DNA of 64,000 nt from Candidatus Nealsonbacteria bacterium. Its GTDB lineage: Bacteria; Patescibacteriota; Minisyncoccia; Minisyncoccales; JAUWAW01. How positions within the stretch are numbered: the first letter of the stretch is position 1; every line of letters begins with the position of its first letter. This document shows, in pieces, positions 1 through 64,000 of this stretch. The stretch lies in assembly GCA_030601865.1 (NCBI GenBank), contig JAUWAW010000001.1, forward strand, positions 46,433 through 110,432, in the 5' to 3' direction. Under the pieces are notes generated by a model. It ran no database searches. It saw nothing but the letters and a program-made list of their open reading frames with translations, and had not been told where the DNA came from. The position numbers and the translations under genes were made by a program.

Positions 1-302
1 GCCTCCAAGATATTAATCCTGTCAATAACCTTATGCCCGACTCTACCTATCCCCCACTCTATATCTGGATGCTGTTTCAAAAATTTGTAAACCTCCTCTC
101 TTTTTTTAGGTGATAATTTTTTACTATCTTTAAGGGTTGTCATCCTGAGCGAAGCCCGCCCAACTTTCTTCGAAAGTTGGGCGGGCGAAGCGAAGGATCC
201 CGTCGTTTTTACTACTACCGCCGCAGCCACCACTGGGCCTGAAAGCGGTCCGCGGCCTGCTTCATCAATTCCCACCATACGTTTATATCTCTTTTTCGCC
301 AT
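1..302 (-). CDS. rnhB: Ribonuclease HII, N-terminal ~100 aa (gene continues beyond window start)
   Basis: Own minus-strand translation from ATG at 302-300: MAKKRYKRMVGIDEAGRGPLSGPVVAAAVVV...LKDSKKLSPKKREEVYKFL...IDRINILEA. GIDEAGRGP and DSKKL are RNase HII motifs. Not in the ORF track because no stop lies inside the window. Carries a 63-bp palindromic element in frame. Confidence 0.85.
   Translation of the reverse strand, partial: MAKKRYKRMVGIDEAGRGPLSGPVVAAAVVVKTTGSFASPAQLSKKVGRASLRMTTLKDSKKLSPKKREEVYKFLKQHPDIEWGIGRVGHKVIDRINILE
139..201. repeat. Family-1 palindromic element (GTCATCCTGAG..GAAGGATCC) with nested 14-bp hairpin, in frame inside rnhB
   Basis: gtcatcctgagcgaagc-cccgcccaactttc/ttc/gaaagttgggcggg-cgaagcgaaggatccc; 63 bp = 21 codons; related copies at 7966, 8476, 49828. 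Confidence 0.85.
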
Positions 303-330
303 TGACTTATTATATCATATTTGCTAAATT
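302..330 (+). promoter_or_regulatory. Sigma70-like promoter facing the ORF-free region 331-935
   Basis: TTGACT (302-307), 17-nt spacer, TGc-TAAATT (322-330). Confidence 0.45.
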
Positions 331-887
331 CAAAGCGATGGAGGGATAGATCTTTGAAAACAAGGTTGTCCCGTTTGATTGTGTTTCAATGTTTTATTCT
401 CTATGAAGGGAGAGAGTGCAATGAAAAGATTAATTGAAGCAGACGAAGTGTCATTGTAGCCTGTGTGGAGTTTACCAACGGCAACAGAAAATATTAGAAT
501 GTACACCAATGGAATGTTTAATCCGAAGGATTAAACACATTGCTGACTGAAATTTTAGGAAAGGATGAGAAATCTTTGCAGAATAAAGGGAAAAGGAGGT
601 TTATTTCTTATTTCGAATATGGTAAAGGTCGACATTATCATCTTTTTTTACGTTCTCTTAAATTTAAGATAAGATGTTACGTTTTAAAGCTTATTGCCAA
701 AATCCTTAATCTTGGCAAACCGTATTGTCGTATATGCTATCATACTGGAATGTATTGGTGTAAATGTAAACCATGGCAAGTTTCGGGCAATGGACCCAAA
801 CTCTGGAGAAGGCATTGTTATATGAAAGGATTTGAAAAGAAATACTAATTTTAGTTTTTTTGAAGAGGAAAAATAGAACCTTTCACC

Positions 888-937
888 AAGCGCTAGGAAT
901 AGAAAAGAGGAAAAATTCTTTGGCGCTTTTTTATTTT
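888..937 (+). terminator. Possible intrinsic terminator closing the ORF-free unit
   Basis: Imperfect hairpin aagcgctaggaat...attctttggcgctt followed by ttttttatttt. Confidence 0.4.
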
Positions 938-964
938 GGCAAAAAAATCTATATATGATACAAT
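936..964 (+). promoter_or_regulatory. dnaE promoter
   Basis: TTGGCA (936-941), 17-nt spacer, TACAAT (959-964); ATG at 976 lies 11 nt after the -10 box, implying a very short leader. Confidence 0.55.
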
Positions 965-3900
965 ACAACAATTGTATGAAATTCACTCATCTTCACGTCC
1001 ATAGCCACTACTCCCTACTTGATGGACTTCCCAAAATAGACCAACTTTTGGATTATGTTAAGGAACTGGGAATGGATTCTGTGGCTTTAACTGACCACGG
1101 TGTTTTGTATGGGGCGGTTGAATTTTACAAAAAAGCAAAAGGAAAAGGCATCAAGCCCATTATTGGCTGCGAGGTCTATGTGGCCTACGAAAGAATGCAG
1201 CAAAAACGGCCTAATATTGATGACAAAAGATACCACTTGGTTCTTTTGGCCAAAAACGAACAGGGTTATAAAAACTTGGTTAAACTTGTTACCAAAGCCC
1301 ATTTAGAAGGTTTTTATTACAAACCAAGAATTGACCATCAGCTTCTTGAAAAACACGCCTCAGGTCTAATTGGCCTATCGGGCTGCCTGCAAGGCAGAAT
1401 TCCAAAGTTGGTCATAGCTGGCAAAACTGAAGAAGCAGAAAAACTGGCTCTTTACTATCAAAAAATCTTTGGCCAAGATAGTTTTTATTTGGAAATTCAA
1501 GACCATCCCAATCTCAAAGAGCAGCAAAAAGTAAACAATGCCTTAATTGATTTTTCCAAAAAACTTAATATCCCTTTAGTGGCTACCAACGACTGCCATT
1601 ATTTGAAATCAGAAGATGCCGAAGCCCAGGATATTTTAATGTTAATCAACACCGGCTCCAAGCAGGACGACCCGGAACGGCTCACAATGAAGGCGGACGA
1701 TTTTTCAATGCGCACGCCCCAGCAGATGAGTGAATTCTGCGCAAAACAAGGCGCGGCTGAAGCAGTAGAAAATACAGAAAAGATTAGCCAGATGTGCAAT
1801 TTTGAGTTTAAACTAGGTGAAACAAAATTGCCCTTTTTTGAAACACCCAATGACAAAACCCCAGATGAATATCTAAAAGAACTCTGCTATAAGGGGCTCG
1901 GAGAAAAGAAAAAACAAATTGAAAAGAAAAAACAAGCAATTGAGCGATTGGAATATGAACTGTCGGTAATAAAAGAAACTGGCTTTGCCCCCTACTTTTT
2001 GATTGTCCAGGATTTTGTTAACTGGGCAAAAGGGGAAAGAATTGTAGTTGGTCCCGGCAGAGGGAGTGATGCAAGCTCTCTGGTTTGCTACCTCTTGAAT
2101 ATTACCGAAGTTGACCCTTTGAAGCACGGTTTACTGTTCGAGCGCTTCCTTAATAAAGATCGTATCTCAATGCCCGATTTTGATCTTGATTTTACTGACA
2201 GAAGAAGGGACGAAGTCATTGACTATGTGGCTCAAAAATACGGCCGAGACAGGGTAGCTCAAATCATTACTTTTGGCACCATGGCCGCCAGAGCTGTCAT
2301 CCGAGATGTGGGCCGAGCCATGGGCGTAAGTTATGCCTTCTGCGACCAAACTGCTAAGATGATTCCCTTTGGCTCCACATTAGATGAGTGTTTAGAAAAA
2401 GTTTCAGAATTCCGCCAACTTTACGATACTGACGAGCAAGCCAGAAAACTGATTGACTCGGCTAAAAAATTAGAAGGAGTGGCTCGCCACGCCTCAACTC
2501 ATGCCTGCGGAGTAGTCATTTCCAAAGAACCCTTAACAGAACTTGTTCCTCTGCAGCACCCTACTCAAAACGACGAGAATATTGTGACTCAGTATGAGAT
2601 GCACGCCATAGAGGACTTAGGTCTTTTAAAAATAGACCTCTTGGGTTTAAAAAACCTAGCCATTATTGAAGACACTTTAGCCAAGATTTATGTTATTCAT
2701 AAGAAAAATATTGATATTTCTAAAATCCCTTTTGATGACAAAAAAACTTTCAGAATTTTCCAACAAGCCCAGACCACCGGCGTATTCCAATGTGAAAGTT
2801 CGGGCTTTAAAAGATACTTAAAACAATTAAAGCCCACTGTTTTTGACGATATAGTGGTCATGATTTCCCTTTATCGGCCAGGGCCCATAGAACTTATTCC
2901 TGAATATATTGCCAGAAAACATAAAAGAAAGAAAATAGAATATATCCATCCGTCTTTAAAGCCAGTCTTGGAAGCAACCTACGGATTACCGGTCTTTCAG
3001 GAACAGATTATGCAGATTGCCCGCACTTTGGCTGGCTTCTCCCTTTCTGAAGCCGATGTTTTAAGAAAAGCAATCGGTAAAAAAATTAAAGATTTATTAG
3101 AAGCCCAAAGAGAAAAGTTTATCCAGGGATGCATTAAAAAGAATATTTCTCAAGGAATTGCTGAAAAAGTTTTCCAATGGATTGAGCCGCATGCTCGTTA
3201 CTCATTCAATAAGGCCCATGGTACAGCCTACGGCATGATCGCCTATCAAACCGCCTATCTCAAAGCCCATTATCCATTGGAACTGATGGCTTCGGTTTTA
3301 ACCTCAGAAAAAACAGATGTGGAAAGAGTTGCTTTCTTAATTGAAGAATGCAAAGATATGGGCGTTGAAGTGCTGCCTCCCGATATTAATGAAAGTTATC
3401 GCCATTTCTCAGTGGTCCCCGAAGAAAATAAAATAAGATTCGGGCTTTTGGCCATAAAAAATGTTGGCTCTAATGTGGTGGAAGCCATAGTTAAAGAAAG
3501 AAAAGAAAGAGGAATTTTTAAATCTGTGGAAGATTTTATAAGCCGTATTAGTGCCCGAGATTTAAATAAAAGATCTTTGGAGAGTTTAATTAAAGCCGGT
3601 GCTTTTGATAAGTTAGCAGAAAGAAAACAACTTTTATTCAATTTGGAAAAACTTTTAGAATGGGGCAGGGAAACCCAGAAAACCAAGACCAATGGCCAAA
3701 AAGGACTTTTTGATAATACCACCTACACCGCTACCTTAGTCCTTGAAGAGACTGCACCTGCTTCCAAAAAAGAAAAATTAGAATGGGAAAAAGAATTATT
3801 AGGACTTTTTGTTACCAGCCATCCCCTGGAAGAGTTCAAGCATATCTTTGCCCAAAAAGCCATTTCCTTGCAAAAAATCAGCGATGGATTTATAAATAAA

Positions 3901-4149
3901 AGAGTAAGGGTGGGCGGCATTATTTCTGGCATTAAAAGGATTATCACTAAAAATGGCAAGCCAATGCTTTTTGTCAACTTGGAAGACCAGACCACTAAAG
4001 TTGAAGTCATTGCTTTTCCGGGGGTTCTGGAGAAAAACCCGAGTGTTTTCCAGGAAAATAAAATTGTTTTTGTTTCGGGCAGAGTAGACAGCCGAGACGG
4101 CGTGCCCAAAATAATTGCGGACGAAGTAGAAGAAATCGTGGAGAAATAA
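955..4149 (+). CDS. dnaE: DNA polymerase III alpha subunit
   Basis: 1064-aa ORF; PHP motif HLHVHSHYSLLDG at the N-terminus, pol III alpha core, C-terminal OB region. The real start is probably the ATG at 976 (MKFTHLHVHS). Confidence 0.95.
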   Translation: MIQYNNCMKFTHLHVHSHYSLLDGLPKIDQLLDYVKELGMDSVALTDHGVLYGAVEFYKKAKGKGIKPIIGCEVYVAYERMQQKRPNIDDKRYHLVLLAKNEQGYKNLVKLVTKAHLEGFYYKPRIDHQLLEKHASGLIGLSGCLQGRIPKLVIAGKTEEAEKLALYYQKIFGQDSFYLEIQDHPNLKEQQKVNNALIDFSKKLNIPLVATNDCHYLKSEDAEAQDILMLINTGSKQDDPERLTMKADDFSMRTPQQMSEFCAKQGAAEAVENTEKISQMCNFEFKLGETKLPFFETPNDKTPDEYLKELCYKGLGEKKKQIEKKKQAIERLEYELSVIKETGFAPYFLIVQDFVNWAKGERIVVGPGRGSDASSLVCYLLNITEVDPLKHGLLFERFLNKDRISMPDFDLDFTDRRRDEVIDYVAQKYGRDRVAQIITFGTMAARAVIRDVGRAMGVSYAFCDQTAKMIPFGSTLDECLEKVSEFRQLYDTDEQARKLIDSAKKLEGVARHASTHACGVVISKEPLTELVPLQHPTQNDENIVTQYEMHAIEDLGLLKIDLLGLKNLAIIEDTLAKIYVIHKKNIDISKIPFDDKKTFRIFQQAQTTGVFQCESSGFKRYLKQLKPTVFDDIVVMISLYRPGPIELIPEYIARKHKRKKIEYIHPSLKPVLEATYGLPVFQEQIMQIARTLAGFSLSEADVLRKAIGKKIKDLLEAQREKFIQGCIKKNISQGIAEKVFQWIEPHARYSFNKAHGTAYGMIAYQTAYLKAHYPLELMASVLTSEKTDVERVAFLIEECKDMGVEVLPPDINESYRHFSVVPEENKIRFGLLAIKNVGSNVVEAIVKERKERGIFKSVEDFISRISARDLNKRSLESLIKAGAFDKLAERKQLLFNLEKLLEWGRETQKTKTNGQKGLFDNTTYTATLVLEETAPASKKEKLEWEKELLGLFVTSHPLEEFKHIFAQKAISLQKISDGFINKRVRVGGIISGIKRIITKNGKPMLFVNLEDQTTKVEVIAFPGVLEKNPSVFQENKIVFVSGRVDSRDGVPKIIADEVEEIVEK

Positions 4150-4167
4150 CCCTACGAATTACGAATT
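4150..4167. repeat. TACGAAT-array element (family 5), short copy between dnaE stop and thrS start
   Basis: ccc-tacgaat-tacgaat-t immediately after the dnaE stop codon. Confidence 0.7.
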
Positions 4168-4174
4168 TACAAAT

Positions 4175-5914
4175 ATGTCAAACAAAAAAATAGAAAAAAT
4201 TCGGCATTCGCTGGCGCATATTATGGCTGCAACGGTTAAGGAGCTTTATCCAAGAGTCAAATTCGGTATTGGCCCGGCCATTGAAAATGGTTTTTATTAT
4301 GATTTTGATTTAACCTCTCCTCTGTTCCCTGAAAATCTGCCAAAAATTGAAAAGAAAATACGGGAATTGATTAGAAAAGATTTAAAGTTTGAGAAAGAAA
4401 GTATTTCAAGAACAGAAGCCAAAAAAATATTTAAAAACCAACCATATAAATTCGAATTAATTAAAGAACTAAAAGGGCTACAAGTTTCATGTTTCAAGTT
4501 TCATGATTTCGTTGACTTGTGCAAGGGGCCTCATATTAAATCAACCAAAGAAATAAATCCCAAGGCGTTCAAATTAACTAAAATCGCCGGGGCTTACTGG
4601 CGGGGTGATGAGAAAAACCCCATGCTCACCCGCATTTATGGCGTGGCCTTTGAAACAGAAAAAGAATTAAAAGATTATTTAAAACAAGTTGAAGAAGCAG
4701 AACAAAGAGACCATCGTGTTTTGGGTGAAAAATTGGACTTATTTCATATTGATAAAGCCATCGGCCCAGGCCTTATCCTTTGGCATCCCAAAGGCGCACT
4801 CCTCAAAAAAATCATTGAGGATTATGTGCTTTCAGAATACCTAAAAGCCGGCTATCAACTGGTTAACACTCCCCATATTGCTAAAATTTCCATTTGGGAT
4901 ACCTCGGGCCACACCAAATTCTACAAAGACAGTATGTTCCCAGTCATGCAACTCAAGGAAATGGGCAAGGTAATCCCTTATCAGCTCAAACCAATGAATT
5001 GCCCTTTTCATATCTTGATTTATCAAAAAGAAATTAGAAGTTATCGCCAATTACCTATCCGATACACTGAATTAGGCACGGTTTATAGATACGAGAAATC
5101 AGGCACCTTGCACGGGCTGACGCGAGTGCGTGGTTTTACTCAAGATGATGCTCATATTTTCTGCACTCCTGAACAACTTGGTAAAGAGTTAGTGTCTGTT
5201 TTAAAACTAACTTTAAAAATATTTAAAACTTTTGGTTTTAAAGAATTTGAGATATGTCTTTCCACCCGGCCAAAAAAATATGTTGGCACTTTAAAAAGTT
5301 GGCAGAAAGCCACCAATGCTTTAAAATATGCCTTGGAAAAAGTAAAACTTGCCTATCAAATTGACCCTGGCGAGGGCGTTTTCTATGGACCCAAGATTGA
5401 CATTAAAATCAAAGATTCTTTGGGAAGGGCTTGGCAGTGTACCACCATCCAAGTTGATTTCAATTTACCTGAGGGATTTAATTTAAGCTATATTGATAAA
5501 AAAGGCAAAAAGAAACAGCCCATTATGATTCACCGAGCGCTTCTGGGTTCTTTGGAAAGATTTATTGGCGTTTTGATTGAGCATTATGCAGGCGCTTTCC
5601 CTTTGTGGCTGGCTCCAGAACAGACTTGGATTATTCCCGTAGGTACCCGTCACAAAAAATACGCCCGTGAAACATGCAAACAACTCTACGAGAACAGTTC
5701 TCGTAGTATTGTAAAAGACGCCAATGAAACCGTTTCCAAAAAAATAAGGGAAGGGGAAATCCAAAAAATTCCCTATCTCTTGGTTGTCGGCGACAAAGAA
5801 ATAAAAAGAAAATCAGTTAGGGTCCGCCAGCGAGGCAAGGGCGATATTGGAAAAATGAAACTGAATAAATTTATAGAAAAATGCCAGAATTGTCTTTGCA
5901 AACGCAAAAATTAA
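4175..5914 (+). CDS. thrS: Threonine--tRNA ligase (no N-terminal TGS domain)
   Basis: 579 aa; HSLAHIMA editing-domain motif, class II core (YRYEKSGTLHGLTRVRGFTQDDAHIF), C-terminal anticodon-binding domain. Confidence 0.93.
   Translation: MSNKKIEKIRHSLAHIMAATVKELYPRVKFGIGPAIENGFYYDFDLTSPLFPENLPKIEKKIRELIRKDLKFEKESISRTEAKKIFKNQPYKFELIKELKGLQVSCFKFHDFVDLCKGPHIKSTKEINPKAFKLTKIAGAYWRGDEKNPMLTRIYGVAFETEKELKDYLKQVEEAEQRDHRVLGEKLDLFHIDKAIGPGLILWHPKGALLKKIIEDYVLSEYLKAGYQLVNTPHIAKISIWDTSGHTKFYKDSMFPVMQLKEMGKVIPYQLKPMNCPFHILIYQKEIRSYRQLPIRYTELGTVYRYEKSGTLHGLTRVRGFTQDDAHIFCTPEQLGKELVSVLKLTLKIFKTFGFKEFEICLSTRPKKYVGTLKSWQKATNALKYALEKVKLAYQIDPGEGVFYGPKIDIKIKDSLGRAWQCTTIQVDFNLPEGFNLSYIDKKGKKKQPIMIHRALLGSLERFIGVLIEHYAGAFPLWLAPEQTWIIPVGTRHKKYARETCKQLYENSSRSIVKDANETVSKKIREGEIQKIPYLLVVGDKEIKRKSVRVRQRGKGDIGKMKLNKFIEKCQNCLCKRKN
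5687..5705. repeat. Family-4 palindrome TACGAGAACAGTTCTCGTA inside thrS
   Basis: Perfect 9+1+9 palindrome. The 25-nt string ctacgagaacagttctcgtagtatt is identical to the one in mnmA at 40876-40900. Confidence 0.85.
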
Positions 5915-7455
5915 TCTCCCGCTATCAAGAGTGGTATCAATCTAAACAACCTCAAGAAGGTGTGCCGACCATCCATGTTGATGAAGTGGCCTCTAAGGTG
6001 GCTGCTTTTTATGAGAGAATCAGAGAGGTAGTGGATTGGAAAGAAGAACATCTGATGAGAAGAGCGGCCATAAGCAGGATGGTCAAAAGAAGGTTGCTTT
6101 TGGGCGAAAACCACCAGGATATGGCTGAATCCTTAATAATGGAATTAATCAGAGGAGGACACTTTCCTAACGATAAAATTGAAGAAAACAAGATTGAAGA
6201 GGTGCAAAAAATAATTGATAAGTATAGATTTATTCTTAAAAAGAGTCCTAAACCGCCCAAGGAAAAATTAAAAATCCAACTTTACAACTGGATTTTGGGA
6301 ATTGCTGCTTGTGAGGTTGAAGAAGCCTTGTCACCTCCCCTGAGAGAAAGAGCCCTGATGAATTATATGACTAAATTGATGCAGGAAAGAATTAGAATCA
6401 GCCAAGGAATTCTTGTCATCGGAGGGATGACAGAAGAAGAAAAAAATATCCAAACATATATCGCAGTGCAGCGGGCTTTATTTAAATTAGACGCGCCCCT
6501 TATCAGTTATAATCTTTTTAAAAAAAGATACCCTAACTACTATAGTGAGAACATTTACTCTGTTTGGGAAAGTGTAGAAAATGACTTAAACCATCCTCTG
6601 GCTGACAAGTTCTATAGAATCTGCGAAAAATATGACACGGCTTATCTACTTTTAGGTGATGTTCTATCTAAAGACCCCATGGGAGTCCAAGAAAAAATCT
6701 CACAACCGGCGGTTTTAGAAAGCGCTATCAAAAATGCCTATAATCAACGACTCAGCACACTCAAATCTCGGCTCTCTCGAGCAGCTGTTTATGCCACTTT
6801 ATCTATATTTCTGACCAATATTGTCTCCCTTTTAGCAGTGGAGATTCCATTTACTTGTTATGTTACCGGCCATTTTAATTTTTGGGCCATTGGCGTAGAT
6901 ATCCTAGGCCCCACTTTTTTAATGGCCTTTTTAGTAGTAACCATTAGGCCTCCTAAAAAAGAAAATTTGACTCATGTAATAATGGAAACGATGAAAATTG
7001 CCTATCAAAAAGAGAGAAAAGACATTTATGAGATTAAAATTAGAAAAAAACGAGGAATTATTCTCAATTTTATTATCAGTCTTTTTTACTTTTTCAGTTT
7101 CTGTCTATCGGTTGGTTTAGTAATTTGGGGGCTTTATAAAGTGCATTTTCCCATACTTTCTTATCCTATTTTTGTTATCTTTATTTCCTTAATTGCCTTT
7201 GCTGGAGCTAAAATCAGAGAAAGAGCCAAAGAATTACATATTATAGAAAAGAAAGAAAGTATGCTCAATATCGTGCTTGATTTATTTTCTGTACCCATTG
7301 TCCATTTGGGAAAATGGTTGTCAATCCGCTGGAAAAAGTATAATGTTATCTCGGTTTTTTTCAGCGCCTTAATAGATATGCCCTTTTTGCTTTTTGTAGA
7401 ATTCTTAGAACAATGGAGATACTTTCTCAAAGAAAAGAAAGAAGAAATCCACTAA
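5881..7455 (+). CDS. Hypothetical protein, helical N-terminal half plus multi-pass membrane C-terminal half
   Basis: 524-aa ORF overlapping the thrS end by 34 nt; several hydrophobic helices after residue ~300; no family recognised. Confidence 0.6.
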   Translation: MPELSLQTQKLISRYQEWYQSKQPQEGVPTIHVDEVASKVAAFYERIREVVDWKEEHLMRRAAISRMVKRRLLLGENHQDMAESLIMELIRGGHFPNDKIEENKIEEVQKIIDKYRFILKKSPKPPKEKLKIQLYNWILGIAACEVEEALSPPLRERALMNYMTKLMQERIRISQGILVIGGMTEEEKNIQTYIAVQRALFKLDAPLISYNLFKKRYPNYYSENIYSVWESVENDLNHPLADKFYRICEKYDTAYLLLGDVLSKDPMGVQEKISQPAVLESAIKNAYNQRLSTLKSRLSRAAVYATLSIFLTNIVSLLAVEIPFTCYVTGHFNFWAIGVDILGPTFLMAFLVVTIRPPKKENLTHVIMETMKIAYQKERKDIYEIKIRKKRGIILNFIISLFYFFSFCLSVGLVIWGLYKVHFPILSYPIFVIFISLIAFAGAKIRERAKELHIIEKKESMLNIVLDLFSVPIVHLGKWLSIRWKKYNVISVFFSALIDMPFLLFVEFLEQWRYFLKEKKEEIH

Positions 7456-7460
7456 CCTAA

Positions 7461-9419
7461 ATGAAATATCATATTGTTACTTACGGCTGTCAAATGAATA
7501 AAAGCGACAGTGAGAGGATTGCTACACTATTAGAGAATAAAGGATATCAGCCCGCGAAAGATATTTCTCGGGCTGATTTGGTAGTAATTAATATGTGTTC
7601 TGTTCGCCAAAAACCGGTAGACAAAGCCAAAAACCAGATTGCTCGTCTCCGCAATAAAAAAATTATTTTAATAGGTTGTATTTTAGATGCTGACAAAAAA
7701 GAATTTGCAAAAATGGGAGTTAAAATCTGGAGAGGTCTGACCTCTGCAAAACTTGCAGAGGTCAGACCTCTAACTGGTTTTGTGCCCATTATGAGAGGGT
7801 GTAATAATTTTTGTTCATACTGTGTTGTGCCTTACACTCGAGGGCCGGAAAAATATCGCAGTCAAAAAGAAATTATTGGCGAAGTTAAACATCTTCTTAA
7901 AAAAGGAATTAAAGAAATTACTTTGCTGGGTCAAAATGTCGATAGTTATAAATATAAACCACCACGGGATCCTTCGGCTTCGCCTCAGGATGATAACTCC
8001 GTTGTCAATTTTGTAAAATTACTTCAGAAAATTACTGTCTTGCCCGGCGATTTTAAGATTAAATTTATTACCAATCATCCCAAAGATTTTTCTGATGAAC
8101 TAATCGATGAGATTGCTCGGAATGACAAAATAATCAAATATGTTCACTTGCCAGTGCAGTCAGGTGATAATAAAATCTTAAAAAAGATGAACCGCAATTA
8201 TACTGGTGAGCAGTATTTGGCTTTGATTAAAAAAATTAAAAAGAAAATACCTAATGTTGACCTAACAACTGATATTATTGTTGGCTTTCCCGGTGAAACC
8301 GAAAAACAATTCCAAAAGACAGTTAACTTGTTTAAAAAGATTAAATTTGCTACCGCCTACATTGCCAAATACAGCCCCCGCCCCGGCACCGTTGCCTATA
8401 AACTAAAAGACAACGTCCCCCTCGCAGAAAAAAAGCGCCGAGAACAAACCCTGAGAAAATTAATACCTCCTACCCGTCATTCTGAGGCGAAGCCGAAGAA
8501 TCTCAACCAACGAGATCCTTCGGCTCGCTATCACTCGCCTCAGGATGACAATAACAAACTTATTGTTATTTTGGGGCCGACGGCTGTAGGGAAAACAGAG
8601 TTTTCAATAAAGCTGGCCAAAAAATTTAACGGCCAGGTGATTTCGGCTGACTCCCGTCAGGTCTATAAAGGAATGAACATCGGAACAGGTAAAATAAGCA
8701 AAAAAGAAAGGCAAGGTATCCCCCACTATCTTTTAGATATTGCCTCCCCCAGAAGAAGGTTTTCGGTTGCCCAATATCAAAAAAAGGCGATTGAAGTCAT
8801 AAACAAAATTTTAAAAAAGAAAAAAATCCCGTTTTTAGTAGGCGGAAGTCCTTTTTATATTTACTCTATTGTTGAGGGTTGGGTTTTTCCCAAAATGAAA
8901 GCCGACTTAAAACTGAGAAAAGAATTGGAAAAAAAATCAATTGAAGAACTTTTCAACATATTAAAAAAACTCTCTCCGCAGAGAGCCAAAACAATTGAAA
9001 AGAAAAACAAAAGACGGCTTATCAGGGCAATTGAGATTGCCAAGGCTTTAGGCAAAGTTTTGCCTCTGAAAAAAAATCCCCAATTTGATTGTTTGTTAAT
9101 AGGGATTAAACTAACAAAAGAAAAATTACAAAAAAAAGTTTCCCAAAGAGTTGATAAAATGATTGAATTAGGTCTTGAAAAAGAAGTAAAAAAATTATCT
9201 GAAAAATACGGCTTCAATTCTGTGTTGGGAGAAAGTATTGGCTACCAAGAATGGGAAAAAAGCGGCAGCCGGGCTGCCGCTGAAATAGCAGAGGAAATAA
9301 AATTTAATACTTATCATCTTGCCAAGCGGCAAATGACCTGGTTCAAAAAAGATAAAAGAATCCTTTGGGTTGAGAATTATAAACAAGCGGAAAATTTGAT
9401 CAAAAATTTCTTGGTATAA
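7461..9419 (+). CDS. miaB-miaA: Fusion protein: MiaB-like methylthiotransferase (UPF0004 + radical SAM, no TRAM domain) fused to tRNA dimethylallyltransferase MiaA
   Basis: N-terminus MKYHIVTYGCQMNKSDSE and CNNFCSYCVVPYTRG (MiaB). From about residue 375, LIVILGPTAVGKTEFSIKLAKKFNGQVISADSRQVYKGMNIGTGK (MiaA P-loop). One uninterrupted 652-aa ORF. Confidence 0.85.
   Translation: MKYHIVTYGCQMNKSDSERIATLLENKGYQPAKDISRADLVVINMCSVRQKPVDKAKNQIARLRNKKIILIGCILDADKKEFAKMGVKIWRGLTSAKLAEVRPLTGFVPIMRGCNNFCSYCVVPYTRGPEKYRSQKEIIGEVKHLLKKGIKEITLLGQNVDSYKYKPPRDPSASPQDDNSVVNFVKLLQKITVLPGDFKIKFITNHPKDFSDELIDEIARNDKIIKYVHLPVQSGDNKILKKMNRNYTGEQYLALIKKIKKKIPNVDLTTDIIVGFPGETEKQFQKTVNLFKKIKFATAYIAKYSPRPGTVAYKLKDNVPLAEKKRREQTLRKLIPPTRHSEAKPKNLNQRDPSARYHSPQDDNNKLIVILGPTAVGKTEFSIKLAKKFNGQVISADSRQVYKGMNIGTGKISKKERQGIPHYLLDIASPRRRFSVAQYQKKAIEVINKILKKKKIPFLVGGSPFYIYSIVEGWVFPKMKADLKLRKELEKKSIEELFNILKKLSPQRAKTIEKKNKRRLIRAIEIAKALGKVLPLKKNPQFDCLLIGIKLTKEKLQKKVSQRVDKMIELGLEKEVKKLSEKYGFNSVLGESIGYQEWEKSGSRAAAEIAEEIKFNTYHLAKRQMTWFKKDKRILWVENYKQAENLIKNFLV
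7732..7770. repeat. Perfect 18-bp-arm palindrome in frame inside the miaB part
   Basis: gaggtctgacctctgcaa-aac-ttgcagaggtcagacctc; encodes RGLTSAKLAEVRPL. The antisense frame reads the near-identical RGLTSASFAEVRPL. Confidence 0.9.
7966..7994. repeat. Family-1 element copy in frame inside the miaB radical-SAM part
   Basis: gggatccttcggcttcgcctcaggatgat; encodes RDPSASPQDD. Confidence 0.85.
8476..8549. repeat. Inverted pair of family-1 elements forming the MiaB-MiaA linker
   Basis: gtcattctgaggcgaagccgaagaatctc ... gagatccttcggctcgctatcactcgcctcaggatgac; encodes RHSEAKPKNLNQRDPSARYHSPQDD. Confidence 0.85.
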
Positions 9420-9429
9420 CTTTATGTAA

Positions 9430-9451
9430 ATAACTCACGATCGTGAGTTAT
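9430..9451. terminator. 22-bp perfect palindrome between convergent miaB-miaA and gatB (bidirectional terminator candidate)
   Basis: ataactcacga|tcgtgagttat with CGATCG core. Confidence 0.5.
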
Positions 9452-9456
9452 AAACA

Positions 9457-10914
9457 TTAAAGAAGTTGCTTTAATATTTGATTAACCAGTCCCGGGCTGG
9501 CTTTTCCTTTTGTTTGAGCCATAACTTTGCCCACCAGGAATTGTAAGGCGTTTTCTTTTCCCTTTTTATAATCCTCAACTGGTTTTGGGTTTTTATTAAT
9601 AACTTCTTTTATTATTTTTTCAATTTTTTTCTCATCAGTCATTTGTTGCCAGCCCTTTTCTTCAATAATATGGGAAGGGTCTCCTCCAGTGCCAAACATC
9701 TCTTTGAGAACGGTCTTAGCGATTTTGCTTGAAATCTCACCTTTGTAAATCAAAATAATAAACTCAGCAAAATTCTCGGGAGTGATGAGAAAATCCTCGC
9801 CGACAATAGAGGCCCCCTTCAAAAGACCTTGTAGGTCAGTAACAATATAGTTGACAGCCAATTGGGTGAACTTTTTAGTTTGCTTAATCTTTTCAATCTT
9901 TGCCCAGTTGTCCAGTTCAGACATAACTTTCTCAAGATATTCGCCCAAATTTTTATTAAAAACAAAAATTTCAATTTCCTCATCTTTGAGCGCGTATTCT
10001 CTTTTGAAACGTTCTCTACGGGACTGAGGCAATTCAGGAATTTCTGCTTTAATTTCATTGATAAAATCTTCTTCAAGATGAAGCGGAGGAAGGTTAGGTT
10101 CTGGAGCATGCAGGTCTTCCGTGGAAAACATACCACCTCCTTTTTTTCTCTGAGAAAAAGTCATTCCTTTTTCATCGTCCCATCCTCTTGTTTCGGGAAG
10201 CACTTTTTTACCCTTTTTCAAGAGTTCTCTTTGTCTTTCAATCTCAAATTCTGTTGCTTTTTCTGCTGCCCGGAAAGAATTTAAATTTTTAATCTCTACC
10301 TTTGTTCCTAATTTTTTACTGCCTTTCAGCGCCATTGAGATATTTACCTCCACCCTCATCTGACCTTTTTCCATATTAGCTTCAGAGACATTTAAGTATC
10401 TTAAGAGTATTTGCAATTCTTGGGCGAATTTCCTTGCTTCTCTTGCTGAACTAATATCGGGCTCTGTCACTAATTCTATAAGGGGTATCCCAGCTCGATT
10501 AAAATTAACTAAAGAATAATCTTCTTTATGGATTAACGTCCCCACATCTTCTTCTAAATGGAGTTCATGGATTCGTATTTTCTTAGCATCAATTTTTAAA
10601 AAACCATTCTTGCCCAAAGGAGAAATATCTTTACTTATTTGGTATCCTTTAGGTAAATCTGGATAGAAATAAAGCTTGCGAAAGAATTCGGACTTTCTAA
10701 CAATCTCACAATTCAGAGCTAGAGCAGTTTTAACTATCTTTTTCACCGTTTCTTTATTGAGAACCGGAAGCACTCCTGGGTGACCCATACAAATCGGACA
10801 AATATTGACATTGGCATGACTTTCGTTAACGTTATTCAGGCAAGAACAAAACATTTTGCTCTTGGTATTAAGTTCTATATGTATTTCTAAGCCAATTGTT
10901 GGTTGATAGTTCAT
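9457..10914 (-). CDS. gatB: Asp/Glu-tRNA(Asn/Gln) amidotransferase subunit B
   Basis: 485 aa; MNYQPTIGLEIHIELNTKSKMFCSC start and a C-terminal GatB/YqeY domain. Confidence 0.93.
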   Translation of the reverse strand: MNYQPTIGLEIHIELNTKSKMFCSCLNNVNESHANVNICPICMGHPGVLPVLNKETVKKIVKTALALNCEIVRKSEFFRKLYFYPDLPKGYQISKDISPLGKNGFLKIDAKKIRIHELHLEEDVGTLIHKEDYSLVNFNRAGIPLIELVTEPDISSAREARKFAQELQILLRYLNVSEANMEKGQMRVEVNISMALKGSKKLGTKVEIKNLNSFRAAEKATEFEIERQRELLKKGKKVLPETRGWDDEKGMTFSQRKKGGGMFSTEDLHAPEPNLPPLHLEEDFINEIKAEIPELPQSRRERFKREYALKDEEIEIFVFNKNLGEYLEKVMSELDNWAKIEKIKQTKKFTQLAVNYIVTDLQGLLKGASIVGEDFLITPENFAEFIILIYKGEISSKIAKTVLKEMFGTGGDPSHIIEEKGWQQMTDEKKIEKIIKEVINKNPKPVEDYKKGKENALQFLVGKVMAQTKGKASPGLVNQILKQLL

Positions 10915-11561
10915 GTTTCCTTTATTATTTCAACACCGGAGCTAGTCCCGATAATATCAGCGCCGGCTTTGACCATGGCTTTGAGGTCTTTTAAGCTTTT
11001 AATTTTTCCTGCTGCTTTGATTAAAAGCCCTGGCACTGCTTTTTTCATAATGGCTAAGTGTCTGGCTTTTTCTTTTAGTTCTCTGTGTTCTAAAGGGTCT
11101 TTAAAGGTGGCTGTTTTAACGCAAATAGCGCCTGCTTTTTTAACAATTTGTGAGGCCTTTTTTATTTCTTCTTCAGTTAAATAGCCCGAACCAATAATCA
11201 CTTTAGTGGACAGAATTTTACAAAGCCCTTTTAGATCTTTCAAAACTTTGTCGTATCTTTCGTACTTCAAGTCAACAATATTCATCACCACATCTAATTC
11301 ATCAGCCCCGTCATTCTTTGCTTTTTGGCACATTTTTACTCTCTTTTGATGCGCGCTTTGACCCATTGGCGGGTCAATTAAAACAACAATTTTAATATCG
11401 GTATCTTTCAACTCCTTCTTCACCAACCCCACCCTTTCTGGATTAATACAAACACTCCGAAAACCGTATTTTTTAGCTTCCTGGCAAGTTTTTTTTATTG
11501 CTTTAGCCGTCGCCAACCGTTTTATATTCGTATGGTCAATAAGTTTTGCTATGTTTCTCAT
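10911..11561 (-). CDS. deoC: Deoxyribose-phosphate aldolase
   Basis: 216 aa; IDHTNIK, VCINP and GADELDVVMNI motifs, Schiff-base lysine context ICVKTATF; 4-nt overlaps with both neighbours. Confidence 0.85.
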   Translation of the reverse strand: MRNIAKLIDHTNIKRLATAKAIKKTCQEAKKYGFRSVCINPERVGLVKKELKDTDIKIVVLIDPPMGQSAHQKRVKMCQKAKNDGADELDVVMNIVDLKYERYDKVLKDLKGLCKILSTKVIIGSGYLTEEEIKKASQIVKKAGAICVKTATFKDPLEHRELKEKARHLAIMKKAVPGLLIKAAGKIKSLKDLKAMVKAGADIIGTSSGVEIIKET

Positions 11562-12340
11562 GTTAAATTAAACTTGCTTTTCGCCTCTTCATACATATCT
11601 TTATAGATATGCATACTCACAGAAAAATGAGTATATGTTCCCACTGCCACGTCGAGCTCGTCTGCCATATGTTTTTGCAAAGCAGTAAAGGCGTAAGCGT
11701 TCTCAGGCCAGGCATTGTATAAATCATTGGTCTTCATCACCACAAACATATGCAGTTTTCCGTCCACCAATTGAGGATAGGCCAAAAGCAGACAGGGAGA
11801 AGATGTATCCTCTCTTTTGGGACCAAACTTCATTAAATCTCTAAAAGGAATCCAGGTGTGCATCACCACTGTTCGACGAGTTGGATCTTTTTTTAAGATT
11901 TGAATTGCTTTATCTACCTGGTCAATACGTTGAACCACGCACTTGCCATCAGGAGAAATCTTCTTTACTGCTGTCGCCAATTCCTCATCAGAATCTGTAA
12001 CACTCGGCAACCAAGCCCTTACTTTACAGTCTGGATAACAACGAAGCCGAGAATAATAAGTGTAATCAAAACTGTTTTCTTGCTCTTTTCCTGAACCGTG
12101 TATTAATTTCTTGGCATACTCATCAGCTTGTTCCCGGTTGGCATTAGCCTTTGAAGAAAGCCTGGGCTCGGAAAAAGGTTCTGAAACCTTTATCATTAAA
12201 GGTAGGTCTTTTGTTTCTATTTTGTATTCCGGGGCCTGGACGTACCTATCATGACCTTGCTTCATTACTAAGACACAGGCCTTTTCCCAGGCCTCGCCTA
12301 ACGTTTTTGCTTCAATTATTGTTGTATTGTACATAAGCAC
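11558..12340 (-). CDS. Thymidylate synthase ThyA-like, archaeal-type divergent form
   Basis: 260 aa. TRRTVVMHTW matches the RR motif; SPCLLLAY holds the catalytic Cys; KTNDLYNAWPENAYAF matches RSxD...PFN with Asn retained; MHIYKDMY matches HxY. Confidence 0.75.
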   Translation of the reverse strand: MLMYNTTIIEAKTLGEAWEKACVLVMKQGHDRYVQAPEYKIETKDLPLMIKVSEPFSEPRLSSKANANREQADEYAKKLIHGSGKEQENSFDYTYYSRLRCYPDCKVRAWLPSVTDSDEELATAVKKISPDGKCVVQRIDQVDKAIQILKKDPTRRTVVMHTWIPFRDLMKFGPKREDTSSPCLLLAYPQLVDGKLHMFVVMKTNDLYNAWPENAYAFTALQKHMADELDVAVGTYTHFSVSMHIYKDMYEEAKSKFNLT

Positions 12341-12365
12341 TTTGCTAAGCTTTTAATTTTTTACT

Positions 12366-13250
12366 TTAGTCGTGCCAGCCGTATTCGTCGGCTGACTCGT
12401 ATTCGTCGGCTGACTCTTGGTTTTCTTTCTCGACCTTTTTGATGAACAGCTTCTGGTCCTGTTCATAATCTAAGCCATTCTTGAGAGCTATTTCAGCCTT
12501 CTGAAGCTCCCGGCCCAAATACATAGCATGTTCCTTGGTCTGTTGGAAATCACCGATTAAGTCAAGATTGACTATTGTTTTACAAATACGTTCTGCTGAA
12601 TCTCCTGTTATTTTACATTTTAATTTATTGTCTTGGAAATGTTCAACGATTATCTTATTCCTTTCTTTATTAATTAAAACAACAAAGAATCCTTTTGGGT
12701 CAGGTATCCAGTCAGGGCAGGAATGAGCTTCTATTTCTGCTACTTTCTCAATTTTCAAAACCTTTGGAGAAAACTCGCTGGGTTTGGTTTGCAAAAGCTT
12801 ATCAATCACTTCTTCAATTTTCTTACCGTCCCTCTCACCTACCATATTGACAGGTGAAATCTGTTTTCTGAATTGTTCAATCAGTTCTTTATCAATACCT
12901 TTTAGATAGGACATATTGCCTTTGGCTCCGATAATCATTTTATCATTGTCTATACCGCTTTTTACAAGACATTCTATTGCTTGAGAGACAAAATGACCTT
13001 TGGAAATTTTCCCGCAAAGAATCAAATACCTGATATTGGGATTGGAAACTATGTTTTGGATTATTTTTTCTATGCCGATGTTCTCTGTAACACATTTACC
13101 CCAGATTGCTACTTTCTGAGGACTGATTTTTATTTCATCAATACTAGCATTAGTGCAAACAGCCACTGGCGAAATTTTATTGCCCACCTCGTATCTTCCC
13201 TGAACTGGCGGCCAATTTTGCAGCTTGCTTTCCATATTGATAAGTCGCAC
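12366..13250 (-). CDS. MtrA-like (tetrahydromethanopterin S-methyltransferase subunit A-like, corrinoid-type) domain fused to a DUF4346-like C-terminal domain
   Basis: NWPPVQGRYEVGN..SPVAVCT...TENIGIEKIIQNIVSNPNIRYLILCGKISKGHFVSQA...IIGAKG aligns closely with archaeal MtrA as I recall it, including the GH histidine. C-terminal DPKGFFVV...HAMYLGRELQKAE resembles DUF4346. Likely start is the ATG at 13235 (MESKLQNW). Confidence 0.8.
   Translation of the reverse strand: MRLINMESKLQNWPPVQGRYEVGNKISPVAVCTNASIDEIKISPQKVAIWGKCVTENIGIEKIIQNIVSNPNIRYLILCGKISKGHFVSQAIECLVKSGIDNDKMIIGAKGNMSYLKGIDKELIEQFRKQISPVNMVGERDGKKIEEVIDKLLQTKPSEFSPKVLKIEKVAEIEAHSCPDWIPDPKGFFVVLINKERNKIIVEHFQDNKLKCKITGDSAERICKTIVNLDLIGDFQQTKEHAMYLGRELQKAEIALKNGLDYEQDQKLFIKKVEKENQESADEYESADEYGWHD
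12381..12416. repeat. Perfect 18-bp tandem duplication at the 3' end of the MtrA-like gene
   Basis: gtattcgtcggctgactc x2, encoding ESADEY-ESADEY. Confidence 0.9.
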
Positions 13251-13287
13251 TAACAGTGCGACGGGTCTGTCGCACTGTTAGTGCGAC
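13244..13287. repeat. Double hairpin / 19-bp-arm palindrome at the dcd stop / MtrA-like start junction
   Basis: gtcgcactaacagtgcgac-gggtct-gtcgcactgttagtgcgac; each arm is itself an 8-bp hairpin; supplies the last ~13 codons of dcd. Confidence 0.85.
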
Positions 13288-13864
13288 AATTAGGCCTAAA
13301 TTCTTGGTTTATTTTGCTGGCTTGAGGAGATTCCTGTTTATCGTATTTCTGAGCTTTTTTTTCTGAATAGGAAACCTCGCAAGGACCAGAAAGCGTCTCA
13401 AAAGTCAAGGCGCAAACCCGCATCCCGGCATATAAAATAATGGGCATAATTCCCAAATTCCCCAATTCCATCACTGCTTTTCCCTGCCAACCAGGGTCAA
13501 AGCGAGCGGCGGTTGAATGAACTATCATTCCCAACCTACCCAAAGAACTTCTACCATCCAGTCTTGCCATTATATCATTGGGTAAAATTATTTCTTCTTT
13601 TGTTATAGCAATCACAAATTCTTTTGATTGCAAGATAAAAGGAGCTCCATCTTCTATTTTTACTTCCTCCATTAATTTTTCGAAATTGATATCTCTTTTA
13701 AGGTCTAAATAGGGATATTGAGAGGGCTTAAAAGTTTTAAAAATATTGCCTAAATGTAAATCTAAGGAACAAGGTCCTAATTGCTTTTCAAAATCGGGCT
13801 CAGGCTTGATTGTGATTTTTCCTTCCCTAATATATTTTTTTATGTCTTTGTCTGAGAGAATCAT
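13250..13864 (-). CDS. dcd: dCTP deaminase
   Basis: 204 aa; MILSDKDIKKYI, GPCSLDLHLGN, RLDGRSSLGRLG and FDPGWQG motifs of the dUTPase-fold Dcd family. The C-terminal tail RPNCRTNSATDPSHC is encoded by the palindrome. Confidence 0.9.
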   Translation of the reverse strand: MILSDKDIKKYIREGKITIKPEPDFEKQLGPCSLDLHLGNIFKTFKPSQYPYLDLKRDINFEKLMEEVKIEDGAPFILQSKEFVIAITKEEIILPNDIMARLDGRSSLGRLGMIVHSTAARFDPGWQGKAVMELGNLGIMPIILYAGMRVCALTFETLSGPCEVSYSEKKAQKYDKQESPQASKINQEFRPNCRTNSATDPSHC

Positions 13865-13920
13865 TGATGTTTAAGACAGAAAAATTAGTCGTTGTTTTAT
13901 CATAGCACATTTTTGGAAAT

Positions 13921-13959
13921 AAAAAAAATGGAAGGGGCCTTGTTAGACAAGACACCTTC
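13921..13959 (-). terminator. Intrinsic terminator after the MazG-like gene
   Basis: Minus strand gaaggtgtcttg-tctaa-caaggccccttc followed by a T8 run. Confidence 0.5.
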
Positions 13960-14012
13960 TTGTGAATTGTGGATATTCTCAGATCATTCCTCCTTTTCAC
14001 TACCTCCTCTCA

Positions 14013-14690
14013 TTAGATAACCGGGCATTGGCATTTCTCTTTGAGACAGGTCCGGCATTTTCCAGGATAGGTTTGCCAAGTGACTTCGGAAAGAGATATC
14101 TGCAGTTTATTGCAAGCAGCAACAAGCCAGGCAAAAGCATCAGCCAATTCGGCCTCCAATTCTGCTCTCGGGCCTAATCTAAAGGCTCGGCTTATTTCCC
14201 CTATCTCTTCAAAAAGATGAAACCATATTTGGACTTGGAATTTTATTTTATTCACTCGTCCATAAATCCTTTCAAACATCTGCTGCCAACCGTCAAGGAT
14301 AAAGGGCTTTTGTTTCATTCTGTTCCTGTATTTCTCCAATAGTTCTCTATCGTCTTTGTATTTCAGTTCTTGAGAAATACAAGTACAGTTCTTTTCCTGT
14401 AAACAGTAAGGGCAGACACTCGGATATTTGTGCCAGACGGCATTCTCCAAATCAATCCCTGTTGGCTCGCAAGTATTGCAAAAGGCCAATAGCCAACCGA
14501 AAACATCCGGGATATTCTTTACCACACTTTCTCTGTCTTCCTTGCGCAGATGTTCAGCCAGTTCAGCCATCTCCTCAATAACATGAAGCAAGATATCAGA
14601 GGGACTGTAAATTTCGTCATTCCTTGCTCCATAAATTGAAAAAAATAACCCTTGCCATTGTCTAATACTTTGCGGTTTTTCCATCTCCAC
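14013..14690 (-). CDS. Tandem (internally duplicated) MazG-like nucleoside triphosphate pyrophosphohydrolase with two Cys4 knuckles
   Basis: 225 aa. Both halves share WQxxFxxIYG, EExxE (EEMAELAE / EEIGEISR), xxDxFxWL and W..YP..C..C....C.C (YPSVCPYCLQEKNCTC / YPGKCRTCLKEKCQC). Confidence 0.7.
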   Translation of the reverse strand: MEMEKPQSIRQWQGLFFSIYGARNDEIYSPSDILLHVIEEMAELAEHLRKEDRESVVKNIPDVFGWLLAFCNTCEPTGIDLENAVWHKYPSVCPYCLQEKNCTCISQELKYKDDRELLEKYRNRMKQKPFILDGWQQMFERIYGRVNKIKFQVQIWFHLFEEIGEISRAFRLGPRAELEAELADAFAWLVAACNKLQISLSEVTWQTYPGKCRTCLKEKCQCPVI

Positions 14691-14799
14691 ACTCCTTTCG
14701 TTTAAGTTAAAGAACTATGTTACAATCCTTTCGCACTGCGACCAAAGAGTACAAATTGCTACATTACTTTTAAGATTCCCCAGAACCAGCAAGTTCTTT

Positions 14800-15159
14800 T
14801 TATAAATTGGCCACTTCATTTTTTACCTCTAATTGTCGCCGAACAAGAAACGCAAAAAGCAGAAAATAACGTTCAAGGTCTTTAAGGGAACTCTGATAAT
14901 TCTTTCCCCCAAAAACAGCGTCGCAGAACACTTCCCGCACTCTTGCAATCTCCCGAAGACGACCACGCCAGCGAGAATCCGCAAGAGTCAGATCGAAGAG
15001 TTCAAGAGCTCTGTCAACTGCGCCCCAAAAAATATTTTTGTCTTTTCCTTGCCATTTACGCGCTCGTGTTACTTCACTACCAATATTTGCCAATTGCTCT
15101 GCCAAAGAAAGCTGAAACCATCTATTTTTAGCTAACTCTTTGTGAAAAAGTTTCTTCAT
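14800..15159 (-). CDS. Hypothetical helical protein
   Basis: 119-aa ORF, 4-nt overlap with the upstream DUF5674-like gene; no family recognised. Confidence 0.55.
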   Translation of the reverse strand: MKKLFHKELAKNRWFQLSLAEQLANIGSEVTRARKWQGKDKNIFWGAVDRALELFDLTLADSRWRGRLREIARVREVFCDAVFGGKNYQSSLKDLERYFLLFAFLVRRQLEVKNEVANL

Positions 15160-15521
15160 CTTGATACGAGTTTTTCTACAATTTTTCTAATTTTTTCTTG
15201 AATCACGGGATTATCCACCTCTCGGGAGCGATTCCCAAAAGAGGGCTTCAGATTAATCACAGAATCAATCTCAATCCAGTCATTACCCGTTTTCTCAGGA
15301 TATAGGTTAATACCCCAGGTATGCTCTCTCTTTGAGTTTTCTTGCTCCATAAGAGAGACCTCTTCATCAGAGTGAAGTTCTCCTCCAACTGCCATAATTC
15401 CTTGCTCTACATCTACCACTGCCTTTACTAAATCACCGAACTGCTCTTTGGCAATACGTTTCAATTCTTCTCGTTTTATTGAATCTTTAATAATTATTAT
15501 TGGCATATATAATTTTCCCAA
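15156..15521 (-). CDS. DUF5674-like protein
   Basis: 121 aa; VDVEQGIMAVGGELHSDEE...WGINLYPE pattern recalled for DUF5674 family proteins. Confidence 0.6.
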   Translation of the reverse strand: MGKLYMPIIIIKDSIKREELKRIAKEQFGDLVKAVVDVEQGIMAVGGELHSDEEVSLMEQENSKREHTWGINLYPEKTGNDWIEIDSVINLKPSFGNRSREVDNPVIQEKIRKIVEKLVSR

Positions 15522-15525
15522 TAGC

Positions 15526-15948
15526 CTACTCTACTTCAATACCCATATTCTTGGCAGTGCCTTGTACAATGCGCATGGCCGCTTCAATGTCTTGGGTGTT
15601 GAAGTCAGGCATTTTCTTTTGGGCGATTTCTTTTAACTGGGCTTTGGTGATTTTGGCCACTTTTTTACGATTGGGTTCGCCCGAGCCTTTTTCAATGGCC
15701 GCTGCTTTTTTCAAAAGCTCGGAGGTTAAGGGCTGCTTTAATTTAAAAGTATAGGAGCCGTCTTCATAAACAGTCAGGTCAACCGGAATCTTAAAACCAG
15801 CCATATTTTTTGTTTGGTCATTAAACTTTTGGCAAAATTCAGCAATGTTTATGCCGTGTGGAGCCAAAGCCGGCCCAACCGGAGGAGCAGGGGTCGCTTT
15901 CCCTGCTGGAATCTGTAATTTTACTACTGTCTTGATTGATTTTGACAT
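15526..15948 (-). CDS. rplK: 50S ribosomal protein L11
   Basis: [35 protein letters not shown]... The ORF-track start at 15987 lies inside the hairpin repeat, so the ATG at 15948 is preferred. No rplA follows. Confidence 0.93.
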
Positions 15949-15954
15949 AATGAA

Positions 15955-16090
15955 ATAACCAATAACCAAGATACAATAACCAAACAAATCTCAATAACCA
16001 ATAATCAATAACCAATTATATAATGTTTGGTTATTGGTGTTTGAAGATTGGTTATTGTTTGGTTATTGTTTCTTGTATCTTGGTGATTGA
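15955..16090. repeat. ~130-bp long-hairpin repeat (AATAACCAA arm / TTGGTTATT arm), copy 1
   Basis: About 90 percent identical by eye to 56757-56883 and in the same orientation; lies between the nusG stop and the rplK start. Confidence 0.85.
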
Positions 16091-16093
16091 ACA

Positions 16094-16639
16094 TTATATC
16101 TTCTTAATTTGCAGCGAATCCAACTCAACCGGGGTGTCTCGGCCAAACATATTGACTAATACTTTCACTTTGCCTTTCTCGGCGTCAATTTCTGAGACCT
16201 TGCCATCAAAGTCTTTAAAGGGACCGTCAGTAATCTTGACCGGGTCGCCAATTTCAAATTCAATTTTATACTGCGGTTCTTCCACACCCATTCTTTTTTT
16301 CAAAATGTCAATTTCTTCTTTTGACACGGGGACCGGGGTTGTACCAGCCCCCACGAATCCAGTTACATTGGGCGTATTTCTGACCACATACCAGGAATCA
16401 TCAGTGACAATCATTTCCACTAAGACATAACCAGGGTAAATCTTTTCCTCCACTACCTTTCTTTTACCATCTTTAATCTTAATCTTTTTTTCTTTGGGCA
16501 CTAAAACATTAAAAATTTTATCGTCCATATCCAAGGATTCAATCCTTTGTTTTAGATTTTTGGCCACTGCATCCTCATATCCAGAATAAGTGTGAATAAC
16601 ATACCAGTTTTTCTCTTGCGGTAGTCTTTGTTTAGGCAT
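16094..16639 (-). CDS. nusG: Transcription termination/antitermination factor NusG
   Basis: 181 aa; NGN start WYVIHTYSGYE and C-terminal KOW domain (GDPVKITDGPFKDFDGKV). Confidence 0.93.
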   Translation of the reverse strand: MPKQRLPQEKNWYVIHTYSGYEDAVAKNLKQRIESLDMDDKIFNVLVPKEKKIKIKDGKRKVVEEKIYPGYVLVEMIVTDDSWYVVRNTPNVTGFVGAGTTPVPVSKEEIDILKKRMGVEEPQYKIEFEIGDPVKITDGPFKDFDGKVSEIDAEKGKVKVLVNMFGRDTPVELDSLQIKKI

Positions 16640-16652
16640 ATTTGAGCTCTAA

Positions 16653-16710
16653 TTCAAGATTATATATTTATACATTAGCGAATCAAGGTTCTAGCGGAGC
16701 GTTAGCGAGG
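16653..16710 (-). promoter_or_regulatory. Repeated promoter-like cassette, copy upstream of nusG
   Basis: Minus strand AGAACC..AGAACC-TTGATT(16686-16681)-N16-TATAAT(16664-16659)-CTTGAATT, 13 nt before the nusG ATG. Confidence 0.6.
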
Positions 16711-16717
16711 CAGGTTC

Positions 16718-16918
16718 TTATAATACAAACTTGTTCAGTAAAGTGCTAAATAAAAAGTCCACGCTCCCCAAAAAAATGGCCACAGCAATTGAGGCGCCAA
16801 TAACAATCAAAGTGTATCTCAAAGTCTCCTGACGAGTAGGCCAGTTAACTTTTTTAATCTCTAGTCGCACTTCTTTCAAAAAAGTGACAATTTTTTTAGG
16901 AAAGGCGCTAATAGCCAT
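16718..16918 (-). CDS. secE: Preprotein translocase subunit SecE
   Basis: 66 aa; EVRLEIKKVNWPTRQET followed by a single TM helix; canonical position upstream of nusG. Confidence 0.88.
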   Translation of the reverse strand: MAISAFPKKIVTFLKEVRLEIKKVNWPTRQETLRYTLIVIGASIAVAIFLGSVDFLFSTLLNKFVL

Positions 16919-16923
16919 GTTCT

Positions 16924-16992
16924 TAATTCAAGATTATATATTTATATATTAGCGAATCAAGGTTCTGACGAGCGTTAGCGAGGCAGGTTCTT
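16924..16992 (-). promoter_or_regulatory. Repeated promoter-like cassette, copy upstream of secE
   Basis: TTGATT(16960-16955)-N16-TATAAT(16938-16933)-CTTGAATT; near-identical to 16653-16710 and related to 62704-62829. Confidence 0.6.
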
Positions 16993-17052
16993 AAAAACGG
17001 CCTTGCCGGCCATTTTTTATGGTAGCAAGCTAAAAGCAGGATGTCAACCCAG

Positions 17053-17499
17053 CTATCCAGCTATCTCCACTGACTCAATATAATATTGGTTGAGGATTTT
17101 GGTTAAGATGATGGCCTCAATTGTATAACCTATTTCGTCTTTCTCGTATATCTTGACTATGAAGCGGAATTTATCGTCCGTTAACTTTTCACTCTTTAAA
17201 ATCTCGTAACTTGTAAAATCATTAATTAAAGTAAATTGCTCTTTAAGTTTCTGCTCCATTGCTTGTTCAGTAAGATAAAGATTGGCCTGGGCTTCGTTTT
17301 TCTCAACCCGCGCTAAAATAAATCTATCCAGAATATCTTGAGCCGAGCCCTGTTCCATCTCTTGCTGCTGTTTTTCTAATTTTTCTTCAATCAGAGGAAT
17401 TCTTTTCTTTTCCAGCCGATGATACTGCCAAGCCAAAACCACCTCACCCAAAACAACAATCAAAAGAGCAATAACAAATGCTTTGATAACGTCTTTCAT
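17053..17499 (-). CDS. Hypothetical N-terminally membrane-anchored protein
   Basis: 148-aa ORF with one N-terminal TM helix, directly downstream of gyrB. Confidence 0.55.
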   Translation of the reverse strand: MKDVIKAFVIALLIVVLGEVVLAWQYHRLEKKRIPLIEEKLEKQQQEMEQGSAQDILDRFILARVEKNEAQANLYLTEQAMEQKLKEQFTLINDFTSYEILKSEKLTDDKFRFIVKIYEKDEIGYTIEAIILTKILNQYYIESVEIAG

Positions 17500-17500
17500 A

Positions 17501-19480
17501 TTAAATATCTAAATTTTTGACCTTTTTAGCATGGGTTTGAATAAATTTTTTGCGCGGTAAAACCTCCTCGCCCATCAAAATGTCAAAAATTTGGTCGGCT
17601 TCTTTAACGTTCTCAATGGTCACTTGCAGTAAAATTCGGTTTTCTGGATCCATAGTCGTGGACCATAATTCTTCTGGATTCATTTCTCCCAAACCTTTAT
17701 AACGTTGAATTGAGGGAGTTATCTTTTTTCCCAAAGAACTTAAAATCTCAGTTTTATCTCCTTCAGTATAGGCATATTCAATTTGCTTGCCTGACTGAAT
17801 TTTGTAGAGCGGCGGCTGGGCAATGTAGAGATAACCTTCTTCAATAAGCGGTCTAAAGTATCTGTAAAAAAGAGTTAAAAGTAAAGTCCGAATATGATTT
17901 CCGTCAGAATCCGCGTCGCACATTAGGATTATGCGATGGTATCTCAATTTATCAAGATTAAAATCTTCGGCAATGGCGGTACCCAAGGCAATAATTAAGG
18001 CCTTAATTTCTTTGGAGGTTAAAATTCTATCTAAGCGGGTACGTTCAACATTCAAAATTTTGCCTCGCAAAGGTAAAATAGCTTGAAAATGTCTATCGCG
18101 AGCTTGGCGTCCCGACCCGCCGGCTGATTCTCCTTCCACCAAATAAAGCTCAGATTCTTCTGGTTTGCGAGAAATACAATCAGCTAATTTGCCGGGCAGG
18201 GCCAAGCCCTCCAATATTCCTTTTCTTAAAACTGTCTGACGAGCCGCCTTAGCTGCCTCTCTGGCTTTGGCTGATAAAATACAGTTTTCAATAATGGCTC
18301 TGGCATCTTGAGGATTATGTTCTAAGAAGTCGCTCAGGGTTTCAGAAATCACGCTCTCGACGGCCGGCTTAGCCTCCGGATTGCCCAGTTTTCGTTTGGT
18401 CTGACCCTCAAATTGCGGGTCTTTTATTTTAACTGAGATGACAGTAGTCAGGCCTTCTCGAATATCCTCACCTGATAAATTTGACTCTTTTTCTTTAAGT
18501 AAACCATTCTTACGAGCATAATCATTGAGGGTTCTGGTTAAAGCGGCCCGAAAGCCGGTTAGATGGCTGCCCCCATCTGAAGTACAAATATTATTGGCAA
18601 AGCTTTCTTCAAAGCACTCGTATTCCTTGGTATACTGAAAAGCACTCTCAACAATCATGCCATTTCTTTCACCCTGGCCATAGAAAATATTGGTATGACG
18701 AGGGATATTGCCCCGGATTAAATATTTAATGTAAGAAACAAGGCCCCCCTCAAAATAAAAAGTGGAGGATTTGGGAAGAAGGGCCGAGTGCGTGACCCCC
18801 TCTCTTTGGTCTGAAAAAATTATCTTCACTCCTTTCATCAGATAGGCCTGCTGACGAAGATGATTCAAGATTTTTCTCAGATTGAGTTTTATTTCTTTGA
18901 AAATTTCTGGATCTGGTTCAAAAATAATGCTCGTGCCCGACTTTTTACAGCGGCCTAATTTTTTAAGCTTGGTCTTTGCCTTACCTCGAGAGTATTCTTG
19001 AACATATCTAAACCCCTTTCGACAAACCTCCGCCTTTAAATAATTAGACAAAGCACAAACTGCTGAGACTCCCACTCCGTGTAGGCCTCCAGTGGACGCA
19101 TAAACCTTGCCGCCGAATTTAGCTCCTGCATGCAAGGTGGTCATTACTGTTTCCAGGCCCGATTTTTTAGTTTGAGGATGTTTTTCCACAGGAATACCCC
19201 GACCATTATCTTCAACCTTAACCCGGTTTTTGGGCAAGAGTGTGACCTTAATCTCATTACAATAGCCCATCAGCGCCTCGTCGATCGAATTCCCGATAAC
19301 CTCTACGAGTAAATGATGCAGACCTTCGGGTCCGGTTGAACCAATATACATTCCCGGTCTTTTGCGAACCGGCTCCACTCCTTTCAAAACATAAATTTCC
19401 TCAACGCCGTAGTCATCGCGACGTTTCTTCTTCGCTCGGCTACTTGTCTTTTTAGTTTTGGATGTTTTTTTGGGTGGCAT
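17501..19480 (-). CDS. gyrB: DNA gyrase subunit B
   Basis: 659 aa; GLHHLLVEVIGNSIDEA, GGLHGVG, EGESAGGSG and PLRGKILNVE motifs. Confidence 0.95.
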   Translation of the reverse strand: MPPKKTSKTKKTSSRAKKKRRDDYGVEEIYVLKGVEPVRKRPGMYIGSTGPEGLHHLLVEVIGNSIDEALMGYCNEIKVTLLPKNRVKVEDNGRGIPVEKHPQTKKSGLETVMTTLHAGAKFGGKVYASTGGLHGVGVSAVCALSNYLKAEVCRKGFRYVQEYSRGKAKTKLKKLGRCKKSGTSIIFEPDPEIFKEIKLNLRKILNHLRQQAYLMKGVKIIFSDQREGVTHSALLPKSSTFYFEGGLVSYIKYLIRGNIPRHTNIFYGQGERNGMIVESAFQYTKEYECFEESFANNICTSDGGSHLTGFRAALTRTLNDYARKNGLLKEKESNLSGEDIREGLTTVISVKIKDPQFEGQTKRKLGNPEAKPAVESVISETLSDFLEHNPQDARAIIENCILSAKAREAAKAARQTVLRKGILEGLALPGKLADCISRKPEESELYLVEGESAGGSGRQARDRHFQAILPLRGKILNVERTRLDRILTSKEIKALIIALGTAIAEDFNLDKLRYHRIILMCDADSDGNHIRTLLLTLFYRYFRPLIEEGYLYIAQPPLYKIQSGKQIEYAYTEGDKTEILSSLGKKITPSIQRYKGLGEMNPEELWSTTMDPENRILLQVTIENVKEADQIFDILMGEEVLPRKKFIQTHAKKVKNLDI

Positions 19481-19489
19481 AGTTAAAAA

Positions 19490-21181
19490 TTATTTTCTCA
19501 CTTCCCACGATGGCTCCTTTTCCAAGGCTTTAACTATCTTGGCCATCAGTTTATCAATCTCCTCGGCAGTCAAAGTGTGGTCTTCTGCCTGGAAAATAAT
19601 ATGAAAGGCCAAATTTTTCTTTCCAGCTGGAATCTCTTCTCCTCCATACATATCAAAAAGGTCAACGTCTCGAATTAAAGGGCCGCCAGCCGCATTAATT
19701 TTATTTAAAACCTCTTCCACTAAAACTCCTTGGACAATTATAACCGCTAAATCTCGAACAGCAGCAGGGAATTTAGAAATTGGCTGATATTCATGTTCTT
19801 CTGAAGCCAACTTAATCAGTTTTTCAAAATCAAAATCAAAAGCAACTACCTCTTCAGAAGAAATCTTGCCCAGAAAACCAATCTCTTGATTATCTACCTT
19901 TATCTCAGCGCATTCTCCTTTCTGCCATATGTCAATCTTGCTCTGTTCCGGGGTCGGCTGATAACTATCATACCAGATATTACTTAGGCCAAGTTTTTTT
20001 AACATCAAATCAACCACTCCTTTAACTTGGTAAAAGATATCTATTGTCTTATTCTCGGCTGTCATCAATCCGGCAAGCATTTTTTTCTCCTGTCCGCCAA
20101 GAAATATCTTGCCCAATTCAAAGATTTTGATTTTTTTAAAATTATTTAAATTGTCTTTTACATTTTTGAGCAAATTAGGAATTAAGCTGGGCCGTAAATA
20201 TTTTTGTTTTCTGCTAATTGGGTTGGCTACTTCAATCTCTCCGCCTTGTTCAACAAAAGAATAGTTGTAAACTTCAGAAAAACCAAGTTCTTTCAGAATA
20301 TCTTTTATTCTGTCCTCCCAGAAGATATCAATGTTTCTTTGAGGCGGGATTAAAGAAGCTCTTGGAAAGACCGACTTAATCTTTCCGTAGCCATAAATCC
20401 TGCCAATCTCTTCAATTAAATCCTCCGGTAAAGAAACATCCAATCTCCTGGTTGGCACCTCTACCTGAAACATGAAACCCAAACTTCTTAAAATCTTGGA
20501 TATTTCTCTTTTGGGGATTTTAATTCCTAATAATCTTTCAACATAATCTAAATTTAATTGAATCTTTTTCACTAAAACTTTTTTAGGATAGAAATCTACC
20601 ATTCCCCTAAGCACTTTCCCTCCAGCTATCTCCTGAATCAAAGCGCAAACCCTTTCTTGAGCCAAGTCAATTAAATTTGGGTCTATACCATTTTCAAAAC
20701 GCCAGGAAGCATCTGTTTTTAATTTTAATTTTTGACAAGCGCGCCTTGTTAGCAAACGGTTAAAATTAGCTGCCTCAATAACTATATTTTTGGTTTTTTT
20801 ATCAACACCTGTTGTGTCCCCTCCTTTAATTCCGGCAATAGCAATCGGTTTGTTTGAATCAGCAATAACCAAAATATCTTTGTCTAATTTGTAGGTCTTA
20901 TCATCTAAGGTTTTAATTTTTTCTCCTTTTTTGGCTCTCCTGACAATGATTTTTTTACCCACTTTGTCCAAATCAAAAGCGTGAATGGGCTGGCCCATCT
21001 CCAGCATCACATAGTTGGCCGCATCAACAATATTGTTAATCGGCTGAAGGCCACAGGCCTTTAATCTCTGCTGAATCCATTTTGGCGAAGATTTTACTTT
21101 GACTCCAGTAATTACTTTGGCAGTATATCGCGGACAATCTTCTTGATTTTCAATTTGTAATTTAATAAAATCTTTTTTCAT
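19490..21181 (-). CDS. pheT: Phenylalanine--tRNA ligase beta subunit, large C-terminal segment (B3/4, B5, catalytic-like and anticodon-binding domains)
   Basis: 563 aa; CPRYTAKVITGVKVKSSPKWIQQRL...GQPIHAFD. Starts with the ATG of an ATGA overlap with the 79-aa N-terminal segment. Confidence 0.88.
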   Translation of the reverse strand: MKKDFIKLQIENQEDCPRYTAKVITGVKVKSSPKWIQQRLKACGLQPINNIVDAANYVMLEMGQPIHAFDLDKVGKKIIVRRAKKGEKIKTLDDKTYKLDKDILVIADSNKPIAIAGIKGGDTTGVDKKTKNIVIEAANFNRLLTRRACQKLKLKTDASWRFENGIDPNLIDLAQERVCALIQEIAGGKVLRGMVDFYPKKVLVKKIQLNLDYVERLLGIKIPKREISKILRSLGFMFQVEVPTRRLDVSLPEDLIEEIGRIYGYGKIKSVFPRASLIPPQRNIDIFWEDRIKDILKELGFSEVYNYSFVEQGGEIEVANPISRKQKYLRPSLIPNLLKNVKDNLNNFKKIKIFELGKIFLGGQEKKMLAGLMTAENKTIDIFYQVKGVVDLMLKKLGLSNIWYDSYQPTPEQSKIDIWQKGECAEIKVDNQEIGFLGKISSEEVVAFDFDFEKLIKLASEEHEYQPISKFPAAVRDLAVIIVQGVLVEEVLNKINAAGGPLIRDVDLFDMYGGEEIPAGKKNLAFHIIFQAEDHTLTAEEIDKLMAKIVKALEKEPSWEVRK

Positions 21182-21417
21182 TTTGCATTTTGTATTTTTA
21201 ATTTAGTTATAGCAGCTATCTCTCTGGCAATGCCCAGATGACAAAAACAATCATGCGCTCTATTGGGCAGAACATCAATATCCAAAATCCAATCTTTGCC
21301 TTTTTTCTCAACGCTCTCCACCTCAAAACTATGCATGGTCAAAAGCTGAGCCAAGTCCTTTGGTTTAGGCAGTTTCTTATTAAAAAAAGATTGTAGCCAA
21401 TTGTAAGAGAAAATCAT
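21178..21417 (-). CDS. pheT: Phenylalanine--tRNA ligase beta subunit, separate N-terminal segment (B1-like)
   Basis: 79 aa; MIFSYNWLQSFF...DIDVLPNRAHDCFCHLGIAREIAA matches the PheT N-terminus; no OB tRNA-binding domain. Confidence 0.8.
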   Translation of the reverse strand: MIFSYNWLQSFFNKKLPKPKDLAQLLTMHSFEVESVEKKGKDWILDIDVLPNRAHDCFCHLGIAREIAAITKLKIQNAK

Positions 21418-21419
21418 AA

Positions 21420-21457
21420 CCCTACGAATTACGAATTATTACGAATATACGAATAAT
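21420..21457. repeat. TACGAAT-array element (family 5), 4 heptamers, directly upstream of the pheT N segment
   Basis: ccc-tacgaat-tacgaat-tat-tacgaat-a-tacgaat-aat. Confidence 0.8.
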
Positions 21458-21460
21458 TAA

Positions 21461-22303
21461 TTATTTAATTGCTAAATTTTTGTGTCTTTCCAATCCTTCT
21501 GCATAAAGCTTCTGGATTTGGGCAGCGCTCAGGGCTTGGGAATAGATGCGGACGTCGTCGATGAGGCCGTGAAACTTATCACTATCTGTAAGGCTATAAG
21601 CCCCTATTAAACACTTCTTATCTGGCGTCGCTGTTGGCAAAGAAGACTGACCACCCAAGGCTATCTGTTTACCGTCTACATATATCTTTAAATTCGTTCC
21701 ATCAGCGACGCCAACCACATAATGCCAAGTGTTTAACTCCAAAAAACCACTACCAGAATCAAGGGCACCAAAAGTCCCTTTCAATCTAATACTACCATTC
21801 AACTCAATGCTTAGGATATAGTTGTGAACACTGAAAACCGGAGACTGCCCTTTGCTCAAAATAGTTCTCCAATTATTACGTGAAATTTGCTTTATCCACG
21901 CTCCTACTGTTAATCCGTCAGTAATATCTAAAGTTGAATCAGTCCCGCAATCCACATAATTATCTATTCCGTCAAAACTCAAAGCCATGCCACCAGTGCC
22001 TCCGCCAGGAACTTCTACTCCTTGAGCCTGAACAGCTCCATAAATAGTGCCATCATTACCATAGCCAGACCTGTCAGGAGTTTTATTGCCTTCTATTGTC
22101 TCAAAGCTCCAAATACCAACTGCTTCTGCTCCTAAAGCATTCTGAATTGACTGACTGAATTGTAAGGATTTAACAAGTTCGGCTGCTCTTCTTTTTCCCG
22201 GTAAGTCCAAGGCGACCAAAACAATACTGGCCAATAACCCGATAATCGCAATGGCTACTAATAGTTCAATAACAGTAAAAGAATTTTGTGTCTGGAATTT
22301 CAT
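21461..22303 (-). CDS. Type IV pilin-like (prepilin N-terminal helix) protein with LamG / concanavalin-A-like lectin domain
   Basis: 280 aa; FTVIELLVAIAIIGLLASIVL hydrophobic helix; C-terminal LamG hallmarks (LSFDG..NYVDCG, WHYVVGV, IDDVRIYSQALSAAQI). Confidence 0.8.
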   Translation of the reverse strand: MKFQTQNSFTVIELLVAIAIIGLLASIVLVALDLPGKRRAAELVKSLQFSQSIQNALGAEAVGIWSFETIEGNKTPDRSGYGNDGTIYGAVQAQGVEVPGGGTGGMALSFDGIDNYVDCGTDSTLDITDGLTVGAWIKQISRNNWRTILSKGQSPVFSVHNYILSIELNGSIRLKGTFGALDSGSGFLELNTWHYVVGVADGTNLKIYVDGKQIALGGQSSLPTATPDKKCLIGAYSLTDSDKFHGLIDDVRIYSQALSAAQIQKLYAEGLERHKNLAIK

Positions 22304-22305
22304 TT

Positions 22306-23319
22306 TTAAAATTGTTGCAGAAATCTTAAATCGCCGTTGTAAAACAAACGGATGTCGTTAATTTTGTATTTCATCATAGCTAATCTATCCATGCCTATAC
22401 CAAAGGCAAACCCTTGCCAGTTCTTAGGATTTAGGCCAACAGCTTTAAATACAGCTGGATGAACCATGCCCGCTCCCATTATTTCTACCCAGCCAGTACG
22501 TGAGCAAGTGGAGCAACCCTTTCCTCCGCAGACCAAGCAACTGATATCTATCTCAAAACTGGGTTCAGTAAAAGGAAAAAAGCTTGGTCTGAGACGAATT
22601 TGAACCGGCTTGCCAAAGAATCTTTTGAAAAACTCTTCAATAATGGCTTTAAAATTACTAGCTGAAACATTTTTATCCACCATTAACCCTTCAACTTGAT
22701 AAAAGTTAATCTCATGAGAAGCATCAGTTGCTTCATGCCGGAAAATTCTTCCCGGAACAATAATCCTCAGGGGTGGCTGATTCTTTTCCATATATCTAAT
22801 CTGCACCGGCGAAGTATGAGTACGGAGTAAACGTCCGTTCTTTAAATAAAACGTATCCCACATATCTCTGGCAGGGTGTTCTTTGGGGATATTCAAGGCA
22901 TCAAAATTATACCATTCTGTTTCAATTTCCGGACCCTCAACCACTGAAAAACCCATCTGTTGGAAAATCTCCTCTGTTTTTCTTTTTACCTGGGTTAACG
23001 GATGGAGATGGCCGACAATCGGTTTTTTACCGGGCGCTGTCACATCAATCCATTCTTTCTCTTCCATTTCTTTGACCGCTTTTTGCTTAAGTTGCCGAGC
23101 TTTCTTATCAAACAAGATGGTTAAAGAATTCTTAACCTCATTTGCCTTTTTACCCAAGAGCTGTCTTTTTTTGGCTGGTAAATTTTTTAAAGAACGCAAA
23201 ACCTGGGTAACTTCTCCCTTTTTACCTAAATATTTTTTGTAAAGAGTATTGAGGGCTTTCAAATCTTGAGCCCTTTTTATTTCTCCTGAGGCGGTTTTTT
23301 TGAGACGAAAAATGTCCAT
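22306..23319 (-). CDS. pheS: Phenylalanine--tRNA ligase alpha subunit
   Basis: 337 aa; HPLTQV, FRHEATDASHEINFYQVEGL and GAGMVHP class II motifs. Confidence 0.95.
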   Translation of the reverse strand: MDIFRLKKTASGEIKRAQDLKALNTLYKKYLGKKGEVTQVLRSLKNLPAKKRQLLGKKANEVKNSLTILFDKKARQLKQKAVKEMEEKEWIDVTAPGKKPIVGHLHPLTQVKRKTEEIFQQMGFSVVEGPEIETEWYNFDALNIPKEHPARDMWDTFYLKNGRLLRTHTSPVQIRYMEKNQPPLRIIVPGRIFRHEATDASHEINFYQVEGLMVDKNVSASNFKAIIEEFFKRFFGKPVQIRLRPSFFPFTEPSFEIDISCLVCGGKGCSTCSRTGWVEIMGAGMVHPAVFKAVGLNPKNWQGFAFGIGMDRLAMMKYKINDIRLFYNGDLRFLQQF

Positions 23320-23415
23320 ACATCTGTTCTCATTTTACCCTATTCCTAATGCAAAATCAACCAAAAAGTGTGGATAAAAAAATAGAGCGAATGGCTCAAT
23401 ATATACAAGAAACAT

Positions 23416-23453
23416 GTCAAGCGCTTGACCTTGTTTTAGGTTTTTGTTATCAT
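23416..23453 (+). promoter_or_regulatory. Promoter with overlapping 14-bp palindrome (operator candidate)
   Basis: Palindrome GTCAAGCGCTTGAC (23416-23429) overlaps TTGACC (23425-23430); N17; TATCAT (23448-23453); ATG at 23460 gives a leaderless-type spacing. Confidence 0.5.
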
Positions 23454-23459
23454 TAATAA

Positions 23460-23834
23460 ATGTCGTTGCGGAAGTTAGTTTTGCAATTAGGAGTTGGGGT
23501 TTTAGGGCTTTATTTAGCGGTCAGGTTTGTCCCTGAAATTGAGCTTACGAAAGGAATAAAAACTCTAATCTTGGCTGGCCTTGTTTTGGGCTTTCTTAAC
23601 TATTTTATCAAACCTGTCCTCAAAACAATCAGCCTGCCTCTAAGAATTTTAACTCTTGGTCTTTTTAGTTTTGTCATTAATATGGGCTTGATCTGGGCAG
23701 TAGACATTATTTTCCCTGACTTAATAATTAAGGGACTTTTGCCTCTTTTCTGGACCGCGCTCATTATCTGGGGACTGGGACTTCTTTTACCTCTTCTCAT
23801 TCCCAAAAAGAAGACAGTCCCTGTTAACGAATAA
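23460..23834 (+). CDS. Four-TM membrane protein, phage holin family IV / DUF360-like
   Basis: 124 aa; FLNYFIKPVLKTISLPLRILTLGLFSFVINMGLIW pattern. Confidence 0.6.
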   Translation: MSLRKLVLQLGVGVLGLYLAVRFVPEIELTKGIKTLILAGLVLGFLNYFIKPVLKTISLPLRILTLGLFSFVINMGLIWAVDIIFPDLIIKGLLPLFWTALIIWGLGLLLPLLIPKKKTVPVNE

Positions 23835-24049
23835 TGAAACAATATCTTCCTTTGGCACAAATTATCACTGCTATCTTACTTATCGTCTCTATTCTCCTCC
23901 AGCAGCGGGGTACTGCTCTGGGTAGTGCCTTTGGAGGTGGAGGAGGATTTTATGCTACCCGTCGTGGCATCCAAAAAAAACTTCTCTTCGCCAGCGTAGT
24001 TTTGGGCAGCCTTTTTATTCTTCTGGCTTTGTTAAACTTATTAATCTAA
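23834..24049 (+). CDS. secG: Preprotein translocase subunit SecG
   Basis: 71 aa; two TM helices with an LLQQRGTALGSAFGGGGGF loop. Confidence 0.8.
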   Translation: MKQYLPLAQIITAILLIVSILLQQRGTALGSAFGGGGGFYATRRGIQKKLLFASVVLGSLFILLALLNLLI

Positions 24050-24050
24050 A

Positions 24051-26042
24051 ATGACCTCAAAAATTAAGGATTCCTTAAAGTTATTTTCCCTTGAACGAGG
24101 TAAACAGTTTTTTAAAATCCTGAGTAAAAAAGAGAGAGTAATTTTTTTGGCTCTCGTGGTTTTATTCTTCGGTTCATCTATTTTTCTTTGTTTCAATTTT
24201 TATTTTAAACATAGCGAATTTCGCCCCACGTTTGGAGGAACTTACACCGAAGGTGTAATTGGCCAACCCCGCTGGATTAACCCCATCTACTCGCCCACCA
24301 ATGATGTTGACCGCGACCTGGTAGAACTTATTTTTTCGGGCTTGGTAAAATATAATGGGCAGGGCGAAATTATTCCTGACTTAGCCCGTGAATACAAAAT
24401 TAAAGAAGAAGGAAGGGTGTTTGAGTTTTATTTAAAAGAGAATTTGGTCTGGCAGGATGGCCAACCCTTAACCACCGACGATATAATTTTTACTGTCAAA
24501 ACGGTCCAGAATTCAGATTATAAAAGTCCTCTGCGAGCCAGCTGGTTGGGCGTTCAAACAGAAAAAATTTCCGACCTTGAAATTCGCTTTACATTAAAAG
24601 ACCCTTATCCTCCTTTCCTTGAAACGCTCAGCTTGAAAATCTTGCCCCAACATATCTGGGAGGATGTACCCCCGCAAAGATTTCCTTTGGCTCTCTACAA
24701 TCTTCAGCCTGTTGGCTCAGGCTCCTATAAATTAACAGAAATCAAGCAAGATAAATTGGGCTATATAAAATCTTTAGCTCTTCAAACCAATCAAAAATAT
24801 TTCGGCCAAAAACCATTTATTCCAAAAATCAATTTTTTATTTTTTGACAATGAAGAAAACCTAATTAAAGCTGCTAATCAAGAAGAAATTAATGGCTTCA
24901 GTGTATTTCTTAAAGATCCTTTCTTATTTGAAAACCGTTTCGTCCCTCATAATATAGTTTTGCCCAGGTATTTTGCTATCTTTTTCAATTCCAAACAATC
25001 AAAAATTTTAGCAGACGAAAAAATAAGGCAGGCCTTAAACTACGGCACAGACAAAAAAGCTATCTTAGACAATGTTTTTAGCTCTTTGGGAAAAATCGTC
25101 CACTCCCCTATCCTGCCTGATGTTTACGGCTATTCAAAACCTGAAAAAATTTACGTATTTGACTCCAGAAAAGCCAAAGAACTTTTGGAAAAAGCCGGCT
25201 TTCGGGACCAAGATGGGGATGGCAAAAGAGAAAAAATTCTTACAAAACAAAAAGCATCTGCTTTCAAAAACCAGCTTAAATCCGGAAGTCAGAGTGCTGA
25301 AGTGACGGAATTACAAAGATGTTTGGCTCAAGACCCCCAAGTTTATCCAGAAGGTGAAGTTATTGGCTATTTTGGACCAGCCACTAAAAGAGCGGTTATT
25401 AGATTTCAGGAAAAATACGCTCAGGAGATCTTAGAGCCCTCGGGACTGAAAAAAGGTACGGGAATTGTCGGCCCAAGCACAAGAAGCAAATTAAATGAAA
25501 TTTGCGGAAAAACTTCAGAGGAAATCTTGCCCCTTAAATTCTCTTTAGTCACAGTAGACCAACCGCCTTTAGTCCAAACAGCCCAACTTTTAAAAGAACA
25601 ATGGGGGGCTTTAGGAGTTGAAATTGAAATTAGAACGGTTGGGCTCTCGCAGCTTGAAAAAGATTTTATCAAAAAAAGAAATTACGAAAGTTTGTTGTTT
25701 GGCGAGGTCTTAGGTAGTATGCCCGACCCTTTTCCCTTCTGGCATTCATCTCAAAAAAACGACCCGGGTTTAAATTTAGCTCTCTATGAAAATAAAAAGG
25801 TGGATAAATTACTTGAAGAGGCGCGCCAATCCCTAAATCCAGAGGTAAGGGCGCAAAAATATGAGCAGTTTCAGGAAATCTTGATTGAAGACGCTCCCTG
25901 TGTCTTTTTATACAGCCCTGATTATCTTTATTTGGTTTCCAAAACAATCAAGGGAATAGATATGGAGATGATTGTTGACCCTTCAAAAAGGTTCAGTACC
26001 ATAGAAAATTGGTATATTAAAACAAAAAGAAAATGGAAATAA
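24051..26042 (+). CDS. ABC-transporter family-5 (peptide/nickel type) substrate-binding protein with inserted peptidoglycan-binding domain
   Basis: 663 aa; N-terminal TM anchor and SBP_5 pattern (DLVELIFSGLVKYN..IIPDLA..WQDGQPLTTDD). Inserted PG_binding_1-like segment VTELQRCLAQ...GYFGPATKRAVIRFQ. No permease or ATPase genes adjacent. Confidence 0.75.
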   Translation: MTSKIKDSLKLFSLERGKQFFKILSKKERVIFLALVVLFFGSSIFLCFNFYFKHSEFRPTFGGTYTEGVIGQPRWINPIYSPTNDVDRDLVELIFSGLVKYNGQGEIIPDLAREYKIKEEGRVFEFYLKENLVWQDGQPLTTDDIIFTVKTVQNSDYKSPLRASWLGVQTEKISDLEIRFTLKDPYPPFLETLSLKILPQHIWEDVPPQRFPLALYNLQPVGSGSYKLTEIKQDKLGYIKSLALQTNQKYFGQKPFIPKINFLFFDNEENLIKAANQEEINGFSVFLKDPFLFENRFVPHNIVLPRYFAIFFNSKQSKILADEKIRQALNYGTDKKAILDNVFSSLGKIVHSPILPDVYGYSKPEKIYVFDSRKAKELLEKAGFRDQDGDGKREKILTKQKASAFKNQLKSGSQSAEVTELQRCLAQDPQVYPEGEVIGYFGPATKRAVIRFQEKYAQEILEPSGLKKGTGIVGPSTRSKLNEICGKTSEEILPLKFSLVTVDQPPLVQTAQLLKEQWGALGVEIEIRTVGLSQLEKDFIKKRNYESLLFGEVLGSMPDPFPFWHSSQKNDPGLNLALYENKKVDKLLEEARQSLNPEVRAQKYEQFQEILIEDAPCVFLYSPDYLYLVSKTIKGIDMEMIVDPSKRFSTIENWYIKTKRKWK

Positions 26043-26078
26043 ACTTTCCAAAACAATTTAATTATCCACAGTCCCCCC

Positions 26079-26106
26079 TTGACAAAGATTTTGCTTCTGC
26101 TATACT
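26079..26106 (+). promoter_or_regulatory. Near-consensus promoter of the NYN gene
   Basis: TTGACA (26079-26084), N16, TGc-TATACT (26098-26106). Confidence 0.6.
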
Positions 26107-26112
26107 TAAAAT

Positions 26113-26158
26113 AGTTAACCCCCCCTGCGACATCTTTTTGATCTCGCAGGGTTTAACT
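26113..26158 (+). promoter_or_regulatory. Structured 5' leader hairpin upstream of the NYN gene
   Basis: agttaaccccccctgcga-catctttttgatc-tcgcagggtttaact; shares the cctgcga/tcgcagg core with family 2. Confidence 0.5.
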
Positions 26159-26168
26159 TTTATGCTTT

Positions 26169-26711
26169 ATGTCTAAAGTAAAGGTTTTTATTCAAGTTGA
26201 CGGGAGTAATTTTTATCACCGCCTTAAAGAATTAGAGTTAAGAAATCTTTTGGACTTTGATTATCAAAAATTTACACAATTTATTATAAACGAAGAGAAA
26301 GAAGAAATATCTCTGGCAAATTATTATATCGGCTCGATTCGAACAGAAGCAGATAACCCCAAAAGTCAAGAATTATGGAGAAATCAGAGAATTTTATTGG
26401 GCCGACTTCAAAAACAAGGTTTTAAAATCGGCTTTGGCCATATGTTAAAGACAGACACATATCACGAAAAAGGCGTTGATGTTTTAATTGCTGTTGATAT
26501 GTTAATTGCTGCTTATGAAAACTTGTATGATAAGATAATTTTAGTAAGTTCTGATACTGACTTGTTGCCCGCCATTCTCAAGACCAAGGAGTTAGGCAAA
26601 ACTGTTGAATACATTGGCTTCTCTCACAAAGCCAGTCATGCAATGATTGCCAATTGTTCTTCAAGTTATTTACTAAGAAAAGGTGATGTAGAGAAATTTC
26701 TAAAATTATGA
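26169..26711 (+). CDS. NYN-domain (LabA-like) putative ribonuclease
   Basis: 180 aa; VFIQVDGSNFYH, EKGVDVLIAVDM and ILVSSDTDLLP acidic motifs. Confidence 0.8.
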   Translation: MSKVKVFIQVDGSNFYHRLKELELRNLLDFDYQKFTQFIINEEKEEISLANYYIGSIRTEADNPKSQELWRNQRILLGRLQKQGFKIGFGHMLKTDTYHEKGVDVLIAVDMLIAAYENLYDKIILVSSDTDLLPAILKTKELGKTVEYIGFSHKASHAMIANCSSSYLLRKGDVEKFLKL

Positions 26712-26770
26712 CCAAAAACAAAAAAATATTTTATGGGGTTTTATGAAACAATTTGTGAGAATATTATACT

Positions 26771-27403
26771 ATGGAACTCAAAAAACCTGACATCCGTTAT
26801 CTTAATAATATGAAAGAGGTACTTTGTGACCAGGAGTGGGCAAAAGATGCTCCTAATCTTGAGCTTTATTATATGTATCGCTACACAAAACGCGACGGCG
26901 CTTTGAGATATGACATTACTGAAATCCCATTTCAAATGTTAGGCAAAGAATATGTTAAAACAAAAGGCCACAGTCACGCAGGCGCCGAAACCTACGAGGT
27001 TTTACAAGGCAAAGCTATCTTCCTTCTCCAAAAATGTAACGAGAAAAAACCTGACGAGAAGACTTCTCGTCAGGTTGAGGATGTTTATGCGGTTGAGGTA
27101 AAAAGTGGTGATAAGGTATTTATTCCTGCTCATTACGGACATGTAACCATTAATCCCGGACCCGAAGACCTCAAAATGGCAAATTGGGTTTCCGACGCAT
27201 TCAAGTCAGATTATTCCCTTTATCTTGAAAAACAAGGCGCTTGCTATTACTGTATTAAAGGAAATCGGCCCCCATCACTCTGCAAGAGTGAGGGGGTAAA
27301 CTGGATTAAAAACGAAAATTATGGTAAAGTGCCAGAACTAAGATTTGAAAAGCCAAACAAAAATATTCCTGAAGATTTAAAGAAAGCTTTGATGGGAGAA
27401 TAA
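26771..27403 (+). CDS. pgi: Cupin-type (archaeal-type) glucose-6-phosphate isomerase
   Basis: 210 aa; TKGHSHAGAETYEVLQGKAIFLLQ and SGDKVFIPAHYGHVTINPG match Pyrococcus-type PGI as recalled. Confidence 0.8.
   Translation: MELKKPDIRYLNNMKEVLCDQEWAKDAPNLELYYMYRYTKRDGALRYDITEIPFQMLGKEYVKTKGHSHAGAETYEVLQGKAIFLLQKCNEKKPDEKTSRQVEDVYAVEVKSGDKVFIPAHYGHVTINPGPEDLKMANWVSDAFKSDYSLYLEKQGACYYCIKGNRPPSLCKSEGVNWIKNENYGKVPELRFEKPNKNIPEDLKKALMGE
27048..27076. repeat. 14-bp-arm palindrome in frame inside cupin PGI
   Basis: aacctgacgagaag-a-cttctcgtcaggtt; encodes KPDEKTSRQV in a loop about 12 aa longer than in Pyrococcus PGI. Confidence 0.85.
27269..27296. repeat. Family-8 palindrome (CCCCC..CAC..CTGCAA..GTG..GGGGG) in frame inside cupin PGI
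   Basis: cccccatcactc-tgcaa-gagtgaggggg; encodes RPPSLCKSEG; related to the yraN copy at 54282. Confidence 0.8.
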
Positions 27404-27409
27404 AATCTT

Positions 27410-27493
27410 GCCGCGGTGGTGAAACTGGTAAACACGTTAGCTTCAGGAGCTAATGCTTGCAAAAGCTTGAGAGTTCGAATCTCTCCCGCGGCA
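27410..27493 (+). tRNA. tRNA-Leu (anticodon CAG), class II with long variable arm; CCA not encoded
   Basis: Hand fold: acceptor GCCGCGG/CCGCGGC, D stem GTG/CAC, anticodon stem TTAGC/GCTAA with loop TTCAGGA, variable arm TGCTTGCAAAAGCTT, T arm GAGAG-TTCGAAT-CTCTC, discriminator A. Confidence 0.92.
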
Positions 27494-27501
27494 CAAATTA
27501 G

Positions 27502-27545
27502 GCGGGTGGGAGAAATCCCGTGGGGGTGCAAATCCTCCTGCCCGT
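27502..27545 (+). other. tRNA-like mini-structure between tRNA-Leu and the rnj start
   Basis: Outer stem GCGGG/CCCGT, hairpin GGGA-GAAA-TCCC, T-arm-like hairpin GGGGG-TGCAAAT-CCTCC; no anticodon arm. Confidence 0.35.
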
Positions 27546-27551
27546 ACAACT

Positions 27552-29231
27552 ATGCAAAAAGCAAAACAACCCTATTTGCGGATTATTCCGCTGGGCGGCT
27601 TAGGGGAAGTGGGTCGCAATATGATGCTCTTAGAATACAAAAGAGCGATTTTGATTATTGATGTGGGTCTTCGTATGCCGGAAGAAGATATGCCCGGCAT
27701 TGACTATATTATTCCCAACATAAACTATCTCAAGGGAAGAAGCAAAGATGTGTTAGGTGTTGTTTTCACTCATGGACATTATGACCATATTGGCGCTGTC
27801 CCCTATTTGATAGAAAAGATTGGCAATCCTCCAATCTTTGCTTCACGACTGACCAAGGGAATTATTCTAAGAAGGCAAGAGGAATTTCCTCTCCAGCCCA
27901 AATTAGAAATTGAGGAAGTAAAAGACGGCTCTAAAATTCAGTTAGGTCCTTTTAAGATTGAGTTTTTCAAACAAAACCATAATATCCCGGATAATTTAGG
28001 TCTTTTTATTGAAACGCCAGTGGGAAATATTCTGCACACTTCTGATTTTAAGTTTGACCCGCATCCCATTTATGACAGGCCAACTGATTTTAGAAAACTC
28101 AATGACTTAGCCAGACGAAGAATTCTGCTCTTAATGTCTGATTCAACCGGAGCAGAAAACGAAGGTCATTCTTTTTCTGAAAAAACCATTATGGAGAACT
28201 TGGAAGAAATCTTTAAGCAGGCAAAGGGCAGAATAATTGCCGCTACTTTTGCTTCCCTGATTAACAGAATTCAGCAGATTATTACTTTGTCTGAAAAATA
28301 TAAAAGAAAAGTGGTGCTTGAGGGCTATAGTATGAAAAACTATGTAGAACTCGCCAAGACGCTTGGTTATCTCAAAATGGAAAAAAACACTCTTATTAAG
28401 GCAAAAGAAGCAAGAAATTTTCCTGATTCAAGAATCACTATTTTATGCACCGGAGCCCAGGGCGAAGGTTCGGCCGCCCTGATGAAAATCGCCAACAAAG
28501 AGCATAAATATATTCGGCTAAGAAGGGACGACTCGGTTATTCTTTCTTCTTCGGTAATCCCTGGCAATGAAAGAACAGTACAAATTGTCAAGGATGAAAT
28601 TTTGCGGCAAAAAGCCAAGGTCTTTCACTACAAGATGATGGATATTCATGCCGGGGGCCACGGCCAGCAGGAAGAATTATTAGAAATGCTCAAGATTATG
28701 CGGCCGAAATGTTTTCTGCCCATCCATGGCCAAATTTCAATGTTAGTGGCTCATAATGAACTTGCCAAAGCCGCGGGTCTAAGCGAAAAAAATGTGCTTC
28801 TAATAGAAAACGGTCAGATAATTCGGCTTTTCGCTAACGGGATTTCTGTTGAAAAAAAACGAGCGGCTCATTACTATGTCATGGTTGATGGCTTGGGCAT
28901 AGGAGATATTGGCGAGGTTGTTTTGCGCGATCGCCAGATGTTAGCCAAAGATGGTATGTTTGTCATTGTGGCGGTGGTTGATAGGCAAACAGGCAAAGTC
29001 AAAAGTTCTCCCGACATTATCTCCAGGGGCTTTGTTTATTTACGGGAGTCAAAACAACTTTTGGCTGAAACTCGCAAAAAAGTTATTGCCATTGTTAATA
29101 AAGCAGCTGGCAAAGGGGGAGCAGTCAACTGGGCTTATATTAAAGATGAAATCCGCAACAAAATCGGCCAGTTTCTGTATAAGAAAACACAACGTCGACC
29201 CATAATTTTACCCGTTGTTATAGAAGTGTAA
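27552..29231 (+). CDS. rnj: Ribonuclease J
   Basis: 559 aa; metallo-beta-lactamase HGHYDHIG motif, beta-CASP region, C-terminal domain. Confidence 0.9.
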   Translation: MQKAKQPYLRIIPLGGLGEVGRNMMLLEYKRAILIIDVGLRMPEEDMPGIDYIIPNINYLKGRSKDVLGVVFTHGHYDHIGAVPYLIEKIGNPPIFASRLTKGIILRRQEEFPLQPKLEIEEVKDGSKIQLGPFKIEFFKQNHNIPDNLGLFIETPVGNILHTSDFKFDPHPIYDRPTDFRKLNDLARRRILLLMSDSTGAENEGHSFSEKTIMENLEEIFKQAKGRIIAATFASLINRIQQIITLSEKYKRKVVLEGYSMKNYVELAKTLGYLKMEKNTLIKAKEARNFPDSRITILCTGAQGEGSAALMKIANKEHKYIRLRRDDSVILSSSVIPGNERTVQIVKDEILRQKAKVFHYKMMDIHAGGHGQQEELLEMLKIMRPKCFLPIHGQISMLVAHNELAKAAGLSEKNVLLIENGQIIRLFANGISVEKKRAAHYYVMVDGLGIGDIGEVVLRDRQMLAKDGMFVIVAVVDRQTGKVKSSPDIISRGFVYLRESKQLLAETRKKVIAIVNKAAGKGGAVNWAYIKDEIRNKIGQFLYKKTQRRPIILPVVIEV

Positions 29232-29254
29232 AAAAGTTAAGATATATAAAATAT

Positions 29255-30232
29255 ATGCGTGTTTTTTCGGGCATTCGGCCCACCGGCGATATTCATATAG
29301 GCAATTATTTGGGAGCCATAAAAAATTGGGTCAATTTGCAAGATAAAGCAGATTGTATTTTTTGTATTGTTGATTTACATGCTTTGACTACCCCTTACAA
29401 AGCAAAAAAGCTGCAAAAAAACATTTTTGACTTAGCTGTCACTTATTTGGCAGCTGGTCTTAACCCCAAAAGATGTATCTTTTTTGTCCAGTCACAAGTC
29501 AAAGCACACGTTGAATTAGCTTGGCTTCTGTCAACCATTACTCCGCTCGGCGAACTGCAACGAATGACCCAATTCAAAGAAAAATCAACCAAACACCCAG
29601 AAAGCATCAATGCCGGACTTTTAAATTACCCGGTTTTGATGGCCGCTGACATTTTGCTTTACCAAACCGATATTGTGCCAGTAGGCCAAGACCAAAAACA
29701 ACATGTAGAATTAGCCCGAACCATTGCCCGAAAGTTCAACCAACGATTTGGCAAGGTTTTCAAAGAGCCAAAGGTCCAGCTGCAAAAAATCGGAGCTAAA
29801 ATAATGTCTCTGCAAAATCCAAATAAAAAAATGTCCAAAACCGACTCCCCTGCTTCTTATATCGGCCTGTTTGAAAATCCCAGAGAAATCAAACAAAAAA
29901 TAATGGCAGCAATGACTGACTCGGGCAAAGAAATAATATATAATCCCAGCAGAAAACCAGGTATTTCTAATCTCTTAAGTATTTATTCTCTTTTCAGCGG
30001 CAAAACAATTAAACAAATAGAAAAAGAGTTTAAAGGTAAGGGTTATGCTCAATTCAAAAAATCTTTGGCTCAAGTTCTAATAAAATCTCTTGCGCTATTT
30101 CGTGAAAAAAGAAAAGAACTTTTGAAAAACAGAACAAAAGTTCAAAAAATCCTTGAAAACGGCGCCAAAAAAGCCCAGACAATCGCTAATAGCACAATGG
30201 AACAAGCCAAGAAAAGAATGGGCCTTAATTAA
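29255..30232 (+). CDS. trpS: Tryptophan--tRNA ligase
   Basis: 325 aa; SGIRPTGDIHIGNYLGA (HIGH) and KMSKT motifs. Confidence 0.95.
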   Translation: MRVFSGIRPTGDIHIGNYLGAIKNWVNLQDKADCIFCIVDLHALTTPYKAKKLQKNIFDLAVTYLAAGLNPKRCIFFVQSQVKAHVELAWLLSTITPLGELQRMTQFKEKSTKHPESINAGLLNYPVLMAADILLYQTDIVPVGQDQKQHVELARTIARKFNQRFGKVFKEPKVQLQKIGAKIMSLQNPNKKMSKTDSPASYIGLFENPREIKQKIMAAMTDSGKEIIYNPSRKPGISNLLSIYSLFSGKTIKQIEKEFKGKGYAQFKKSLAQVLIKSLALFREKRKELLKNRTKVQKILENGAKKAQTIANSTMEQAKKRMGLN

Positions 30233-30246
30233 TCCATAACTTGGTG

Positions 30247-30297
30247 AATGGTCTAAAACCCGAGGTTGTTTGGTCTAACCTCGGGTTTTAGACCATT
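30247..30297 (+). terminator. 21-bp perfect inverted repeat after trpS (terminator or element)
   Basis: aatggtctaaaacccgaggtt-gtttggtct-aacctcgggttttagaccatt; no T-run follows. Confidence 0.5.
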
Positions 30298-30350
30298 GCT
30301 TTGCTTGCCTTGTTTTTTCATCACTGAATAATCTCTAAGTATGTGCGGCA

Positions 30351-30842
30351 ATGAAAGGAGAAGGTATAATGGCTGATTGGACTGATTTTATCAAAGAACA
30401 AGAAAAAGCAATACAAGAATTCGTTGGCGAAGAGAAAGTCATCGTGGCTCTCTCTGGGTGTATGGACAGCTCACTAACTACTATGTTAGTCCATCATGCT
30501 CTAAAGAAAGACCAAGTTTCGATGATCACCATCGACGACGGACTCAGAAGGAAAGGCGAACCTCAATGGGTAGTCAACACCTTTGCCAGCTTAGGCATTA
30601 AAGTAGGAACTCTAATAGTGAATCCTAAGTGGCTATTTTCTTCCTTGGGTCAAGCCAGGAATCCAGAAGTGAAAAGAGCAAGGTTTCGCTCTTTCTTTTA
30701 CAAAACCCTTGCTAGTCACGCTGAAAAAACAGGAGCTAAGGTTCTCTTTCAGGGAACCAATAGGGCCGATGTCCAGGAGACGGTTGGTGGTGTTAAACTC
30801 CAACATAAAAAAGTAAATCATTCCCAATCCTCCTTAGGGTAA
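30351..30842 (+). CDS. GMP synthase ATP-pyrophosphatase-domain-like protein, truncated (possible gene remnant)
   Basis: PP-loop VALSGCMDSS, DDGLRRKGE and NPEVKRARFRSFF..FQGTNRADVQET resemble the GuaA C-terminal half. No GATase domain or dimerisation domain. Likely start is the ATG at 30370 after AAAGGAG. Confidence 0.55.
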   Translation: MKGEGIMADWTDFIKEQEKAIQEFVGEEKVIVALSGCMDSSLTTMLVHHALKKDQVSMITIDDGLRRKGEPQWVVNTFASLGIKVGTLIVNPKWLFSSLGQARNPEVKRARFRSFFYKTLASHAEKTGAKVLFQGTNRADVQETVGGVKLQHKKVNHSQSSLG

Positions 30843-30903
30843 TATGATAAATTTCTCCATTGACAAATTCGTATCTTCGTTGAGGCATAAAGTTAGTTAA
30901 CAG

Positions 30904-30950
30904 CGTTCCGATCCCTGTAAAATTTACGGGGATCGGAACGTTGTTTTTTT
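30904..30950 (+). terminator. Intrinsic terminator
   Basis: 13-bp stem cgttccgatccct/ggggatcggaacg followed by ttgttttttt. Confidence 0.75.
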
Positions 30951-30992
30951 GATTAGCCACTGGTCCAGTTTTCACCGATTTCGGGGACGCTA

Positions 30993-31784
30993 CTATTTAC
31001 TATTTAATAATTTCAGAAATTCATTGTGGATTTTGCCGTTTGTTATAATAAGATGGCTTACGTTCTGGCCATGAAATTTCCCATCCAAGCCAGTAATTGT
31101 AGCGCCGGCTTCTTTGGCAATGACTATGCCTGCCGCTACATCCAGCACTTCCTCTTTCCCGCTTAGGTCAAAATATGCCTCATAGCCGCCCTGCGCAATA
31201 AAGCAACAAGCAAAACCTCCTAAGCCCAGAGCGCGAAAACGATAAGCATGCTTAGAAATTAATTCTAATCTTTTTGAAAACAGTTTATGTTCTTCTACTC
31301 TTAACTTATCACTGGAAGCCATATCCAAATAAATTATTGCTTCTTTGAGATTATCAATATCTGAAACTCTAATTCTTTTGTTGTTACAGAAAGCCCCTTT
31401 GTCTTTCTCTGCCCAATATAAATCGCCTATTGTGAGCAGGTAAATAACGCCAATAATCGGTTCATCTCCCTTCCATAAAGCGATTGAGACATTAAAAAGT
31501 TTGATTCCCTTGGCATAATATTTAGTGCCGCATAAAGCATCAAGTATCCAAAGATAGTCGCTATCGCCTTTAATCCTTCCGTATTCCTCACCGTCAATTT
31601 GGTGGCTAGGATACTTCTGTTTAATTTTTTCTATAATTATTTTTTCGGCCTCTAAATCCATATTAGTCAGAATATCTCGTTTGTCGGCTTTAGTTTTTTC
31701 TACCCTGACTCTATCAAATCCATTCATTAAAATCTCTCCTGCCTCTTTAGCGAGTTCTATAGCAAATTTTAATTCTTCACTCAT
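30993..31784 (-). CDS. Inositol monophosphatase / FBPase family protein (SuhB-like), divergent metal motif
   Basis: 263 aa; DLEAEKIIIEKI..GEE, WILDALCGTKYY (in place of WxxDPIDGT), GGYEAYFD. Confidence 0.7.
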   Translation of the reverse strand: MSEELKFAIELAKEAGEILMNGFDRVRVEKTKADKRDILTNMDLEAEKIIIEKIKQKYPSHQIDGEEYGRIKGDSDYLWILDALCGTKYYAKGIKLFNVSIALWKGDEPIIGVIYLLTIGDLYWAEKDKGAFCNNKRIRVSDIDNLKEAIIYLDMASSDKLRVEEHKLFSKRLELISKHAYRFRALGLGGFACCFIAQGGYEAYFDLSGKEEVLDVAAGIVIAKEAGATITGLDGKFHGQNVSHLIITNGKIHNEFLKLLNSK

Positions 31785-33204
31785 AAATTTGGCTCACGCC
31801 TGTGTCGTTTACATATTGACATTCTTCGGCTTTTAATAAATTAATTAGTTCTTTTAATTTCGCTTCAAGTAGTCCCCTATCATTTGCCTCAACGCAAAGC
31901 CGAATCAGCGGGTCATTTGCCGATGGCCGAATATTGAAATTCCAGTCAGGATAGCGCACAGTTAAAGTATCAAAATCAGAAATCTCTCCATCAGAATACT
32001 TTTCTCTAACTTTGTCTAAAACCTTATTCATTACCTCCAGCGCCTCGGGAGTCAAATCATCAGTGATAGCAAAACCGGGCAAAGAAAAATTATATTCGCC
32101 GCTCACTGGATATTGAATACGCGCCTCTCTTGTTAATTGACCTAAACTTTTGCCAGATTCTGAAATTATTTGAAAAATCTGACAAAGGGCTATTAAACTA
32201 TTTTCCACCATATAATTGTCGAAATTATAATATATATGACCGGAACATTCAGCGCCAAATAAAGCGTTTTCTTTTCTCATCCGGTTCTTAAAAAAGGCGT
32301 GGCCTACTAACTCTATTTTAGGAATTCCTCCGCTTTCAATAATCTTCTTTTTGATATAACGAGTGGCTCGTATGTCATACAGAATTACTCGTCCTGGCTC
32401 CTTTCTGCACATCATTTCAGTAATTAAAGTATTGAGATAAACTCCGAAAATAAAATCGCCATTTTCGTCAATAAAAAATATTCTATCGGCATCGCCGTCA
32501 AAAGCCACGCCTAAGTCCGCCTTAACTTCTTGCACTTTCTTTACTAATTGTTCTCTATTCTCTTTCAAAAAAGGATTAGGGGGATGGCCAGGGTAATGAC
32601 CATCTAACTGCCAATTAAGTTTGATAAATTCTATTTGCGGCAGGTATTTTTCTAAATGGTCTATTTCTAAACTGCCAACCGCATTTGAAGCGTCCACTAC
32701 AACCTTCAAAAGTTTTATCTTGTTAACATCAACAAACGATAGAACCCTGGCAATAAAATCCTGCCAGATATTTTTTTGAGTTAATTTCCCTTTTTTTTCA
32801 GCTCCTACCTCTTGATAATTTAGATAATTTTCTTTTAATTTCTCCATGCCAAAGCCCTGGCCAAAAGGAGTTGCCCCGGGCCCAATAATCTTTATGCCGC
32901 TTAAATGGCCGGCGGAATGAGAAGCAGTAATCTCCAGACCAATATCAAATTTATAATGACCAGCGGCAAAATAGACCACATCAGTTCCTGCCAGCCCAAT
33001 ATCAGTAACGTCAGACCCCTGGTCAAGCACTCCTTTAATTAATGCTTTGTGGATTTTGGGCGTAACCAAACTTACATCGCGTCCAACCACTACATTTTTA
33101 GCATTAAAAGTACGCACCAAAATCCTGGCAATAGTATAGACAATATTGTCATTAATATCTTTGGGATACTCCCCTCGGATATCATAAGCGCGAAAAATCT
33201 CCAT
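31777..33204 (-). CDS. Phosphomannomutase / phosphoglucomutase family protein
   Basis: 475 aa; TASHSAGHLSGIKI (phosphoserine loop), GVAFDGDADRIFFIDENG, GAECSGHIYY. Confidence 0.85.
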   Translation of the reverse strand: MEIFRAYDIRGEYPKDINDNIVYTIARILVRTFNAKNVVVGRDVSLVTPKIHKALIKGVLDQGSDVTDIGLAGTDVVYFAAGHYKFDIGLEITASHSAGHLSGIKIIGPGATPFGQGFGMEKLKENYLNYQEVGAEKKGKLTQKNIWQDFIARVLSFVDVNKIKLLKVVVDASNAVGSLEIDHLEKYLPQIEFIKLNWQLDGHYPGHPPNPFLKENREQLVKKVQEVKADLGVAFDGDADRIFFIDENGDFIFGVYLNTLITEMMCRKEPGRVILYDIRATRYIKKKIIESGGIPKIELVGHAFFKNRMRKENALFGAECSGHIYYNFDNYMVENSLIALCQIFQIISESGKSLGQLTREARIQYPVSGEYNFSLPGFAITDDLTPEALEVMNKVLDKVREKYSDGEISDFDTLTVRYPDWNFNIRPSANDPLIRLCVEANDRGLLEAKLKELINLLKAEECQYVNDTGVSQIYE

Positions 33205-33254
33205 AATTCAAAATGGGGTTGATTTTAAGACCATTTTCATTATATACTTAAAAT

Positions 33255-34229
33255 ATGTCGTTTTCAATAGGCATTATTGGTCTGCCCAATGCGGGCAAGT
33301 CCACCCTATTTAAGGCCTTAACCAAAAAAGAGGTTGAAATCGCTCCCTATGCTTTTACCACTCGAGACCCCAATATTGGTATTGTTTCTGTTCCCGATAT
33401 AAGGTTAAAAAAAATTGCTGAAAAGATAAAGCCCCAAAAAATAACCCCCACTTTTATTAAATTTGTAGATATCGCTGGGTTGGTAAAAGGTGCCCATAAG
33501 GGAGAGGGTCTAGGCAACCAATTTTTGGCACATATTAGAAACTGCGATGCTGTGGTGGAGGTGGTGCGAGCTTTTGAAAACGCTGAAATAGAACATGTTG
33601 AGGGCTCTGTTGAGCCAAAAAGAGACATTGACATAATTAAAACAGAACTCTTGATGAAAGATTTGGAAATTTTGGAAAAATGCGGTCTTTTTCCAAAAAT
33701 TAAAGAGCAAGTATCTCAAGACAAACTAATTTCAGAAATGAATCTGTCGGAAGAAGAAAAACTTGCCATCAAAGAGTATCAATTTTTAACTGAAAAGCCC
33801 AGAGTTTTTGTTTTTAATGTATCGGGAGGCCATCCCGATAGGAGCGACGAAACGCTTTCTCTGGATCTCAAGTTAGAAGAAGAACTTTCTGAACTCTCAG
33901 AAGCAGAAGCAGAAGAATTAGGCATGGACTCCCAACTTGATAAATTAATCACCGCCTGCTACAATATCCTTGACCTGATTACTTTTTTTACTGTCACCGG
34001 GGGGAAAGAGACCAGGGCCTGGACTCTAAAAAAAGATTCAAAAGTGTTTGAAGCAGCTGGCTACGTCCATTCTGATTTTGCGGAAAAATTTATCAAAGCC
34101 GAAGTCATTCCCTGGCAACAATTAGTAGAAGCTCAATCCTGGACAGGGGCCCGTGAAAAAGGCTGGCTCAGAACAGAAGGAAAAGAGTATATAGTCAAGG
34201 ACGGAGATGTAATTGAATTCAAAATATAA
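33255..34229 (+). CDS. ychF: Ribosome-binding ATPase YchF (short form)
   Basis: 324 aa; GIIGLPNAGKSTLFKALT P-loop and C-terminal TGS-like domain (EGKEYIVKDGDVIEFK). Confidence 0.9.
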   Translation: MSFSIGIIGLPNAGKSTLFKALTKKEVEIAPYAFTTRDPNIGIVSVPDIRLKKIAEKIKPQKITPTFIKFVDIAGLVKGAHKGEGLGNQFLAHIRNCDAVVEVVRAFENAEIEHVEGSVEPKRDIDIIKTELLMKDLEILEKCGLFPKIKEQVSQDKLISEMNLSEEEKLAIKEYQFLTEKPRVFVFNVSGGHPDRSDETLSLDLKLEEELSELSEAEAEELGMDSQLDKLITACYNILDLITFFTVTGGKETRAWTLKKDSKVFEAAGYVHSDFAEKFIKAEVIPWQQLVEAQSWTGAREKGWLRTEGKEYIVKDGDVIEFKI

Positions 34230-34316
34230 CCCTACGAATTACGAATTCATACGAATATACCAATAATTATCCCTTATTAAAAATTCGTATATTCGTAAGT
34301 ATTCGTAATTCGTAGG
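34230..34316. repeat. Inverted pair of TACGAAT arrays (family 5) forming a ~27-bp-stem hairpin in the rpsF leader
   Basis: ccctacgaattacgaattcatacgaatata ... tatattcgtaagtattcgtaattcgtagg; the right end supplies the GGAG 5 nt before the rpsF ATG. Confidence 0.85.
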
Positions 34317-34321
34317 AGAAT

Positions 34322-35273
<952 letters not shown>

Positions 35274-35274
<1 letters not shown>

Positions 35275-35471
35275 TGGAATGTTACTTTTGCCAACGTAAT
35301 ATTAAGGAAATCGATTTTAAGGAGACAATGTTGCTCCGAAATTTTATCTCGGGCTTGGGGAAAATCAGGCCGAGAAAAAAAACCGGCCTCTGCGCTAAAC
35401 ATCAGAGGCAATTGGCAAAGGCCATAAAGAGGGCCAGGCATTTGGGATTGCTTTCATATATCTCTAAATGA
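35274..35471 (+). CDS. rpsR: 30S ribosomal protein S18
   Basis: 65 aa; CYFC...[35 protein letters not shown]. Confidence 0.92.
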
Positions 35472-36464
35472 ACCTTTATCTCTAAATAAACCTTCTTTTA
35501 TCTTCTTGGCTATTTTCGGATTCTCTTTCAAAAATGTCCTGGCGCCTTCCATGCCTTGGCCCAGTTTTGTATTCTCATATTGGAACCAAGACCCGGCTTT
35601 TTTTATGATTCCCTGTTTTAAGCCGGTATTTAAAATATCGCCTAAATAAGAAATGCCTTCGTTGTAATAAATGTCAAATTCAGTGGTCTTAAAGGGAGCG
35701 GCCACTTTATTTTTAACAATCTTAGCTTTGATACGACTGCCAATAATTTCATCTTTATATTTTATCTGGGCAATTCTCCTCAAATTAATCCTAACCGAAG
35801 AATAAAATTTCAAAGCCATCCCTCCAGGGGTTGTCTCAGGATTGCCGAAACGGATTCCGATTTTCATTCTAGTTTGATTCAAAAAGACAACTATGGTTTT
35901 GGTTTTAGACACAATTCCGGCCAGCTTTCTCAACGCTTGGCTCATTAACCTAGCTTGAAGTCCTATATGCTGGTCTCCCATCTCTCCAGCAATCTCTGCT
36001 TTGGGAGTTAAAGCAGCTACTGAATCAATAACAATGACATCAACCGTGCCTGACCTGACCAAGGACTCAACAATCTGCAAGGCCTGTTCTCCAGAGTCGG
36101 GTTGAGAAATAAGCAAATCGTCAGTATTTACTCCAAGACGTTTGGCATAATCAGGGTCTAAAGCATGTTCTGCATCAATAAAGGCGGCCACCCCTCCCTT
36201 TTTCTGAGCTTCAGCAGAGATATGTAACGCCAAGGTACTCTTTCCGGTGGACTCAGGCCCAAATATCTCAATAACCCGACCTCTGGGAATGCCTCCCACA
36301 CCCAAAGCCAAATCAAGAGAAATAGAGCCGGTCGGAATAGCATCTACATCTACTGCTCTGATCTCTTTTAGCTTGACAATCGCCCCTTCTCCAAACCGTT
36401 GTTTTATCTCATCTAAAGTTTCTTGAAGGTTGCCTTTTTCATCTTCTTTTTTTTGTTTTGCCAT
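35454..36464 (-). CDS. recA: Recombinase A
   Basis: 336 aa; [19 protein letters not shown] Walker [11 protein letters not shown]1/L2 loops. Confidence 0.96.
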
Positions 36465-36470
36465 AATGTC

Positions 36471-38984
36471 TCATAATAGCACTTTAAAGGTCTCGGGGTC
36501 AAGCTCTACTCTATCTCCTTTTTTTAGCTCGCCTGATAAGATGGCTTTAGCTAAAACGTTTTCTACTTTATCTTGGATAACCCTTCTCATTTCTCTTGCT
36601 CCAAAAGTAGGAGAATAGCCAAGCTTCACTATTTTCTCTTTGAGGGCATCGGTAATAATAAAGTCAATGTCTTTTCCTTTGAGGTTTTTCTTTAAGTCCT
36701 GAAACATCAGCTGGGCAATATCTAAAAGGTTATCTTTAGTTAAGGGCCTAAAAACAACCACCGCATCAAACCGATTAATAAATTCCGGTCGGAAGATTTC
36801 CTTCTCAAAAAGTTCATCTAAAAGTTTCTGTTTAACTTGAGACCACTCGGTTTTCTCTCGGAGAGCTTTTAAGATAATTTTATAACCAGCATTAGAAGTA
36901 GCAATAATGATTGAGTTCTGAAAACTTACTTTTCTGCCCTGGCCATCGGTTAAATACCCTTCGTCTAAAACCTGTAAAAACAAATTTAAGATGTTGGGAT
37001 GGGCTTTTTCAATTTCATCCAACAGTATTAGGGAAAAGGGATTTTCCCTAACCGGGGTAGTCAAAAGCCCTTCTTGGCCCAATTCTCCAATCAAACGAGG
37101 TATATCTTTTATGGCTTGGAACTCTGACATATCCAGTCGAATCATCCGTTTCTCTGACCTAAAATAAATTTCAGCTAAAACCTTAGAGGTTTCAGTTTTG
37201 CCCACACCAGTGGGGCCTAAGAATAAAAAGCTACCCATGGGACCCTTTCTAATGGTAATCTTAGCCCTGGCTCTTCTCAACGCCTCAGAAATTTCTCTAA
37301 CCGCTTCATCCTGATTAATGATTCTTTTGTGAATTAATTCTTCTAAATTAAGCAAAAGTTTTTTCTCTTTACCCGCTAATTCTCCTACCGGCACCTCTAC
37401 TTTTTCAGCAATAACTTTGGCCACATGACTGGGCAAAACAACAGGGTCTTTGGTTGAGGTGGCCACAAATGCTGCCACCTCATCTAAAAGGTCTATTGCT
37501 TTTTTAGGAAAAGGAAGGTTGGGCAAGTACTGGGCAGCTAAAGAAATTATCTCGCGGAGGGCAGGCTGTGAAATTAATACTTTATGGGTTTTTTCAAGGC
37601 GGAGACATAAACTTTCTAAAAGTTGGAGGGTTTCTTCTTGAGGAATCTCGGAGACCTCTACTTTTTCAAAAAGATTCAAAATAGAAGGATTCTGCTCAAT
37701 TTTTTGGTGCAGACCAGTATAAGTAGTAATGGCCATGATTTGGAATTGAGGAAGATGTAAATAAGAACCTAAAATCCCAGAAATATCAACCACGCCTGGC
37801 CGAGCTTCCCCACCAACATAATTGTGGAATTCATCAATGACCAAAATAATGTTGCCGGCAGAAACCGTTTCCTGGAAAATCTTCTCTAAATTCTCTTCTA
37901 CTTGCTCTGGGTCTGGCAAACGGGCTAAAAAAGAAGGCATATCTAATTCTACTATCCTTTTATAATTTATCGGCTCTGAACTCTCACCCAAAAAACTCTT
38001 TAAAGCGAGGGCCTGAACAATACTTCTTCTGCCGGTGCCTGCTTCCCCCACCAATAAAACATTATTGATTTTTGTGCGAGACAAAATTGTCTCCACCATC
38101 TTTATTTCTTCTTGATGGCCAACAACCTCGGGCAATCTCTTTTTGACAACATCGGTTAAATCCAGGGAATATTTATCTAAGGTTAAGGTATAACCGGCGG
38201 CCCATTCTTTAGCCAAGGTTCCCATTCTGGCTAAATTTTTGGCAGACCAGAATTTTTTTCTTTCTTTTACCTTCCACTCCAGGTTCTCCAACCACCAAGC
38301 CAAATTTTCAATATCTTCTACCTTAAGATTATTTTCAATTAAAATCTTTTGGAAAATAGAATTGTGTTGAGCCAGAGCAACTATTAAATCGGTTATCTCC
38401 ACTCTCACTCCTCCTCTTTCTTGAGCTCTTTTTAAGGCCCCCAGAATTGTCTTCTGGAAACACTCCGAGAAAGTTGCTCTGTCGGGGATGTTAGCCCCGA
38501 CATTTTTTAAGTGTCCTTCTAATGTTTTTTTAATTTTTTCTAAACTTAAAAGGGCCCTTTGAAAGACAAAATTTAATTTTTGGTTATCTATTAAAAGAAA
38601 ATAGAAAAGAAAGTTGGAATTAGTTTCACACTTTTTTCTTCTGGCCCATTTTATTGATTTTTGAACCGCCTTGGCTGTTTCAAAATTTAAAAACTCTGCC
38701 AAATTCTCTTTGTTTTTAATGGCCGGCTTCTTCAGCTTAAACTTGAAAAACGCCTCAATAAGCACGATTAAACCAGCCAAACAAAAGACAAAAATAGATA
38801 CACCCAAAAAACTGCTAAAAGCGAAATTAAAAAAATTGCCCAGGATACACAAGGAAAGAAATATGACAAAAAATACACTCAAAATCTTGCGCAGTTTTCT
38901 AAGGGTGCCCAAACAGAGAATTCTTTGCCATCTTAACGCCTTATAAATACCTGTTTGTTTTAGATTAAAATTAAACCCAGGCAT
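36471..38984 (-). CDS. Membrane-anchored two-ring Clp/Hsp100-family AAA+ ATPase (no M-domain or ClpP-docking loop seen; D1 Walker A Lys replaced by Arg)
   Basis: 837 aa; N-terminal TM helices; D1 GEAGTGRRS plus ILVIDEFH; D2 GPTGVGKTE plus LILLDEIEKAH; no IGF/IGL tripeptide seen. Confidence 0.8.
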   Translation of the reverse strand: MPGFNFNLKQTGIYKALRWQRILCLGTLRKLRKILSVFFVIFLSLCILGNFFNFAFSSFLGVSIFVFCLAGLIVLIEAFFKFKLKKPAIKNKENLAEFLNFETAKAVQKSIKWARRKKCETNSNFLFYFLLIDNQKLNFVFQRALLSLEKIKKTLEGHLKNVGANIPDRATFSECFQKTILGALKRAQERGGVRVEITDLIVALAQHNSIFQKILIENNLKVEDIENLAWWLENLEWKVKERKKFWSAKNLARMGTLAKEWAAGYTLTLDKYSLDLTDVVKKRLPEVVGHQEEIKMVETILSRTKINNVLLVGEAGTGRRSIVQALALKSFLGESSEPINYKRIVELDMPSFLARLPDPEQVEENLEKIFQETVSAGNIILVIDEFHNYVGGEARPGVVDISGILGSYLHLPQFQIMAITTYTGLHQKIEQNPSILNLFEKVEVSEIPQEETLQLLESLCLRLEKTHKVLISQPALREIISLAAQYLPNLPFPKKAIDLLDEVAAFVATSTKDPVVLPSHVAKVIAEKVEVPVGELAGKEKKLLLNLEELIHKRIINQDEAVREISEALRRARAKITIRKGPMGSFLFLGPTGVGKTETSKVLAEIYFRSEKRMIRLDMSEFQAIKDIPRLIGELGQEGLLTTPVRENPFSLILLDEIEKAHPNILNLFLQVLDEGYLTDGQGRKVSFQNSIIIATSNAGYKIILKALREKTEWSQVKQKLLDELFEKEIFRPEFINRFDAVVVFRPLTKDNLLDIAQLMFQDLKKNLKGKDIDFIITDALKEKIVKLGYSPTFGAREMRRVIQDKVENVLAKAILSGELKKGDRVELDPETFKVLL

Positions 38985-39328
38985 AAGCCAACTATTAATA
39001 AAGCTGGCAAGGCAAGCCAGCCAATTAAAATTACTATTCCTGCCAAAAAGAATAAAACTTCTATTAAAAGACCAATGACGATTAAAAAGCTTCTCATCAC
39101 CGCGCCGATAAGACGGGTAATCATATTAAAAGTGAAGGTCTCGAAATATCTCTTCAAATCTAATCCTCGGCCATAAGAGGAGCGGTATCTTCGCCAAGGA
39201 GAAAAAAGAGTTCTCAAAAGCAAGCCCATAGAAAAATATTTCAAATTAAAAGCAAGGAAATTCTTCCAAGCTTTTAAAATTGCCCTGGGCACATCAAAAA
39301 AATGCCATTCTAAATATTTAATCAACAT
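38960..39328 (-). CDS. Small integral membrane protein
   Basis: 122 aa; 2-3 TM helices; overlaps both thiI and the Clp-like gene. Confidence 0.55.
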   Translation of the reverse strand: MLIKYLEWHFFDVPRAILKAWKNFLAFNLKYFSMGLLLRTLFSPWRRYRSSYGRGLDLKRYFETFTFNMITRLIGAVMRSFLIVIGLLIEVLFFLAGIVILIGWLALPALLIVGLCLGLILI

Positions 39329-40485
39329 AATTGCTTAGTTATTTTATTGTAGCACATTTGAATTAATTTCTTAATATCTATATTTTTCTCTGCTCTTTCT
39401 ACTTCTTTTAGATTGGCTTTGGTTGTTGGATGCTTTGGTAAGAATCTAACGCAGCAGTCCTGGTCCGGCAAAATGGAAATTTCAAAAGTATTGATTTGTC
39501 TTGCCATTTTAATTATCTCTTGTTTGTCCTGACCAAGCAAAGGCCTTAAAATTGGCAGGTCTGTTACTTGCTCAATAACTTTTATATTCTCTAAAGTTTG
39601 CGAAGCCACTTGGCCAATACTCTCTCCGGTAACAACGGCCAGACATTTTTCTTTTTTGGCGACTTCTTGAGCAATTCTGAACATCATCCGACGATACAAA
39701 ATCACTCTTAATTTGGCCGGGGTTTTAAGTAGAATTTCCTTCTGGATACCGGCAAAAGGCGCTAAATAAAGTTTTGAACCCTGCTGAAATTTGTCTAAAA
39801 CCTTGACTATTTTCTGGACTTTTTCAATTGATGCCTTGTTTGTGTAAGGATAGGCGTGAAAGTGCAGGAAAATTATGGCCACTCCCCTTTTGAGCATTAA
39901 AAAAGCAGCCACTGGAGAGTCAATGCCACCTGATAAAAGAGTCACTGCTTTTCCGCTGACGTTGACGGGCAAGCCACCCTGCCCCTTTATTCTTTCTGTA
40001 TATAAAAAGGCAAACTTCTCTACTATTTCAATAAATAAAGTAATATCCGGGTTCTCCAAATCAACTTTTTTCTTTAATTTCTTTAAAATTTCTGCCCCCA
40101 CTTGTTCATTAATCTCTGTTGAGGTTAATAGAAACTCTTTTTTTGACCGTTGCGTGGCAATTTTAAAAGTTTTAAATTTTTGAGTTTTCAAAACTTCAAG
40201 CGCTTTCTTTTTTATTTCGCCAATTTTTTGTGGGCAGTCTACGGCAAAAGCAAAATAAGCAATGCCAAAGACATTTTTTAATACCCCGGCAATTTTTTTT
40301 CCCTCTCCACTGCCCTTCTCACTTATTTTAACCAAAAGCCGTCCTGAAATCCTTTTAACAAATTCAAAAAACTCTGGCCTTAGCGCCTTTTTAATGTTCT
40401 CCACCAACTTTTCCTCAAAAAACCGCCGATTTTTCCCTTTCAACCCAATCTCTGCGTAGTGACAAATAATATACTCCATTAGCAT
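39322..40485 (-). CDS. thiI: tRNA 4-thiouridine synthase ThiI (THUMP + PP-loop, no rhodanese domain)
   Basis: 387 aa; LLSGGIDSPVAAFLM PP-loop and N-terminal ferredoxin-like/THUMP part. Confidence 0.88.
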   Translation of the reverse strand: MLMEYIICHYAEIGLKGKNRRFFEEKLVENIKKALRPEFFEFVKRISGRLLVKISEKGSGEGKKIAGVLKNVFGIAYFAFAVDCPQKIGEIKKKALEVLKTQKFKTFKIATQRSKKEFLLTSTEINEQVGAEILKKLKKKVDLENPDITLFIEIVEKFAFLYTERIKGQGGLPVNVSGKAVTLLSGGIDSPVAAFLMLKRGVAIIFLHFHAYPYTNKASIEKVQKIVKVLDKFQQGSKLYLAPFAGIQKEILLKTPAKLRVILYRRMMFRIAQEVAKKEKCLAVVTGESIGQVASQTLENIKVIEQVTDLPILRPLLGQDKQEIIKMARQINTFEISILPDQDCCVRFLPKHPTTKANLKEVERAEKNIDIKKLIQMCYNKITKQLC

Positions 40486-40488
40486 ATT

Positions 40489-41640
40489 TTAACATATAAT
40501 TATTCCGCCGCCTAAAAGTTTTTCTCCTTTATAGAAAACCACTGATTGACCCGGGGTGACGGCGCGTTGGGGCTTGGCAAAAATTACTTTACAGCGCCTG
40601 CCCGCTATTTTTTTTATTGCTTCAACTTCAATTACTGGCGAACGATACCTTATTTTCGCTTTTATCCCAACTATTGGAGTTGAACTCCAATAGTTTGAAA
40701 TCCAGTTAACATCTTTGACAATCAATTCTTTTTTTTCCAAATGTTTTTCGTTCTTGGTGACAATTAAAGCATTATTTTTGACATCCTTGTCTAAAACATA
40801 GTATGGACCTCCGGCAAGCCCTATCCCCTTTCGCTGACCAATAGTATAAAACCACAACCCCTGATGCTCGCCAATACTACGAGAACAGTTCTCGTAGTAT
40901 TCTAAGATGGGGCCAGGATTTGTTTTAAGATGTTTTCTCAAAAATTCCTCTGTTGTTTTTTTAATAAAGCAAACTTCTTGAGATTCTCTGGCTTCAAGTA
41001 CCGGCAAGTCAAACTCCTTGGCCATCTGTCTTACTTGTCTTTTGGTGTAATCCCCAATGGGAAACAAAATGTGTTTTAATTGTTTCTGGCCCAACTGCCA
41101 TAAAAAATATGATTGATCTTTTTCTTTATCTTTTGCTCTTACCAATGTGTAATTTTGTATTTTTGTGTCAGAATTCTGCGACCTGCCCGTAATGCTTCGC
41201 ATAGCGATACAGGCGGGTCGCAGGATTTTGACACAGTTTAGATCTTTATTTGTATTTTCACATTTACGCGCATAGTGGCCAGTGGCAATAAAATCTGCGT
41301 CCAAGCCCAAGGCTTTTTTCAATAAAAGTCCAAATTTTATTTCTTTGTTGCAGACCACACAAGGGTTGGGGGTTCTGCCTCTTTTATATTCTTTCAAAAA
41401 ATAATTAATGATTTTTCTCTTAAACTCTTTTCTTAAATCCAAAACCAAAAATGGAATGCCTAATTTTTTAGCAATTTTTCTGACTCTTCTCTCACTTTCT
41501 CTGAAATGAGACGACTCATAAAGTTTCATAAAAACTCCTGTTACATTAAAATTAGCCCTTTTAAGAAGGGCTGCTGCTACCGAACTATCCACGCCACCGG
41601 ACATCGCCACTATTACCTTATTTTTTCTTTTTGCTTTCAT
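40489..41640 (-). CDS. mnmA: tRNA-specific 2-thiouridylase MnmA
   Basis: 383 aa; VAMSGGVDSSVAA, NPCVVCN, ATGHYAR, KDQSYFLW, CFI; carries two palindromic elements in frame. Confidence 0.92.
   Translation of the reverse strand: MKAKRKNKVIVAMSGGVDSSVAAALLKRANFNVTGVFMKLYESSHFRESERRVRKIAKKLGIPFLVLDLRKEFKRKIINYFLKEYKRGRTPNPCVVCNKEIKFGLLLKKALGLDADFIATGHYARKCENTNKDLNCVKILRPACIAMRSITGRSQNSDTKIQNYTLVRAKDKEKDQSYFLWQLGQKQLKHILFPIGDYTKRQVRQMAKEFDLPVLEARESQEVCFIKKTTEEFLRKHLKTNPGPILEYYENCSRSIGEHQGLWFYTIGQRKGIGLAGGPYYVLDKDVKNNALIVTKNEKHLEKKELIVKDVNWISNYWSSTPIVGIKAKIRYRSPVIEVEAIKKIAGRRCKVIFAKPQRAVTPGQSVVFYKGEKLLGGGIIIC
40874..40900. repeat. Family-4 palindrome inside mnmA
   Basis: atactacgagaac-a-gttctcgtagtat; encodes YYENCSRSI (thrS copy encodes YENSSRSI). 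Confidence 0.85.
41164..41235. repeat. Family-2 element (TGTGTCAAAATCCTGCGA/TCGCAGGATTTTGACACA), expanded copy in frame inside mnmA
   Basis: tgtgtcagaattctgcgac-[34-nt insert]-gtcgcaggattttgacaca; 72 bp = 24 codons (CVKILRPACIAMRSITGRSQNSDT). Confidence 0.85.
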
Positions 41641-42007
41641 GGTCCTTGATGGCTGATTTAAGGGCTGTTTCGGCTAATCGGATACAATGAAGTTTTGGTT
41701 TGGGAACTTCGCCCACTTGTTCAGCAATATCGTCAAAAGTAATCTTCTTTGCCTGTTTCAACGTCTTGCCTTCTGCCAAAGCGCAAATCATATCTGAAAT
41801 GGCTATGGCGTGTCCGCATCCGAGCGTTTCAAATTTTGCCTCTTTAATACGTTCTTTTCCATCCTTTTTTTCTACTTTGATATAAATTTTCATCACGTCG
41901 CCACACCTCAAATTTTGGGTATCCCCTACTCCATTTGCATCTTTAATCTTGCCCAAGTGTCTGGGGTGTAAAAAATGCTCCATTATTTTTTTTGAGTAAT
42001 AAACCAT
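41618..42007 (-). CDS. iscU: Fe-S cluster scaffold protein IscU/NifU-like
   Basis: 129 aa; three conserved Cys contexts RCGDVM, LGCGHAIA, KLHCIRLA. Confidence 0.9.
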   Translation of the reverse strand: MVYYSKKIMEHFLHPRHLGKIKDANGVGDTQNLRCGDVMKIYIKVEKKDGKERIKEAKFETLGCGHAIAISDMICALAEGKTLKQAKKITFDDIAEQVGEVPKPKLHCIRLAETALKSAIKDHESKKKK

Positions 42008-42011
42008 AAAA

Positions 42012-43142
42012 TTAATATCTTCCCGAAATCTTTCTCAGCCGTTTTATAACCTCGGGTAAGATTTTTAAAACATAGTCAATTTCCTGTTTTGTCGTATACC
42101 TCCCCAAGGTTAATCTCAAAGAACCATGGGCTTGTTCTGGAGTAAGCCCCAAAGCTAAAAGCACATGAGAGGGCTCTAAGCTTCTTGTAGAACAAGCCGA
42201 GCCAGTGGAGGCGGCAATTCCCTCCTGGTCCAAAGCAATCACCATACTTTCTCCTTCTGCGCCTTCAAAAGTAACATTAACATTGTTGGCAAGGCGATAT
42301 TCTCTTGAGCCATTTAATTTTGAGTTGGGAATTTTTTCTAAGATGCTGTCAATGAGTTTGTCGCGCAGTTCTTGGGTTTTGGGGATGTTGGGGATGTTAG
42401 GGATTTGGCTAATGGCAGTGCCCAAACCAACAATTCCAGCTACGTTCTCGGTGCCAGAGCGCATTCCGTGTTCTTGATTTCCACCATAGATTAAAGGTCT
42501 AATTGAAGTGCCCTTTTTAATATACAAAGCGCCGATTCCTTTGGGTCCGTAAATCTTGTGGGCAGACAAAGTCAAAAGGTCAACACCTAATTTTTGCACA
42601 TCACAATCTAAATAATTTACTGCCTGCACTGCATCAGTATGAAATAGAATTTTTGAGTTTTTTAATAACTTACCAATTTCAGCAATTGGCTGGATACTGC
42701 CGATTTCATTGTTGGCATACATTACAGAAACTAAAACTGTGTTTTCTTTAATGGCTTTCTCAACATCAGAAACTTTAACTATCCCTTCTTTACCTACCGG
42801 CAAATAAGTAACTTCTACTCCTTCCTTTTCTAATGCTTCACAAGGTTCAAAAACTGCGTGATGCTCAATTTTGGTTGTAATGATATGTGAAGGACTTATT
42901 CCAAAAATGGCTAAGTTGTTTGCCTCGGTGGCTGAGCCGGTAAAAACAATTTCTGAAGGAGAACAACTCAAAAAACCGGCCACTCTTTCTCTGGCTTTAT
43001 CAACTGCCATTTGAGCTTTTTGACCGAAATTATGAATTGAAGAAGGATTGCCGCATTCCTCTTTCAAATACGGCAACATCTCCTTCAAAACCTTAGGGTC
43101 AACCGGTGTGGTCGCCGCGTAATCAAGATAAATTGGCTTCAT
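42012..43142 (-). CDS. iscS: Cysteine desulfurase (IscS/NifS family)
   Basis: 376 aa; PLP lysine SAHKIYGPKG and active-site loop STGSACS. Confidence 0.92.
   Translation of the reverse strand: MKPIYLDYAATTPVDPKVLKEMLPYLKEECGNPSSIHNFGQKAQMAVDKARERVAGFLSCSPSEIVFTGSATEANNLAIFGISPSHIITTKIEHHAVFEPCEALEKEGVEVTYLPVGKEGIVKVSDVEKAIKENTVLVSVMYANNEIGSIQPIAEIGKLLKNSKILFHTDAVQAVNYLDCDVQKLGVDLLTLSAHKIYGPKGIGALYIKKGTSIRPLIYGGNQEHGMRSGTENVAGIVGLGTAISQIPNIPNIPKTQELRDKLIDSILEKIPNSKLNGSREYRLANNVNVTFEGAEGESMVIALDQEGIAASTGSACSTRSLEPSHVLLALGLTPEQAHGSLRLTLGRYTTKQEIDYVLKILPEVIKRLRKISGRY
42381..42407. repeat. 9-bp tandem repeat x3 inside iscS
   Basis: ggggatgtt-ggggatgtt-agggatttg; encodes IPN-IPN-IPK. Confidence 0.8.
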
Positions 43143-43234
43143 ATTATTTCTCTAATTTAACACATTTTCTTGTATTATATTACTTTAACAAAAAAGTTTG
43201 TTTTGGTCAATTTAGGCTTTTTGTTATACTAAAT

Positions 43235-45313
43235 ATGATGACTAAGAAAGCATTAATTTTTTCTTTCTTTGTTTTAGGGCTAACCTCGCTTCTCAGTCAA
43301 GTTATGATTCTGCGGGAATTAACCGTGAGTTTTTACGGTAATGAATTTTTTATTGGTTTGGTTTTAGCTTCCTGGTTGGCCTGGGTGGCGGTGGGCAGCG
43401 GGCTGGGAGGAAAACTCTTAAACAAAATTAAGGAAACCTCGGGTCTTTTAATCAGCCTTTACTTCTTAGTTGGACTTTTCTTTTTTTTGGAAATATTTTT
43501 AATTAGGTTTTTAAAGGGATGGATCGGGATGCCCGGAGAAATTCCCAATTTAATCATAGCCGGTCTAACTGCTTTATTAACTCCTGCCCCGCTCTGTTTA
43601 CTTTTGGGTTTGTGGTGGACCTGTGCCACCAGAATGTTTTCCCAGGGAAAAGCTCAACTTGTTAATCGCGCCTATTTCATAGAAACCCTGGGCTTTATTT
43701 TAGGTGGCATTTTGTTTAGCCTTTTTTTGGTCAATCTCCAGTTTCCCTGGATGGCTAACTTTCAATTCAAAGGACAAAACTTATTAGAATCAGTCAATTC
43801 TCCTTACGGCAATATTGCTGTAACTAAAATTGGGGAACAATATAATTTTTATGAAAGTGGATTGCTTTTGGGCTCTGAAGAAGAAATTCAATTTTCAGAA
43901 GATTTAATCCACCTTTCCCTTTTACAACATCCTTCTCCTCAAAAAGTTCTTTTAATTGGCAATGGTTTTAATGGGGCTGTAAATGAGATATTGAAACACC
44001 AGCCAGAAAAAATTTATTATTTAGAACTTGACCCAAAATTAATTGAACTTTCCCAAAAATATATCTCTCAAGAATTTAAAGAAGTATTGACTCATCCAGC
44101 TGTAAAAATTATCAATACTGATGGCCGTTATTTTCTTCAAGGAACTAAAGAAAAATTTGATGCCATTTTGCTTAATTTACCAGACCCCTCAACCGCTTTA
44201 ATTAATCGCTTTTACACACAAGAGTTTTTTGAAAAAGCAAAAGAGAAATTAGCCCCAAACGGGATTTTTGCTACCTATCTTACCTTCTCCCCCAGCACTC
44301 CGGGTAAAAATTTAGAAAACCTTAATGCTTCCATATTTAGAACCTTAAAAAAAGTTTTCAATCAAGTAATTGTTTTGCCGGAAGAAACCAATTTCTTTTT
44401 GGCTTCCCAGAACGAAAATTTGACTTACAATTTTGAAATCTTGATTCAAAGATTTGAACAAAGGAATATTGAAACTAAATTTCTTACTAAAGAATATATA
44501 ACTTATCGTCTGTCTAATGATAGGATTGAAAAGACACTGGCTTTGTTTGAAAAAAATGAAAAAGCTAAAGAAAATAAAGATTTCAAACCCATTGCTTATT
44601 TTTACCAGACCCTATTTTGGTTAGACCGTTTTTACCCTCAATTTTCTAATTTTTTTAAACAGTTGGTTTCTGCTTTTTGGTTAGTATTTGCTGGCGCTTT
44701 AATATTTTTAACCCTGCTTTTGCTTAAAAGAAGAAAAGGTTGGAGAAAAAACTTTTCTCTATTATCTGTAGCTATAGCTGGATTTTCTTTAATGGCCTTG
44801 GAAATAATAATTATTTTCAGTTATCAAATAACCATTGGTTATCTTTATTACCGAATCGCTTTGTTGATTGCTGCCTTAATGGCAGGCATGGCCCTTGGTG
44901 TTTGGTATGGAAATAAGAAAGGGCGACCACACAAGGTCGCCCCTACATTCCATTTATTATTAATAATGTTCTGTGTAATCTTATTTTTAGCATTTCCTTT
45001 TCTTTCAAAAATTCCTTCTGGTCTGACAGCAGAAATTATCTTTTTAATTTGTGCAGGTGTGGCTGGATTTTTAGGAGCGGCTATTTTTTCCTTTGCCAAC
45101 CAACTATATCTTTCTTCTCAATCGGACCCTCATAAAAAAACCGGCACCATCTACGCAGTAGATTTAGCCGGTTCTTGTTTTGGAGCCCTATTGCCCGGTT
45201 TAATTCTTATCCCGGTTTTCGGCGTTTTCCAAACCTTAATTGTTATTGCCTTGGCCAACCTCTGGATAGTATTAATTTTCTTGGGGTTTAATACGGGCGA
45301 TTTTTCTTTTTAG
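43235..45313 (+). CDS. Polytopic membrane protein with central spermidine-synthase-like (class I methyltransferase fold) domain
   Basis: ORF track starts at 43106, inside the iscS antisense; ATG-ATG at 43235 (MMTKKALIFSFF) preferred. VLLIGNGFNGAVNEILKH..YLELDP..DAILLNLPDP; TM helices on both sides. Confidence 0.75.
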   Translation: MMTKKALIFSFFVLGLTSLLSQVMILRELTVSFYGNEFFIGLVLASWLAWVAVGSGLGGKLLNKIKETSGLLISLYFLVGLFFFLEIFLIRFLKGWIGMPGEIPNLIIAGLTALLTPAPLCLLLGLWWTCATRMFSQGKAQLVNRAYFIETLGFILGGILFSLFLVNLQFPWMANFQFKGQNLLESVNSPYGNIAVTKIGEQYNFYESGLLLGSEEEIQFSEDLIHLSLLQHPSPQKVLLIGNGFNGAVNEILKHQPEKIYYLELDPKLIELSQKYISQEFKEVLTHPAVKIINTDGRYFLQGTKEKFDAILLNLPDPSTALINRFYTQEFFEKAKEKLAPNGIFATYLTFSPSTPGKNLENLNASIFRTLKKVFNQVIVLPEETNFFLASQNENLTYNFEILIQRFEQRNIETKFLTKEYITYRLSNDRIEKTLALFEKNEKAKENKDFKPIAYFYQTLFWLDRFYPQFSNFFKQLVSAFWLVFAGALIFLTLLLLKRRKGWRKNFSLLSVAIAGFSLMALEIIIIFSYQITIGYLYYRIALLIAALMAGMALGVWYGNKKGRPHKVAPTFHLLLIMFCVILFLAFPFLSKIPSGLTAEIIFLICAGVAGFLGAAIFSFANQLYLSSQSDPHKKTGTIYAVDLAGSCFGALLPGLILIPVFGVFQTLIVIALANLWIVLIFLGFNTGDFSF
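44921..44942. repeat. 8-bp-stem GC-rich hairpin in frame in a loop of the membrane protein
   Basis: gggcgacc-acacaa-ggtcgccc; encodes GRPHKVA. Confidence 0.7.
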
Positions 45314-46321
45314 TTTTTTGTTGGCTCGATACTCCCCTATCTTTCTCTTTCTTGCCTCGGTCCATCTATCCAAGCCAAGCAGTTTTGACTTGAAAATCCA
45401 AATGGCTGAGAAAGCTATGGCCAAAGGCAGCAAAACAGAATCTAAAATTGTGTTACCTATGCCGGTACTAACTTCAGTAGGAAGTCCGGCTGCTTGAGCA
45501 ACAGGCACACCAACGAACCTTCCCTGCACCATAACTTTACAACTATTGCTGCGAGAGAGGTAATTTGTATAAACTAAGGCAACGGTGATTAAATTATTTG
45601 TGCCATAACCTAAATTCTCTATTGAGGCAACTTTTGCTTCAAAAGTGATTGTTTTCGTCTGCTCAGATAATAAATTGCCTACATTAATGGCTCGAGAACT
45701 AATATTGCGAGTATTAGAAACACCGTCTATCCTCAAATTGTCTTGATAGCTTATATTTGGTGGTAAATTTGCTTTGACCTTTATATTTTGAGCTTTAATA
45801 TTACTGGTTGATTCAAGCCTTATCTTAAAAAGTAATTGGTCAAAAGGCTCGGCTTTCAAAGAGTCATACCAAACTGTATCTCCTCTGGAGAGATTCTTGA
45901 CAGATGTTTTAACACTAAAAGAGGGGCATTTGGTGGTAAATGTCTTGTCTTCCCCATAACCATTCTTTTTAGTGTTATTTTGAGCTACAGCCCGAAAATG
46001 ATATTGGGTGCAGGGAGATAAACCAGAAAGATTCACTGAGAAAGCGCCGATATGCCTTCTTTCTTCCACTGGTGTTGTGCGGCCGTAAGAGGTGTTTTTG
46101 CCATATTGAAACCAAAGTTTTAAGTCCACGCACCCGCCATCGTCAGTCACATCACCTCTCAAAAGAACCGAAGATAAAGTAATATTAGTGGCTGAGCGCG
46201 TGACTACCGTAGCGCGCACCACCATAGCAAAAACACAGATTGGGACAAGTAATCCCAAAATGAGTAAAAAGACAAATTGAGTTTTCGAGTTTCTTTGTTT
46301 TTTAACCAGATATTTATTCAT
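45272..46321 (-). CDS. Cell-surface protein with Fn3-like and repeat domains and C-terminal sorting-signal-like region
   Basis: 349 aa; N-terminal TM/signal; C-terminal GLPTEVSTG followed by a hydrophobic helix and a long basic tail; next to a sortase. Confidence 0.6.
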   Translation of the reverse strand: MNKYLVKKQRNSKTQFVFLLILGLLVPICVFAMVVRATVVTRSATNITLSSVLLRGDVTDDGGCVDLKLWFQYGKNTSYGRTTPVEERRHIGAFSVNLSGLSPCTQYHFRAVAQNNTKKNGYGEDKTFTTKCPSFSVKTSVKNLSRGDTVWYDSLKAEPFDQLLFKIRLESTSNIKAQNIKVKANLPPNISYQDNLRIDGVSNTRNISSRAINVGNLLSEQTKTITFEAKVASIENLGYGTNNLITVALVYTNYLSRSNSCKVMVQGRFVGVPVAQAAGLPTEVSTGIGNTILDSVLLPLAIAFSAIWIFKSKLLGLDRWTEARKRKIGEYRANKKLKRKIARIKPQEN

Positions 46322-46350
46322 TGTTTTTAGGTTTTTAAGTTTTTAGGTTT

Positions 46351-46950
46351 TTAGTCTAACACTGCCTCCACGGCAATTCTGTAAAGGTCTTTACCCGGAG
46401 GCCAGCAACTTAATAAGATTAACACGGACTTAGAGTTTGTCAACCCGGAAGGAAGCTCCTCTCCTCGGTCAAGGAAAAACTTGTTGGTCACCCGGTAAAC
46501 ATATTGACGGTTATTAAAACAAACATAAATTTCATCTCCTTCAGCTAACTTATTCAAATCAGTAAAAATTCTATCATAATTGATATCAGGCCAGCCCTCA
46601 GGTGCGCTGTGGCCTAAAATTATTGCTCTACCCTGCTCTCCGGGCAAAGCGGAATCCGGGTAATGCAGAACTCCTTCTTTTAGATATTTTTGAAAATCTT
46701 TGTTGTCAGTGCTTTCGGTAAAAACAATGGGGGCTTCCTCCTCAATTTTAGGGATTGAAATAGTATTTTCTAAAACAGTGCTCTCATTTTCAAAGCTATC
46801 AGGTTCTTGTGTTTGCAGCTTGCCATAAATAACTTTGTAATTAAAAAACAAGGAAATCTCCTGCCAATTTATAATCAAAAAAACCACCAGAAATATAAAA
46901 ACAAAGGGTTTCCAGAACTTTTTAATTGCCTCTGTAAAATTCATTAGCAT
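46351..46950 (-). CDS. Sortase family transpeptidase
   Basis: 199 aa; N-terminal TM, AIILGHS (His), LILLSCWPPG (Cys), YRIAVEA (Arg). Confidence 0.75.
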   Translation of the reverse strand: MLMNFTEAIKKFWKPFVFIFLVVFLIINWQEISLFFNYKVIYGKLQTQEPDSFENESTVLENTISIPKIEEEAPIVFTESTDNKDFQKYLKEGVLHYPDSALPGEQGRAIILGHSAPEGWPDINYDRIFTDLNKLAEGDEIYVCFNNRQYVYRVTNKFFLDRGEELPSGLTNSKSVLILLSCWPPGKDLYRIAVEAVLD

Positions 46951-46965
46951 AATTCAAGATGATAT

Positions 46966-46994
46966 ATAATAACAAAATTCACCCGTTTTGTCAA
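46966..46994 (-). promoter_or_regulatory. Sortase promoter
   Basis: Minus strand TTGACA (46994-46989), N17, TATTAT (46971-46966), then atatcaTCTTGAATT-ATG. Confidence 0.6.
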
Positions 46995-46997
46995 ACC

Positions 46998-47028
46998 AAA
47001 ACTATCGAGAACTGTTCTCGATAGTTTT
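46998..47028 (-). terminator. Family-4 variant palindrome acting as the lepA terminator
   Basis: aaaactatcgagaa-ctg-ttctcgatagtttt; 14-bp stem; on the minus strand it is followed by ttttggttt. Confidence 0.6.
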
Positions 47029-48833
47029 TAACTTCTAAGGAGTTTCAGGTATATTTCCTCGGGAATAGGGGTGCGGCCGTGTTTTTGGAGAATTTTTTTG
47101 CCTTTGCGTTGTTTGACTAAGAGTTTCTTTTTGCGGGTAAAGTCGCCGCCGTACAGGGGCGCGGTCACATCCTTGCGCAGGGCGCGGATATCCTCACGCG
47201 CGATTATTTTGCCGCCAATTTGGGCTTGAAGCGATTGGGTAAAGTTTTTTGGAGGCAGGACATCCTTTAATCTTTTGAGAAACTGACGCGCCTGCTTGCG
47301 CGCCGCGTCTTTATAAACAATGCGCGAGAAACAGGGCTTCAGTTCGCGCGAAACCAAAAACTCAAGTTTAATAAGGTCGCTTTTTTTATACTCGTCAAAT
47401 TCGTAACTAAAGGAAGCGAACCCCTTGCTAATGCTTTTCAGTTTGTCTAAAAAATCCTCAATAATCTCAGCAAGCGGCGCATAAAACTCTAAAAGCAAGG
47501 TATCTTTATCTAAAACTTGCGAGGAAATAAACTTGCCTCGTTTCTGCTCAACTAATTCATGGATTTTGCTGTTGTGTCTGGTCGGGCTGACAATGTTTAA
47601 TTTAACCCAGGACTCCGCTATATAGTCAATCTCGCCCTGGTCCGGCAGTTCTGCGGCCGAATGGACTAAAATCGGCTCTTTTTGCTTTTTTGTCTTTACC
47701 TTGAAAACAACCGAAGGAGAAGTAAGAACCACTTGGGTGCCATACTCCCGCTTTAACCTTTCCATGGTGATTTCCAGATGAAGCATACCTAAAAAGCCGA
47801 TGCGCAGTCCCCTGCCTAAATAAGGATTGCTCATAGGTTTGGCTGTGAGAGAAGTGTCGTTGAGCCGCAGTTTGTCAAAATTGGCTTTCAGGGTTTCAAA
47901 GTTTTGGCCTTGCCCTTGCCCCTGCCCCGGAAAAACATTGGCAAAAACCAATGGCTTGGGCTCTTTATAGCCAGGCAGGCGAGGACAGTCCTCGCCTGAT
48001 TTGGTTGTTATTGTCTCGCCGATTCTGACGTCTGAAACGTTTTTTATGCCCGTGGCGATGTAGCCGATTTGGCCGGCTATTAGTTTTGGCACAGGACTAC
48101 GTTGCGGTATGAAAATGCCGACTTCTCTTGTTTCGGCGCGGACTTTTTGATTGACAAAATAAATTTGGTCGCCTTTTTTGATTTCGTTGCCAAACAGCCG
48201 CACATAGGCAATTACTCCCTGAAAATTGTCGTAAATTGAATCAAAAACCAGGGCTTTTAATACTCCTCCGCCCTCTGTTTTTGGCTGCGGCGCCTGCTTT
48301 ATCAACGCTTCAAGAACTTTCTCTATATTCTCGCCTGTTTTGGCGGAAATAGTTAAAATTTCCCCTGAATCAATACCTAAAAGATTGGCTAATTCCTGCT
48401 TAACTTTTTCTAATTGCTCCTCGCTCGGACAAACATCTATTTTATTGATAACCGGTATTATTTTCAAACTCTGCGCCTGCGCCAGGCGCAGATTAGCCAG
48501 GGTCTGTGCCTGAATGCCTGAAACCACGTCAACCAATAAAATAACACATTCAACAGCGGCCAAAGACCGTTCTACTTCATAGGAAAAATCCATATGGCCA
48601 GGCGTGTCAATCAAGTTTAATTGGTACTTGCGGCCGGCCAGACCATACTCCATTGCACAGGGCTGCATCTTGATAGTGATGCCGCGCTCTCTTTCCAAAT
48701 CCATCTGGTCCAAAACCTGTTCGCGCATCTGCTCTTTCTTCAAGGTGTTGGTAATTTCCAAAAACCGGTCAGCCAGAGTTGATTTGCCGTGGTTTATATG
48801 CGCGATTATAGAGAAATTTCGTATATTTCCCAT
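47028..48833 (-). CDS. lepA: Elongation factor 4
   Basis: 601 aa; IRNFSIIAHINHGKSTLADR G1 motif, DTPGH, NKID, LepA C-terminal domain; visibly more GC-rich than its neighbours. Confidence 0.95.
   Translation of the reverse strand: MGNIRNFSIIAHINHGKSTLADRFLEITNTLKKEQMREQVLDQMDLERERGITIKMQPCAMEYGLAGRKYQLNLIDTPGHMDFSYEVERSLAAVECVILLVDVVSGIQAQTLANLRLAQAQSLKIIPVINKIDVCPSEEQLEKVKQELANLLGIDSGEILTISAKTGENIEKVLEALIKQAPQPKTEGGGVLKALVFDSIYDNFQGVIAYVRLFGNEIKKGDQIYFVNQKVRAETREVGIFIPQRSPVPKLIAGQIGYIATGIKNVSDVRIGETITTKSGEDCPRLPGYKEPKPLVFANVFPGQGQGQGQNFETLKANFDKLRLNDTSLTAKPMSNPYLGRGLRIGFLGMLHLEITMERLKREYGTQVVLTSPSVVFKVKTKKQKEPILVHSAAELPDQGEIDYIAESWVKLNIVSPTRHNSKIHELVEQKRGKFISSQVLDKDTLLLEFYAPLAEIIEDFLDKLKSISKGFASFSYEFDEYKKSDLIKLEFLVSRELKPCFSRIVYKDAARKQARQFLKRLKDVLPPKNFTQSLQAQIGGKIIAREDIRALRKDVTAPLYGGDFTRKKKLLVKQRKGKKILQKHGRTPIPEEIYLKLLRS
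47906..47930. repeat. Hexanucleotide-type repeat encoding (GQ)4 inside lepA
   Basis: ggccttgcccttgcccctgccccgg; encodes PGQGQGQGQ. Confidence 0.8.
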
Positions 48834-50434
48834 TAATATTCTTCTTCAAAGATTTGGGCGGTGAAAGTGTAGAGGTCAATATCTTCTTCTTTCCAGCAGT
48901 CCCAGGGCAGACCGACTTTTTGAAAGCAAAGTTCTCCCATAAATTTTTCTAAATCCCAATTATTGTCAGTAGCTACTTGGGGCAGAAAAACACCATTTCT
49001 CAAGCCCTTTCTAATTTGCACGCCGTGTTTGCCAATCTCAATTCCCTGCCAATTATCAATTTTCTCTAAGGGACTCAAAACCGAAATTTCATAGTCAAGC
49101 TCACCAAGTTCATCCTCTCCCACAGGATAAAATCTTTTATCCTGGGTGGCAGCCGCAATGGCCATTTGAGAAACAACTTGATACAGAGGTATGTCAGTGG
49201 GTGAAAAACGGCCAATGCAGCCCCGTAGCTGGCTCTGCTTCTTTAAAGTAACAAAAGCACCCAAGTTTTGATTTAATATGGATTCTTCAACTTGAAATTC
49301 TGGAATTTTACCTTCTTTGACAAAAGTTTCAACTGAATTCTTAGCGATTTCCAAAAGTTTTTCTTGCTCTGTTTTCTTTAATAAATGACTCTGTCTTGGT
49401 CCAAAAAAGCCAATGGCTGCATAGCCAACCACTTGCGATTTATCACCTATGGGCACGTCTCCGGAATTGGCATATTTTAATAATTTAATTTCTTCAGCAG
49501 CCAATTCTTTGGCTACTAACATGATTGTTTTGATAGCATCTTCTGCGCAAACAAAAGTTACTGCTCCAGGAATATTCTCTTTTTCCAAGTCCTGAATTGT
49601 TTTTTCTAACTCCCCTACCCTACCGGTTAAAATGGCTTCAATGGTTTTGCTATCTGCCTGTTGAGCATCACCATAGCTAGGATAATGCGACAAATCAGAA
49701 CTGGCAATCAGTAAAATATTCTTACCTCTGATATTTTTAACAATGGCTTGAGCTAAAATTTTGTAATCTTCTTCTGGGCTGTTGCCCAAAATAATGGGTA
49801 CAATCCGTGGTACGTGCACGGACAAAGGAGATCCTTCGGCCTTCGGCCTCAGGATGACTTGCAAAAAAGGTAATTCCACCTCAAGGGAATGCTCTCTTTG
49901 ATGAACACTCTCTCTGAAAAAAATTCTTTCGTTTTCTGCAATAATTTTTTCAGCTAATTGAGAATCTATTTCTACTTCTCCTAAGGGAGTTTTATAAAAA
50001 CCTCGTGGGAAAATAGAAATACCTTCAAATCTCTCATAATGGCTGTTGCCAATAAGAATCACCGTAGCAAATTGGTTCAAATCGTGACGATCGTCATAAC
50101 TTGAACCACCCATCAGTTGCTTAAAGCCGTAGGCGGCCACGGGGCCAGAAAATGGATAGCCAGCATGGGGCAGAACTAAAGCAAAAATCTCGCCTTCGGT
50201 TTCTGGCGGACTTGCCTTTTCCAAAAATTGGTCAATCATTTTCTCTAACTCCTCAGGGTCTCCAGGATAAAATTGTCCAGCCACTGCCGGCTGCCGAATT
50301 ATTTTTTCTTCTTTTTCAAAAACGTCTGAAACCATAGCTTTTTGAGAAATATCTTCCCCTCCCTTAAATATTAAAAGTATACTAATCGCACCAACAACAA
50401 AAATTAATAAAGCTATTATTAGAACTTTCTTCAT
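48833..50434 (-). CDS. AmmeMemoRadiSam system fusion: protein B (Memo-like) + protein A (AMMECR1), with N-terminal membrane anchor
   Basis: 533 aa. TM helix at residues ~3-23. Memo motifs PAVAGQFYPG, LPHAGYPFSGPVAA, SSDLSHYP. AMMECR1 motifs GAFVTLKK..LRGCIGRF, DKRFYPV, ISVLSP, GVFLPQVA. Confidence 0.85.
   Translation of the reverse strand: MKKVLIIALLIFVVGAISILLIFKGGEDISQKAMVSDVFEKEEKIIRQPAVAGQFYPGDPEELEKMIDQFLEKASPPETEGEIFALVLPHAGYPFSGPVAAYGFKQLMGGSSYDDRHDLNQFATVILIGNSHYERFEGISIFPRGFYKTPLGEVEIDSQLAEKIIAENERIFFRESVHQREHSLEVELPFLQVILRPKAEGSPLSVHVPRIVPIILGNSPEEDYKILAQAIVKNIRGKNILLIASSDLSHYPSYGDAQQADSKTIEAILTGRVGELEKTIQDLEKENIPGAVTFVCAEDAIKTIMLVAKELAAEEIKLLKYANSGDVPIGDKSQVVGYAAIGFFGPRQSHLLKKTEQEKLLEIAKNSVETFVKEGKIPEFQVEESILNQNLGAFVTLKKQSQLRGCIGRFSPTDIPLYQVVSQMAIAAATQDKRFYPVGEDELGELDYEISVLSPLEKIDNWQGIEIGKHGVQIRKGLRNGVFLPQVATDNNWDLEKFMGELCFQKVGLPWDCWKEEDIDLYTFTAQIFEEEY
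49828..49858. repeat. Family-1 element copy in frame inside the Memo domain
   Basis: gagatccttcggccttcggcctcaggatgac; encodes (minus strand) VILRPKAEGSP. Confidence 0.85.
50074..50107. repeat. Family-3 element (TTCAAATCGTnnCGATCGTCATAA..TGAA) in frame inside the Memo domain
   Basis: ggttcaaatcgtgacgatcgtcataacttgaacc; encodes SSYDDRHDLNQ. Confidence 0.8.
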
Positions 50435-50482
50435 CTTGGTTTTGTATTATACCTTCTTAAAGGGGATTAGCCAATACCTCTT

Positions 50483-51595
50483 TTATTCCCAAACACCAGG
50501 GATTTTTTCGCCATCGGAGCATTGGCCGTTTTGGAGGTTGTTTTGGGTGACAAAAAAGCCTTGCCTGACAATGGCCGGCTCTCCTGATTCAGGGCAAAAG
50601 GTGGTGCTGCCTTCGGGGTCGTAAATGTTGCCGGTGTAAACATATTTCAGGCCATACTCCTGAGCCATTTGCCGGGCTTTCTGCAAGGTCTCAATAGGAG
50701 TGGGAGGCAGATTAAGTAACTTGTAATCAGGATGAAAACGGGTAAAATGCAAAGGGATATCTGTGCCCAGATTTTCTTTAATCCATAAAATTAAATTTCT
50801 GAAATCTTCTTCCCGGTCGTTTTCTGTGGGAATAACCAAATTGACAATTTCCAGCCAGACACCTTGTTCCTTGATAATCTTCATTGCTTCCAAAACAGGC
50901 CCCACATGGCCAGCTGTCATTTCCTGATAAAATTTGTCATCAAAGCCCTTAAAGTCAATTTTGTAAGCATCAATGTAGGGCAAAAGGTCTCTTAAGGGTT
51001 CGGGGTTAATGTAGCCAGCGCTAATAACCACATTTTTCAAACCGTTTTCATGCGCCAATAGAGCAATGTCTAACATATATTCGTAAAAAGCAGTTGGTTC
51101 AGTATAAGTAAAAGCAATTGATTGGGCGCCTGATTTTAAGGCCTTTTCCACCACTTGTTGGGGCGTCATTTTTATTGATGACACCTCCCAAGGGAAAACC
51201 TGGGCAATCTGCCAGTTTTGGCAAAATTTACACTGCAAATTGCAGCCGGTAGTGGCAATAGAATAAGTTTTAGTGCCGGGCAGAAAATGATAAAGCGGTT
51301 TTTTCTCAATGGGGTCAAGGTGTGAGGCAACAATTTGCCCGTAAACTATGGAGTAAAGTTCTCCCTCTATATTCTTTTTGGCTCGGCAAATCCCAATTTG
51401 ACCCTCAGATAAAATACATCTATTGGGACAAAGATTACATCTCACCATTTTACTGCCCAATTTCTCATAGTACTTGGCTAAATGTAAATCTTGGGGAGTA
51501 ACCCCTCCCCCGCGCTCTCTACCCCAAATAAGAAACACAGCCAAACCAACAATGATGATTAAAAATATAATGGCGCCTATCTTTGCTTTAAGCAT
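50483..51595 (-). CDS. AmmeMemoRadiSam system radical SAM enzyme, with N-terminal TM helix
   Basis: 370 aa; TGCNLQCKFCQNW radical-SAM cluster and N-terminal CNLCPNRC...ICRAK cluster; PFL-activase-like. Confidence 0.85.
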   Translation of the reverse strand: MLKAKIGAIIFLIIIVGLAVFLIWGRERGGGVTPQDLHLAKYYEKLGSKMVRCNLCPNRCILSEGQIGICRAKKNIEGELYSIVYGQIVASHLDPIEKKPLYHFLPGTKTYSIATTGCNLQCKFCQNWQIAQVFPWEVSSIKMTPQQVVEKALKSGAQSIAFTYTEPTAFYEYMLDIALLAHENGLKNVVISAGYINPEPLRDLLPYIDAYKIDFKGFDDKFYQEMTAGHVGPVLEAMKIIKEQGVWLEIVNLVIPTENDREEDFRNLILWIKENLGTDIPLHFTRFHPDYKLLNLPPTPIETLQKARQMAQEYGLKYVYTGNIYDPEGSTTFCPESGEPAIVRQGFFVTQNNLQNGQCSDGEKIPGVWE

Positions 51596-51609
51596 AAAAC
51601 CCTTTTATT

Positions 51610-51645
51610 TGTGTCAAAATCCTGCGATCGCAGGATTTTGACACA
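51610..51645. repeat. Family-2 element, perfect 36-bp palindrome, intergenic
   Basis: tgtgtcaaaatcctgcga|tcgcaggattttgacaca; contains GCGATCGC; identical to 56120-56155. Confidence 0.95.
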
Positions 51646-51651
51646 GTTTTA

Positions 51652-51966
51652 CTACAAAAAATAGAGATAAAATAAGAATATCAGAATAACTAAACTCAAG
51701 ATAATAACATAAATATTTGTCCATTTTTCGTCCTTGAGCCATCTTCTCAGGGTGAATTTAAGATAAATAAAAACATGCAAAATAAAGAATATAATGAAAG
51801 GAATGGGCAGCCATTTATCGTGCAGTTTCTCTGCTAAAACCGGGTCCATAATGCCTTTGGTCATACCATAACCAGAAATAAAATACAACATCATCAGTAA
51901 AGCCAAAACATAGCCAGAAAACCTGGCTGTTTTAATGAGAATTCTATTGATTTGAGTCTTGTCCAT
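51652..51966 (-). CDS. Small 3-TM membrane protein
   Basis: 104-aa ORF co-oriented with the radical SAM gene; His residues within TM segments; no family recognised. Confidence 0.5.
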   Translation of the reverse strand: MDKTQINRILIKTARFSGYVLALLMMLYFISGYGMTKGIMDPVLAEKLHDKWLPIPFIIFFILHVFIYLKFTLRRWLKDEKWTNIYVIILSLVILIFLFYLYFL

Positions 51967-51983
51967 AAATTTAATGCAAATGT

Positions 51984-52610
51984 TTAACTTACGATGTTAA
52001 ACATATTATAAATAGCGTAGGCGAAAAATAGAGTTCCGACAATCAAAGCGGCAATTCGGCCTACCAACTGGAATTCTTTCATTTTATTCAAATAGCCCAA
52101 AAAAACAAGGGGCAGGAAATACAGGGTTGTGCCCAAAAAAAACATTAAAAAATAAACTATACCTTTCAAGGCGCTGTGGAGCGTAAAGACATAGGTTAAA
52201 GACATTAAAAAGGGCGGGCAGATATTGACTCCCATTAAAAAACCCATCAAAAGCGGTATTTTAGCATTGTATTTTTTGATTTTGTGACAAAAACTAAACC
52301 TCTTCCATTTCATCAAGCCCAAAGCATGCAGAATTAAAATAAGAGAAAGCAACATTAAAGCGACCATTAAAATAAGATTGAGGACTTGGTTATTAATCCT
52401 CTGCCCCAAATAGCCAAAGACAGCTCCAAAAGTTACGTAGCCGAGCAATCTGCCAAAAATGAATTTAAGAATAACGAAAAGGTTCTCCCTCCTTCCCCGC
52501 GCCTCGGCAATCATCATTGGAGCAACAAAGGGGATACAGAAAGTTAGACAATATATGCCTGCTGACAGCCCTAAAAGAAATGGTGAAATAAAAATCTCTG
52601 ACATAAGCAA
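51984..52610 (-). CDS. Multi-pass membrane protein, DsbD_2 / TauE-like (tentative)
   Basis: 208 aa; about 6 TM helices; Cys pair in TM1 (GIYCLTFCIPF). Confidence 0.5.
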   Translation of the reverse strand: MLMSEIFISPFLLGLSAGIYCLTFCIPFVAPMMIAEARGRRENLFVILKFIFGRLLGYVTFGAVFGYLGQRINNQVLNLILMVALMLLSLILILHALGLMKWKRFSFCHKIKKYNAKIPLLMGFLMGVNICPPFLMSLTYVFTLHSALKGIVYFLMFFLGTTLYFLPLVFLGYLNKMKEFQLVGRIAALIVGTLFFAYAIYNMFNIVS

Positions 52611-52666
52611 TATCTACTTTCATTTTAAGCAATTTTTTGCTAAAATCAAAGGGAGAGGGCCCGTAG

Positions 52667-52732
52667 CCCCTCACCCAGATTGCTCTGCGCTTTGCGCAAA
52701 TTTGTTGAAAACAGGGCAATCTGGGTGAGGGG
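52667..52732. repeat. 17-bp perfect-stem hairpin whose 3' arm overlaps the first 3 nt of tRNA-Ala
   Basis: cccctcacccagattgc-[32 nt containing tgcgc/gcgca]-gcaatctgggtgagggg. Confidence 0.8.
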
Positions 52733-52803
52733 CCTATAGTATAATGGCATTACACCGCATTCGCATTGCGGAAATGTGAGTTCGATTCTCGCTGGGTCCA
52801 CCA
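52730..52803 (+). tRNA. tRNA-Ala (anticodon CGC), CCA encoded
   Basis: Hand fold: acceptor GGGCCTA/TGGGTCC with a G3:U70 pair, anticodon stem CCGCA/TGCGG with loop TTCGCAT, T arm GTGAG-TTCGATT-CTCGC, discriminator A, CCA. Confidence 0.88.
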
Positions 52804-52856
52804 TAGCCGATTTTCGGGCGGCTGAATTATAGAAAAATTTAAGGATTGAAATTTAT

Positions 52857-53357
52857 ATGAGAGAATACAAATCAAACTTCGCAAAATATTCTTCTTTTTG
52901 GTATTCTTTAATTGTTTGTTCGGTAATAATCCTAATTATTGCCTCAAGGTTTGATTCGTGGTCTGTTATTTCTTCATGTTTAGTAATGGGGCCGTTGATA
53001 TTTTTCTGTGTTTGGGTTGTGCTTATTGTTAAGTTTACTTTTTTTAGGATCACTAACGAGGGTAGATTAGAATGCTTTTTGCCCGGAACTTCTTTTAGAA
53101 AGAAAAGTATAGATATTAAGAGTATTACTTCCATAAGGCGAGAACATGTGAGTAAGGGTTTACGCCTTTTACGTAGATTTTCTGTTCCTGTCTTACGTTT
53201 AAGTTGGCTTAATAGATACAATCAAGAAGAGTTTATAGATGTTTCTTACGCTATTTTTAACAGAAAAACACTGACTCAATTTTTAAGGGACCTAAGGCAG
53301 TTAAACCCGAGCATAGAATTAGATTCATATTATAAAAAAATAACAAAAGATTACTAA
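52857..53357 (+). CDS. Two-TM membrane protein with bacterial PH-like C-terminal domain (tentative)
   Basis: 166 aa; two clear hydrophobic helices then a basic soluble domain; preferred over the overlapping antisense ORF 52853-53221. Confidence 0.5.
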   Translation: MREYKSNFAKYSSFWYSLIVCSVIILIIASRFDSWSVISSCLVMGPLIFFCVWVVLIVKFTFFRITNEGRLECFLPGTSFRKKSIDIKSITSIRREHVSKGLRLLRRFSVPVLRLSWLNRYNQEEFIDVSYAIFNRKTLTQFLRDLRQLNPSIELDSYYKKITKDY

Positions 53358-53480
53358 ATTAACAGAGAGACAATTTTTACAAAACCAAAATAATCCCTGC
53401 TGTTTCACGCGGTAAAAGTTGTTTTAGTAGAATTTATAAACCTGAAAGATATTTATATAAAAGCGGCTCGGAGGCTTTTA

Positions 53481-53990
53481 TTGTGTGAGAGAACCGCAAA
53501 GATTATTTTGGGTAGTAAAAGAGACATGATTTCTGGTGACTCATTTCAAGATTTTAGGGAATTCACTTATCATCTTGAGAACTTTTGGTTACGTGCTTTT
53601 GCATATAGGGAAAAGATATGTCAACTCATAAACTTAATGCTGGATTTAAGATTTTCCGAAAAAGAACCTCTGTTTTTTACACTATTGAAAGATTCAAGAG
53701 TAAGAGAAAGTGGGCTGAAAGTGGAGTTAGAAAAATTCAACAAAAACAAGATTTTCCGAGAGGTATTAATGAAACGAAAATTGATTACGCACAGGATATA
53801 TTATGATTCCTTAATTTCCGGCTATGATAGGCAGTTTAAGCCTTTTCAGAAAAAGAATATTGGCTCAATACAAAAAACATGGTTGTCAAATATGAGAGAA
53901 GAGGTGAGTTTTGCCAAAAAGTTTACAGAGAAGGTAATGGATTTTAATGACATTATAATGCGGAAGTTGATAGATTATAAAAAAAGATGA
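53481..53990 (+). CDS. Hypothetical helical protein with a possible HEPN-type Rx4H motif
   Basis: 169-aa ORF (TTG start; ATG at 53526 more likely); motif RKLITH within LMKRKLITHRIYY; AT-rich. Confidence 0.45.
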   Translation: MCERTAKIILGSKRDMISGDSFQDFREFTYHLENFWLRAFAYREKICQLINLMLDLRFSEKEPLFFTLLKDSRVRESGLKVELEKFNKNKIFREVLMKRKLITHRIYYDSLISGYDRQFKPFQKKNIGSIQKTWLSNMREEVSFAKKFTEKVMDFNDIIMRKLIDYKKR

Positions 53991-54152
53991 TTTTCTGAAA
54001 CCATGGCAAGATTTGAATAGCTAAAAAGGGGTGGGGAAGCGAGGAAAACTAAAAATTGCGTTGGCAATTTTTGCCAAAGGCAGAAAAATTTGGTTTTTCC
54101 GTGCCCGGATTTTGTTTGTAGAAAGTTCTAACTTTCTCTAAAAAACACCACT

Positions 54153-54566
54153 ATGCTAAGTCGCAAACAACTGGGGAAATTTGGTGAAGATATTGCTGTT
54201 AAATATCTCAAAAAGCGCGGCTATAAGATTTTGGCAAGGAATTGGCAAAACAAATGGGGAGAGATTGATATTGTGGCCTCGCCCCCCACCACTTTTCTGC
54301 AAAAAGTGGTGGGGGGTAAAAAGAAAAAAATAATTGTTTTCTGCGAAGTTAAAACAATAGAAAAAAAGCCGGGGTTTAGCCCGGAAGATGAAATTGATTG
54401 GAAAAAAGAAAGGCAGCTTTCAAAAATGGCTCAAATTTATTTATCCAGTAATAAAATTCCTCTGGAAAGCCCTTGGCGGATTGATGTTTTAGCCATAGAA
54501 ATTGACCCTTTCTCTGAAAATCCTTCCATCCGCCACTTTGAAAACGTTATCGAGGATAGTTATTAA
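54153..54566 (+). CDS. yraN: YraN-family (UPF0102) endonuclease-like protein
   Basis: 137 aa; GEDIAVKYLKKRGYKILARNW..GEIDIVA ... VFCEVKT; interrupted in frame by a 35-bp palindrome. Confidence 0.85.
   Translation: MLSRKQLGKFGEDIAVKYLKKRGYKILARNWQNKWGEIDIVASPPTTFLQKVVGGKKKKIIVFCEVKTIEKKPGFSPEDEIDWKKERQLSKMAQIYLSSNKIPLESPWRIDVLAIEIDPFSENPSIRHFENVIEDSY
54282..54316. repeat. Family-8 palindrome, 15-bp perfect stem, in frame inside yraN
   Basis: ccccccaccactttt-ctgca-aaaagtggtgggggg; encodes PPTTFLQKVVGG between GEIDIVA and the VFCEVKT strand. Confidence 0.9.
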
Positions 54567-54639
54567 TTTTTTTAAATATATTTTTTATTTCTTCTTTCGC
54601 TTTCAAATCCGTTTCCATTATCGACGTTAAATTGGCAAT

Positions 54640-54668
54640 TGCCGAAGTTCAACTTCGGCAGTTTTTTC
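54640..54668 (+). terminator. Intrinsic terminator after yraN
   Basis: tgccgaagtt-c-aacttcggca followed by gttttttc. Confidence 0.75.
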
Positions 54669-54715
54669 AATTTAAAACAATATTATCACACTACAAAATA
54701 AAAAGCTTGTCAAGA

Positions 54716-54744
54716 TTGTCAAAGTTTTTGAAATGGATTACTAT
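54716..54744 (+). promoter_or_regulatory. dnaB promoter
   Basis: TTGTCA (54716-54721), N17, TACTAT (54739-54744); ATG at 54753 lies 8 nt after the -10 box. Confidence 0.55.
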
Positions 54745-54749
54745 TAAAA

Positions 54750-56117
54750 TTGATGAACGGAAATTCCTCAAATGAATTGCCAGACAAGATGCCCCCGCAG
54801 AGCGTGGAGGCGGAGCAATGCCTTTTGGGCTGTTTAATGCTGGACAAAAACGCTGTTATCAAGGTGGCTGATTTTTTAGAGCCACGGGATTTTTATAAAA
54901 GAACGCATCAGCAAATCTATCAAGCTGCTATTGACCTCTTTGAAAAAAGAGAGCCGATTGATGTCTTAAGTTTATCCACTCGCTTAAAAGAAAAAGGAGG
55001 ATTAGATGAAATTGGCGGTAATACTTATTTAACCCAGTTGGTTAATTCTGTGCCTACGGCCAGCAATATTTTAAATTATGCTAAAATTGTGCAGCGCAAA
55101 AGAATTTTGCGTGACCTCATTTCTGCTTCTCAGGAAATAGGCGGGATGGGCTATAAAGAAGCGGATGACGTGGATGAGCTTCTTGACCAGGCGGAAAGAA
55201 GAATTTTCAGTATTGCTCAAAAAAGCTTAAGTCAAAGATTTGTGCTAGTCAAAGATACTTTAGAAGAAGCTTTTGAGAGATTTGATACGCTTTCCAAAGA
55301 AGGAGCCAAGCTGCGAGGCATTCCCACCGGCTTTTCTGACCTTGATAATATTTTAGCCGGCTTGCAAAAATCAGACCTCATAATTTTGGCCTCACGCCCC
55401 AGTTTGGGTAAATCAAGCATGGCCGTGGACATTGCCCGGTATGTGGCCGTGCATGAAAAAATCCCGGTGGGTATATTTAGTTTGGAAATGTCCAACGACC
55501 AGATTGTGGATAGGTTAATTGCAGCTCAAGCCAATGTTGACCTTTGGAGATTGAGAACGGGTCGGCTTTCAAGTGAGGGAGAAAATAATGATTTTGTCAG
55601 AATTCGCAAAGCACTTGATGTTCTTTCCTTAGCCCCTATTTTTATTGACGATGCAGCCACTTCTAATATTTTGCAAATGAGGGCCATGGCCAGAAGATTG
55701 CAGGCAGACCAGGGCTTAGGTTTAATCATTGTTGATTATTTGCAGCTTATGGAACCGAGAAATCCCAATGTCAACATGGTGCAGCAAGTAACTGAAATCT
55801 CTAAGTCCTTGAAAGGGCTGGCCCGAGAACTCCAGATACCGGTTTTAGCCCTCTCGCAATTATCACGTGCTGTTGAACAAAGAACACCCCAGATTCCAAG
55901 ATTATCCGACCTTCGTGAAAGCGGCTCGCTGGAGCAGGATAGCGACGTGGTTTTGTTTATACATCGTGAGGATCGCTACAAGCCCGACACGCCTAGGAAA
56001 AATATCGCTGATATACTTATTGCCAAACACAGGAATGGACCCATCGGCAAAATAGAATTATATTTTGATGAACAAAGGGTCACTTTCCGCAACCTGGAGA
56101 AAAAACAACAAGAGTAA
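54750..56117 (+). CDS. dnaB: Replicative DNA helicase DnaB
   Basis: 455 aa; PPQSVEAEQCLLGCLM N-terminal domain, Walker A SRPSLGKSS, IIVDYLQLM, SQLSR. No intein. Likely start is the ATG at 54753. Confidence 0.95.
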   Translation: MMNGNSSNELPDKMPPQSVEAEQCLLGCLMLDKNAVIKVADFLEPRDFYKRTHQQIYQAAIDLFEKREPIDVLSLSTRLKEKGGLDEIGGNTYLTQLVNSVPTASNILNYAKIVQRKRILRDLISASQEIGGMGYKEADDVDELLDQAERRIFSIAQKSLSQRFVLVKDTLEEAFERFDTLSKEGAKLRGIPTGFSDLDNILAGLQKSDLIILASRPSLGKSSMAVDIARYVAVHEKIPVGIFSLEMSNDQIVDRLIAAQANVDLWRLRTGRLSSEGENNDFVRIRKALDVLSLAPIFIDDAATSNILQMRAMARRLQADQGLGLIIVDYLQLMEPRNPNVNMVQQVTEISKSLKGLARELQIPVLALSQLSRAVEQRTPQIPRLSDLRESGSLEQDSDVVLFIHREDRYKPDTPRKNIADILIAKHRNGPIGKIELYFDEQRVTFRNLEKKQQE

Positions 56118-56119
56118 AC

Positions 56120-56155
56120 TGTGTCAAAATCCTGCGATCGCAGGATTTTGACACA
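56120..56155. repeat. Family-2 element, perfect 36-bp palindrome between dnaB and recR
   Basis: Identical to 51610-51645. Confidence 0.95.
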
Positions 56156-56160
56156 AAATT

Positions 56161-56754
56161 ATGTATCCAAATTCTATTCAAAAACTTATAGATTTGTTCT
56201 CCAAATTTCCCACGGTGGGTCCTCGGACGGCCTCGCGTTTTGTTTTTTATTTAATGTATCTTCCCAAAGAAAAAATTGAAGAACTCGTTCAAGCCATCTC
56301 TAATTTTAAAAACAAGATTAAACTTTGTCAGCTTTGTTTCAATCCCTTGGAAGGCGAAGGAGGCCTTTGCAAAATTTGTTCTGACCCTACCAGAGACAAA
56401 ACCTTGCTCTGTATTGTTGAAAAAGAAACTGATTTGCAAGCCATAGAAAAAATTAAAAAATATAAGGGTCTTTATTTTATTTTGGGAGGCACGGTTTCTA
56501 ATCTGAAACCAGAAGCCCTAAAAAAACTACGGCTCAAAGAATTAGAAGAACGGGTTAAAAGTCCTGAAATCCAGGAAGTTATCCTGGCAACCAATTCTAC
56601 TACCGAGGGTCAAGCCACGGCTTTATATTTACAAAGATTATTAAAACCCTTCAATAAAAAAATCGTCCAACTCGGACGAGGATTACCTATGGGCGGCGAA
56701 TTAGAGTATGCTGATGAAGAAACACTCTCTTCGGCTCTGGAGAGCAGAAGGTAA
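56161..56754 (+). CDS. recR: Recombination protein RecR
   Basis: 197 aa; HhH start, Cys4 zinc finger CQLCFNP...CKICSD, Toprim domain. Confidence 0.93.
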   Translation: MYPNSIQKLIDLFSKFPTVGPRTASRFVFYLMYLPKEKIEELVQAISNFKNKIKLCQLCFNPLEGEGGLCKICSDPTRDKTLLCIVEKETDLQAIEKIKKYKGLYFILGGTVSNLKPEALKKLRLKELEERVKSPEIQEVILATNSTTEGQATALYLQRLLKPFNKKIVQLGRGLPMGGELEYADEETLSSALESRR

Positions 56755-56756
56755 AA

Positions 56757-56883
56757 CACCAATAACCAAGAAACAATAACCAAACAAATTTCAATAACCA
56801 ATAACCAATTTCCAAACTGTTTGGTTATTGATGTTTGAAGATTGGTTATTGTTTGGTGATTGTATCTTGTATCTTGGTTATTT
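56757..56883. repeat. ~130-bp long-hairpin repeat, copy 2
   Basis: Between convergent recR and rplU; overlaps the last codons of rplU; same orientation as copy 1. Confidence 0.85.
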
Positions 56884-57172
56884 CTACTTCTGTAAAGGGC
56901 TGTCTATGCCCTGTTTTTTTCTTATACCGTGTTTTAGGTTTGTACTTAAAAACAATTACTTTTTTGCCTTTGCCCTGTTTCAAAACTTTGCCCATAACTT
57001 TGGCTCCTTTAACCAAAGGAGTGCCAATCTCCACTTTTTTATTCTTCTCCACTAATAAAACCTGGTCAAAGATTACTTCTTTGCCCTCTTTCTCCTCTAT
57101 TTTCTCTATTTTGATTTTATCCCCGGGAGCAACAAGATATTGTTTGCCTCCGGTTTTAATGACAGCTAACAT
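56846..57172 (-). CDS. rplU: 50S ribosomal protein L21
   Basis: 108 aa; MLAVIKTGGKQYLVAPGD...GHRQPFTEVEI; no rpmA follows. Confidence 0.92.
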   Translation of the reverse strand: MLAVIKTGGKQYLVAPGDKIKIEKIEEKEGKEVIFDQVLLVEKNKKVEIGTPLVKGAKVMGKVLKQGKGKKVIVFKYKPKTRYKKKTGHRQPFTEVEITKIQDTITKQ

Positions 57173-57174
57173 AA

Positions 57175-58212
57175 TTATTCTAAACTGGCAGGTCTTTCTA
57201 TTTGTTTAACTTCCATTTTGGACTGGCCGCCAGTTACCTTGAGCACATCTTTATCAATCTTGCCAAATTCTTTGTAAGCATTATTATAGCTGTTTATCGT
57301 GGTACCAAGATGAGTGCCCAGTTTCTCCATATAATTATTGTAGTTTGCCAAGTGGCGGCCGAGCATCTCTACTCTTTTGCGGATTTCCTTGGCCGACTTC
57401 TCAATTTGAAACGCTCTCAAGCCCTGCAAAATTGTCTGTAAATAAGCGTAAAAAGAAGTGGGAGAAACAATATGAACGTGCTTTTCTCGCACTGCATACT
57501 CAATCAAATCCCGGGTGTTGCTTTTAATCGCTCCAATCTTATTAACCAATAAATCATAATAAACTGCTTCAGCTGGAATAAACATAAAAGCAAATCCCAA
57601 AGTGCCTTCCCGGGGTCTGATATACTTGGCTGTTTCTTCAATGCGGTTTTTCAAATCCTGTCTGAAGGTTTTTTCTAATTGTTCTCGTCGGCCCGGGTCT
57701 TTTTCTTCAATAATTCTATTATAATTTTCTAAGGAAAACTTAGAGTCAATGGGAATAATTTTATCTTCTCTAACAAATATGACCGCATCAACAATTTGAC
57801 CGTCTTTAAATTGATACTGCATTTGATACTGACTGGGGCTGAAAACATTTTTTAATAACTCTTCCAAATAATATTCTCCTAAAATGCCACGCTGCTTAGG
57901 ATTTTTTAAGATATTTTCCAAGGACTGCAGCTGCTCAGCAAAACCAACCACTTGCTTGTTGGTTTCATCAAGCTTGGTCAACTTTTCTGTTACATCGCGG
58001 ATAATTTTAGCGCTCTGACTAAATTGCTCTTGGATGGCTTTACCGGATTCAGACAATCTATTATCCAGAACTTGATTAAGATTATTAAGTTGCTGCTGCA
58101 GCATTAACAATGACTGAGTTTCCTTTTCTGGCCTTCTTTTTAATAGCAAAAAAATAACCATGCCCAATCCTATCAAAAGAACCAAAAAAAATATCAAAAA
58201 AAAGTAATCCAT
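57175..58212 (-). CDS. rmuC: DNA recombination protein RmuC
   Basis: 345 aa; N-terminal TM, coiled coil, RmuC nuclease-like domain (RGILGEYYLEELL, PIDSKF). Confidence 0.85.
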   Translation of the reverse strand: MDYFFLIFFLVLLIGLGMVIFLLLKRRPEKETQSLLMLQQQLNNLNQVLDNRLSESGKAIQEQFSQSAKIIRDVTEKLTKLDETNKQVVGFAEQLQSLENILKNPKQRGILGEYYLEELLKNVFSPSQYQMQYQFKDGQIVDAVIFVREDKIIPIDSKFSLENYNRIIEEKDPGRREQLEKTFRQDLKNRIEETAKYIRPREGTLGFAFMFIPAEAVYYDLLVNKIGAIKSNTRDLIEYAVREKHVHIVSPTSFYAYLQTILQGLRAFQIEKSAKEIRKRVEMLGRHLANYNNYMEKLGTHLGTTINSYNNAYKEFGKIDKDVLKVTGGQSKMEVKQIERPASLE

Positions 58213-58280
58213 TAGATTACTTTAGCATGAGAAATAAAATGAAGCAAGGAGGGGTGTCAACTCAATACTCCAAGCAAAAT

Positions 58281-58311
58281 CTTCAAATCGTTGCGATCGT
58301 CATAATCTGAA
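58281..58311. repeat. Family-3 element, copy downstream of the PaaX/Cas2-like gene
   Basis: cttcaaatcgttgcgatcgtcataatctgaag; 24-nt core identical to 58953-58976 and in the same orientation. Confidence 0.85.
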
Positions 58312-58316
58312 GTATG

Positions 58317-58931
58317 TTATTTTTCCTCCTTTAGTAAGTTAAGTATTTCTTCTGGTCGGTCAACTTTATCAACAGTGAAAATGAAAATATACTTCCTTAG
58401 TCCAGCATCATCTATTTCTTTTATGAAACTGGCAGGAATTGGATATTTACCGACATAGACACTTTTTTGAAGTTGTTGGAACTGCATCAAAAGAAGTTCT
58501 TGACGAATAATCCTTCTCCAATGTTTTCTTTTTTCAGGAATATCAAAAATCACTATTCTTAGTTTTCCGTCCCAAGGTTTTTTTAGAATTAAATATCTGT
58601 TTTCAACATAACTCACAACTTTCTTGCCTTTGTCAGTTAAATGATAAATTTTTTGTTTTGGGTCTTTGCTGATTAAACCATCCTCTATTAAACGATAGAG
58701 GTTTGTCTCTATTGTCTTTTTCTTAAAAGTCAGTTCTTTGTAAGATTTGACACCAAACATCTGCTTCATCAATCCAAAGGCAGGATAAGAGTCGGGCAAT
58801 CCTCTTAAAAAGTCCTTTCCTCCTTCTTTGAGGGAAAACAAAATATAGGAGGCAGCATTCAATCCCTGATTAAATAATCTTTGGGCAAAGTTTCTTTTTT
58901 TAAGTTGAAAAAAATATCTTTTTGTCGGCAT
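58317..58931 (-). CDS. PaaX-like regulator: winged-helix domain + Cas2-like (ferredoxin-fold) domain
   Basis: 204 aa; LYRLIEDGLISKD...YHLTDKGKK (wHTH); WDGKLRIVIFDIPEKRKHWRRIIRQELLLMQFQQLQKSVYV (Cas2/PaaX-C-like). Confidence 0.65.
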   Translation of the reverse strand: MPTKRYFFQLKKRNFAQRLFNQGLNAASYILFSLKEGGKDFLRGLPDSYPAFGLMKQMFGVKSYKELTFKKKTIETNLYRLIEDGLISKDPKQKIYHLTDKGKKVVSYVENRYLILKKPWDGKLRIVIFDIPEKRKHWRRIIRQELLLMQFQQLQKSVYVGKYPIPASFIKEIDDAGLRKYIFIFTVDKVDRPEEILNLLKEEK

Positions 58932-58947
58932 AATAGGTTATTATTAC

Positions 58948-58985
58948 TTCTTCAAATCGTTGCGATCGTCATAAGTTGAAGGAAG
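58948..58985. repeat. Family-3 element, copy upstream of the PaaX/Cas2-like gene
   Basis: cttcttcaaatcgttgcgatcgtcataagttgaagga. Confidence 0.85.
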
Positions 58986-59004
58986 GAAAAATTCATTTTA
59001 ATAA

Positions 59005-59052
59005 AATTTCAACGGCATAAAATCTCAACGGCATAGAATTTCAACGGCAACG
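59005..59052. repeat. Three tandem 16-bp direct repeats with core TCAACGGCA
   Basis: Cores at 59009, 59025 and 59041 (exact 16-bp phase); they span the stop codon of the antiporter gene and lie upstream of the PaaX-like gene. Confidence 0.85.
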
Positions 59053-59984
59053 AAAATGATGTAAAGGAAAAGTAAAACCAAGGCTTCTTTTTTGGTGATT
59101 TTTTGGCCGGTGCGAACGATAATTAAGAAAAATATGGCGGCTATGACCAGGAAAATCCGGGCGATAGCAAAAGGAGAAAAGTCCGTAATCTCAATGGGAC
59201 AAATCAAACAAACCACGCCCAAGACCAAGGTGGCAGGCACAATAATAGAACCCATTAGATTTCCCAGGACCATCCAATTCTGACCTCTCTTAGCAGAAAC
59301 AATGGCAAAATAGATTTCGGGTAAGGCATTAACCAAGCCGATGATTAAAATTCCCATTATGGGAATTGATAAGTTAAAGCTCTCAAAAAAATAAATACTG
59401 CTATTAACCAAACCTTCAGCTGCTAAAAACAGAAGGGCTAAAGCTAAAACCATTTTCCCTAAGTCCTTGACAAAGGTCTTAAACTCTCTGATAATTCCTT
59501 CGTCCGCATCTTCATAAACTTTTTTGAATCTTTCTTTTTTAGAAAAAAGCCAAAAAATATAAAGAGTAAAAGCTGAAAGCAAAACTAAGCCATCTCCCCT
59601 GCCCAATTTTCCATCTAAGATTAAAATTAAGGGCAAGATGGCCACCCCGGCGGTAAAAAGAGTGCTGGTCTGAACCATGCGACTGGGGGCAGGGAGAGTG
59701 GCTCCGGCAACCAAAACTGCCAAAGCCACAGCTAAAGTCAAATCAACCACATTCCCTCCCATTATGTCGCCCAAAGAAAGCTGAGGAATCTTATGCAAGG
59801 CAGCATTTATGCCAACAAAAAGATTGGGCAGAGAACCAACCACCGCCATAACAAAGAAAGCCAGCACAAACTCCCGCCAACCCAAATATTTAGCCATTCT
59901 TATTAAAGCGCTGACCAACCACGAGCCCGCACAAAAAAGCATCAGACACGAACCTATGAAAATAAAGATATAAAGCCAAATCAT
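59025..59984 (-). CDS. Ca2+/Na+ (CaCA family) antiporter
   Basis: 319 aa; about 10 TM helices; alpha-repeat motifs GSLPNLFVG and VNALPEIYFA. Confidence 0.8.
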   Translation of the reverse strand: MIWLYIFIFIGSCLMLFCAGSWLVSALIRMAKYLGWREFVLAFFVMAVVGSLPNLFVGINAALHKIPQLSLGDIMGGNVVDLTLAVALAVLVAGATLPAPSRMVQTSTLFTAGVAILPLILILDGKLGRGDGLVLLSAFTLYIFWLFSKKERFKKVYEDADEGIIREFKTFVKDLGKMVLALALLFLAAEGLVNSSIYFFESFNLSIPIMGILIIGLVNALPEIYFAIVSAKRGQNWMVLGNLMGSIIVPATLVLGVVCLICPIEITDFSPFAIARIFLVIAAIFFLIIVRTGQKITKKEALVLLFLYIIFVAVEILCR

Positions 59985-62602
59985 ACTGTTTTTTTAGTGA
60001 TGAAAAACCATTTAGTGATTTCAATCAGTAATATATTGAACAATCCCAAGCCGAGAACCAATTGCCAATCAAAAAAGTTCAGGGGCACAGTTTTTAAGAG
60101 TGTTTGTAAAACCGGCAGATAGAGGGCGGCAATGAGGGCAATTACTCCAAAAGTCCAGGCAAAGATTAAAAATTTATTAGAAAAAGGATTTATATGCCAA
60201 AGATTTCTTCTTAAACTTTTGCAAGAGAAAATATAAAACATTGAGTCAATGGTTAAACCAGCAAAGATTATGGATCTAATATGGGGAATTTCATAACCAG
60301 AATACTTTATTAACCAAAAAAATAATCCCAAAAGCAAAATATCAGTTATCAGTCCAATAATAAAAATCAAGGTCTTCATTTCTTTGGTTAAAAGAGGGGT
60401 ATTGTGACCCTGGGGTTTTTGCTTCATTATGTCTTTTTCCTTTGGTTCAAATGCCAAACAAAGACTAAGTGGACCATCTTCAATCAGATTGACCCACAAA
60501 ATTTGGACAGCTAAAATCGGTAAGGGCCAACCTAAAACAAGACTCACCCCAATCAAAATTACCTCGGTAAAACTATCCGAAAGTAAATAGGTAATAACCT
60601 TGCGGATGTTGTCAATAATCACTCTCCCCTCCTCAACTGCCGCCACAATAATATTAAAATTATCAGTCAGCAGAACCAAATCAGAAACCTCTTTGGCCAC
60701 ATCTGTGCCTGAGCCCAGGGCCACGCCAATGTCGGCTTTCTTTAAAGCCGGAGCATCATTGATGCCGTCTCCGGTCATAGCCACCACCTCTCCTCTCGCC
60801 TGCCAGGCCTCAATAATCCTCATTTTGTGCTGAGGTTCAGCTCGAGCGTAAATCTCAATATGTTTTACTTTCTTTTGGAACTCCTCGTCTGACATTGCAT
60901 CCAGGTCCTTGCCCTCAATAATGTTTTCTTTTTTTGTTCTCAAGCCAATTTCTTTAGCCACGGCTTTAGCCGTAAGCAGATGGTCGCCAGTAACTAAAAT
61001 AGGTCTCATGCCTGCTTTTCGGCAAAGATTGATTGCTTCTTTGGCTTCTTTTCGCAAAGGGTCTCTCAATCCAATAAAACCAACAAAGGTTAAATTGTTA
61101 ACTGCCAATTTTTTTGTTTTTTTGTAAGCCACGGCTATCACCCTTAATCCTTGGCTGGTTAAATCCTCCAATTTTTTAAATAATTCTGTCTCCTTTTTTT
61201 TAGTTAATTTGGAAAGGGAAAGAATTTTTTCTGGAGCTCCACAAATATAAAGAATATTGCCTTGCTTTCCTTGGTACAAGGTAGCGATAAATTTATTCTG
61301 AGGATTAAAAGGAATTTCATCAATTTTGGGAAATTCTTCTTCCAAATCTGGTTTTCTTATTCCTATCTCTGCCCCGGCCAAAATCAAGGCTCTGTCAGTT
61401 GGTCTACCCCTAACCTTCCATAAGGGATAGGGTTTTTGAGGATTCTCAATAAAGGCTTCGTTACAAAGAACGGCAATGGTTACGGCTAAAACTTGGTCTG
61501 GGTCTTTTTTAGTTTTAAAAACTTCCGGCCATTTCTTTTTTTCCTCCTCCGCAATCTCTTTTCTTAGAGTTGAGGTTTTAGCCACAACCATTTTGCCTTC
61601 TGTTAAGGTTAAGGTTTTGTCGGTGCAAATTGTTGAAGTGCTGCCCAGGGTTTCCGCGGCCACCAATTTTCTGACCAGACCCTTCTTCTTTAAAATCCTT
61701 TCCATGCCCAAGGCTAAAATAACGGTCATGGCCACGGGCAGGCCTTCGGGGATGGCCGCTACTGCCACGGCCACCGCGGTTTCAAACATTTCCAAGAATT
61801 TCCTTTCCCTTAAGAGCCCTCCTAAAAAAATTAAAATACAAACCAAGGCAATGACCACCCCAATTATTTTACTGAGCCGAGCTAATCTCTTTTGAAGAGG
61901 AGTTTTTTCTTCTTTGGTCTCTTTAACTAAAATGGCGACTTTACCTATTTCGGTACCACACCCAATAGCCGTCACCACTGCCTTGGCTTTCCCATCTTGC
62001 ACCAAACATCCCATATAGACCATATTATCCCGGTCAGCTACGGGAGTGTTCTTTGGTAAAATTTTGAGCGTTTTTTGTGCTGCCAGCCACTCTCCGGTCA
62101 AAGGGGCCTCGTTTATTTTTAAATCACGACTCTCAAGCAATCTTGCATCAGCCGGAACCTTGTTTCCGGCAGAGAGCATGATAATATCGCCTTTAACCAG
62201 CGCCTTGGAACCAATTTCTTTCTGATGGCCATCTCTAATGACTTGGGCTTCAATCTTAACTACTTTCTTCAGTTTTCTTAAAGCACCAGTGGCTTTATTT
62301 TCCTGCCAAAAACCAACCACAGTGTTTAAAACCACAGCCCCAAAAATAACAATGGCATCGGTAAATTTTTGAAAAAGTAAAACTATTATTCCTGCCACCA
62401 CCAAAATATAAATCAAAGGACTCTTGAACTGGGTCAAAAATATTCTTAGTTTTGACAAGGGTTTTTCTTCAGGAAGAACATTGGAACCTGACTTTTTTCT
62501 TCTCTCCCTTACTTCGTCCTCAGTTAAACCCTGCTCAATGTCTGAGTTTAATAACTTTAATACTTTTTGCCTTGAAAGACTGTGCCAACTATTGTTAGCC
62601 AT
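59981..62602 (-). CDS. P-type (type II, Ca2+-transporting-like) cation ATPase
   Basis: 873 aa; N-terminal cation-ATPase domain, TGE-type actuator region, phosphorylation site ICTDKTLTLT (canonical DKTGT has Gly), TGDHLLTA, MTGDGINDAPALKKADIG. Confidence 0.9.
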   Translation of the reverse strand: MANNSWHSLSRQKVLKLLNSDIEQGLTEDEVRERRKKSGSNVLPEEKPLSKLRIFLTQFKSPLIYILVVAGIIVLLFQKFTDAIVIFGAVVLNTVVGFWQENKATGALRKLKKVVKIEAQVIRDGHQKEIGSKALVKGDIIMLSAGNKVPADARLLESRDLKINEAPLTGEWLAAQKTLKILPKNTPVADRDNMVYMGCLVQDGKAKAVVTAIGCGTEIGKVAILVKETKEEKTPLQKRLARLSKIIGVVIALVCILIFLGGLLRERKFLEMFETAVAVAVAAIPEGLPVAMTVILALGMERILKKKGLVRKLVAAETLGSTSTICTDKTLTLTEGKMVVAKTSTLRKEIAEEEKKKWPEVFKTKKDPDQVLAVTIAVLCNEAFIENPQKPYPLWKVRGRPTDRALILAGAEIGIRKPDLEEEFPKIDEIPFNPQNKFIATLYQGKQGNILYICGAPEKILSLSKLTKKKETELFKKLEDLTSQGLRVIAVAYKKTKKLAVNNLTFVGFIGLRDPLRKEAKEAINLCRKAGMRPILVTGDHLLTAKAVAKEIGLRTKKENIIEGKDLDAMSDEEFQKKVKHIEIYARAEPQHKMRIIEAWQARGEVVAMTGDGINDAPALKKADIGVALGSGTDVAKEVSDLVLLTDNFNIIVAAVEEGRVIIDNIRKVITYLLSDSFTEVILIGVSLVLGWPLPILAVQILWVNLIEDGPLSLCLAFEPKEKDIMKQKPQGHNTPLLTKEMKTLIFIIGLITDILLLGLFFWLIKYSGYEIPHIRSIIFAGLTIDSMFYIFSCKSLRRNLWHINPFSNKFLIFAWTFGVIALIAALYLPVLQTLLKTVPLNFFDWQLVLGLGLFNILLIEITKWFFITKKTV

Positions 62603-62611
62603 ATTACTTTT

Positions 62612-62639
62612 ATTTTAACATTTTAACAAAAATTAACAA
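62612..62639 (-). promoter_or_regulatory. ATPase proximal promoter
   Basis: Minus strand TTGTTA (62639-62634), N16, TAAAAT (62617-62612), 9 nt, ATG (62602). Confidence 0.5.
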
Positions 62640-62664
62640 AAAAATTGGCTATCTCCAAGCCAAT
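62638..62664 (-). terminator. Intrinsic terminator between the promoter-like cassettes and the ATPase gene
   Basis: Minus strand attggct-tggagat-agccaat followed by ttttttt. Confidence 0.55.
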
Positions 62665-62703
62665 CAAAAAAAACAAACTGTAACAAAATCAAATTTCTTT
62701 TAT

Positions 62704-62829
62704 TTCAAGAATATATGTTTATACATTAGCGAATCAAGGTTCTTGAGCGAAGCGAGAGGTTCTTAATTCAAGAATATGTGATTATTCCTTAGCGAATCAA
62801 GGTTCTCGAGCGAAGCGAGAGGTTCTTAA
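62704..62829 (-). promoter_or_regulatory. Two tandem 63-bp copies of the promoter-like cassette
   Basis: 62704-62766 and 62767-62829. Each reads on the minus strand AGAACC-N14-AGAACC-TTGATT-N16-TATATT/CATATT-CTTGAA. Copy B supplies the last 9 codons of the murF-like ORF. Confidence 0.6.
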
Positions 62830-63873
62830 TTCTTCCACTATCTTGGACATCTCCATTTCTTGGGAGCCGTCGATGAGGATGAGGTCGCCTTGCCTAAGTT
62901 CTTTTTGCAGGGCCAGGCCGGCCTCTTCCGGCTGCATAAACTGGAAAACTTTTCCTTGGCTCATCCCCTGTATGATAGCTCCTTGAGTAATAAACTTGGC
63001 GCGCGCGCCTACTGTAAAAAGCAAATCGCAAGACCCGGCTACTTTCTCACCAATGGCCTCATGTGACTGAGTGGTATATTTGCCAATGCCCAAAACATCG
63101 CCCAAAACAGCAATTTTTCTGCCAGAAGCAGGGATTTTTCCTAAAATTCCCAGAGCCTCAACCATAGAAAAAGGGTTGGCATTGGCACTATCATCTAAAA
63201 TTTGGGAATTTTTTATCCCCTTAATTAGTCGCATCTTGCCGGGAAGGGATTGATAAAACCTGAGGGTCTGAGAGAGTTTCACTAAATTAATATCTAAGAC
63301 CATTCCCACAGCAGTAGCTGCCAGCACGCTATACATCTGTTTTTTGCCAAAAAGATTCTCCAGCCAAATCGGAACAATATTTCCTTTATAATTGAGTTTA
63401 AAATTTGTTCCCTTTTCACTTATATGAATATCACTTGCTTGAAAATCTGTTGCTTCAGAAAGGCCAAAAGTTAAAGCAGGGGTTTTGCTCTCATCCTTTA
63501 TCTCCCTGACCGTCTCATCATCAGCATTCAAAACCAAATGTGCTCGCCTCGCCGAAAACGGCGAGGCGAGGCGGGCCTGCTTTGGCAAAACTTTAGCCAA
63601 CTCTATTACCCTGACCACATCTTTTTTCTCCCCAGCAAACAAAACCTCATCAGCAGGTATCTCGCCTACGGCAGTAATCACTAAAATAGTTTTTCTTGCT
63701 TTTTTCACAAAAAAAAGGTCAGGAATGCCTTCTAAAATTAAAAATTTTGTTTTGCCAAAGTGCTTTTTTAGAACTTGAAAAATCGCCTCAGCCGCACAAG
63801 CCCGACCCTTGCCAGTGACAACGATTAGTATGGGACGTTTAATAAGAAATAAAAGTTTGGTGAGAAAACTCAT
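62797..63873 (-). CDS. Mur ligase family protein, MurF-like, short form with degenerate P-loop
   Basis: 358 aa; C-terminal MurF pattern VLGDVLGIGKY...HEAIG...GDLILIDGSQEMEM; N-terminal nucleotide loop reads VVTGKGRACAAE rather than TGSNGKTT. Confidence 0.65.
   Translation of the reverse strand: MSFLTKLLFLIKRPILIVVTGKGRACAAEAIFQVLKKHFGKTKFLILEGIPDLFFVKKARKTILVITAVGEIPADEVLFAGEKKDVVRVIELAKVLPKQARLASPFSARRAHLVLNADDETVREIKDESKTPALTFGLSEATDFQASDIHISEKGTNFKLNYKGNIVPIWLENLFGKKQMYSVLAATAVGMVLDINLVKLSQTLRFYQSLPGKMRLIKGIKNSQILDDSANANPFSMVEALGILGKIPASGRKIAVLGDVLGIGKYTTQSHEAIGEKVAGSCDLLFTVGARAKFITQGAIIQGMSQGKVFQFMQPEEAGLALQKELRQGDLILIDGSQEMEMSKIVEELRTSRFAREP
63543..63570. repeat. 12-bp perfect-stem GC-rich hairpin in frame inside the murF-like gene
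   Basis: ctcgcctcgccg-aaaa-cggcgaggcgag; encodes LASPFSARRA just before the LVLNADD motif. Confidence 0.85.
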
Positions 63874-63882
63874 ATGTATATT

Positions 63883-64000
63883 TTATTCATAATCCGGTGG
63901 AATTTGCCAATAATCAATGATATATTTGGCTAATTGTTGAAAAATAGGCACAGCCGAGTATTCAGCTGTTCTTGTTTTTGGATTGTTTAGTTTTATTAAG
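63883..64000 (-). CDS. C-terminal 38 codons of an upstream gene (possibly a penicillin-binding/transpeptidase protein given the mur context)
   Basis: Own translation ...KLNNPKTRTAEYSAVPIFQQLAKYIIDYWQIPPDYE-stop; identity not established. Confidence 0.3.
   Translation of the reverse strand, partial: LIKLNNPKTRTAEYSAVPIFQQLAKYIIDYWQIPPDYE

Follow-up and report, generated by a model that had tools for sequence, protein, structure and literature searches.

The inverted repeat found inside the miaB gene of this Candidatus Nealsonbacteria contig is very probably a REP-type doublet, which belongs to a CPR-wide repeat family linked to a RAYT-type transposase and has landed in the linker of the MiaB protein. 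Its arms share a 21-bp unit with other CPR genomes, in which copies lie inside genes and flank transposase genes, and these data together point to a REP/REPIN-like doublet in miaB. All positions refer to the window, the whole stretch of 64,000 nucleotides that was analysed.

The first-pass annotation had described a 39-bp perfect palindrome at 7732–7770. The sequence does read as quoted there, but the arms, 7731–7749 and 7753–7771, are 19 nt each and 100% complementary, one base longer per side than first noted, and the 3-nt centre or loop AAC is not self-complementary; the feature (7731–7771, no strand assigned) is therefore a 41-nt hairpin-type inverted repeat rather than a strict palindrome. 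It arises because two palindromic units stand back to back. That each arm is itself a near-palindrome was rightly seen, the arm being the palindrome AGAGGTC-W-GACCTCT, and it is this arm, not the 39-bp whole, that is the real unit: both are copies of a palindrome of 21 bp, TGCAGAGGTC-W-GACCTCTGCA, whose own 10-nt arms enclose one A or T. Unit 1 (TGgAGAGGTCTGACCTCTGCA, 7728–7748, forward strand) has a T centre, matches the family consensus at 20/21 positions and encodes W90-RGLTSA. It is followed by a 5-nt spacer, AAACT (7749–7753, forward strand), and by unit 2 (TGCAGAGGTCAGACCTCTaac, 7754–7774, forward strand), which has an A centre, matches at 18/21 positions and encodes (L)AEVRPLT; the consensus is lost over the final 3 nt, where the conserved native codons ACT GGT TTT start. 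The reverse complement of the spacer, AGTTT, is the spacer of a doublet elsewhere (L039), and the bases of the spacer form the outer flank of units at two other loci (L007 and L026). The extended family consensus is (AAACT)TGCAGAGGTC-W-GACCTCTGCA(AGTTT).

The arm-match count of the window was reached in none of 100 dinucleotide shuffles of the window. Folding was predicted at -48.6 kcal/mol (z = -7.4) for the RNA of 101 nt around the palindrome and at -22.9 kcal/mol (z = -9.8) as DNA. With a 19-bp stem of such stability, the hairpin might have been kept for a role in cis in the miaB-miaA transcript or DNA, for instance by attenuating or terminating transcription within the gene, offering a site to an RNase, or stalling ribosomes so as to set the MiaB:MiaA ratio; this would be compatible with a REP origin. 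A simple scan rated the hairpin terminator-like, with the tail AACTGGTTTT, and REPs elsewhere have been reported to influence termination and mRNA stability (PMC3733652). However, the T-run, which starts 6 nt past the stem, is made up of native codons that are conserved (GGT TTT GTG), termination at a hairpin that precedes the catalytic domain would cost both enzymes, orthologues have no hairpin at this position, and an Rfam search gave no match at the gathering score, with chance hairpin matches only at relaxed E-values. We consider such a role improbable.

The host gene (7461–9419, forward strand) was confirmed as miaB, as first labelled, but its product of 652 aa has the UPF0004 and radical SAM domains without a TRAM domain and is fused to MiaA. 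Other palindromic inserts are present in the MiaB-MiaA junction. The palindrome lies where it had been placed, between UPF0004 (aa 2–85) and Radical_SAM (aa 108–290), and both Fe-S motifs retain their cysteines. The palindrome sequence is absent from MiaB orthologues. Codon alignment located the doublet after the conserved GVKI and before the conserved GFVPIM; in this place orthologues carry KQFQEIEKIKPVS or KKFNFKKIKPET, a native linker of 12–13 aa; the net difference is +3 aa. Since the orthologue linker is merely 3 aa shorter, the doublet stands where native codons were, and a simple 39-bp insertion does not describe the event. Judged from this alignment, the miaB doublet is a substitute for the native linker and not a clean insertion. 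A net gain of 3 aa for an element of 44–47 nt is more than simple transposition can explain, and an additional deletion or replacement step has to be assumed. A near-identical miaB that would show an empty site was looked for; databases have no entry for the exact protein and the best homologue is only 66–71% identical, so there was no empty site to compare. The AlphaFold model of the protein (mean pLDDT 87.8) predicts the segment as a short helix (aa 95–99) and a loop, with a block pLDDT of about 80. The REP-encoded Arg-Pro coincides with a conserved Lys-Pro of MiaB orthologues; therefore, the host protein probably still functions and tolerates the element as a passenger.

The peptides reported for the two strands, RGLTSAKLAEVRPL in sense and RGLTSASFAEVRPL in antisense (ORF 7547–7789, minus strand), were as claimed. 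Their similarity had been read as a sign of selection for survival inside genes. This argument is empty, because the reverse complement of a palindrome is the palindrome itself and the mirrored antisense frame repeats the peptide outside the loop, a matter of arithmetic that holds for any palindrome. Nor is the unit unusually tolerant of reading frame: 5 of its 6 frames are open and the T-centred unit reads GTC TGA in one of them, near the random expectation for a 21-mer, which we estimate at (61/64)^7 per frame or about 4.3 of 6 frames open.

To the question of further copies, the window gave a negative answer, as no second copy of the unit with up to 4 mismatches was found in the rest of its 64 kb. 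Other CPR genomes do contain copies, many of them intragenic and encoding identical peptides. The 18-mer arm was found at 24 loci in a species-representative database, of which CPR genomes make up a small fraction, and about 19 of the 24 were in CPR MAGs, or in unclassified 'bacterium' MAGs with a full unit or pair. A metagenome scan added 16 loci, including a doublet inside a RecO-like ORF with a 5-nt spacer as in the window (L039). The window's own locus is not among the matches of either scan. At these loci the unit is single or paired, with spacers of 5–18 nt whose sequence is not conserved, and pairs in the same orientation (A,A and T,T) were also seen. Chersky_89 has at least 9 units, and Kaiserbacteria MFD04540.bin.2.11 has at least 11. 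Thus the idea of a mobile element was broadly right in that a repeated palindromic family sits in frame inside genes: copies exist outside and the MiaB orthologues differ in this segment, the opposite of what had been named as counting against it.

Of 53 distinct units, about 31 fall within open frames that are 150 codons or longer, although a few of these only precede a start codon. Intragenic copies were found in GatB, UvrC, MiaA, MurE and the RecO-like ORF, where they are read as RGLTSA, AEVRPL or QRSDLC. One MiaA (L022) has a clean insertion of 18 aa. GatB (L007) seemed to be a second case of replacement when aligned with distant orthologues, but the closest ones show an insertion of 14 aa; replacement is therefore not proposed here as the usual outcome.

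A Y1/HUH transposase gene is bordered by the exact unit in two genomes and by a stem-compensated variant in two others. At locus L004, exact units at 1726–1746, 1827–1847 (abutting the ATG) and 2554–2574 surround a Y1_Tnp ORF at 1850–2545. At locus L011, doublets stand on both sides of a Y1_Tnp ORF at 1294–1977 (39 bits in Pfam), which ends on a TGA that lies in the middle of a unit. Both proteins exceed the Pfam gathering cut-off for Y1_Tnp, and the best NCBIfam match of the L011 protein is the REP-associated tyrosine transposase NF047646 (E 8e-10), at 38.8 bits, below the equivalog cut-off of 80 bits. The homologues in Adlerbacteria and Lloydbacteria (L044–46, L049–50) are flanked by TGCGAAGGTC-W-GACCTTCGCA and TGTCGAGGTC-S-GACCTCGACA, variants in which a change in one arm is matched by a compensating change in the other; the palindrome that flanks a Campbellbacteria homologue is unrelated. 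The HUH motif (N-H-x-H) and the tyrosine are invariant in four aligned transposases (N88, H89, H91 and Y149). One genome has two transposase-like genes, which share only 29% identity and therefore are not IS copies. Searches of PDB sequences with the transposase-like proteins and their profile found nothing significant, the best being ISDra2 TnpA at an E of about 1, and solved RAYT structures gave no match at the sequence level. Flanking of a Y1/HUH gene by the same repeats is a feature of related genomes only; no RAYT homologue was found in the 64-kb window.

The following course of events would account for these observations. In related genomes the units would serve a flanking single-copy Y1/HUH tyrosine transposase of RAYT type, which, by analogy with the REP-RAYT systems of E. 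coli and Pseudomonas, may recognise the unit as a single-stranded DNA hairpin, cut and join beside it, and so spread units around the chromosome. One such doublet would have entered MiaB at the surface linker that joins the N-terminal methylthiotransferase domain to the radical-SAM domain, and most of the native linker would have been lost, with the insertion or later. The surviving allele would be one that reads the element in two stop-free frames, as WRGLTSA-KL-AEVRPLT.

The closest known systems are the REP/BIME/REPIN elements and RAYTs of E. coli, Pseudomonas, Stenotrophomonas and Neisseria. As in those, the units are palindromes of about 21 bp, single or in close pairs with a variable spacer, they lie on both sides of a single-copy Y1/HUH transposase gene, and their sequence co-varies with the transposase lineage. 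The unit fits the description of a REP as a short (20–40 bp) imperfect palindrome, and the window has the layout of a REPIN, described in the literature as a pair of short palindromes around a variable spacer (bioRxiv 10.1101/2021.07.10.451892): one unit is T-centred and the other A-centred, they stand 5 nt apart, and the perfect stem measures 19 bp. There are also differences. REPINs are described as almost exclusively extragenic, whereas the window copy is inside miaB, as about half of the CPR copies are inside genes; and the miaB doublet is 47 nt long versus about 100 nt in typical REPINs. Most described REP families, including two large super-families, are marked by a GTAG or CGTC tetranucleotide at one end (PMC3733652), but neither tag was found in the extended consensus AAACT-TGCAGAGGTCWGACCTCTGCA-AGTTT or in the window copy. 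IS200/IS605 elements and their hairpin-ended miniature derivatives likewise have a Y1 HUH transposase and subterminal hairpins as recognition elements, but the CPR transposase-like genes (about 225–240 aa) have no identical multiple copies and are greatly outnumbered by the repeats. A MITE would have terminal inverted repeats and a target-site duplication, but no direct repeat was found beside the window doublet (AAAATC|...|AACTGG) or beside other doublets.

Intragenic REP singles and dimers have been documented previously (Di Nocera 2013, PMC3733652). These and the RPEs of Rickettsia resemble the CPR copies in being in-frame palindromic repeats in functional genes, often dimers of about 20–30 aa, located in permissive loops or linkers and often in housekeeping, repair or translation genes. 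The CPR unit differs in belonging to another sequence family and another host phylum, RPE-1 elements are longer (100–150 bp), and the miaB element takes the place of a native linker with a net gain of only 3 aa. Intragenic REP dimers are therefore already known, and what is new is their occurrence in the CPR group; no published REP-RAYT description for CPR/Patescibacteria was found in a limited literature collection. REP-RAYT systems and in-frame palindromic inserts, known in Proteobacteria, Rickettsia and a few others, would now extend to ultra-small, gene-dense CPR bacteria, in which a large proportion of the copies lies within essential genes for translation and repair. Such a family would account for perfect hairpins within CPR genes and for the unusual peptides (RGLTSA, AEVRPL, QRSDLC) that recur in their annotation. 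It would also offer a natural set of tolerated loop insertions and replacements, and a compact REP-transposase pair open to biochemical study.

Because the units are readable in several frames, they might act as portable linker cassettes in CPR genomes, taking the place of native inter-domain loops of essential genes through RAYT-linked or hairpin-stimulated swaps with near-zero change in length and with mimicry of a native Lys/Arg-Pro; the inserts in the MiaB-MiaA junction suggest that they might also help to create or lengthen the linkers of fusion proteins. This is a speculative and unlikely extension; if true, REP turnover would be one way in which protein linkers repeatedly evolve in reduced genomes.

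Very unlikely, in our judgement, is that the motif is kept by the host, either for DNA uptake or as a symmetric site to which a conserved CPR protein binds, and accumulated in genes by mutation and drive. Identical 21-mers do occur in several CPR lineages, compensated stem variants would also suit a dimeric DNA-binding protein, and some single units overlie native residues with little or no change in length, as in the RumA-like genes of Saccharibacteria (IAEVRPPQ) and a Mur ligase (ILAEVRPLS). The DUS of Neisseria and the USS of Pasteurellaceae are likewise short, conserved, lineage-wide motifs, genic and intergenic and often in inverted pairs. Uptake signals, however, occur about once per kb, and the CPR unit, with 2 copies in the 64 kb of the window and typically 1–5 per 8-kb locus elsewhere, is one to two orders of magnitude less dense. 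Unlike them, it is also physically linked to a transposase gene, standing tight on both sides of Y1 genes, and makes clean insertions of about doublet length in MiaA and GatB. The uptake-signal idea was rejected on density and transposase linkage.

Least probable is that the palindrome, rather than being a REP-type doublet, arose de novo by an intra-strand template switch during replication, the right arm being native (EVRPL versus EKIKPV) and the left its reverse-complement copy with no mobile element involved; this was first favoured on the orthologue alignment, given the net change of only 3 aa, the gap-free alignment of the right arm to native I/V-K/R-P codons and the 100% identity of the arms, but it was dropped once the arm proved to be a conserved unit in many genomes, as local copying cannot yield a foreign consensus twice and the arms match (20/21 and 18/21) the consensus of other genomes, where the unit lies in unrelated genes and beside transposases.

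A phage vector was also considered, and a search of viral contigs for the unit gave 0 matches. Finally, the Saccharibacteria matches with conserved flanks, at one point taken for a candidate non-coding RNA, turned out to be orthologous RumA-like genes.

Repeat analysis of the miaB-miaA fusion gene revealed two 19-nt arms (7731-7749 and 7753-7771) that are 100% complementary and separated by 3 nt (AAC); the sequence of 7730-7772 is gagaggtctgacctctgcaaaacttgcagaggtcagacctcta. The first-pass annotation had described a 39-bp perfect palindrome at 7732-7770; the inverted repeat is real, but it extends one base further at either end, around a centre that lacks self-complementarity. Among dinucleotide shuffles of the window, none equalled the arm match count. 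Folding predictions give a very stable hairpin both as RNA, at -48.6 kcal/mol (101 nt folded; z = -7.4), and as DNA, at -22.9 kcal/mol (z = -9.8). Comparison with loci of other genomes found that the true unit is not the whole palindrome, as first assumed, but a 21-bp palindrome, TGCAGAGGTC-W-GACCTCTGCA, with outer flanks that are often AAACT and AGTTT. The key clue was the near-palindromic nature of each arm, which the annotation had correctly pointed out. The window palindrome is a doublet of this REP-type unit: unit 1 (7728-7748, TGgAGAGGTCTGACCTCTGCA) matches at 20/21 positions and unit 2 (7754-7774, TGCAGAGGTCAGACCTCTaac) at 18/21, with the spacer AAACT at 7749-7753. The long perfect hairpin thus arises from the back-to-back placement of two palindromic units whose centre letters are complementary. 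No further unit was found in the 64-kb window, even allowing 4 mismatches.

The host ORF (7461-9419, plus strand) encodes 652 amino acids, in which MiaB, with its UPF0004 (aa 2-85) and Radical_SAM (aa 108-290) domains, is fused to a complete MiaA (IPPT, aa 400-631). The TRAM domain at the MiaB C-terminus is absent, as in most CPR (ultra-small Patescibacteria) homologues. The palindrome codes for residues 91-104 and lies between both MiaB domains, as noted earlier. The sense and antisense peptides had also been quoted correctly; their similarity carries no information on selection, since any palindrome is its own reverse complement, so that the antisense strand, read from 7771 downward, repeats the codons that the sense strand has between 7731 and the loop. 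That ORF 7547-7789 on the antisense strand is in the mirrored frame is happenstance. For the MiaB part, the overall confidence of the AlphaFold model is good (mean pLDDT 87.8); the palindrome-encoded segment appears in it as a short helical stretch (aa 95-99) with a loop, linking both domains (block pLDDT about 80). As the model is confident and all cluster cysteines are kept in the MiaB protein alignment (A1), we take this MiaB to be probably functional and the doublet to be a tolerated passenger. A simple scan flagged the hairpin as terminator-like, but the T-run begins 6 nt past the stem, in coding sequence that is native. A cis-regulatory role for the hairpin is possible but unsupported.

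Among 5.8 billion proteins, the best homologues were Patescibacteria/CPR MiaB proteins of about 300-360 aa with only 66-71% identity, and no record of the exact window protein was found. Alignment of the MiaB orthologues, suggested in the first-pass annotation, found that they do not share the palindrome sequence: the closest relatives read GV(K/E)I-KQFQEIEKIKPVS-ELVPIM or GVKF-KKFNFKKIKPET-GFVPIM, and the window MiaB reads GVKI-WRGLTSAKLAEVRPLT-GFVPIM. Codon alignment with two fetched loci revealed that the palindrome flanks are colinear native codons. The window segment is just 3 codons longer than the native linker, and the Pro of the encoded VRP coincides exactly with the conserved (I)KP of the orthologues. 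By these alignments a simple 39-bp insertion into miaB is excluded, native codons having apparently been replaced in this copy. A template-switch origin, considered after the orthologue alignment, was dropped once unit copies were found in many genomes. One of the loci (L001, GCA_004196255.1) is syntenic with the window (dnaE, thrS, miaB ... miaA ... gatB); there miaB and miaA are not fused but stand as two genes separated by a 154-aa ORF, and a 524-aa ORF with predicted membrane segments, found between thrS and miaB in the window (5881-7455), is missing. Another homologue (P0007, from locus L003) has the same MiaB-MiaA fusion with a short plain linker.

A scan for the 18-mer arm in one genome per species (596 Gb) found 24 loci, about 19 of which are CPR MAGs or unclassified 'bacterium' MAGs with a full unit or pair. 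They include four loci in Paceibacterota Chersky_89, seven in Kaiserbacteria MFD04540.bin.2.11, four Saccharibacteria MAGs, and Parcubacteria RAAC4_OD1_1 and others. Further copies, for which the first-pass annotation had suggested searching the genome, thus occur in other, mainly CPR, genomes. Units are single or paired, with a non-conserved spacer of 5-18 nt. In metagenomes, a 21-mer scan found 16 loci that stand for a few distinct sites; one of these loci (L039) has two perfect units with the same 5-nt spacer as the window, within a RecO-like ORF. Viral contigs gave no matches to the 21-bp unit. At the start of one Patescibacteria contig (L006, 384-613), four units in 230 nt are interleaved with partial copies (TGCAGAGTTC, TGCAGAGGTC); these copies are clustered in a local array and are not dispersed.

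The unit family spans the CPR, and its copies are frequently intragenic: of 53 distinct instances, about 31 fall within open frames of 150 codons or more, though a few of these 31 are merely upstream of start codons. The genes include gatB (L007, peptide KLAEVRPLQEQEKSRGLTSAS), uvrC (L026, KLAEVRPLQEDSRGLTSAS), miaA (L022, RRGLTSAKERAEVRPL, in the same order as in the window), murE (L010), another Mur ligase gene (L005), genes for RumA-like methyltransferases (L014, L017, L023) and the C-terminus of the IleRS gene (L013). The frames used read RG(L/Q)TSA, AEVRP(L/P) or QRSDLC; the sixth frame is closed, the T-centred unit reading GTC TGA. The MiaA doublet is a clean insertion of 18 aa versus three orthologues, and the GatB doublet adds 14 aa versus the closest orthologues (72% identity and below); an unchanged GatB length, seen against distant orthologues only, was discarded. 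In Saccharibacteria, single units (L014 2992-3012, L017, L023, L005 6306-6326) coincide with conserved positions of the protein and change its length little or not at all. The RumA-like peptide is IAEVRPPQ, directly ahead of the YLSCNP motif, and that of the Mur ligase is ILAEVRPLS; the encoded Pro coincides with a family-typical Pro, as in the window.

Related genomes have a Y1/HUH transposase gene with the unit on its flanks. In Chersky_89 (L004), a 231-aa ORF matches Pfam Y1_Tnp (IS200-like), with exact units 100 nt upstream, abutting the ATG, and 8 nt past the stop. A 227-aa Kaiserbacteria ORF (L011) has a Y1_Tnp score of 39 bits and unit doublets on both sides; among NCBIfam families it matches REP-associated tyrosine transposase best (E 8e-10, short of the equivalog cut-off). 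The stop codon of this ORF is the TGA in the middle of the downstream unit (1964-1977, …GCA GAG GTC TGA), as is that of a RAYT-like gene in L044 (2171-2193, …GCG AAG GTC TGA). In L004 and L044 the upstream unit abuts the ATG, leaving no space for a ribosome-binding site. About 120 CPR proteins of 225-250 aa belong to this transposase-like family, and JGI labels some of them REP-associated tyrosine transposase; the HUH histidines and one tyrosine are invariant in four aligned proteins. All three further members fetched have flanking palindromes. Those of Adlerbacteria (TGCGAAGGTC-W-GACCTTCGCA, one unit abutting the ATG and one holding the stop) and Lloydbacteria (TGTCGAGGTC-S-GACCTCGACA) are compensated variants, in which stem changes occur in both arms and the core GGTC-N-GACC is retained; that of Campbellbacteria (ATATCAAGGG-TAG-CCCTTGATAT) is unrelated to the unit. 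Two transposase-like genes of one genome share only 29% identity and are therefore not insertion-sequence copies. This embedding of a transposase gene in units is classical for a RAYT gene and its REPs. No transposase homologue was found in the window.

The window element is thus very probably best explained as a REP/REPIN-like doublet. The mobile palindromic repeat of the first-pass annotation stands, without its both-strands argument and its choice of repeat unit. [quoted passage not shown] REP families are mostly tagged GTAG or CGTC; in several species REPs also lie inside genes, many of them repair genes, either singly or as dimers encoding 20-30 aa, and such REPs were related to Rickettsia RPEs (Di Nocera et al., PMC3733652). 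The CPR element has the same architecture and transposase linkage as these systems, but its unit has no GTAG or CGTC tag, the window element is very short, and the window copy replaces native codons rather than merely adding to them. By analogy with REP-RAYT and IS200/IS605 biology, the transposase may recognise the unit as a single-stranded hairpin and mobilise it. The doublet would have entered the inter-domain linker of MiaB, and the native linker would mostly have been lost in the same event or later, plausibly by hairpin-stimulated deletion. The in-frame allele was presumably retained, with the REP-encoded Arg-Pro substituting for the native Lys-Pro. No description of REP-RAYT for the CPR phylum was found in the literature searched; the present element extends the known REP phenomenon to these bacteria.

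Other palindromic families were also found in the window. The miaB-miaA gene has three copies of a GC-rich family, ATCCTGAGGCGAAGCCGAAGGAT, at 7968-7991 (minus), 8479-8502 (plus) and ~8514-8552 (minus), with one intergenic copy at 142-198; no exact match was found in the 50 fetched loci. The in-gene copies are insertions relative to the orthologues in A1: one falls in a radical-SAM loop of MiaB, where it codes for DPSASPQDD, and the MiaB-MiaA inter-domain linker (RHSEAKPKNLNQRDPSARYHSPQDD) consists mostly of two copies in inverted orientation. A third family, TGTGTCAAAATCCTGCGA/TCGCAGGATTTTGACACA, forms a split doublet (41164-41181 and 41218-41235) in frame within MnmA (40489-41640, minus strand), where about 26 extra residues (CVKILRPACIAMRSITGRSQNSDT) interrupt the NCBIfam profile match at 41164-41235. 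In-frame palindromic inserts are therefore a general habit of this genome, which fits the passenger interpretation of the miaB doublet. The third family also occurs as two identical perfect 36-bp intergenic palindromes (51610-51645 and 56120-56155). A fourth back-to-back pair of units, each self-palindromic, GTCGCACTAACAGTGCGAC-gggtct-GTCGCACTGTTAGTGCGAC (13244-13287), lies where two minus-strand ORFs, 12366-13250 and 13250-13864, meet.

What the first reader, a model, noticed from the sequence alone, without database searches (positions are those of the whole stretch)
11558..13864. dcd / MtrA-like-DUF4346-like / archaeal-type ThyA / deoC operon: possible non-canonical thymidylate synthesis module
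Four tightly packed minus-strand genes (4-nt overlaps, with gatB downstream) combine three things. First, dCTP deaminase. Second, a protein whose N-terminal 170 aa align closely with methanogen MtrA, including the TENxGIEK...SNPNIR..LCG...GH block that holds the histidine ligand of the corrinoid, fused to a DUF4346-like domain. Third, a divergent ThyA that retains the catalytic Cys and the dUMP-specifying Asn but changes RSxD to KTND. MtrA is a methyl-corrinoid carrier of methanogens and has no obvious role in a fermentative CPR cell. Its placement between dcd and thyA suggests a C1-carrier or reductant partner for thymidylate synthase in an organism that may lack folate biosynthesis. The upstream MazG-like gene could supply the dUTP-to-dUMP step.
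Basis: inference. Interest (0 to 1): 0.65.

Follow-up and report, generated by a model that had tools for sequence, protein, structure and literature searches.

The report
Corrinoid-protein-partnered thymidylate synthase module
A vitamin-B12-binding carrier protein of a type known from methane-producing archaea is encoded next to, and in some organisms fused to, a divergent thymidylate synthase in many ultra-small bacteria and archaea, which suggests an undescribed B12-assisted way of making the DNA base thymine.

Summary
On the minus strand lie dcd (13250-13864), a two-domain MtrA + DUF4346 protein (12366-13250), a divergent ThyA-like protein (11558-12340), then deoC and gatB. All pass Pfam or NCBIfam thresholds.

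The pairing is not peculiar to this genome:
- Starting from ThyA-like, 39 of 42 species-representative loci have MtrA+DUF4346 just upstream. These are CPR bacteria and DPANN archaea.
- Starting from MtrA-like, 49 of 50 metagenome loci have ThyA-like just downstream.
- Fusions exist in several orders: dcd-MtrA-DUF4346, MtrA-DUF4346-ThyA, MtrA-ThyA-DUF4346, and the last with dCMP deaminase added.

The cobalt-ligand His/Glu pair of MtrA is invariant in 113 clade sequences. ThyA-like keeps the catalytic Cys, Asn and Asp, has an invariant KTND motif, and has no counterpart of the C-terminal about 49 residues of E. coli ThyA.

Three DPANN loci place MtrA, MtrH and DUF4346 directly before ThyA-like. 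SHMT is nearby in all three and MTHFR in two. This mirrors a Thermoplasmata MTHFR-MtrA-MtrH-core-MetE-DUF4346 operon.

Best reading (about 0.5): a corrinoid protein hands a methyl group to Cys-activated dUMP. How the corrinoid is loaded in CPR is unknown. No paper found links MtrA or DUF4346 to thymidylate synthesis. The MazG idea is not supported.

The parts
13250..13864 (-). dcd, dCTP deaminase. It supplies the deoxyuridine nucleotide. Whether it is monofunctional (giving dUTP) or bifunctional (giving dUMP) was not determined.
   Evidence: TIGR02274 at 189 bits against a cut-off of 92.8, and PF22769. It lies upstream of MtrA-like in CPR loci and downstream of ThyA-like in DPANN loci. It is fused to MtrA-DUF4346 in P0105, P0107-P0115, P0117, P0118 and P0120, and in loci L001, L024, L025, L027, L028, L095, L097-L099 and L101-L104.
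12747..13223 (-). MtrA-type corrinoid-binding Rossmann domain (aa 10-168 of the 294-aa protein). The likely true start of the gene is ATG at 13235.
12993..12995 (-). His86 codon. [quoted passage not shown] Its hydrogen-bond partner Glu56 is at 13083-13085.
   Evidence: Alignment to 5LAA. Roles of His84 and Glu54 come from PMC4915002. H86 and E56 are invariant or nearly so in 113 distinct clade sequences. Codons checked.
12456..12701 (-). DUF4346 (PterinBD-DUF4346) domain, aa 184-265. It is joined to the MtrA domain by a linker with no predicted secondary structure (aa 155-187). Its function is unknown. I infer that it docks the corrinoid domain to its methyltransferase partners.
   Evidence: PF14251 at 3e-23. 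Model shows three strands and two helices at pLDDT above 90. No solved relative. It also occurs fused after ThyA, as a standalone gene beside MtrH or core MetE, and at the end of TIGR00284 pterin-barrel proteins.
12369..12455 (-). Disordered C-terminal tail ending in the conserved motif EYGWHD (12369-12386).
   Evidence: pLDDT below 50 for aa 273-294. W292 and D294 are nearly invariant in alignment A3. The tail motif ...[DE]EY[GD]W[FHY]D ends almost all CPR homologues. Some DPANN homologues end instead in ...G[ML][CSH]R[VI]F.
11558..12340 (-). ThyA-like protein (260 aa from the GTG start; the likely true start is ATG at 12334). It has the thymidylate synthase fold and belongs to a tight CPR/DPANN clade.
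   Evidence: PF00303 at 50.2 bits. TIGR03283 at 136.5 bits against a cut-off of 174.55. AlphaFold2 model with pLDDT 87 and pTM 0.87. Foldseek probability 1.0 to ThyA structures and to the ThyA-fold flavin-dependent dCMP hydroxylase 9IQC/9IQU. Homologues are 80-88% identical. Only 10 representative clusters reach E<=1e-30.
11792..11794 (-). Cys183 codon, equivalent to the catalytic nucleophile Cys146 of E. coli ThyA.
   Evidence: Alignments. Invariant across CPR, DPANN and all fusion proteins. Codon checked.
11723..11734 (-). The K203-T204-N205-D206 motif, replacing the canonical R166-S167-x-D169. Asn214 (equivalent to N177) is at 11699-11701.
   Evidence: KTND and N214 are invariant in the clade. 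Divergent fusion proteins and other archaeal-type ThyA keep R-S-x-D.
10911..11561 (-). deoC, deoxyribose-phosphate aldolase. It overlaps ThyA-like by 4 nt. It is context for deoxynucleotide metabolism and is conserved next to the module only in CPR.
   Evidence: TIGR00126 at 163 bits. deoC and gatB follow ThyA-like in most CPR loci and in no DPANN locus.
14013..14690 (-). Tandem MazG-like pyrophosphohydrolase. It is a neighbour but not a conserved part of the module.
   Evidence: PF03819 with two stretches. A MazG hit next to the module appears only in the window and in L003, which is the same sequence.

Best explanation
The dcd, MtrA-DUF4346 and ThyA-like genes encode one thymidylate-forming system in which a protein-bound cobamide takes part in the C1 step.

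Proposed path:
1. dCTP deaminase provides the deoxyuridine nucleotide.
2. ThyA-like binds dUMP. Cys183 adds to C6, as in all ThyA-family enzymes, which makes C5 nucleophilic.
3. The MtrA-type domain holds a cobamide with His86 as lower ligand (His-on). It cycles between Co(I) and methyl-Co(III) and presents the methyl group to C5.
4. The C5 proton is removed (Tyr95 is the candidate base) and Cys183 is eliminated, releasing dTMP and Co(I).
5. DUF4346 and the conserved C-terminal tail dock the flexibly linked corrinoid domain onto its partner.
6. In DPANN relatives the corrinoid is re-methylated from a methyl-pterin by MtrH. SHMT and MTHFR make that methyl-pterin from serine. The pterin is therefore never oxidised and no dihydrofolate reductase is needed.

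Shown here: the gene order, the family assignments, the conserved synteny, the fusions and the conserved residues.
Inferred: cobamide binding, direct methyl transfer to dUMP, and the docking role of DUF4346.
Unknown: the methyl donor to the corrinoid in CPR genomes such as this one, where no MtrH is nearby.
For: 1. Linkage. MtrA+DUF4346 lies within 3 kb upstream of ThyA-like in 39 of 42 GTDB species loci, spanning CPR and the DPANN groups Aenigmatarchaeota and Nanoarchaeota. ThyA-like follows MtrA+DUF4346 in 49 of 50 metagenome loci.

2. Fusions (Rosetta-stone evidence):
- dcd-MtrA-DUF4346.
- MtrA-DUF4346-ThyA (P0362, P0364, P0365).
- MtrA-ThyA-DUF4346 (at least 17 representative clusters).
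- P0399, which adds dCMP deaminase.

4. Pathway logic.
- L052 and L050 read MTHFR, SHMT, MtrA, MtrH, DUF4346, ThyA-like; dcd follows in L052 only. L007 reads SHMT, MtrA+MtrH fusion, DUF4346, ThyA-like, dcd.
- This parallels the Thermoplasmata operon MTHFR-MtrA-MtrH-core MetE-DUF4346. There, the gene occupying the position that ThyA-like holds in L050/L052 is a MetE-like (Meth_synt_2) protein, the family of 'core' methionine synthases that use methylcobalamin in vitro.
- MTHFR has no role if ThyA used methylene-pterin directly.

5. Precedent. MtrA has been predicted to donate methyl groups to the core methionine synthase MesA (PMC7857596).

6. ThyA-like features.
- It has no counterpart of E. 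coli residues 216-264.
- Its N-terminal half cannot be aligned to canonical ThyA by sequence.
- From my own knowledge of ThyA structures, these are regions that form much of the folate site.

7. Cobalamin supply. In many CPR loci the operon is preceded by a DUF4430 protein and the membrane protein DUF6580. DUF4430 is the C-terminal domain of transcobalamins (PMC4350170). This fits cobamide uptake.

8. Product. tmk (dTMP kinase) follows ThyA-like in many loci, and Asn214 fits a uracil substrate.
Against: - No biochemical data exist for any member.
- The window and nearly all CPR loci have no MtrH, MTHFR or other candidate for loading the corrinoid within 10-64 kb.
- Asp206 is invariant. It is equivalent to E. 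coli D169, which (from my own knowledge) contacts the pterin ring. This would be expected if a pterin still binds ThyA-like.
- The more divergent MtrA-ThyA-DUF4346 fusions have lost the His/Glu ligand pair. A His-on cobamide is therefore not universal in the wider family.
- Polar methyl transfer from methyl-Co(III) to a carbon nucleophile is rare. The one precedent I know, TsrM, is recalled from memory.
- No reductive activase was seen in the operons.
- SHMT beside some operons (L004, L007) would equally serve a classical methylene-pterin route.
Confidence: 0.5

Rival explanations
1. ThyA-like is a classical methylene-pterin thymidylate synthase with an accessory protein. It uses a methylene-pterin (folate or an archaeal analogue) as both C1 donor and reductant. 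The MtrA-DUF4346 protein only supplies or presents that pterin. One version: methyl groups enter from a corrinoid through MtrH and reversed MTHFR into the methylene pool. Another version: DUF4346 acts as the missing pterin-binding lid.
For: - Asp206 (equivalent to D169) and Asn214 are invariant.
- SHMT is beside the operon in L004, L007, L050 and L052.
- DUF4346 is named a pterin-binding-domain-associated family. It sits at the end of DHPS-like/MtrH-like proteins (TIGR00284) and directly after ThyA in many fusions, where canonical ThyA has its C-terminal segment.
- A standalone DUF4346 in cyanobacteria lies beside PTPS and RibD_C.
- The literature proposes that non-methanogen MtrAH funnels methyl groups into C1 pools (PMC9635834).
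Against: - It does not explain why a corrinoid domain is fused to or adjacent to ThyA in more than 100 loci that lack MtrH and MTHFR.
- It does not explain the strict conservation of the cobalt ligand pair in that clade.
- No dihydrofolate-reductase-like gene was seen in any of the operons. The seed set used for the locus survey held no DHFR query, so this is not a test.
Confidence: 0.25
2. The corrinoid acts as the reductant. ThyA-like takes the methylene from a pterin (or from formaldehyde). The MtrA-bound cob(I)amide then supplies the two electrons that reduce the exocyclic methylene intermediate. This would play the role that FADH2 plays in ThyX, so the pterin is not oxidised.
For: - It gives the same benefit (no dihydrofolate reductase needed) and fits the tight pairing and fusions.
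- The pterin-contacting Asp206 is kept.
- ThyA-fold enzymes can adopt a redox cofactor: the top structural matches are the flavin-dependent dCMP hydroxylases 9IQC and 9IQU.
Against: - MtrA-type proteins are known only as methyl carriers (PMC4915002).
- Every turnover would leave Co(II) or Co(III), which needs a low-potential reductase. None is conserved in the operons.
- It leaves MtrH and MTHFR in L050 and L052 without a role.
Confidence: 0.1
3. ThyA-like makes a different product. It modifies a pyrimidine nucleotide in some other way (for example hydroxymethylation, or another C5 modification of dUMP or dCMP), or it acts on another substrate, with the corrinoid protein as cofactor carrier.
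For: - It scores below the NCBIfam cut-offs for both ThyA equivalogs.
- Arg166 is replaced by Lys in an invariant KTND motif.
- The best structural matches include non-thymidylate ThyA-fold enzymes (dCMP hydroxylase AfhB, CMP hydroxymethylase MilA).
Against: - Asn214 fits uracil rather than cytosine (from my own knowledge of ThyA-family specificity).
- The neighbours and fusion partners are dcd, dCMP deaminase, tmk, thymidine kinase and ribonucleotide reductase.
- No other thymidylate synthase was seen in any locus. The genomes themselves could not be searched.
Confidence: 0.08

Closest known systems
Canonical thymidylate synthase ThyA (EC 2.1.1.45)
   Same: - Same fold: Foldseek probability 1.0, TM about 0.65-0.7.
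- Catalytic Cys, the Arg-Arg pair (R155/R156, equivalent to R126/R127), Asp169, Asn177 and Tyr209 equivalents are kept.
- Set among deoxynucleotide genes.
   Different: - Only aa 130-252 align to E. coli 104-215.
- No counterpart of E. coli residues 216-264.
- Arg166-Ser167 become Lys-Thr.
- A clade-specific insert carries invariant Cys105 and Cys134.
- It always travels with a corrinoid protein, which no described ThyA does.
Methanogen-type or archaeal ThyA (TIGR03283)
   Same: It is the best-scoring curated model (8e-40 over nearly the full length). It is short and lacks the bacterial C-terminal region. The biochemistry of this type is also unresolved: according to PMC9931769, archaeal ThyA enzymes have hardly been characterised.
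   Different: - The score of 136.5 is below the cut-off of 174.55.
- It is about 45 residues longer than the 201-position model.
- KTND replaces RSND.
- It forms a tight clade shared by CPR and DPANN.
MtrA, corrinoid subunit of the methanogen methyl-H4MPT:coenzyme M methyltransferase (Mtr), and its cytoplasmic homologues
   Same: - About 40-50% identity and the same fold.
- The His/Glu cobalt-ligand network is conserved.
- It sits with MtrH in three related loci.
   Different: - No transmembrane helix and no mtrB-G neighbours.
- A C-terminal DUF4346 domain takes the place of the membrane-anchoring segment.
- The 'EN' of the meander motif GAIPF[YF]xEN is replaced (GAKGNMSYLKG).
- The partner gene is ThyA-like, not MtrE.
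Core (folate-independent) methionine synthases that draw on corrinoid proteins (MesA/MesB; PMC7857596)
   Same: The same logic: a small methyltransferase that has lost its pterin-binding part takes methyl from a corrinoid protein. MtrA is the predicted donor for MesA. The Thermoplasmata operon MTHFR-MtrA-MtrH-core MetE-DUF4346 has the same layout as L050 and L052, with core MetE in place of ThyA-like.
   Different: The acceptor there is a thiol (homocysteine). Here it would be a carbon atom of dUMP. The donor role of MtrA for MesA is itself only a prediction.
Flavin-dependent thymidylate synthase ThyX
   Same: It would reach the same physiological result: dTMP synthesis without oxidising the pterin, which suits small genomes that lack dihydrofolate reductase (background).
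   Different: It is unrelated in fold and cofactor. ThyX uses FAD and NADPH, not a corrinoid.
Phage dCMP hydroxylase AfhB (PDB 9IQC, 9IQU)
   Same: These are the top structural matches. They show that the ThyA fold has been re-used with a non-folate cofactor.
   Different: Flavin rather than corrinoid; dCMP rather than dUMP; only 18-19% identity.

Membership tests
Thymidylate synthase ThyA family (PF00303) | Score above the Pfam gathering threshold, and the thymidylate synthase fold | tested here: met
   50.2 bits against 24.3. Foldseek probability 1.0 to many ThyA structures.
Thymidylate synthase ThyA family (PF00303) | Catalytic Cys nucleophile; dUMP-binding Arg pair from the partner subunit; Asn that specifies uracil; Tyr and His at the sugar site | tested here: met
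   C183, R155/R156, N214 and Y246 are invariant. H244 is His or Gln.
Thymidylate synthase ThyA family (PF00303) | The Arg166-Ser167-x-Asp169 motif | tested here: not met
   K203-T204-N205-D206 is invariant in the clade. Only the Asp is kept.
Thymidylate synthase ThyA family (PF00303) | Folate-binding elements (the Trp80/Trp83 segment, Glu58, the C-terminal closing segment) | tested here: inconclusive
   There is no counterpart of E. coli 216-264. The N-terminal half is not alignable by hhalign.
Thymidylate synthase ThyA family (PF00303) | Curated equivalog cut-offs (TIGR03284 bacterial type, TIGR03283 methanogen type) | tested here: not met
   32.8 against 108.35, and 136.5 against 174.55.
Thymidylate synthase ThyA family (PF00303) | Makes dTMP from dUMP and 5,10-methylene-tetrahydrofolate | not testable with these tools
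   Needs an enzyme assay or complementation.
MtrA (PF04208), corrinoid protein of the Mtr complex | Pfam threshold and the MtrA Rossmann-type fold | tested here: met
MtrA (PF04208), corrinoid protein of the Mtr complex | His84 lower ligand of cobalt, hydrogen-bonded to Glu54 | tested here: met
   H86 and E56 align to them. They are invariant or nearly so in 113 clade sequences.
MtrA (PF04208), corrinoid protein of the Mtr complex | C-terminal membrane helix and membership of an mtrA-H operon; equivalog cut-off TIGR01111 | tested here: not met
   The C-terminus is DUF4346 plus a disordered tail. The neighbours are dcd and ThyA-like. The score is 142 against 249.15.
MtrA (PF04208), corrinoid protein of the Mtr complex | Binds a cobamide | not testable with these tools
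   Needs reconstitution and UV-visible spectroscopy.
DUF4346 (PF14251, PterinBD-DUF4346) | Pfam gathering threshold | tested here: met
   82.8 bits against 29.6.
dCTP deaminase (TIGR02274) | Equivalog cut-off | tested here: met
   189 bits against 92.8.
Three-component corrinoid methyltransferase systems (loading methyltransferase, corrinoid protein, unloading methyltransferase) | A corrinoid carrier protein and an adjacent catalytic partner | tested here: met
   MtrA-like beside ThyA-like in 39 of 42 and 49 of 50 loci, plus fusions.
Three-component corrinoid methyltransferase systems (loading methyltransferase, corrinoid protein, unloading methyltransferase) | A methyltransferase that loads the corrinoid (for example MtrH) | tested here: not met
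   None in the 64-kb window or in the CPR loci. It is present in the related DPANN loci L007, L050 and L052.
Three-component corrinoid methyltransferase systems (loading methyltransferase, corrinoid protein, unloading methyltransferase) | A reductive activase for the oxidised corrinoid | not tested
   No seed sequence was available. No conserved extra gene is evident in the operons.

The most novel reading that the evidence does not exclude
This is a third mechanistic class of thymidylate synthase. A ThyA-fold enzyme methylates Cys-activated dUMP with a methyl-cob(III)amide carried by an MtrA-type protein. It uses no flavin and does not oxidise a pterin. It is shared by CPR bacteria and DPANN archaea. 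The many MtrA-ThyA-DUF4346 fusions suggest it may also bear on the unresolved C1 donor of archaeal-type ThyA in general.
Probability: 0.45. Interest if true: 0.92.

Novelty: new variant of a known kind. Interest (0 to 1): 0.8.

Why it matters
Thymidylate synthesis is essential for DNA, and only two enzyme solutions are known, ThyA and ThyX. A corrinoid-partnered ThyA-like enzyme would matter in five ways.

- It would add a new route, or at least a new obligatory partner.
- It would explain how many ultra-small symbionts with minimal cofactor metabolism make thymine.
- It would give a concrete function to the puzzling MtrA and MtrAH homologues found outside methanogens, whose role recent papers call unclear, and to DUF4346.
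- It would predict a vitamin B12 dependence of CPR and DPANN growth that could help cultivation.
- It would make the long-standing question of the C1 donor of archaeal ThyA directly testable with two small soluble proteins.

Tried and rejected
Literature
- Ten full-text searches found no paper connecting MtrA or DUF4346 to thymidylate synthesis. Terms included DUF4346, MtrA with thymidylate synthase, corrinoid, methylcobalamin with dUMP, and Patescibacteria.
- Nyce & White 1996 could not be read.

DUF4346
- The afdb50 library was unavailable.

DUF4430 and DUF6580
- Neither gave a PDB or NCBIfam hit.
- The cobalamin link for DUF4430 rests on its being the C-terminal domain of transcobalamins.

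Alignment and structure
- Equivalents of E. coli Glu58 and Trp80 could not be placed. MAFFT aligns the region weakly and hhalign not at all.
I therefore could not check whether Cys105 and Cys134 are close together, or how DUF4346 packs against the MtrA domain.

Rejected ideas
- MazG as part of the module: it is not conserved.
- A chance juxtaposition, or a decaying methanogenesis remnant: the conserved synteny, the fusions and the invariant ligand residues argue against both.

- A genome-wide inventory of folate, pterin and B12 genes. Only 64 kb of this genome and up to about 20 kb of each related locus were readable. Twenty further window ORFs showed only housekeeping genes.

Full report
**What is in the window**

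Seven genes lie in a run on the minus strand between 9457 and 15521:
- a DUF5674 protein;
- an unassigned 119-aa ORF;
- a tandem MazG-like protein (14013-14690);
- dcd (13250-13864);
- a 294-aa protein with an MtrA domain (aa 10-168) and a DUF4346 domain (aa 184-265), at 12366-13250;
- a 260-aa ThyA-like protein (11558-12340);
- deoC (10911-11561) and gatB (9457-10914).

Upstream are the ribosomal protein L11 and NusG genes.

The assignments come from Pfam and NCBIfam:
- dcd and deoC pass their equivalog cut-offs.
- MtrA scores 156 bits and DUF4346 82.8 bits, both far above the Pfam thresholds.
- ThyA-like passes Pfam (50.2 bits), but only through its C-terminal half.
- ThyA-like falls below both curated ThyA equivalog cut-offs: 136.5 against 174.55 for the methanogen type, and 32.8 against 108 for the bacterial type.

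The junctions need correction:
- Only ThyA-like/deoC and deoC/gatB overlap by 4 nt.
- MtrA-like and ThyA-like are separated by 25-31 nt.
- The likely start codons are ATG at 13235 (MtrA-like) and ATG at 12334 (ThyA-like).

The rest of the window holds ordinary housekeeping genes, including pheS, dnaB, recA, thiI and mnmA. GC content is about 38%. The closest homologues are named Patescibacteria, Parcubacteria or Nealsonbacteria.

**The two proteins**

*MtrA-like domain.*
- It is about 40-50% identical to solved MtrA proteins (5LAA, 5L8X, 8Q3V).
- In MtrA, cobalt is ligated by His84, which is hydrogen-bonded to Glu54 (PMC4915002). The equivalents here are His86 and Glu56.
- Those two residues, the SNPNIR and LCG motifs, and Gly85 are invariant or nearly so in 113 distinct sequences of this clade from CPR and DPANN.
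- The protein has no membrane helix. After a linker with no predicted secondary structure comes DUF4346, a confidently modelled unit of three strands and two helices with no solved relative.
- A disordered tail follows. In CPR it ends in a conserved ...EY[GD]W[FHY]D motif.

*ThyA-like protein.*
- It has the thymidylate synthase fold (model pLDDT 87; Foldseek probability 1.0).
- It keeps Cys183 (equivalent to C146), Arg155/Arg156 (R126/R127), Asp206 (D169), Asn214 (N177), Tyr246 (Y209) and Tyr95 (probably Y94).
- It carries an invariant Lys-Thr-Asn-Asp where ThyA has Arg-Ser-x-Asp.
- It has a clade-specific insert with invariant Cys105 and Cys134.
- It ends where E. coli ThyA still has 49 residues.
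- Only aa 130-252 can be aligned to E. coli ThyA by profile methods.
- It is under strong constraint: homologues are 80-88% identical, against 60-68% for the MtrA-like protein.
- It forms a tight clade. Of 5833 ThyA-family representatives found, only 10 reach E<=1e-30.

**Is the pairing conserved?**

Yes, from both directions.

*Starting from ThyA-like.* A scan of one genome per GTDB species returned 49 loci. About 21 are CPR (67-86% identity). About 27 are DPANN archaea (51-63% identity), mostly Aenigmatarchaeota with some Nanoarchaeota. I searched all six-frame ORFs of these loci with seed proteins.
- An MtrA+DUF4346 ORF lies within 3 kb upstream, on the same strand, in 39 of the 42 loci that have enough upstream DNA. 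It is usually immediately adjacent.
- The exceptions are L051, L054 and L055.

*Starting from MtrA-like.* A metagenome scan returned 80 loci.
- Of the 50 with at least 900 nt downstream, 49 have ThyA-like next.
- The single exception, L132, places MtrA-DUF4346 after Cdc6 and the small subunit of DNA polymerase D.

*Other neighbours.*
- dcd is upstream in CPR and downstream in DPANN.
- tmk, thymidine kinase, ribonucleotide reductase and deoC are frequent neighbours.
- The MazG-like gene accompanies the module only in this genome.

**Fusions**

- dcd-MtrA-DUF4346 proteins of 480-511 aa occur in Paceibacteria.
- Among the 150 best ThyA-like representative clusters, at least 25 are fusions:
  - MtrA-DUF4346-ThyA (P0362, P0364, P0365);
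  - MtrA-ThyA-DUF4346 (17 clusters, for example P0385, P0413, P0409);
  - ThyA-DUF4346;
  - MtrA-ThyA (P0439);
  - P0399, which is MtrA-ThyA-DUF4346-dCMP deaminase.
- The two members that carry names are called only 'thymidylate synthase' of Nanoarchaeota or 'archaeon'.
- Fusion in two different domain orders, and to two different dUMP-supplying enzymes, is strong evidence that the three domains work together on a deoxyuridine nucleotide.

**What the wider contexts say about mechanism**

Three DPANN loci carry a fuller set.
- L052 (Pfam-verified) reads: MTHFR, an unknown gene, SHMT (divergently transcribed), MtrA, MtrH, DUF4346, ThyA-like, dcd. The last five are tightly packed.
- L050 is the same without dcd.
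- L007 has SHMT, an MtrA+MtrH fusion, DUF4346, ThyA-like and dcd.

MtrH is the subunit that moves the methyl group of a methyl-pterin onto the MtrA corrinoid. MTHFR makes methyl-pterin from methylene-pterin.

A Thermoplasmata locus, L008, has MTHFR-MtrA-MtrH-core MetE-DUF4346.
- Core methionine synthases use methylcobalamin in vitro.
- They are predicted to draw methyl groups from corrinoid proteins, with MtrA predicted for MesA (PMC7857596).
- In L050 and L052, ThyA-like occupies the position that this MetE-like gene holds in L008, next to MtrH and DUF4346.

This gives a complete path: serine to methylene-pterin (SHMT), to methyl-pterin (MTHFR), to methyl-Co(III) on MtrA (MtrH), to dTMP (ThyA-like).
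- MTHFR would be pointless next to a classical ThyA.
- The path never produces dihydrofolate.
- In about half of the CPR loci the operon is preceded by a DUF4430 protein and the membrane protein DUF6580. DUF4430 is the C-terminal domain of transcobalamins (PMC4350170). This fits cobamide uptake by organisms that cannot make B12.

**Best explanation and its limits**

I hold with high confidence (about 0.9) that MtrA-DUF4346 and ThyA-like form one functional unit in thymidylate synthesis. I put cobamide binding by the MtrA domain at about 0.8.

The specific mechanism is the best-supported reading at about 0.5. In it, methyl-Co(III) on the swinging MtrA domain is attacked by C5 of dUMP after Cys183 adds at C6, and DUF4346 and the tail serve as the dock.

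Points against it:
- The window and essentially all CPR loci lack MtrH, MTHFR or any other evident loader of the corrinoid.
- Asp206, which contacts the pterin in canonical ThyA, is invariant.
- The divergent MtrA-ThyA-DUF4346 fusions have lost the His/Glu ligand pair while keeping the SNPxIR...G motifs, and their ThyA keeps Arg-Ser-x-Asp. The wider family may therefore use the domain differently or bind the corrinoid His-off.
- Methyl transfer from cobalt to carbon by a polar route is rare.

Rivals:
- A classical methylene-pterin ThyA whose partner feeds or presents the pterin (about 0.25).
- The corrinoid as electron donor in a ThyX-like logic (about 0.1).
- A different pyrimidine modification (about 0.08).

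**Comparison with what is known, and novelty**

The parts belong to known families, but the defining tests are mixed.
- ThyA-like meets the fold and nucleophile criteria. It fails the Arg166 motif and both equivalog cut-offs.
- MtrA-like meets the fold and ligand criteria. It fails the membrane-anchor, operon and equivalog criteria.

The literature describes non-methanogen MtrA and MtrAH as being of unclear function (PMC4915002, PMC9635834, PMC11291895). It describes archaeal ThyA biochemistry as scarcely studied (PMC9012536, PMC9931769). None of ten full-text searches found a link between MtrA or DUF4346 and thymidylate synthase. Source annotations call these proteins 'tetrahydromethanopterin S-methyltransferase subunit A', 'thymidylate synthase' or 'dCTP deaminase'.

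I class the finding as a new variant of a known kind: a ThyA-family enzyme with an obligatory corrinoid-protein partner. There is a substantial chance that it is a mechanistically new thymidylate synthase.

**Verdict**

The MazG suggestion is not supported. Interest is 0.8.

Noticed in passing
window 13244-13287: A perfect 19-nt hairpin-forming unit (GTCGCAC-TAACA-GTGCGAC) occurs twice in inverted orientation, 6 nt apart, and nowhere else in the window (none expected by chance). It lies in the C-terminal extension of the dcd ORF, which is 204 aa here against 188-199 aa in homologues. It also overlaps the GTG 'start' of the MtrA-like ORF. It may be a small inserted repeat or a regulatory hairpin.
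   Followed up: partly
L001, L002/L020, L014, L015, L021, L022, L025, L027, L028 and many of L061-L104 (directly upstream of dcd): A conserved gene pair precedes the module in about half of the CPR loci: a DUF4430 protein (the transcobalamin C-terminal domain) and the membrane protein DUF6580. It is absent from this window, where DUF5674, an unassigned ORF and MazG-like occupy that position. It is a candidate cobamide uptake system.
   Followed up: partly
L008 2679-6339 (Thermoplasmata, GCA_046498385.1): An operon reading MTHFR-MtrA-MtrH-core MetE (Meth_synt_2)-DUF4346. It looks like a complete corrinoid-dependent methionine synthase system outside methanogens, with DUF4346 as a separate small gene.
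   Followed up: partly
L009/L010 2957-6387 (marine metagenome contigs whose neighbouring genes look cyanobacterial): A standalone 128-aa DUF4346 protein lies just after PTPS, RibD_C and FemAB-like genes. No MtrA or ThyA-like was detected nearby. The domain therefore also exists in a pterin-related context without an adjacent corrinoid protein.
   Followed up: no
window 12369-12386; C-termini of MtrA-DUF4346 ORFs in L012-L058: There are lineage-specific conserved C-terminal tails after a disordered linker. CPR proteins end in ...[DE]EY[GD]W[FHY]D (or ...DEFGW). Several DPANN proteins end in ...G[ML][CSH]R[VI]F. Other DPANN proteins have no tail. These look like docking peptides for an unknown partner.
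   Followed up: partly
window 11939-11941 and 12026-12028 (Cys134 and Cys105 of ThyA-like): Two cysteines in a clade-specific insert of about 30 residues are invariant across CPR and DPANN members. They are absent from the divergent fusion proteins and from most other archaeal-type ThyA. A metal site or a redox pair is possible. Their distance in the model could not be checked.
   Followed up: partly
P0467, P0482, P0424 (representative ThyA-family proteins): Some archaeal-type ThyA representatives carry an intein (Intein_splicing, one also with LAGLIDADG) inserted after about residue 150 of the ThyA domain.
   Followed up: no
L132 3517-6777: This is the only MtrA-DUF4346 gene with ample flanking DNA and no adjacent ThyA-like. 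It sits directly after Cdc6/Orc1 and a gene resembling the small subunit of DNA polymerase D, which is a DNA-replication context.
   Followed up: partly
L054 8380-9399: In one of the three loci where ThyA-like lacks an MtrA neighbour, the upstream gene is a DUF362 protein and dcd follows ThyA-like.
   Followed up: no
window 14013-15521: A MazG protein with two tandem MazG domains, an unassigned 119-aa ORF and a DUF5674 protein lie between the L11 gene and dcd. This trio occurs only in this genome among the loci examined.
   Followed up: partly

What the first reader, a model, noticed from the sequence alone, without database searches (positions are those of the whole stretch)
16653..16992. Repeated ~60-bp promoter-like cassette upstream of secE and nusG with a conserved CTTGAATT leader
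Near-identical copies at 16653-16710 and 16924-16992 read on the coding (minus) strand as AGAACC-N(14-20)-AGAACC-TTGATT-N16-TATAAT-CTTGAATT. They end 8-13 nt before the secE and nusG start codons, and no Shine-Dalgarno sequence is present. The same TCTTGAATT string directly abuts the ATG of the sortase gene (46951-46959), and TTGAATT abuts the ATG of the PMM/PGM gene (33205-33211). The cassette looks like a portable strong promoter with an upstream direct-repeat (AGAACC) site and a conserved initial transcribed or translation-initiation motif.
Basis: partly seen in the sequence, partly recalled or inferred. Interest (0 to 1): 0.5.

Follow-up and report, generated by a model that had tools for sequence, protein, structure and literature searches.

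The report
Portable promoter-hairpin cassette in Nealsonbacteria
The two look-alike stretches in front of secE and nusG belong to a family of ~65-base intergenic repeats, apparently undescribed, that has spread through the tiny genomes of Nealsonbacteria-like (CPR) bacteria and appears to bring a ready-made stop codon, DNA hairpin and promoter wherever it lands.

Summary
The repeat is real and far beyond chance. The window holds four minus-strand copies, not two: 16924-16993 (before secE), 16650-16720 (before nusG), and a tandem pair at 62701-62828.

The invariant 18-mer AGAACCTTGATTCGCTAA recovered the same architecture in at least 45 genomes, with at least 180 copies in the sampled DNA and arrays of up to five units.

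Each unit reads TAA-GAACC, a covarying stem-loop, AGAACC fused to TTGATT-N16-TATAAT, then CTTGAATTA.

Orthologous sites are filled in some genomes and empty in others. None of 86 relatives has the cassette at secE or nusG, so both copies here are lineage-specific insertions.

The first TAA is the upstream gene's stop codon in 39 of 116 sites. An ATG lies within 5 nt of the end in 29 of 116. In tandem-gene contexts, 64 of 79 copies are co-oriented.

The hairpin is favoured on the opposite strand. There it reads as the DNA "mini-hairpin" motif GCGN(N)AGC and looks terminator-like.

The "conserved CTTGAATT leader" idea fails outside the cassette, and lack of a Shine-Dalgarno sequence is general in this clade.

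Promoter activity and the mobilisation mechanism are both inferred. I rate it a new variant of a known kind (mobile promoter-bearing small repeats), of moderate-to-good interest.

The parts
16924..16993 (-). Cassette copy A (70 nt), inserted between the ancestral secE leader hairpin and the secE ATG (16918). Read on the minus strand: TAAGAACC 16993-16986; stem-loop spacer 16985-16967; invariant 18-mer 16966-16949.
   Evidence: nhmmer E = 2.3e-17, full-length; alignment with copy B; relatives lack it at this site.
16933..16960 (-). Predicted sigma-70-type promoter of copy A: TTGATT (16960-16955), 16-nt spacer, TATAAT (16938-16933). It is followed by CTTGAATTA (16932-16924), then AGAAC, then the secE ATG.
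   Evidence: Consensus scan gives 10 of 12 matches. The same geometry holds across the family. The TSS is not mapped.
16650..16720 (-). Cassette copy B (71 nt). It fills the secE-nusG spacer. Its first TAA (16720-16718) is the secE stop codon. Stem-loop spacer 16712-16693; 18-mer 16692-16675; CTTGAATTA 16658-16650; nusG ATG at 16639.
   Evidence: nhmmer E = 4.7e-18. The secE ORF ends at 16718. In most of 86 relatives the secE-nusG spacer is 20 nt or less, and none holds a cassette there.
16659..16686 (-). Predicted promoter of copy B: TTGATT (16686-16681), 16-nt spacer, TATAAT (16664-16659).
   Evidence: Consensus scan gives 10 of 12 matches.
62764..62828 (-). Cassette copy C (65 nt), first unit of a tandem pair. 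The Mur-ligase-like ORF (62797..63873, minus) reads into it and stops at the TGA inside CCTTGATT, so its last 10 codons are cassette-encoded. The -10 is degenerate (CATATT, 62778-62773).
62701..62765 (-). Cassette copy D (65 nt), second unit, sharing the junction TA with copy C. Promoter-like TTGATT (62737-62732), 16-nt spacer, TATATT (62715-62710). A terminator-like hairpin follows at 62665-62643 (minus), and the ATPase has its own TGn-10 promoter at 62639-62612.
62803..62821 (+). Hairpin of copy C read on the opposite strand: TTCTCGAGCGAAGCGAGAG followed by GTTCTTAATT. It contains the DNA mini-hairpin motif GCGAAGC and tandem G.A pairs, and is terminator-like on this strand only. The equivalent hairpins of the other copies lie at 62744-62757 (D), 16967-16985 (A, GCGTTAGC) and 16693-16712 (B, GCGGAGC and GCGTTAGC; stem partly decayed).
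   Evidence: Flagged by the tool; family-wide strand asymmetry.
16996..17047 (-). Context, not part of the cassette: the ancestral secE upstream region. It comprises TTGACA (17047-17042), a 17-nt spacer, TACCAT (17024-17019), then the hairpin GGCC-GGCAA-GGCC (17011-16999) and a T-run. Copy A sits immediately 3' of it.
   Evidence: The same promoter + hairpin + T-run lies directly before secE in L115, L116, L117, L119 and L120.

Best explanation
The feature is a family of ~60-70-bp small dispersed repeats that proliferates in Nealsonbacteria-like Patescibacteria. It occurs singly or in head-to-tail arrays. It behaves as a portable intergenic module.

Read in its sense orientation, one unit is:
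- TAA-GAACC;
- a short stem-loop whose sequence varies while pairing is kept;
- A-GAACC fused to a sigma-70-type promoter (TTGATT, 16-nt spacer, TATAAT or TATATT);
- the conserved start region CTTGAATTA.

When a unit lands between two co-oriented genes, three things follow.
- Its TAA can serve as the upstream gene's stop codon.
- Its promoter is positioned to start transcription about 6-8 nt after the -10 box, that is, within GAATTA. This would give the downstream gene a leaderless or very short SD-less leader, which is normal for this clade.
- Its hairpin, thermodynamically favoured on the opposite strand and followed there by TTCTTA plus a T-rich flank, would stop antisense transcription running back into the upstream gene. 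It may also be the structure recognised by whatever enzyme copies the element.

In this window, copies A and B are lineage-specific insertions that give secE and nusG their own promoters inside an ancestrally tight secE-nusG-rplK operon. Copy A also bypasses the ancestral terminator-like leader hairpin. Copies C and D look like orphans.

Shown: the family, its architecture, stem covariation, insertion polymorphism, orientation and position bias, and strand asymmetry. Inferred: promoter activity, TSS position, terminator activity and the means of spread.
For: Family and architecture. Nearly all are Nealsonbacteria, Parcubacteria or Minisyncoccales MAGs with the same flanks. Four or five chance hits lack them. 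The profile search found 180 copies in at least 45 genomes, with arrays of 1 to 5 units.

Conservation. Cassettes are 92-96% identical between the window and other genomes, while the only coding match is 75% identical.

Promoter geometry. The spacer is 16 nt in 70 of 95 variants. The hexamer is TATAAT in 43 and TATATT in 28. A2 is kept in 89 of 95 and T6 in 94 of 95. The tool scores both secE and nusG copies 10 of 12.

Position. An ATG-ORF starts -1 to +5 nt from the element end in 29 of 116 sites, and within 12 nt in 33 of 116. The first TAA is the in-frame stop of an upstream ORF of at least 60 codons in 39 of 116. Downstream genes are unrelated to one another: L21, L35, PGK, RF1, LigT, a sugar transferase, SecE and NusG.

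Orientation. In tandem-gene contexts, 64 copies are co-oriented and 15 reversed.

Mobility. Filled and empty orthologous sites were found. No cassette lies at secE or nusG in 86 relatives, whereas L118 carries one starting at the nusG stop codon instead. L005 and L015 carry it at the same site in opposite orientations. Identical hairpin variants are seven times commoner within genomes than between them.

Hairpin. The outer Watson-Crick run averages 2.93 against 1.47 +/- 0.09 in 2000 permutations, none of which reached it. On the 12-nt class, 94% of cells pair against 76% for shuffles and 31-44% for slid partners, and 4 of 6 pairs change on both sides.

Strand asymmetry. The opposite strand is more stable in 52 of 84 variants and the sense strand in 10 (p = 3e-8). 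GCGN(N)AGC occurs on the opposite strand in 40 of 84 variants and on the sense strand in 1. The hairpin is terminator-like on the opposite strand in 37 of 94 cassettes and on the sense strand in 0.
Against: No transcript data exist, so promoter, TSS and terminator functions are sequence inferences.

The -35 is only 4 of 6 (TTGATT), whereas native promoters in the clade use TTGACA or TTGACT. Yet TTGATT and its flanks (AGAACC, CGCTAA) are 92-100% conserved. Sigma-70 recognition alone does not explain that.

About a quarter of copies point at the 3' end of a convergent gene or straight into a terminator.

Some copies carry 50-60-nt insertions between the -35 and -10 boxes that would destroy the promoter.

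-10 quality does not differ between copies that abut a start codon and those that do not.

No terminal inverted repeats, no unambiguous target-site duplication and no associated transposase were found, so 'mobile' rests on presence/absence patterns only.

The hairpins of window copies A and B are partly decayed and fold no better than shuffles.
Confidence: 0.7

Rival explanations
1. It is a selfish small repeat (REP-, MITE- or PATE-like) whose resemblance to a promoter is incidental. It spreads because of its hairpin and conserved flanks. The orientation and position biases only reflect which insertions are tolerated.
For: Three blocks are conserved that a sigma-70 promoter does not need (AGAACC twice, CGCTAA, CTTGAATTA). 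Other support: tandem arrays and assembly breaks; about 25% of copies in non-promoter contexts; -10 quality independent of gene proximity; a DNA-type mini-hairpin motif on one strand; and many other small repeat families in the same genomes.
Against: The spacer length is held tightly at 16 nt. The -10 conservation pattern (T1, A2, T6) is what RNA polymerase requires. In 29 of 116 sites the start codon sits within 5 nt of the element end. In filled sites the element separates the gene from its native -10 box (L001 against L092), which in SD-poor, leaderless-prone genomes would be costly unless the element supplies a start site. Co-orientation is 64 to 15.
Confidence: 0.15
2. The primary product is on the opposite strand: either a short antisense RNA whose 5' part is the conserved 18-mer (UUAGCGAAUCAAGGUUCU) and whose 3' end is the hairpin plus U-tail, or simply an intrinsic terminator module for that strand.
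For: The hairpin is more stable on the opposite strand. It is followed there by TTCTTA plus a T-rich flank, terminator-like in 37 of 94 cassettes against 0 of 94 on the sense strand. A left-flank A-preference fits a U-tail. This reading would explain why the 18-mer is conserved beyond the -35 box.
Against: No conserved promoter can be placed on the opposite strand. The best -10-like hexamers there lack a conserved -35 (my reading of the consensus). The loops are DNA-type (GAA triloop, GTTA) rather than RNA-type GNRA or UUCG, and the RNA form of the mini-hairpin is much less stable (PMC13037366). Co-orientation with the downstream gene and ATG abutment are unexplained by this reading.
Confidence: 0.08
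3. It is an ancestral, vertically inherited regulatory region: a regulon promoter with a transcription-factor operator (AGAACC repeats or a palindrome), kept by selection in front of many genes.
For: Sequence conservation across genomes is very high. The cassette lies in front of several ribosomal-protein and other housekeeping genes.
Against: Orthologous sites are filled in some genomes and empty in others. It is absent from the secE-nusG locus of 86 relatives whose spacers are mostly 20 nt or less. Insertion points differ within one operon between close relatives (L118). Opposite orientations occur at one site. Arrays reach five identical units. The AGAACC spacing varies from 8 to 42 nt, and the stem covaries rather than keeping its bases, which is the opposite of an operator.
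Confidence: 0.04
4. It is a cis-regulatory RNA leader (riboswitch, ribosomal-protein leader or attenuator) shared by secE and nusG.
For: It lies directly upstream of two genes of the translation/transcription cluster and contains a stem-loop.
Against: No Rfam family matches, even at E <= 1. The folds are no more stable than shuffles, with z from -0.1 to -0.2. The stem-loop lies upstream of the predicted -35 box. In many genomes the ATG abuts the element, leaving no leader. Downstream genes are unrelated.
Confidence: 0.02

Closest known systems
Putative mobile promoters (PMPs; Matus-Garcia, Nijveen & van Passel 2012, PMC3488235)
   Same: These are 50-100-nt upstream sequences at least 80% identical in front of non-homologous genes, within and between genomes, read as reusable promoters. 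The cassette meets that operational definition.
   Different: PMPs are a bioinformatic category with no common architecture. Here there is a defined unit with a covarying hairpin, a built-in stop codon, tandem arrays and clade-wide conservation. CPR genomes were not in that 2012 survey of 1362 genomes, because CPR genomes were sequenced later (my knowledge).
Correia elements / CREE of Neisseria, and other promoter-bearing MITEs (review PMC10969869)
   Same: Both are small, high-copy intergenic repeats. Both sit preferentially just upstream of genes, carry sigma-70-like promoters, affect transcript ends, differ between strains, and occur in either orientation.
   Different: Correia elements are 100-200 bp with terminal inverted repeats and a TA duplication, and they form long RNA hairpins cut by RNase III. 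This cassette has no TIR (my comparison of its ends), is about 65 bp, has a single short hairpin, and forms head-to-tail arrays.
REP/BIME elements of enterobacteria and pneumococcal SPRITE/BOX/RUP repeats
   Same: These are extragenic palindromic units in arrays between genes. Their stem-loops act at transcript ends, and SPRITE is terminator-like. REPs are mobilised through single-stranded hairpins by RAYT enzymes.
   Different: REPs have a conserved palindrome with a GTAG tetranucleotide, alternate in orientation, and carry no promoter. Here the stem sequence varies, the units are direct repeats, and most of the unit is a promoter.
DNA mini-hairpins GCGNAGC / GCGNNAGC (Hirao and colleagues; review PMC13037366)
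   Same: On the strand opposite to the promoter, 40 of 84 hairpin variants contain exactly this motif: GCGAAGC, GCGTTAGC, GCGGAGC. Known natural examples are single-strand signals: G4-type priming origins, ssiA, and the phage N4 virion RNA polymerase promoter, which has a 5-bp stem and a GAA or GGA triloop.
   Different: Those are phage or plasmid single-strand origins or promoters. No primase or N4-like polymerase link was tested here. The resemblance is a lead on which strand and which nucleic acid matter, not a membership claim.
IS200/IS605-derived PATEs and integron attC sites (elements recognised as folded single strands)
   Same: They also lack TIRs and have no clear target duplication. 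They show strand-specific hairpins in which structure is conserved more than sequence. Integration can occur next to a short fixed sequence; here the flanks are TAA...TAA.
   Different: These elements have hairpins at both ends (IS200/IS605) or one long imperfect palindrome with inverse core sites (attC). The cassette has one short hairpin flanked by direct GAACC repeats. No TnpA, RAYT or IntI gene was looked for genome-wide.

Membership tests
Putative mobile promoter (operational definition of PMC3488235) | 50-100 nt directly upstream of genes, at least 80% identical, in front of non-homologous genes | tested here: met
   Copies A and B are about 93% identical over 68 nt, upstream of secE and nusG. 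They are 92-96% identical to copies in other genomes upstream of rplU, rpmI, pgk, prfA, ligT and others.
Sigma-70-type bacterial promoter | -35-like and -10-like hexamers separated by 16-18 bp, with A2 and T6 of the -10 conserved | tested here: met
   TTGATT-N16-TATAAT scores 10 of 12. Spacer is 16 nt in 70 of 95 variants; A2 in 89 of 95; T6 in 94 of 95.
Sigma-70-type bacterial promoter | Transcription actually initiates 5-9 nt downstream of the -10 box | not testable with these tools
   No transcriptome or TSS data are available. Only the positional evidence exists: ATG within 5 nt of the element end in 29 of 116 sites.
MITE (including Correia / CREE) | Terminal inverted repeats | tested here: not met
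   The left end TAAGAACCTGCC and the reverse complement of the right end TAATTCAAGATT share only TAA (consensus).
MITE (including Correia / CREE) | Target-site duplication flanking each copy | tested here: inconclusive
   The flanks are TAA...TAA: left T 91 of 95 and A 89 of 95; right T 96, A 88 and A 83 of 98. Empty sites often hold a single TA or TAA. In AT-rich DNA this cannot be told apart from element ends.
MITE / mobile element in general | Presence/absence polymorphism at orthologous sites, and many copies per genome | tested here: met
   Filled and empty pairs. None at the secE or nusG positions in 86 relatives. At least 28 copies in 84 kb sampled from one MAG.
REP / BIME | Conserved imperfect palindrome with a 5' GTAG, units in alternating orientation, and an associated RAYT gene | tested here: not met
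   The stem sequence is variable, there is no GTAG, and arrays are head-to-tail. RAYT presence was not tested.
Intrinsic (Rho-independent) terminator, opposite strand | G+C-rich stem-loop immediately followed by a T/U-rich tract | tested here: met
   37 of 94 cassettes pass the consensus rule on the opposite strand and 0 of 94 on the sense strand. The tool flags window 62803-62821 on the + strand. Function is untested, and copy A has a poor T-tail.
DNA mini-hairpin (GCGNAGC / GCGNNAGC) | Exact motif with G...A closing the loop between two G-C pairs | tested here: met
   40 of 84 hairpin variants carry it on the opposite strand and 1 of 84 on the sense strand. All four window copies carry it on the + strand. 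Motif definition from PMC13037366.
IS200/IS605-type or PATE element | Subterminal hairpins at both ends, and a Y1 (HUH) transposase in the genome | not tested
   There is only one hairpin per unit. No genome-wide protein census was possible, because complete genomes cannot be fetched with these tools.
Any Rfam RNA family | Covariance-model match | tested here: not met
   Only two tRNAs pass gathering thresholds in the window. Nothing matches the cassettes at E <= 1.

The most novel reading that the evidence does not exclude
The cassette is a new class of non-TIR mobile element in ultra-small CPR genomes: a self-insulated 'gene punctuation' unit comprising a stop codon, an antisense terminator and a promoter that produces leaderless (or near-leaderless) transcripts. 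On this reading it is copied through a strand-specific single-stranded DNA mini-hairpin (GCGNAGC / GCGNNAGC) recognised by an as yet unidentified enzyme. It would actively break ancestral operons such as secE-nusG-rplK into separately transcribed genes.
Probability: 0.25. Interest if true: 0.8.

Novelty: new variant of a known kind. Interest (0 to 1): 0.6.

Why it matters
CPR/Patescibacteria genomes are thought of as streamlined, and almost nothing is known experimentally about their transcription signals.

A clade-wide repeat conserved well above the surrounding coding DNA (92-96% identity, against 75% for the one coding match), carrying a near-consensus promoter, gives three things.
- A concrete, testable promoter and TSS model for organisms that are hard to culture.
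- A case where a small repeat rewires operon structure. Here it gives secE and nusG private promoters and bypasses a conserved terminator-like leader.
- A natural context for the DNA mini-hairpin motif on one specific strand, which may point to a single-strand-based copying mechanism that needs neither inverted repeats nor an obvious transposase.

Practically, these repeats break MAG assemblies and create false N-terminal or C-terminal ORF extensions, so annotators should mask them.

Tried and rejected
- **CTTGAATT as a genome-wide leader motif.** Rejected. It is not enriched in the window or near start codons outside cassettes.
- **Sortase and PGM upstream regions as extra cassette copies.** Not significant (E = 7.3).
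- **Known RNA family.** None matches.
- **Stable RNA fold of the whole unit.** z is about 0. A possible CUUGAUUC/GAAUUAAG helix is broken, without compensation, by the common variants CTTAAATT and CTTGAAAT (my reading).
- **Phage origin.** The only viral-contig hit is a chance match inside a methyltransferase-like CDS, without the flanks.
- **CRISPR-like array.** Rejected, because whole units repeat with no unique spacers.
- **LexA (Cheo-box-like GAAC-N4-ATTC), dif/Xer-like, and attC-like readings.** Considered from the sequence only and dropped: one or more defining positions fail, and the gene set makes no sense for SOS control.
- **ECF-sigma reading of GAAC...CGCTAA.** The spacing is wrong, at 7 nt.
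- **Finding the source contig.** The exact-protein look-up failed, so no genome-wide census for the window's own organism was possible.
- **Differential decay test** (promoter quality against gene proximity). No signal.
- **Literature searches** for Nealsonbacteria, Parcubacteria or Patescibacteria with promoter, intergenic, leaderless or TSS terms. Nothing relevant.
Full report
**1. The observation**

On the minus strand, the ~70 nt before secE and before nusG are almost the same sequence. They differ by one indel and about four substitutions.

It lies between a Mur-ligase-like gene and a P-type ATPase. A profile built from 80 unique family members finds exactly these four full-length copies in the window (E from 1e-16 to 1e-18) and nothing else significant. 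The sortase upstream region scores E = 7.3.

The eight-letter string CTTGAATT is not over-represented in the window: 5 found, 7.5 expected.

**2. A large family**

All four copies share the 18-mer AGAACCTTGATTCGCTAA. Apart from four or five chance hits that lack the flanks, every hit lies in a Nealsonbacteria, Parcubacteria, Minisyncoccales or 'Saccharibacteria'-labelled MAG and shows the same unit:

TAAGAACC - variable stem-loop - AGAACCTTGATTCGCTAA - (G/T)GTATAAATA - TATAAT - CTTGAATTA

The profile finds 180 copies in at least 45 genomes in the DNA fetched. There are 106 singletons and arrays of 2 to 5 units. Arrays often sit at contig ends or next to N runs, so these numbers are lower bounds.

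Between the window and these genomes the cassette is 92-96% identical. The only coding match detectable at the DNA level is 75% identical. The single hit in viral contigs is a chance match inside a gene. NCBI taxonomy places the named hosts in Candidatus Nealsoniibacteriota, Parcubacteria group, Patescibacteria.

**3. It comes and goes**

Flank-based comparison found several orthologous intergenic sites that are filled in one genome and empty in another. Examples are L001 against L092, L035 against L061, L039 against L025, L103 against L094, and a five-unit array in L025 against L072. L005 and L015 carry the element at the same site in opposite orientations.

For the window's own sites I collected the secE-nusG-rplK locus from 86 relatives whose NusG is 75-92% identical. 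The secE-nusG spacer is 20 nt or less in most, and none has the cassette before secE or nusG. One of the closest relatives (L118, NusG 92% identical) instead has a cassette that begins exactly at the nusG stop codon, that is, before rplK.

In the relatives, secE is directly preceded by a TTGACA-N17-TAxxAT promoter and a GC hairpin with a T-run. The window keeps this (17047-16996), and copy A is inserted between that hairpin and the secE ATG. Copies A and B are therefore lineage-specific insertions into an ancestrally compact operon.

Identical hairpin variants are seven times more frequent within a genome than between genomes, even after excluding tandem neighbours. That points to intragenomic copying or homogenisation.

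**4. Promoter reading**

The -35-like TTGATT and the hexamer next to CTTGAATTA are 16 nt apart in 70 of 95 unique variants, and 15-17 nt apart in 85 of 95. The hexamer is TATAAT (43) or TATATT (28), with A2 kept in 89 and T6 in 94 of 95. The tool scores the secE and nusG copies 10 of 12.

Among 116 arrays or singletons with enough flank:
- an ATG opening an ORF of at least 60 codons starts -1 to +5 nt from the element end in 29;
- one starts within 12 nt in 33;
- the element's first TAA is the in-frame stop of an upstream ORF of at least 60 codons in 39.

So the unit often spans exactly from stop codon to start codon, as it does between secE and nusG here. The downstream genes are unrelated to each other: L21, L35, PGK, RF1, LigT, a sugar transferase and others.

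With both neighbours called, the contexts are: co-oriented tandem 64, reversed tandem 15, convergent 12, divergent 12.

In filled sites the element can sit between a gene and its native -10 box (L001 against L092). The clade is SD-poor and has a peak of TATAAT-like hexamers 6 nt before ATGs (also for the window). Such an insertion would therefore be expected to hurt expression unless the element supplies its own start site. That step is inference.

With a start 6-8 nt after the -10 box, secE would get a leader of about 8-10 nt and nusG one of about 13-15 nt, both without SD.

**5. The hairpin**

The two GAACC repeats are 8-42 nt apart because they flank a stem-loop whose sequence changes while pairing is kept. 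Examples are TGCC/GGCA, TGAC/GTCA, TCGCC/GGCGA and GAAAAAGC/GCTTTTTC.

Pairing the 5' half of one variant with the 3' half of another lowers the mean outer Watson-Crick run from 2.93 to 1.47 +/- 0.09, and none of 2000 permutations reached the observed value. On the clean 12-nt class, 94% of cells pair, against 76% in shuffles (0 of 500 reach it) and 31-44% for slid partners. Four of the six pairs show changes on both sides.

The structure is strand-asymmetric. The strand opposite to the promoter folds better in 52 of 84 variants, the sense strand in 10 (p = 3e-8; DNA parameters give 43 against 9). On that strand:
- the TC/TC internal loop becomes tandem G.A pairs;
- the core reads GCGAAGC, GCGTTAGC or GCGGAGC, that is, GCGN(N)AGC, in 40 of 84 variants against 1 of 84 on the sense strand.

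GCGN(N)AGC is the 'mini-hairpin DNA' motif. As DNA its Tm is 76.5 C for GCGAAGC and 69.5 C for GCGTTAGC. The RNA form of the related GCGAAAGC is far weaker (Tm 39 C), and TTC-loop complements are unstable. Known natural cases are G4-type priming origins, ssiA and phage N4 hairpin promoters (PMC13037366).

On the same strand the stem is followed by TTCTTA plus a T-rich flank. The tool flags window 62803-62821 on the + strand.

I therefore place the functional hairpin on the opposite strand. It is either an antisense terminator, or a single-strand DNA signal for copying, or both. I cannot decide between these with the tools available.

**6. The four window copies**

Copies A and B have perfect promoter boxes and slightly decayed stems, and they sit 5 and 10 nt from their start codons. 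Copies C and D have intact mini-hairpins but weaker -10 boxes (CATATT, TATATT). They are followed by a terminator-like hairpin (62665-62643), after which the ATPase has its own TGn-10 promoter (62639-62612). They look like orphans. Copy C also supplies the last ten codons and the stop of the Mur-ligase-like ORF.

**7. What remains unexplained**

AGAACC (twice), CGCTAA and CTTGAATTA are conserved at 85-100% without an obvious need for RNA polymerase. There are no terminal inverted repeats. The flanks read TAA...TAA, which may be a 3-bp duplication or simply the element's ends. Some copies carry other palindromic mini-elements inserted between the -35 and -10 boxes. -10 quality does not track proximity to a gene.

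**8. Comparison and novelty**

The family meets the operational definition of 'putative mobile promoters' (PMC3488235). It works like promoter-bearing small repeats such as Correia elements (PMC10969869). It fails the MITE criterion of inverted termini and the REP criteria.

I found no description of it in the searchable literature.

I rate it a new variant of a known kind. The 'AGAACC operator' and 'CTTGAATT leader motif' ideas are not.

Noticed in passing
window 15954-16088 and 56753-56883: A ~135-nt imperfect palindrome, rich in AATAACCAA, fills the nusG-rplK spacer. Its arms are 62-65 nt and 71-76% complementary. A second copy sits at 56.8 kb. Most relatives have under 20 nt between nusG and rplK, so this is another inserted small element, MITE-like in shape. 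Rfam gives only weak miRNA-precursor-like hits on both strands, which is what a generic long hairpin produces.
   Followed up: partly
window 16996-17047 (minus); L115, L116, L117, L119, L120 just upstream of secE: A conserved TTGACA-N17-TAxxAT promoter, followed at once by a GC hairpin plus T-run, then secE. This is a terminator- or attenuator-like leader of the secE-nusG operon, shared across the clade. Cassette copy A lies downstream of it and would bypass it.
   Followed up: partly
window 4141-4189, 21411-21459, 34221-34269; L133, L187, L192 secE-nusG spacers: A separate repeat family built from ACGAATT / CCTACGAATTACGAATT units. In other lineages it fills the secE-nusG spacer and causes false N-terminal extensions of annotated NusG proteins (the 204-aa entries P0064 and P0097).
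   Followed up: partly
window 51610-51645 and 56120-56155: Two identical copies of the 36-nt perfect palindrome TGTGTCAAAATCCTGCGATCGCAGGATTTTGACACA, each just upstream of a gene start. A third, partial copy lies near 41218.
   Followed up: no
window 62797-62828 (minus): The Mur-ligase-like ORF ends inside cassette copy C. Its last ten residues (LRTSRFAREP) and its stop codon (the TGA within CCTTGATT) are encoded by the repeat.
   Followed up: yes
window-wide and all related loci: The clade makes little use of Shine-Dalgarno sequences: SD-like pentamers at 6-8 nt occur before only about 7% of crude gene starts. It also shows a peak of TATAAT-like hexamers 6 nt before ATGs, which suggests many leaderless mRNAs.
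   Followed up: partly
L043, L102, L099:4824-4900, L039:1814-, L003: Other palindromic mini-elements of 50-60 nt are inserted inside some cassettes at one spot, between CGCTAAGGTAT and AAATATATAAT. This suggests nested insertion with a preferred target in the cassette's AT-rich spacer.
   Followed up: no
L074, L029, L023, L099: Truncated units end at AGAACCTTGAA. This is as expected from deletion between the two internal CTTGA(T/A)T repeats of a unit. A small hairpin, ATGCTTCGCAT, recurs next to such remnants.
   Followed up: no
window 62612-62665 (minus): A terminator-like hairpin (GATTGGCT...AGCCAATT plus a T-run) is followed by a TGn extended -10 promoter (TTGTTA-N16-TAAAAT) 9 nt before the P-type ATPase ATG. 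This is the gene's own signal set, downstream of the orphan cassette pair.
   Followed up: partly
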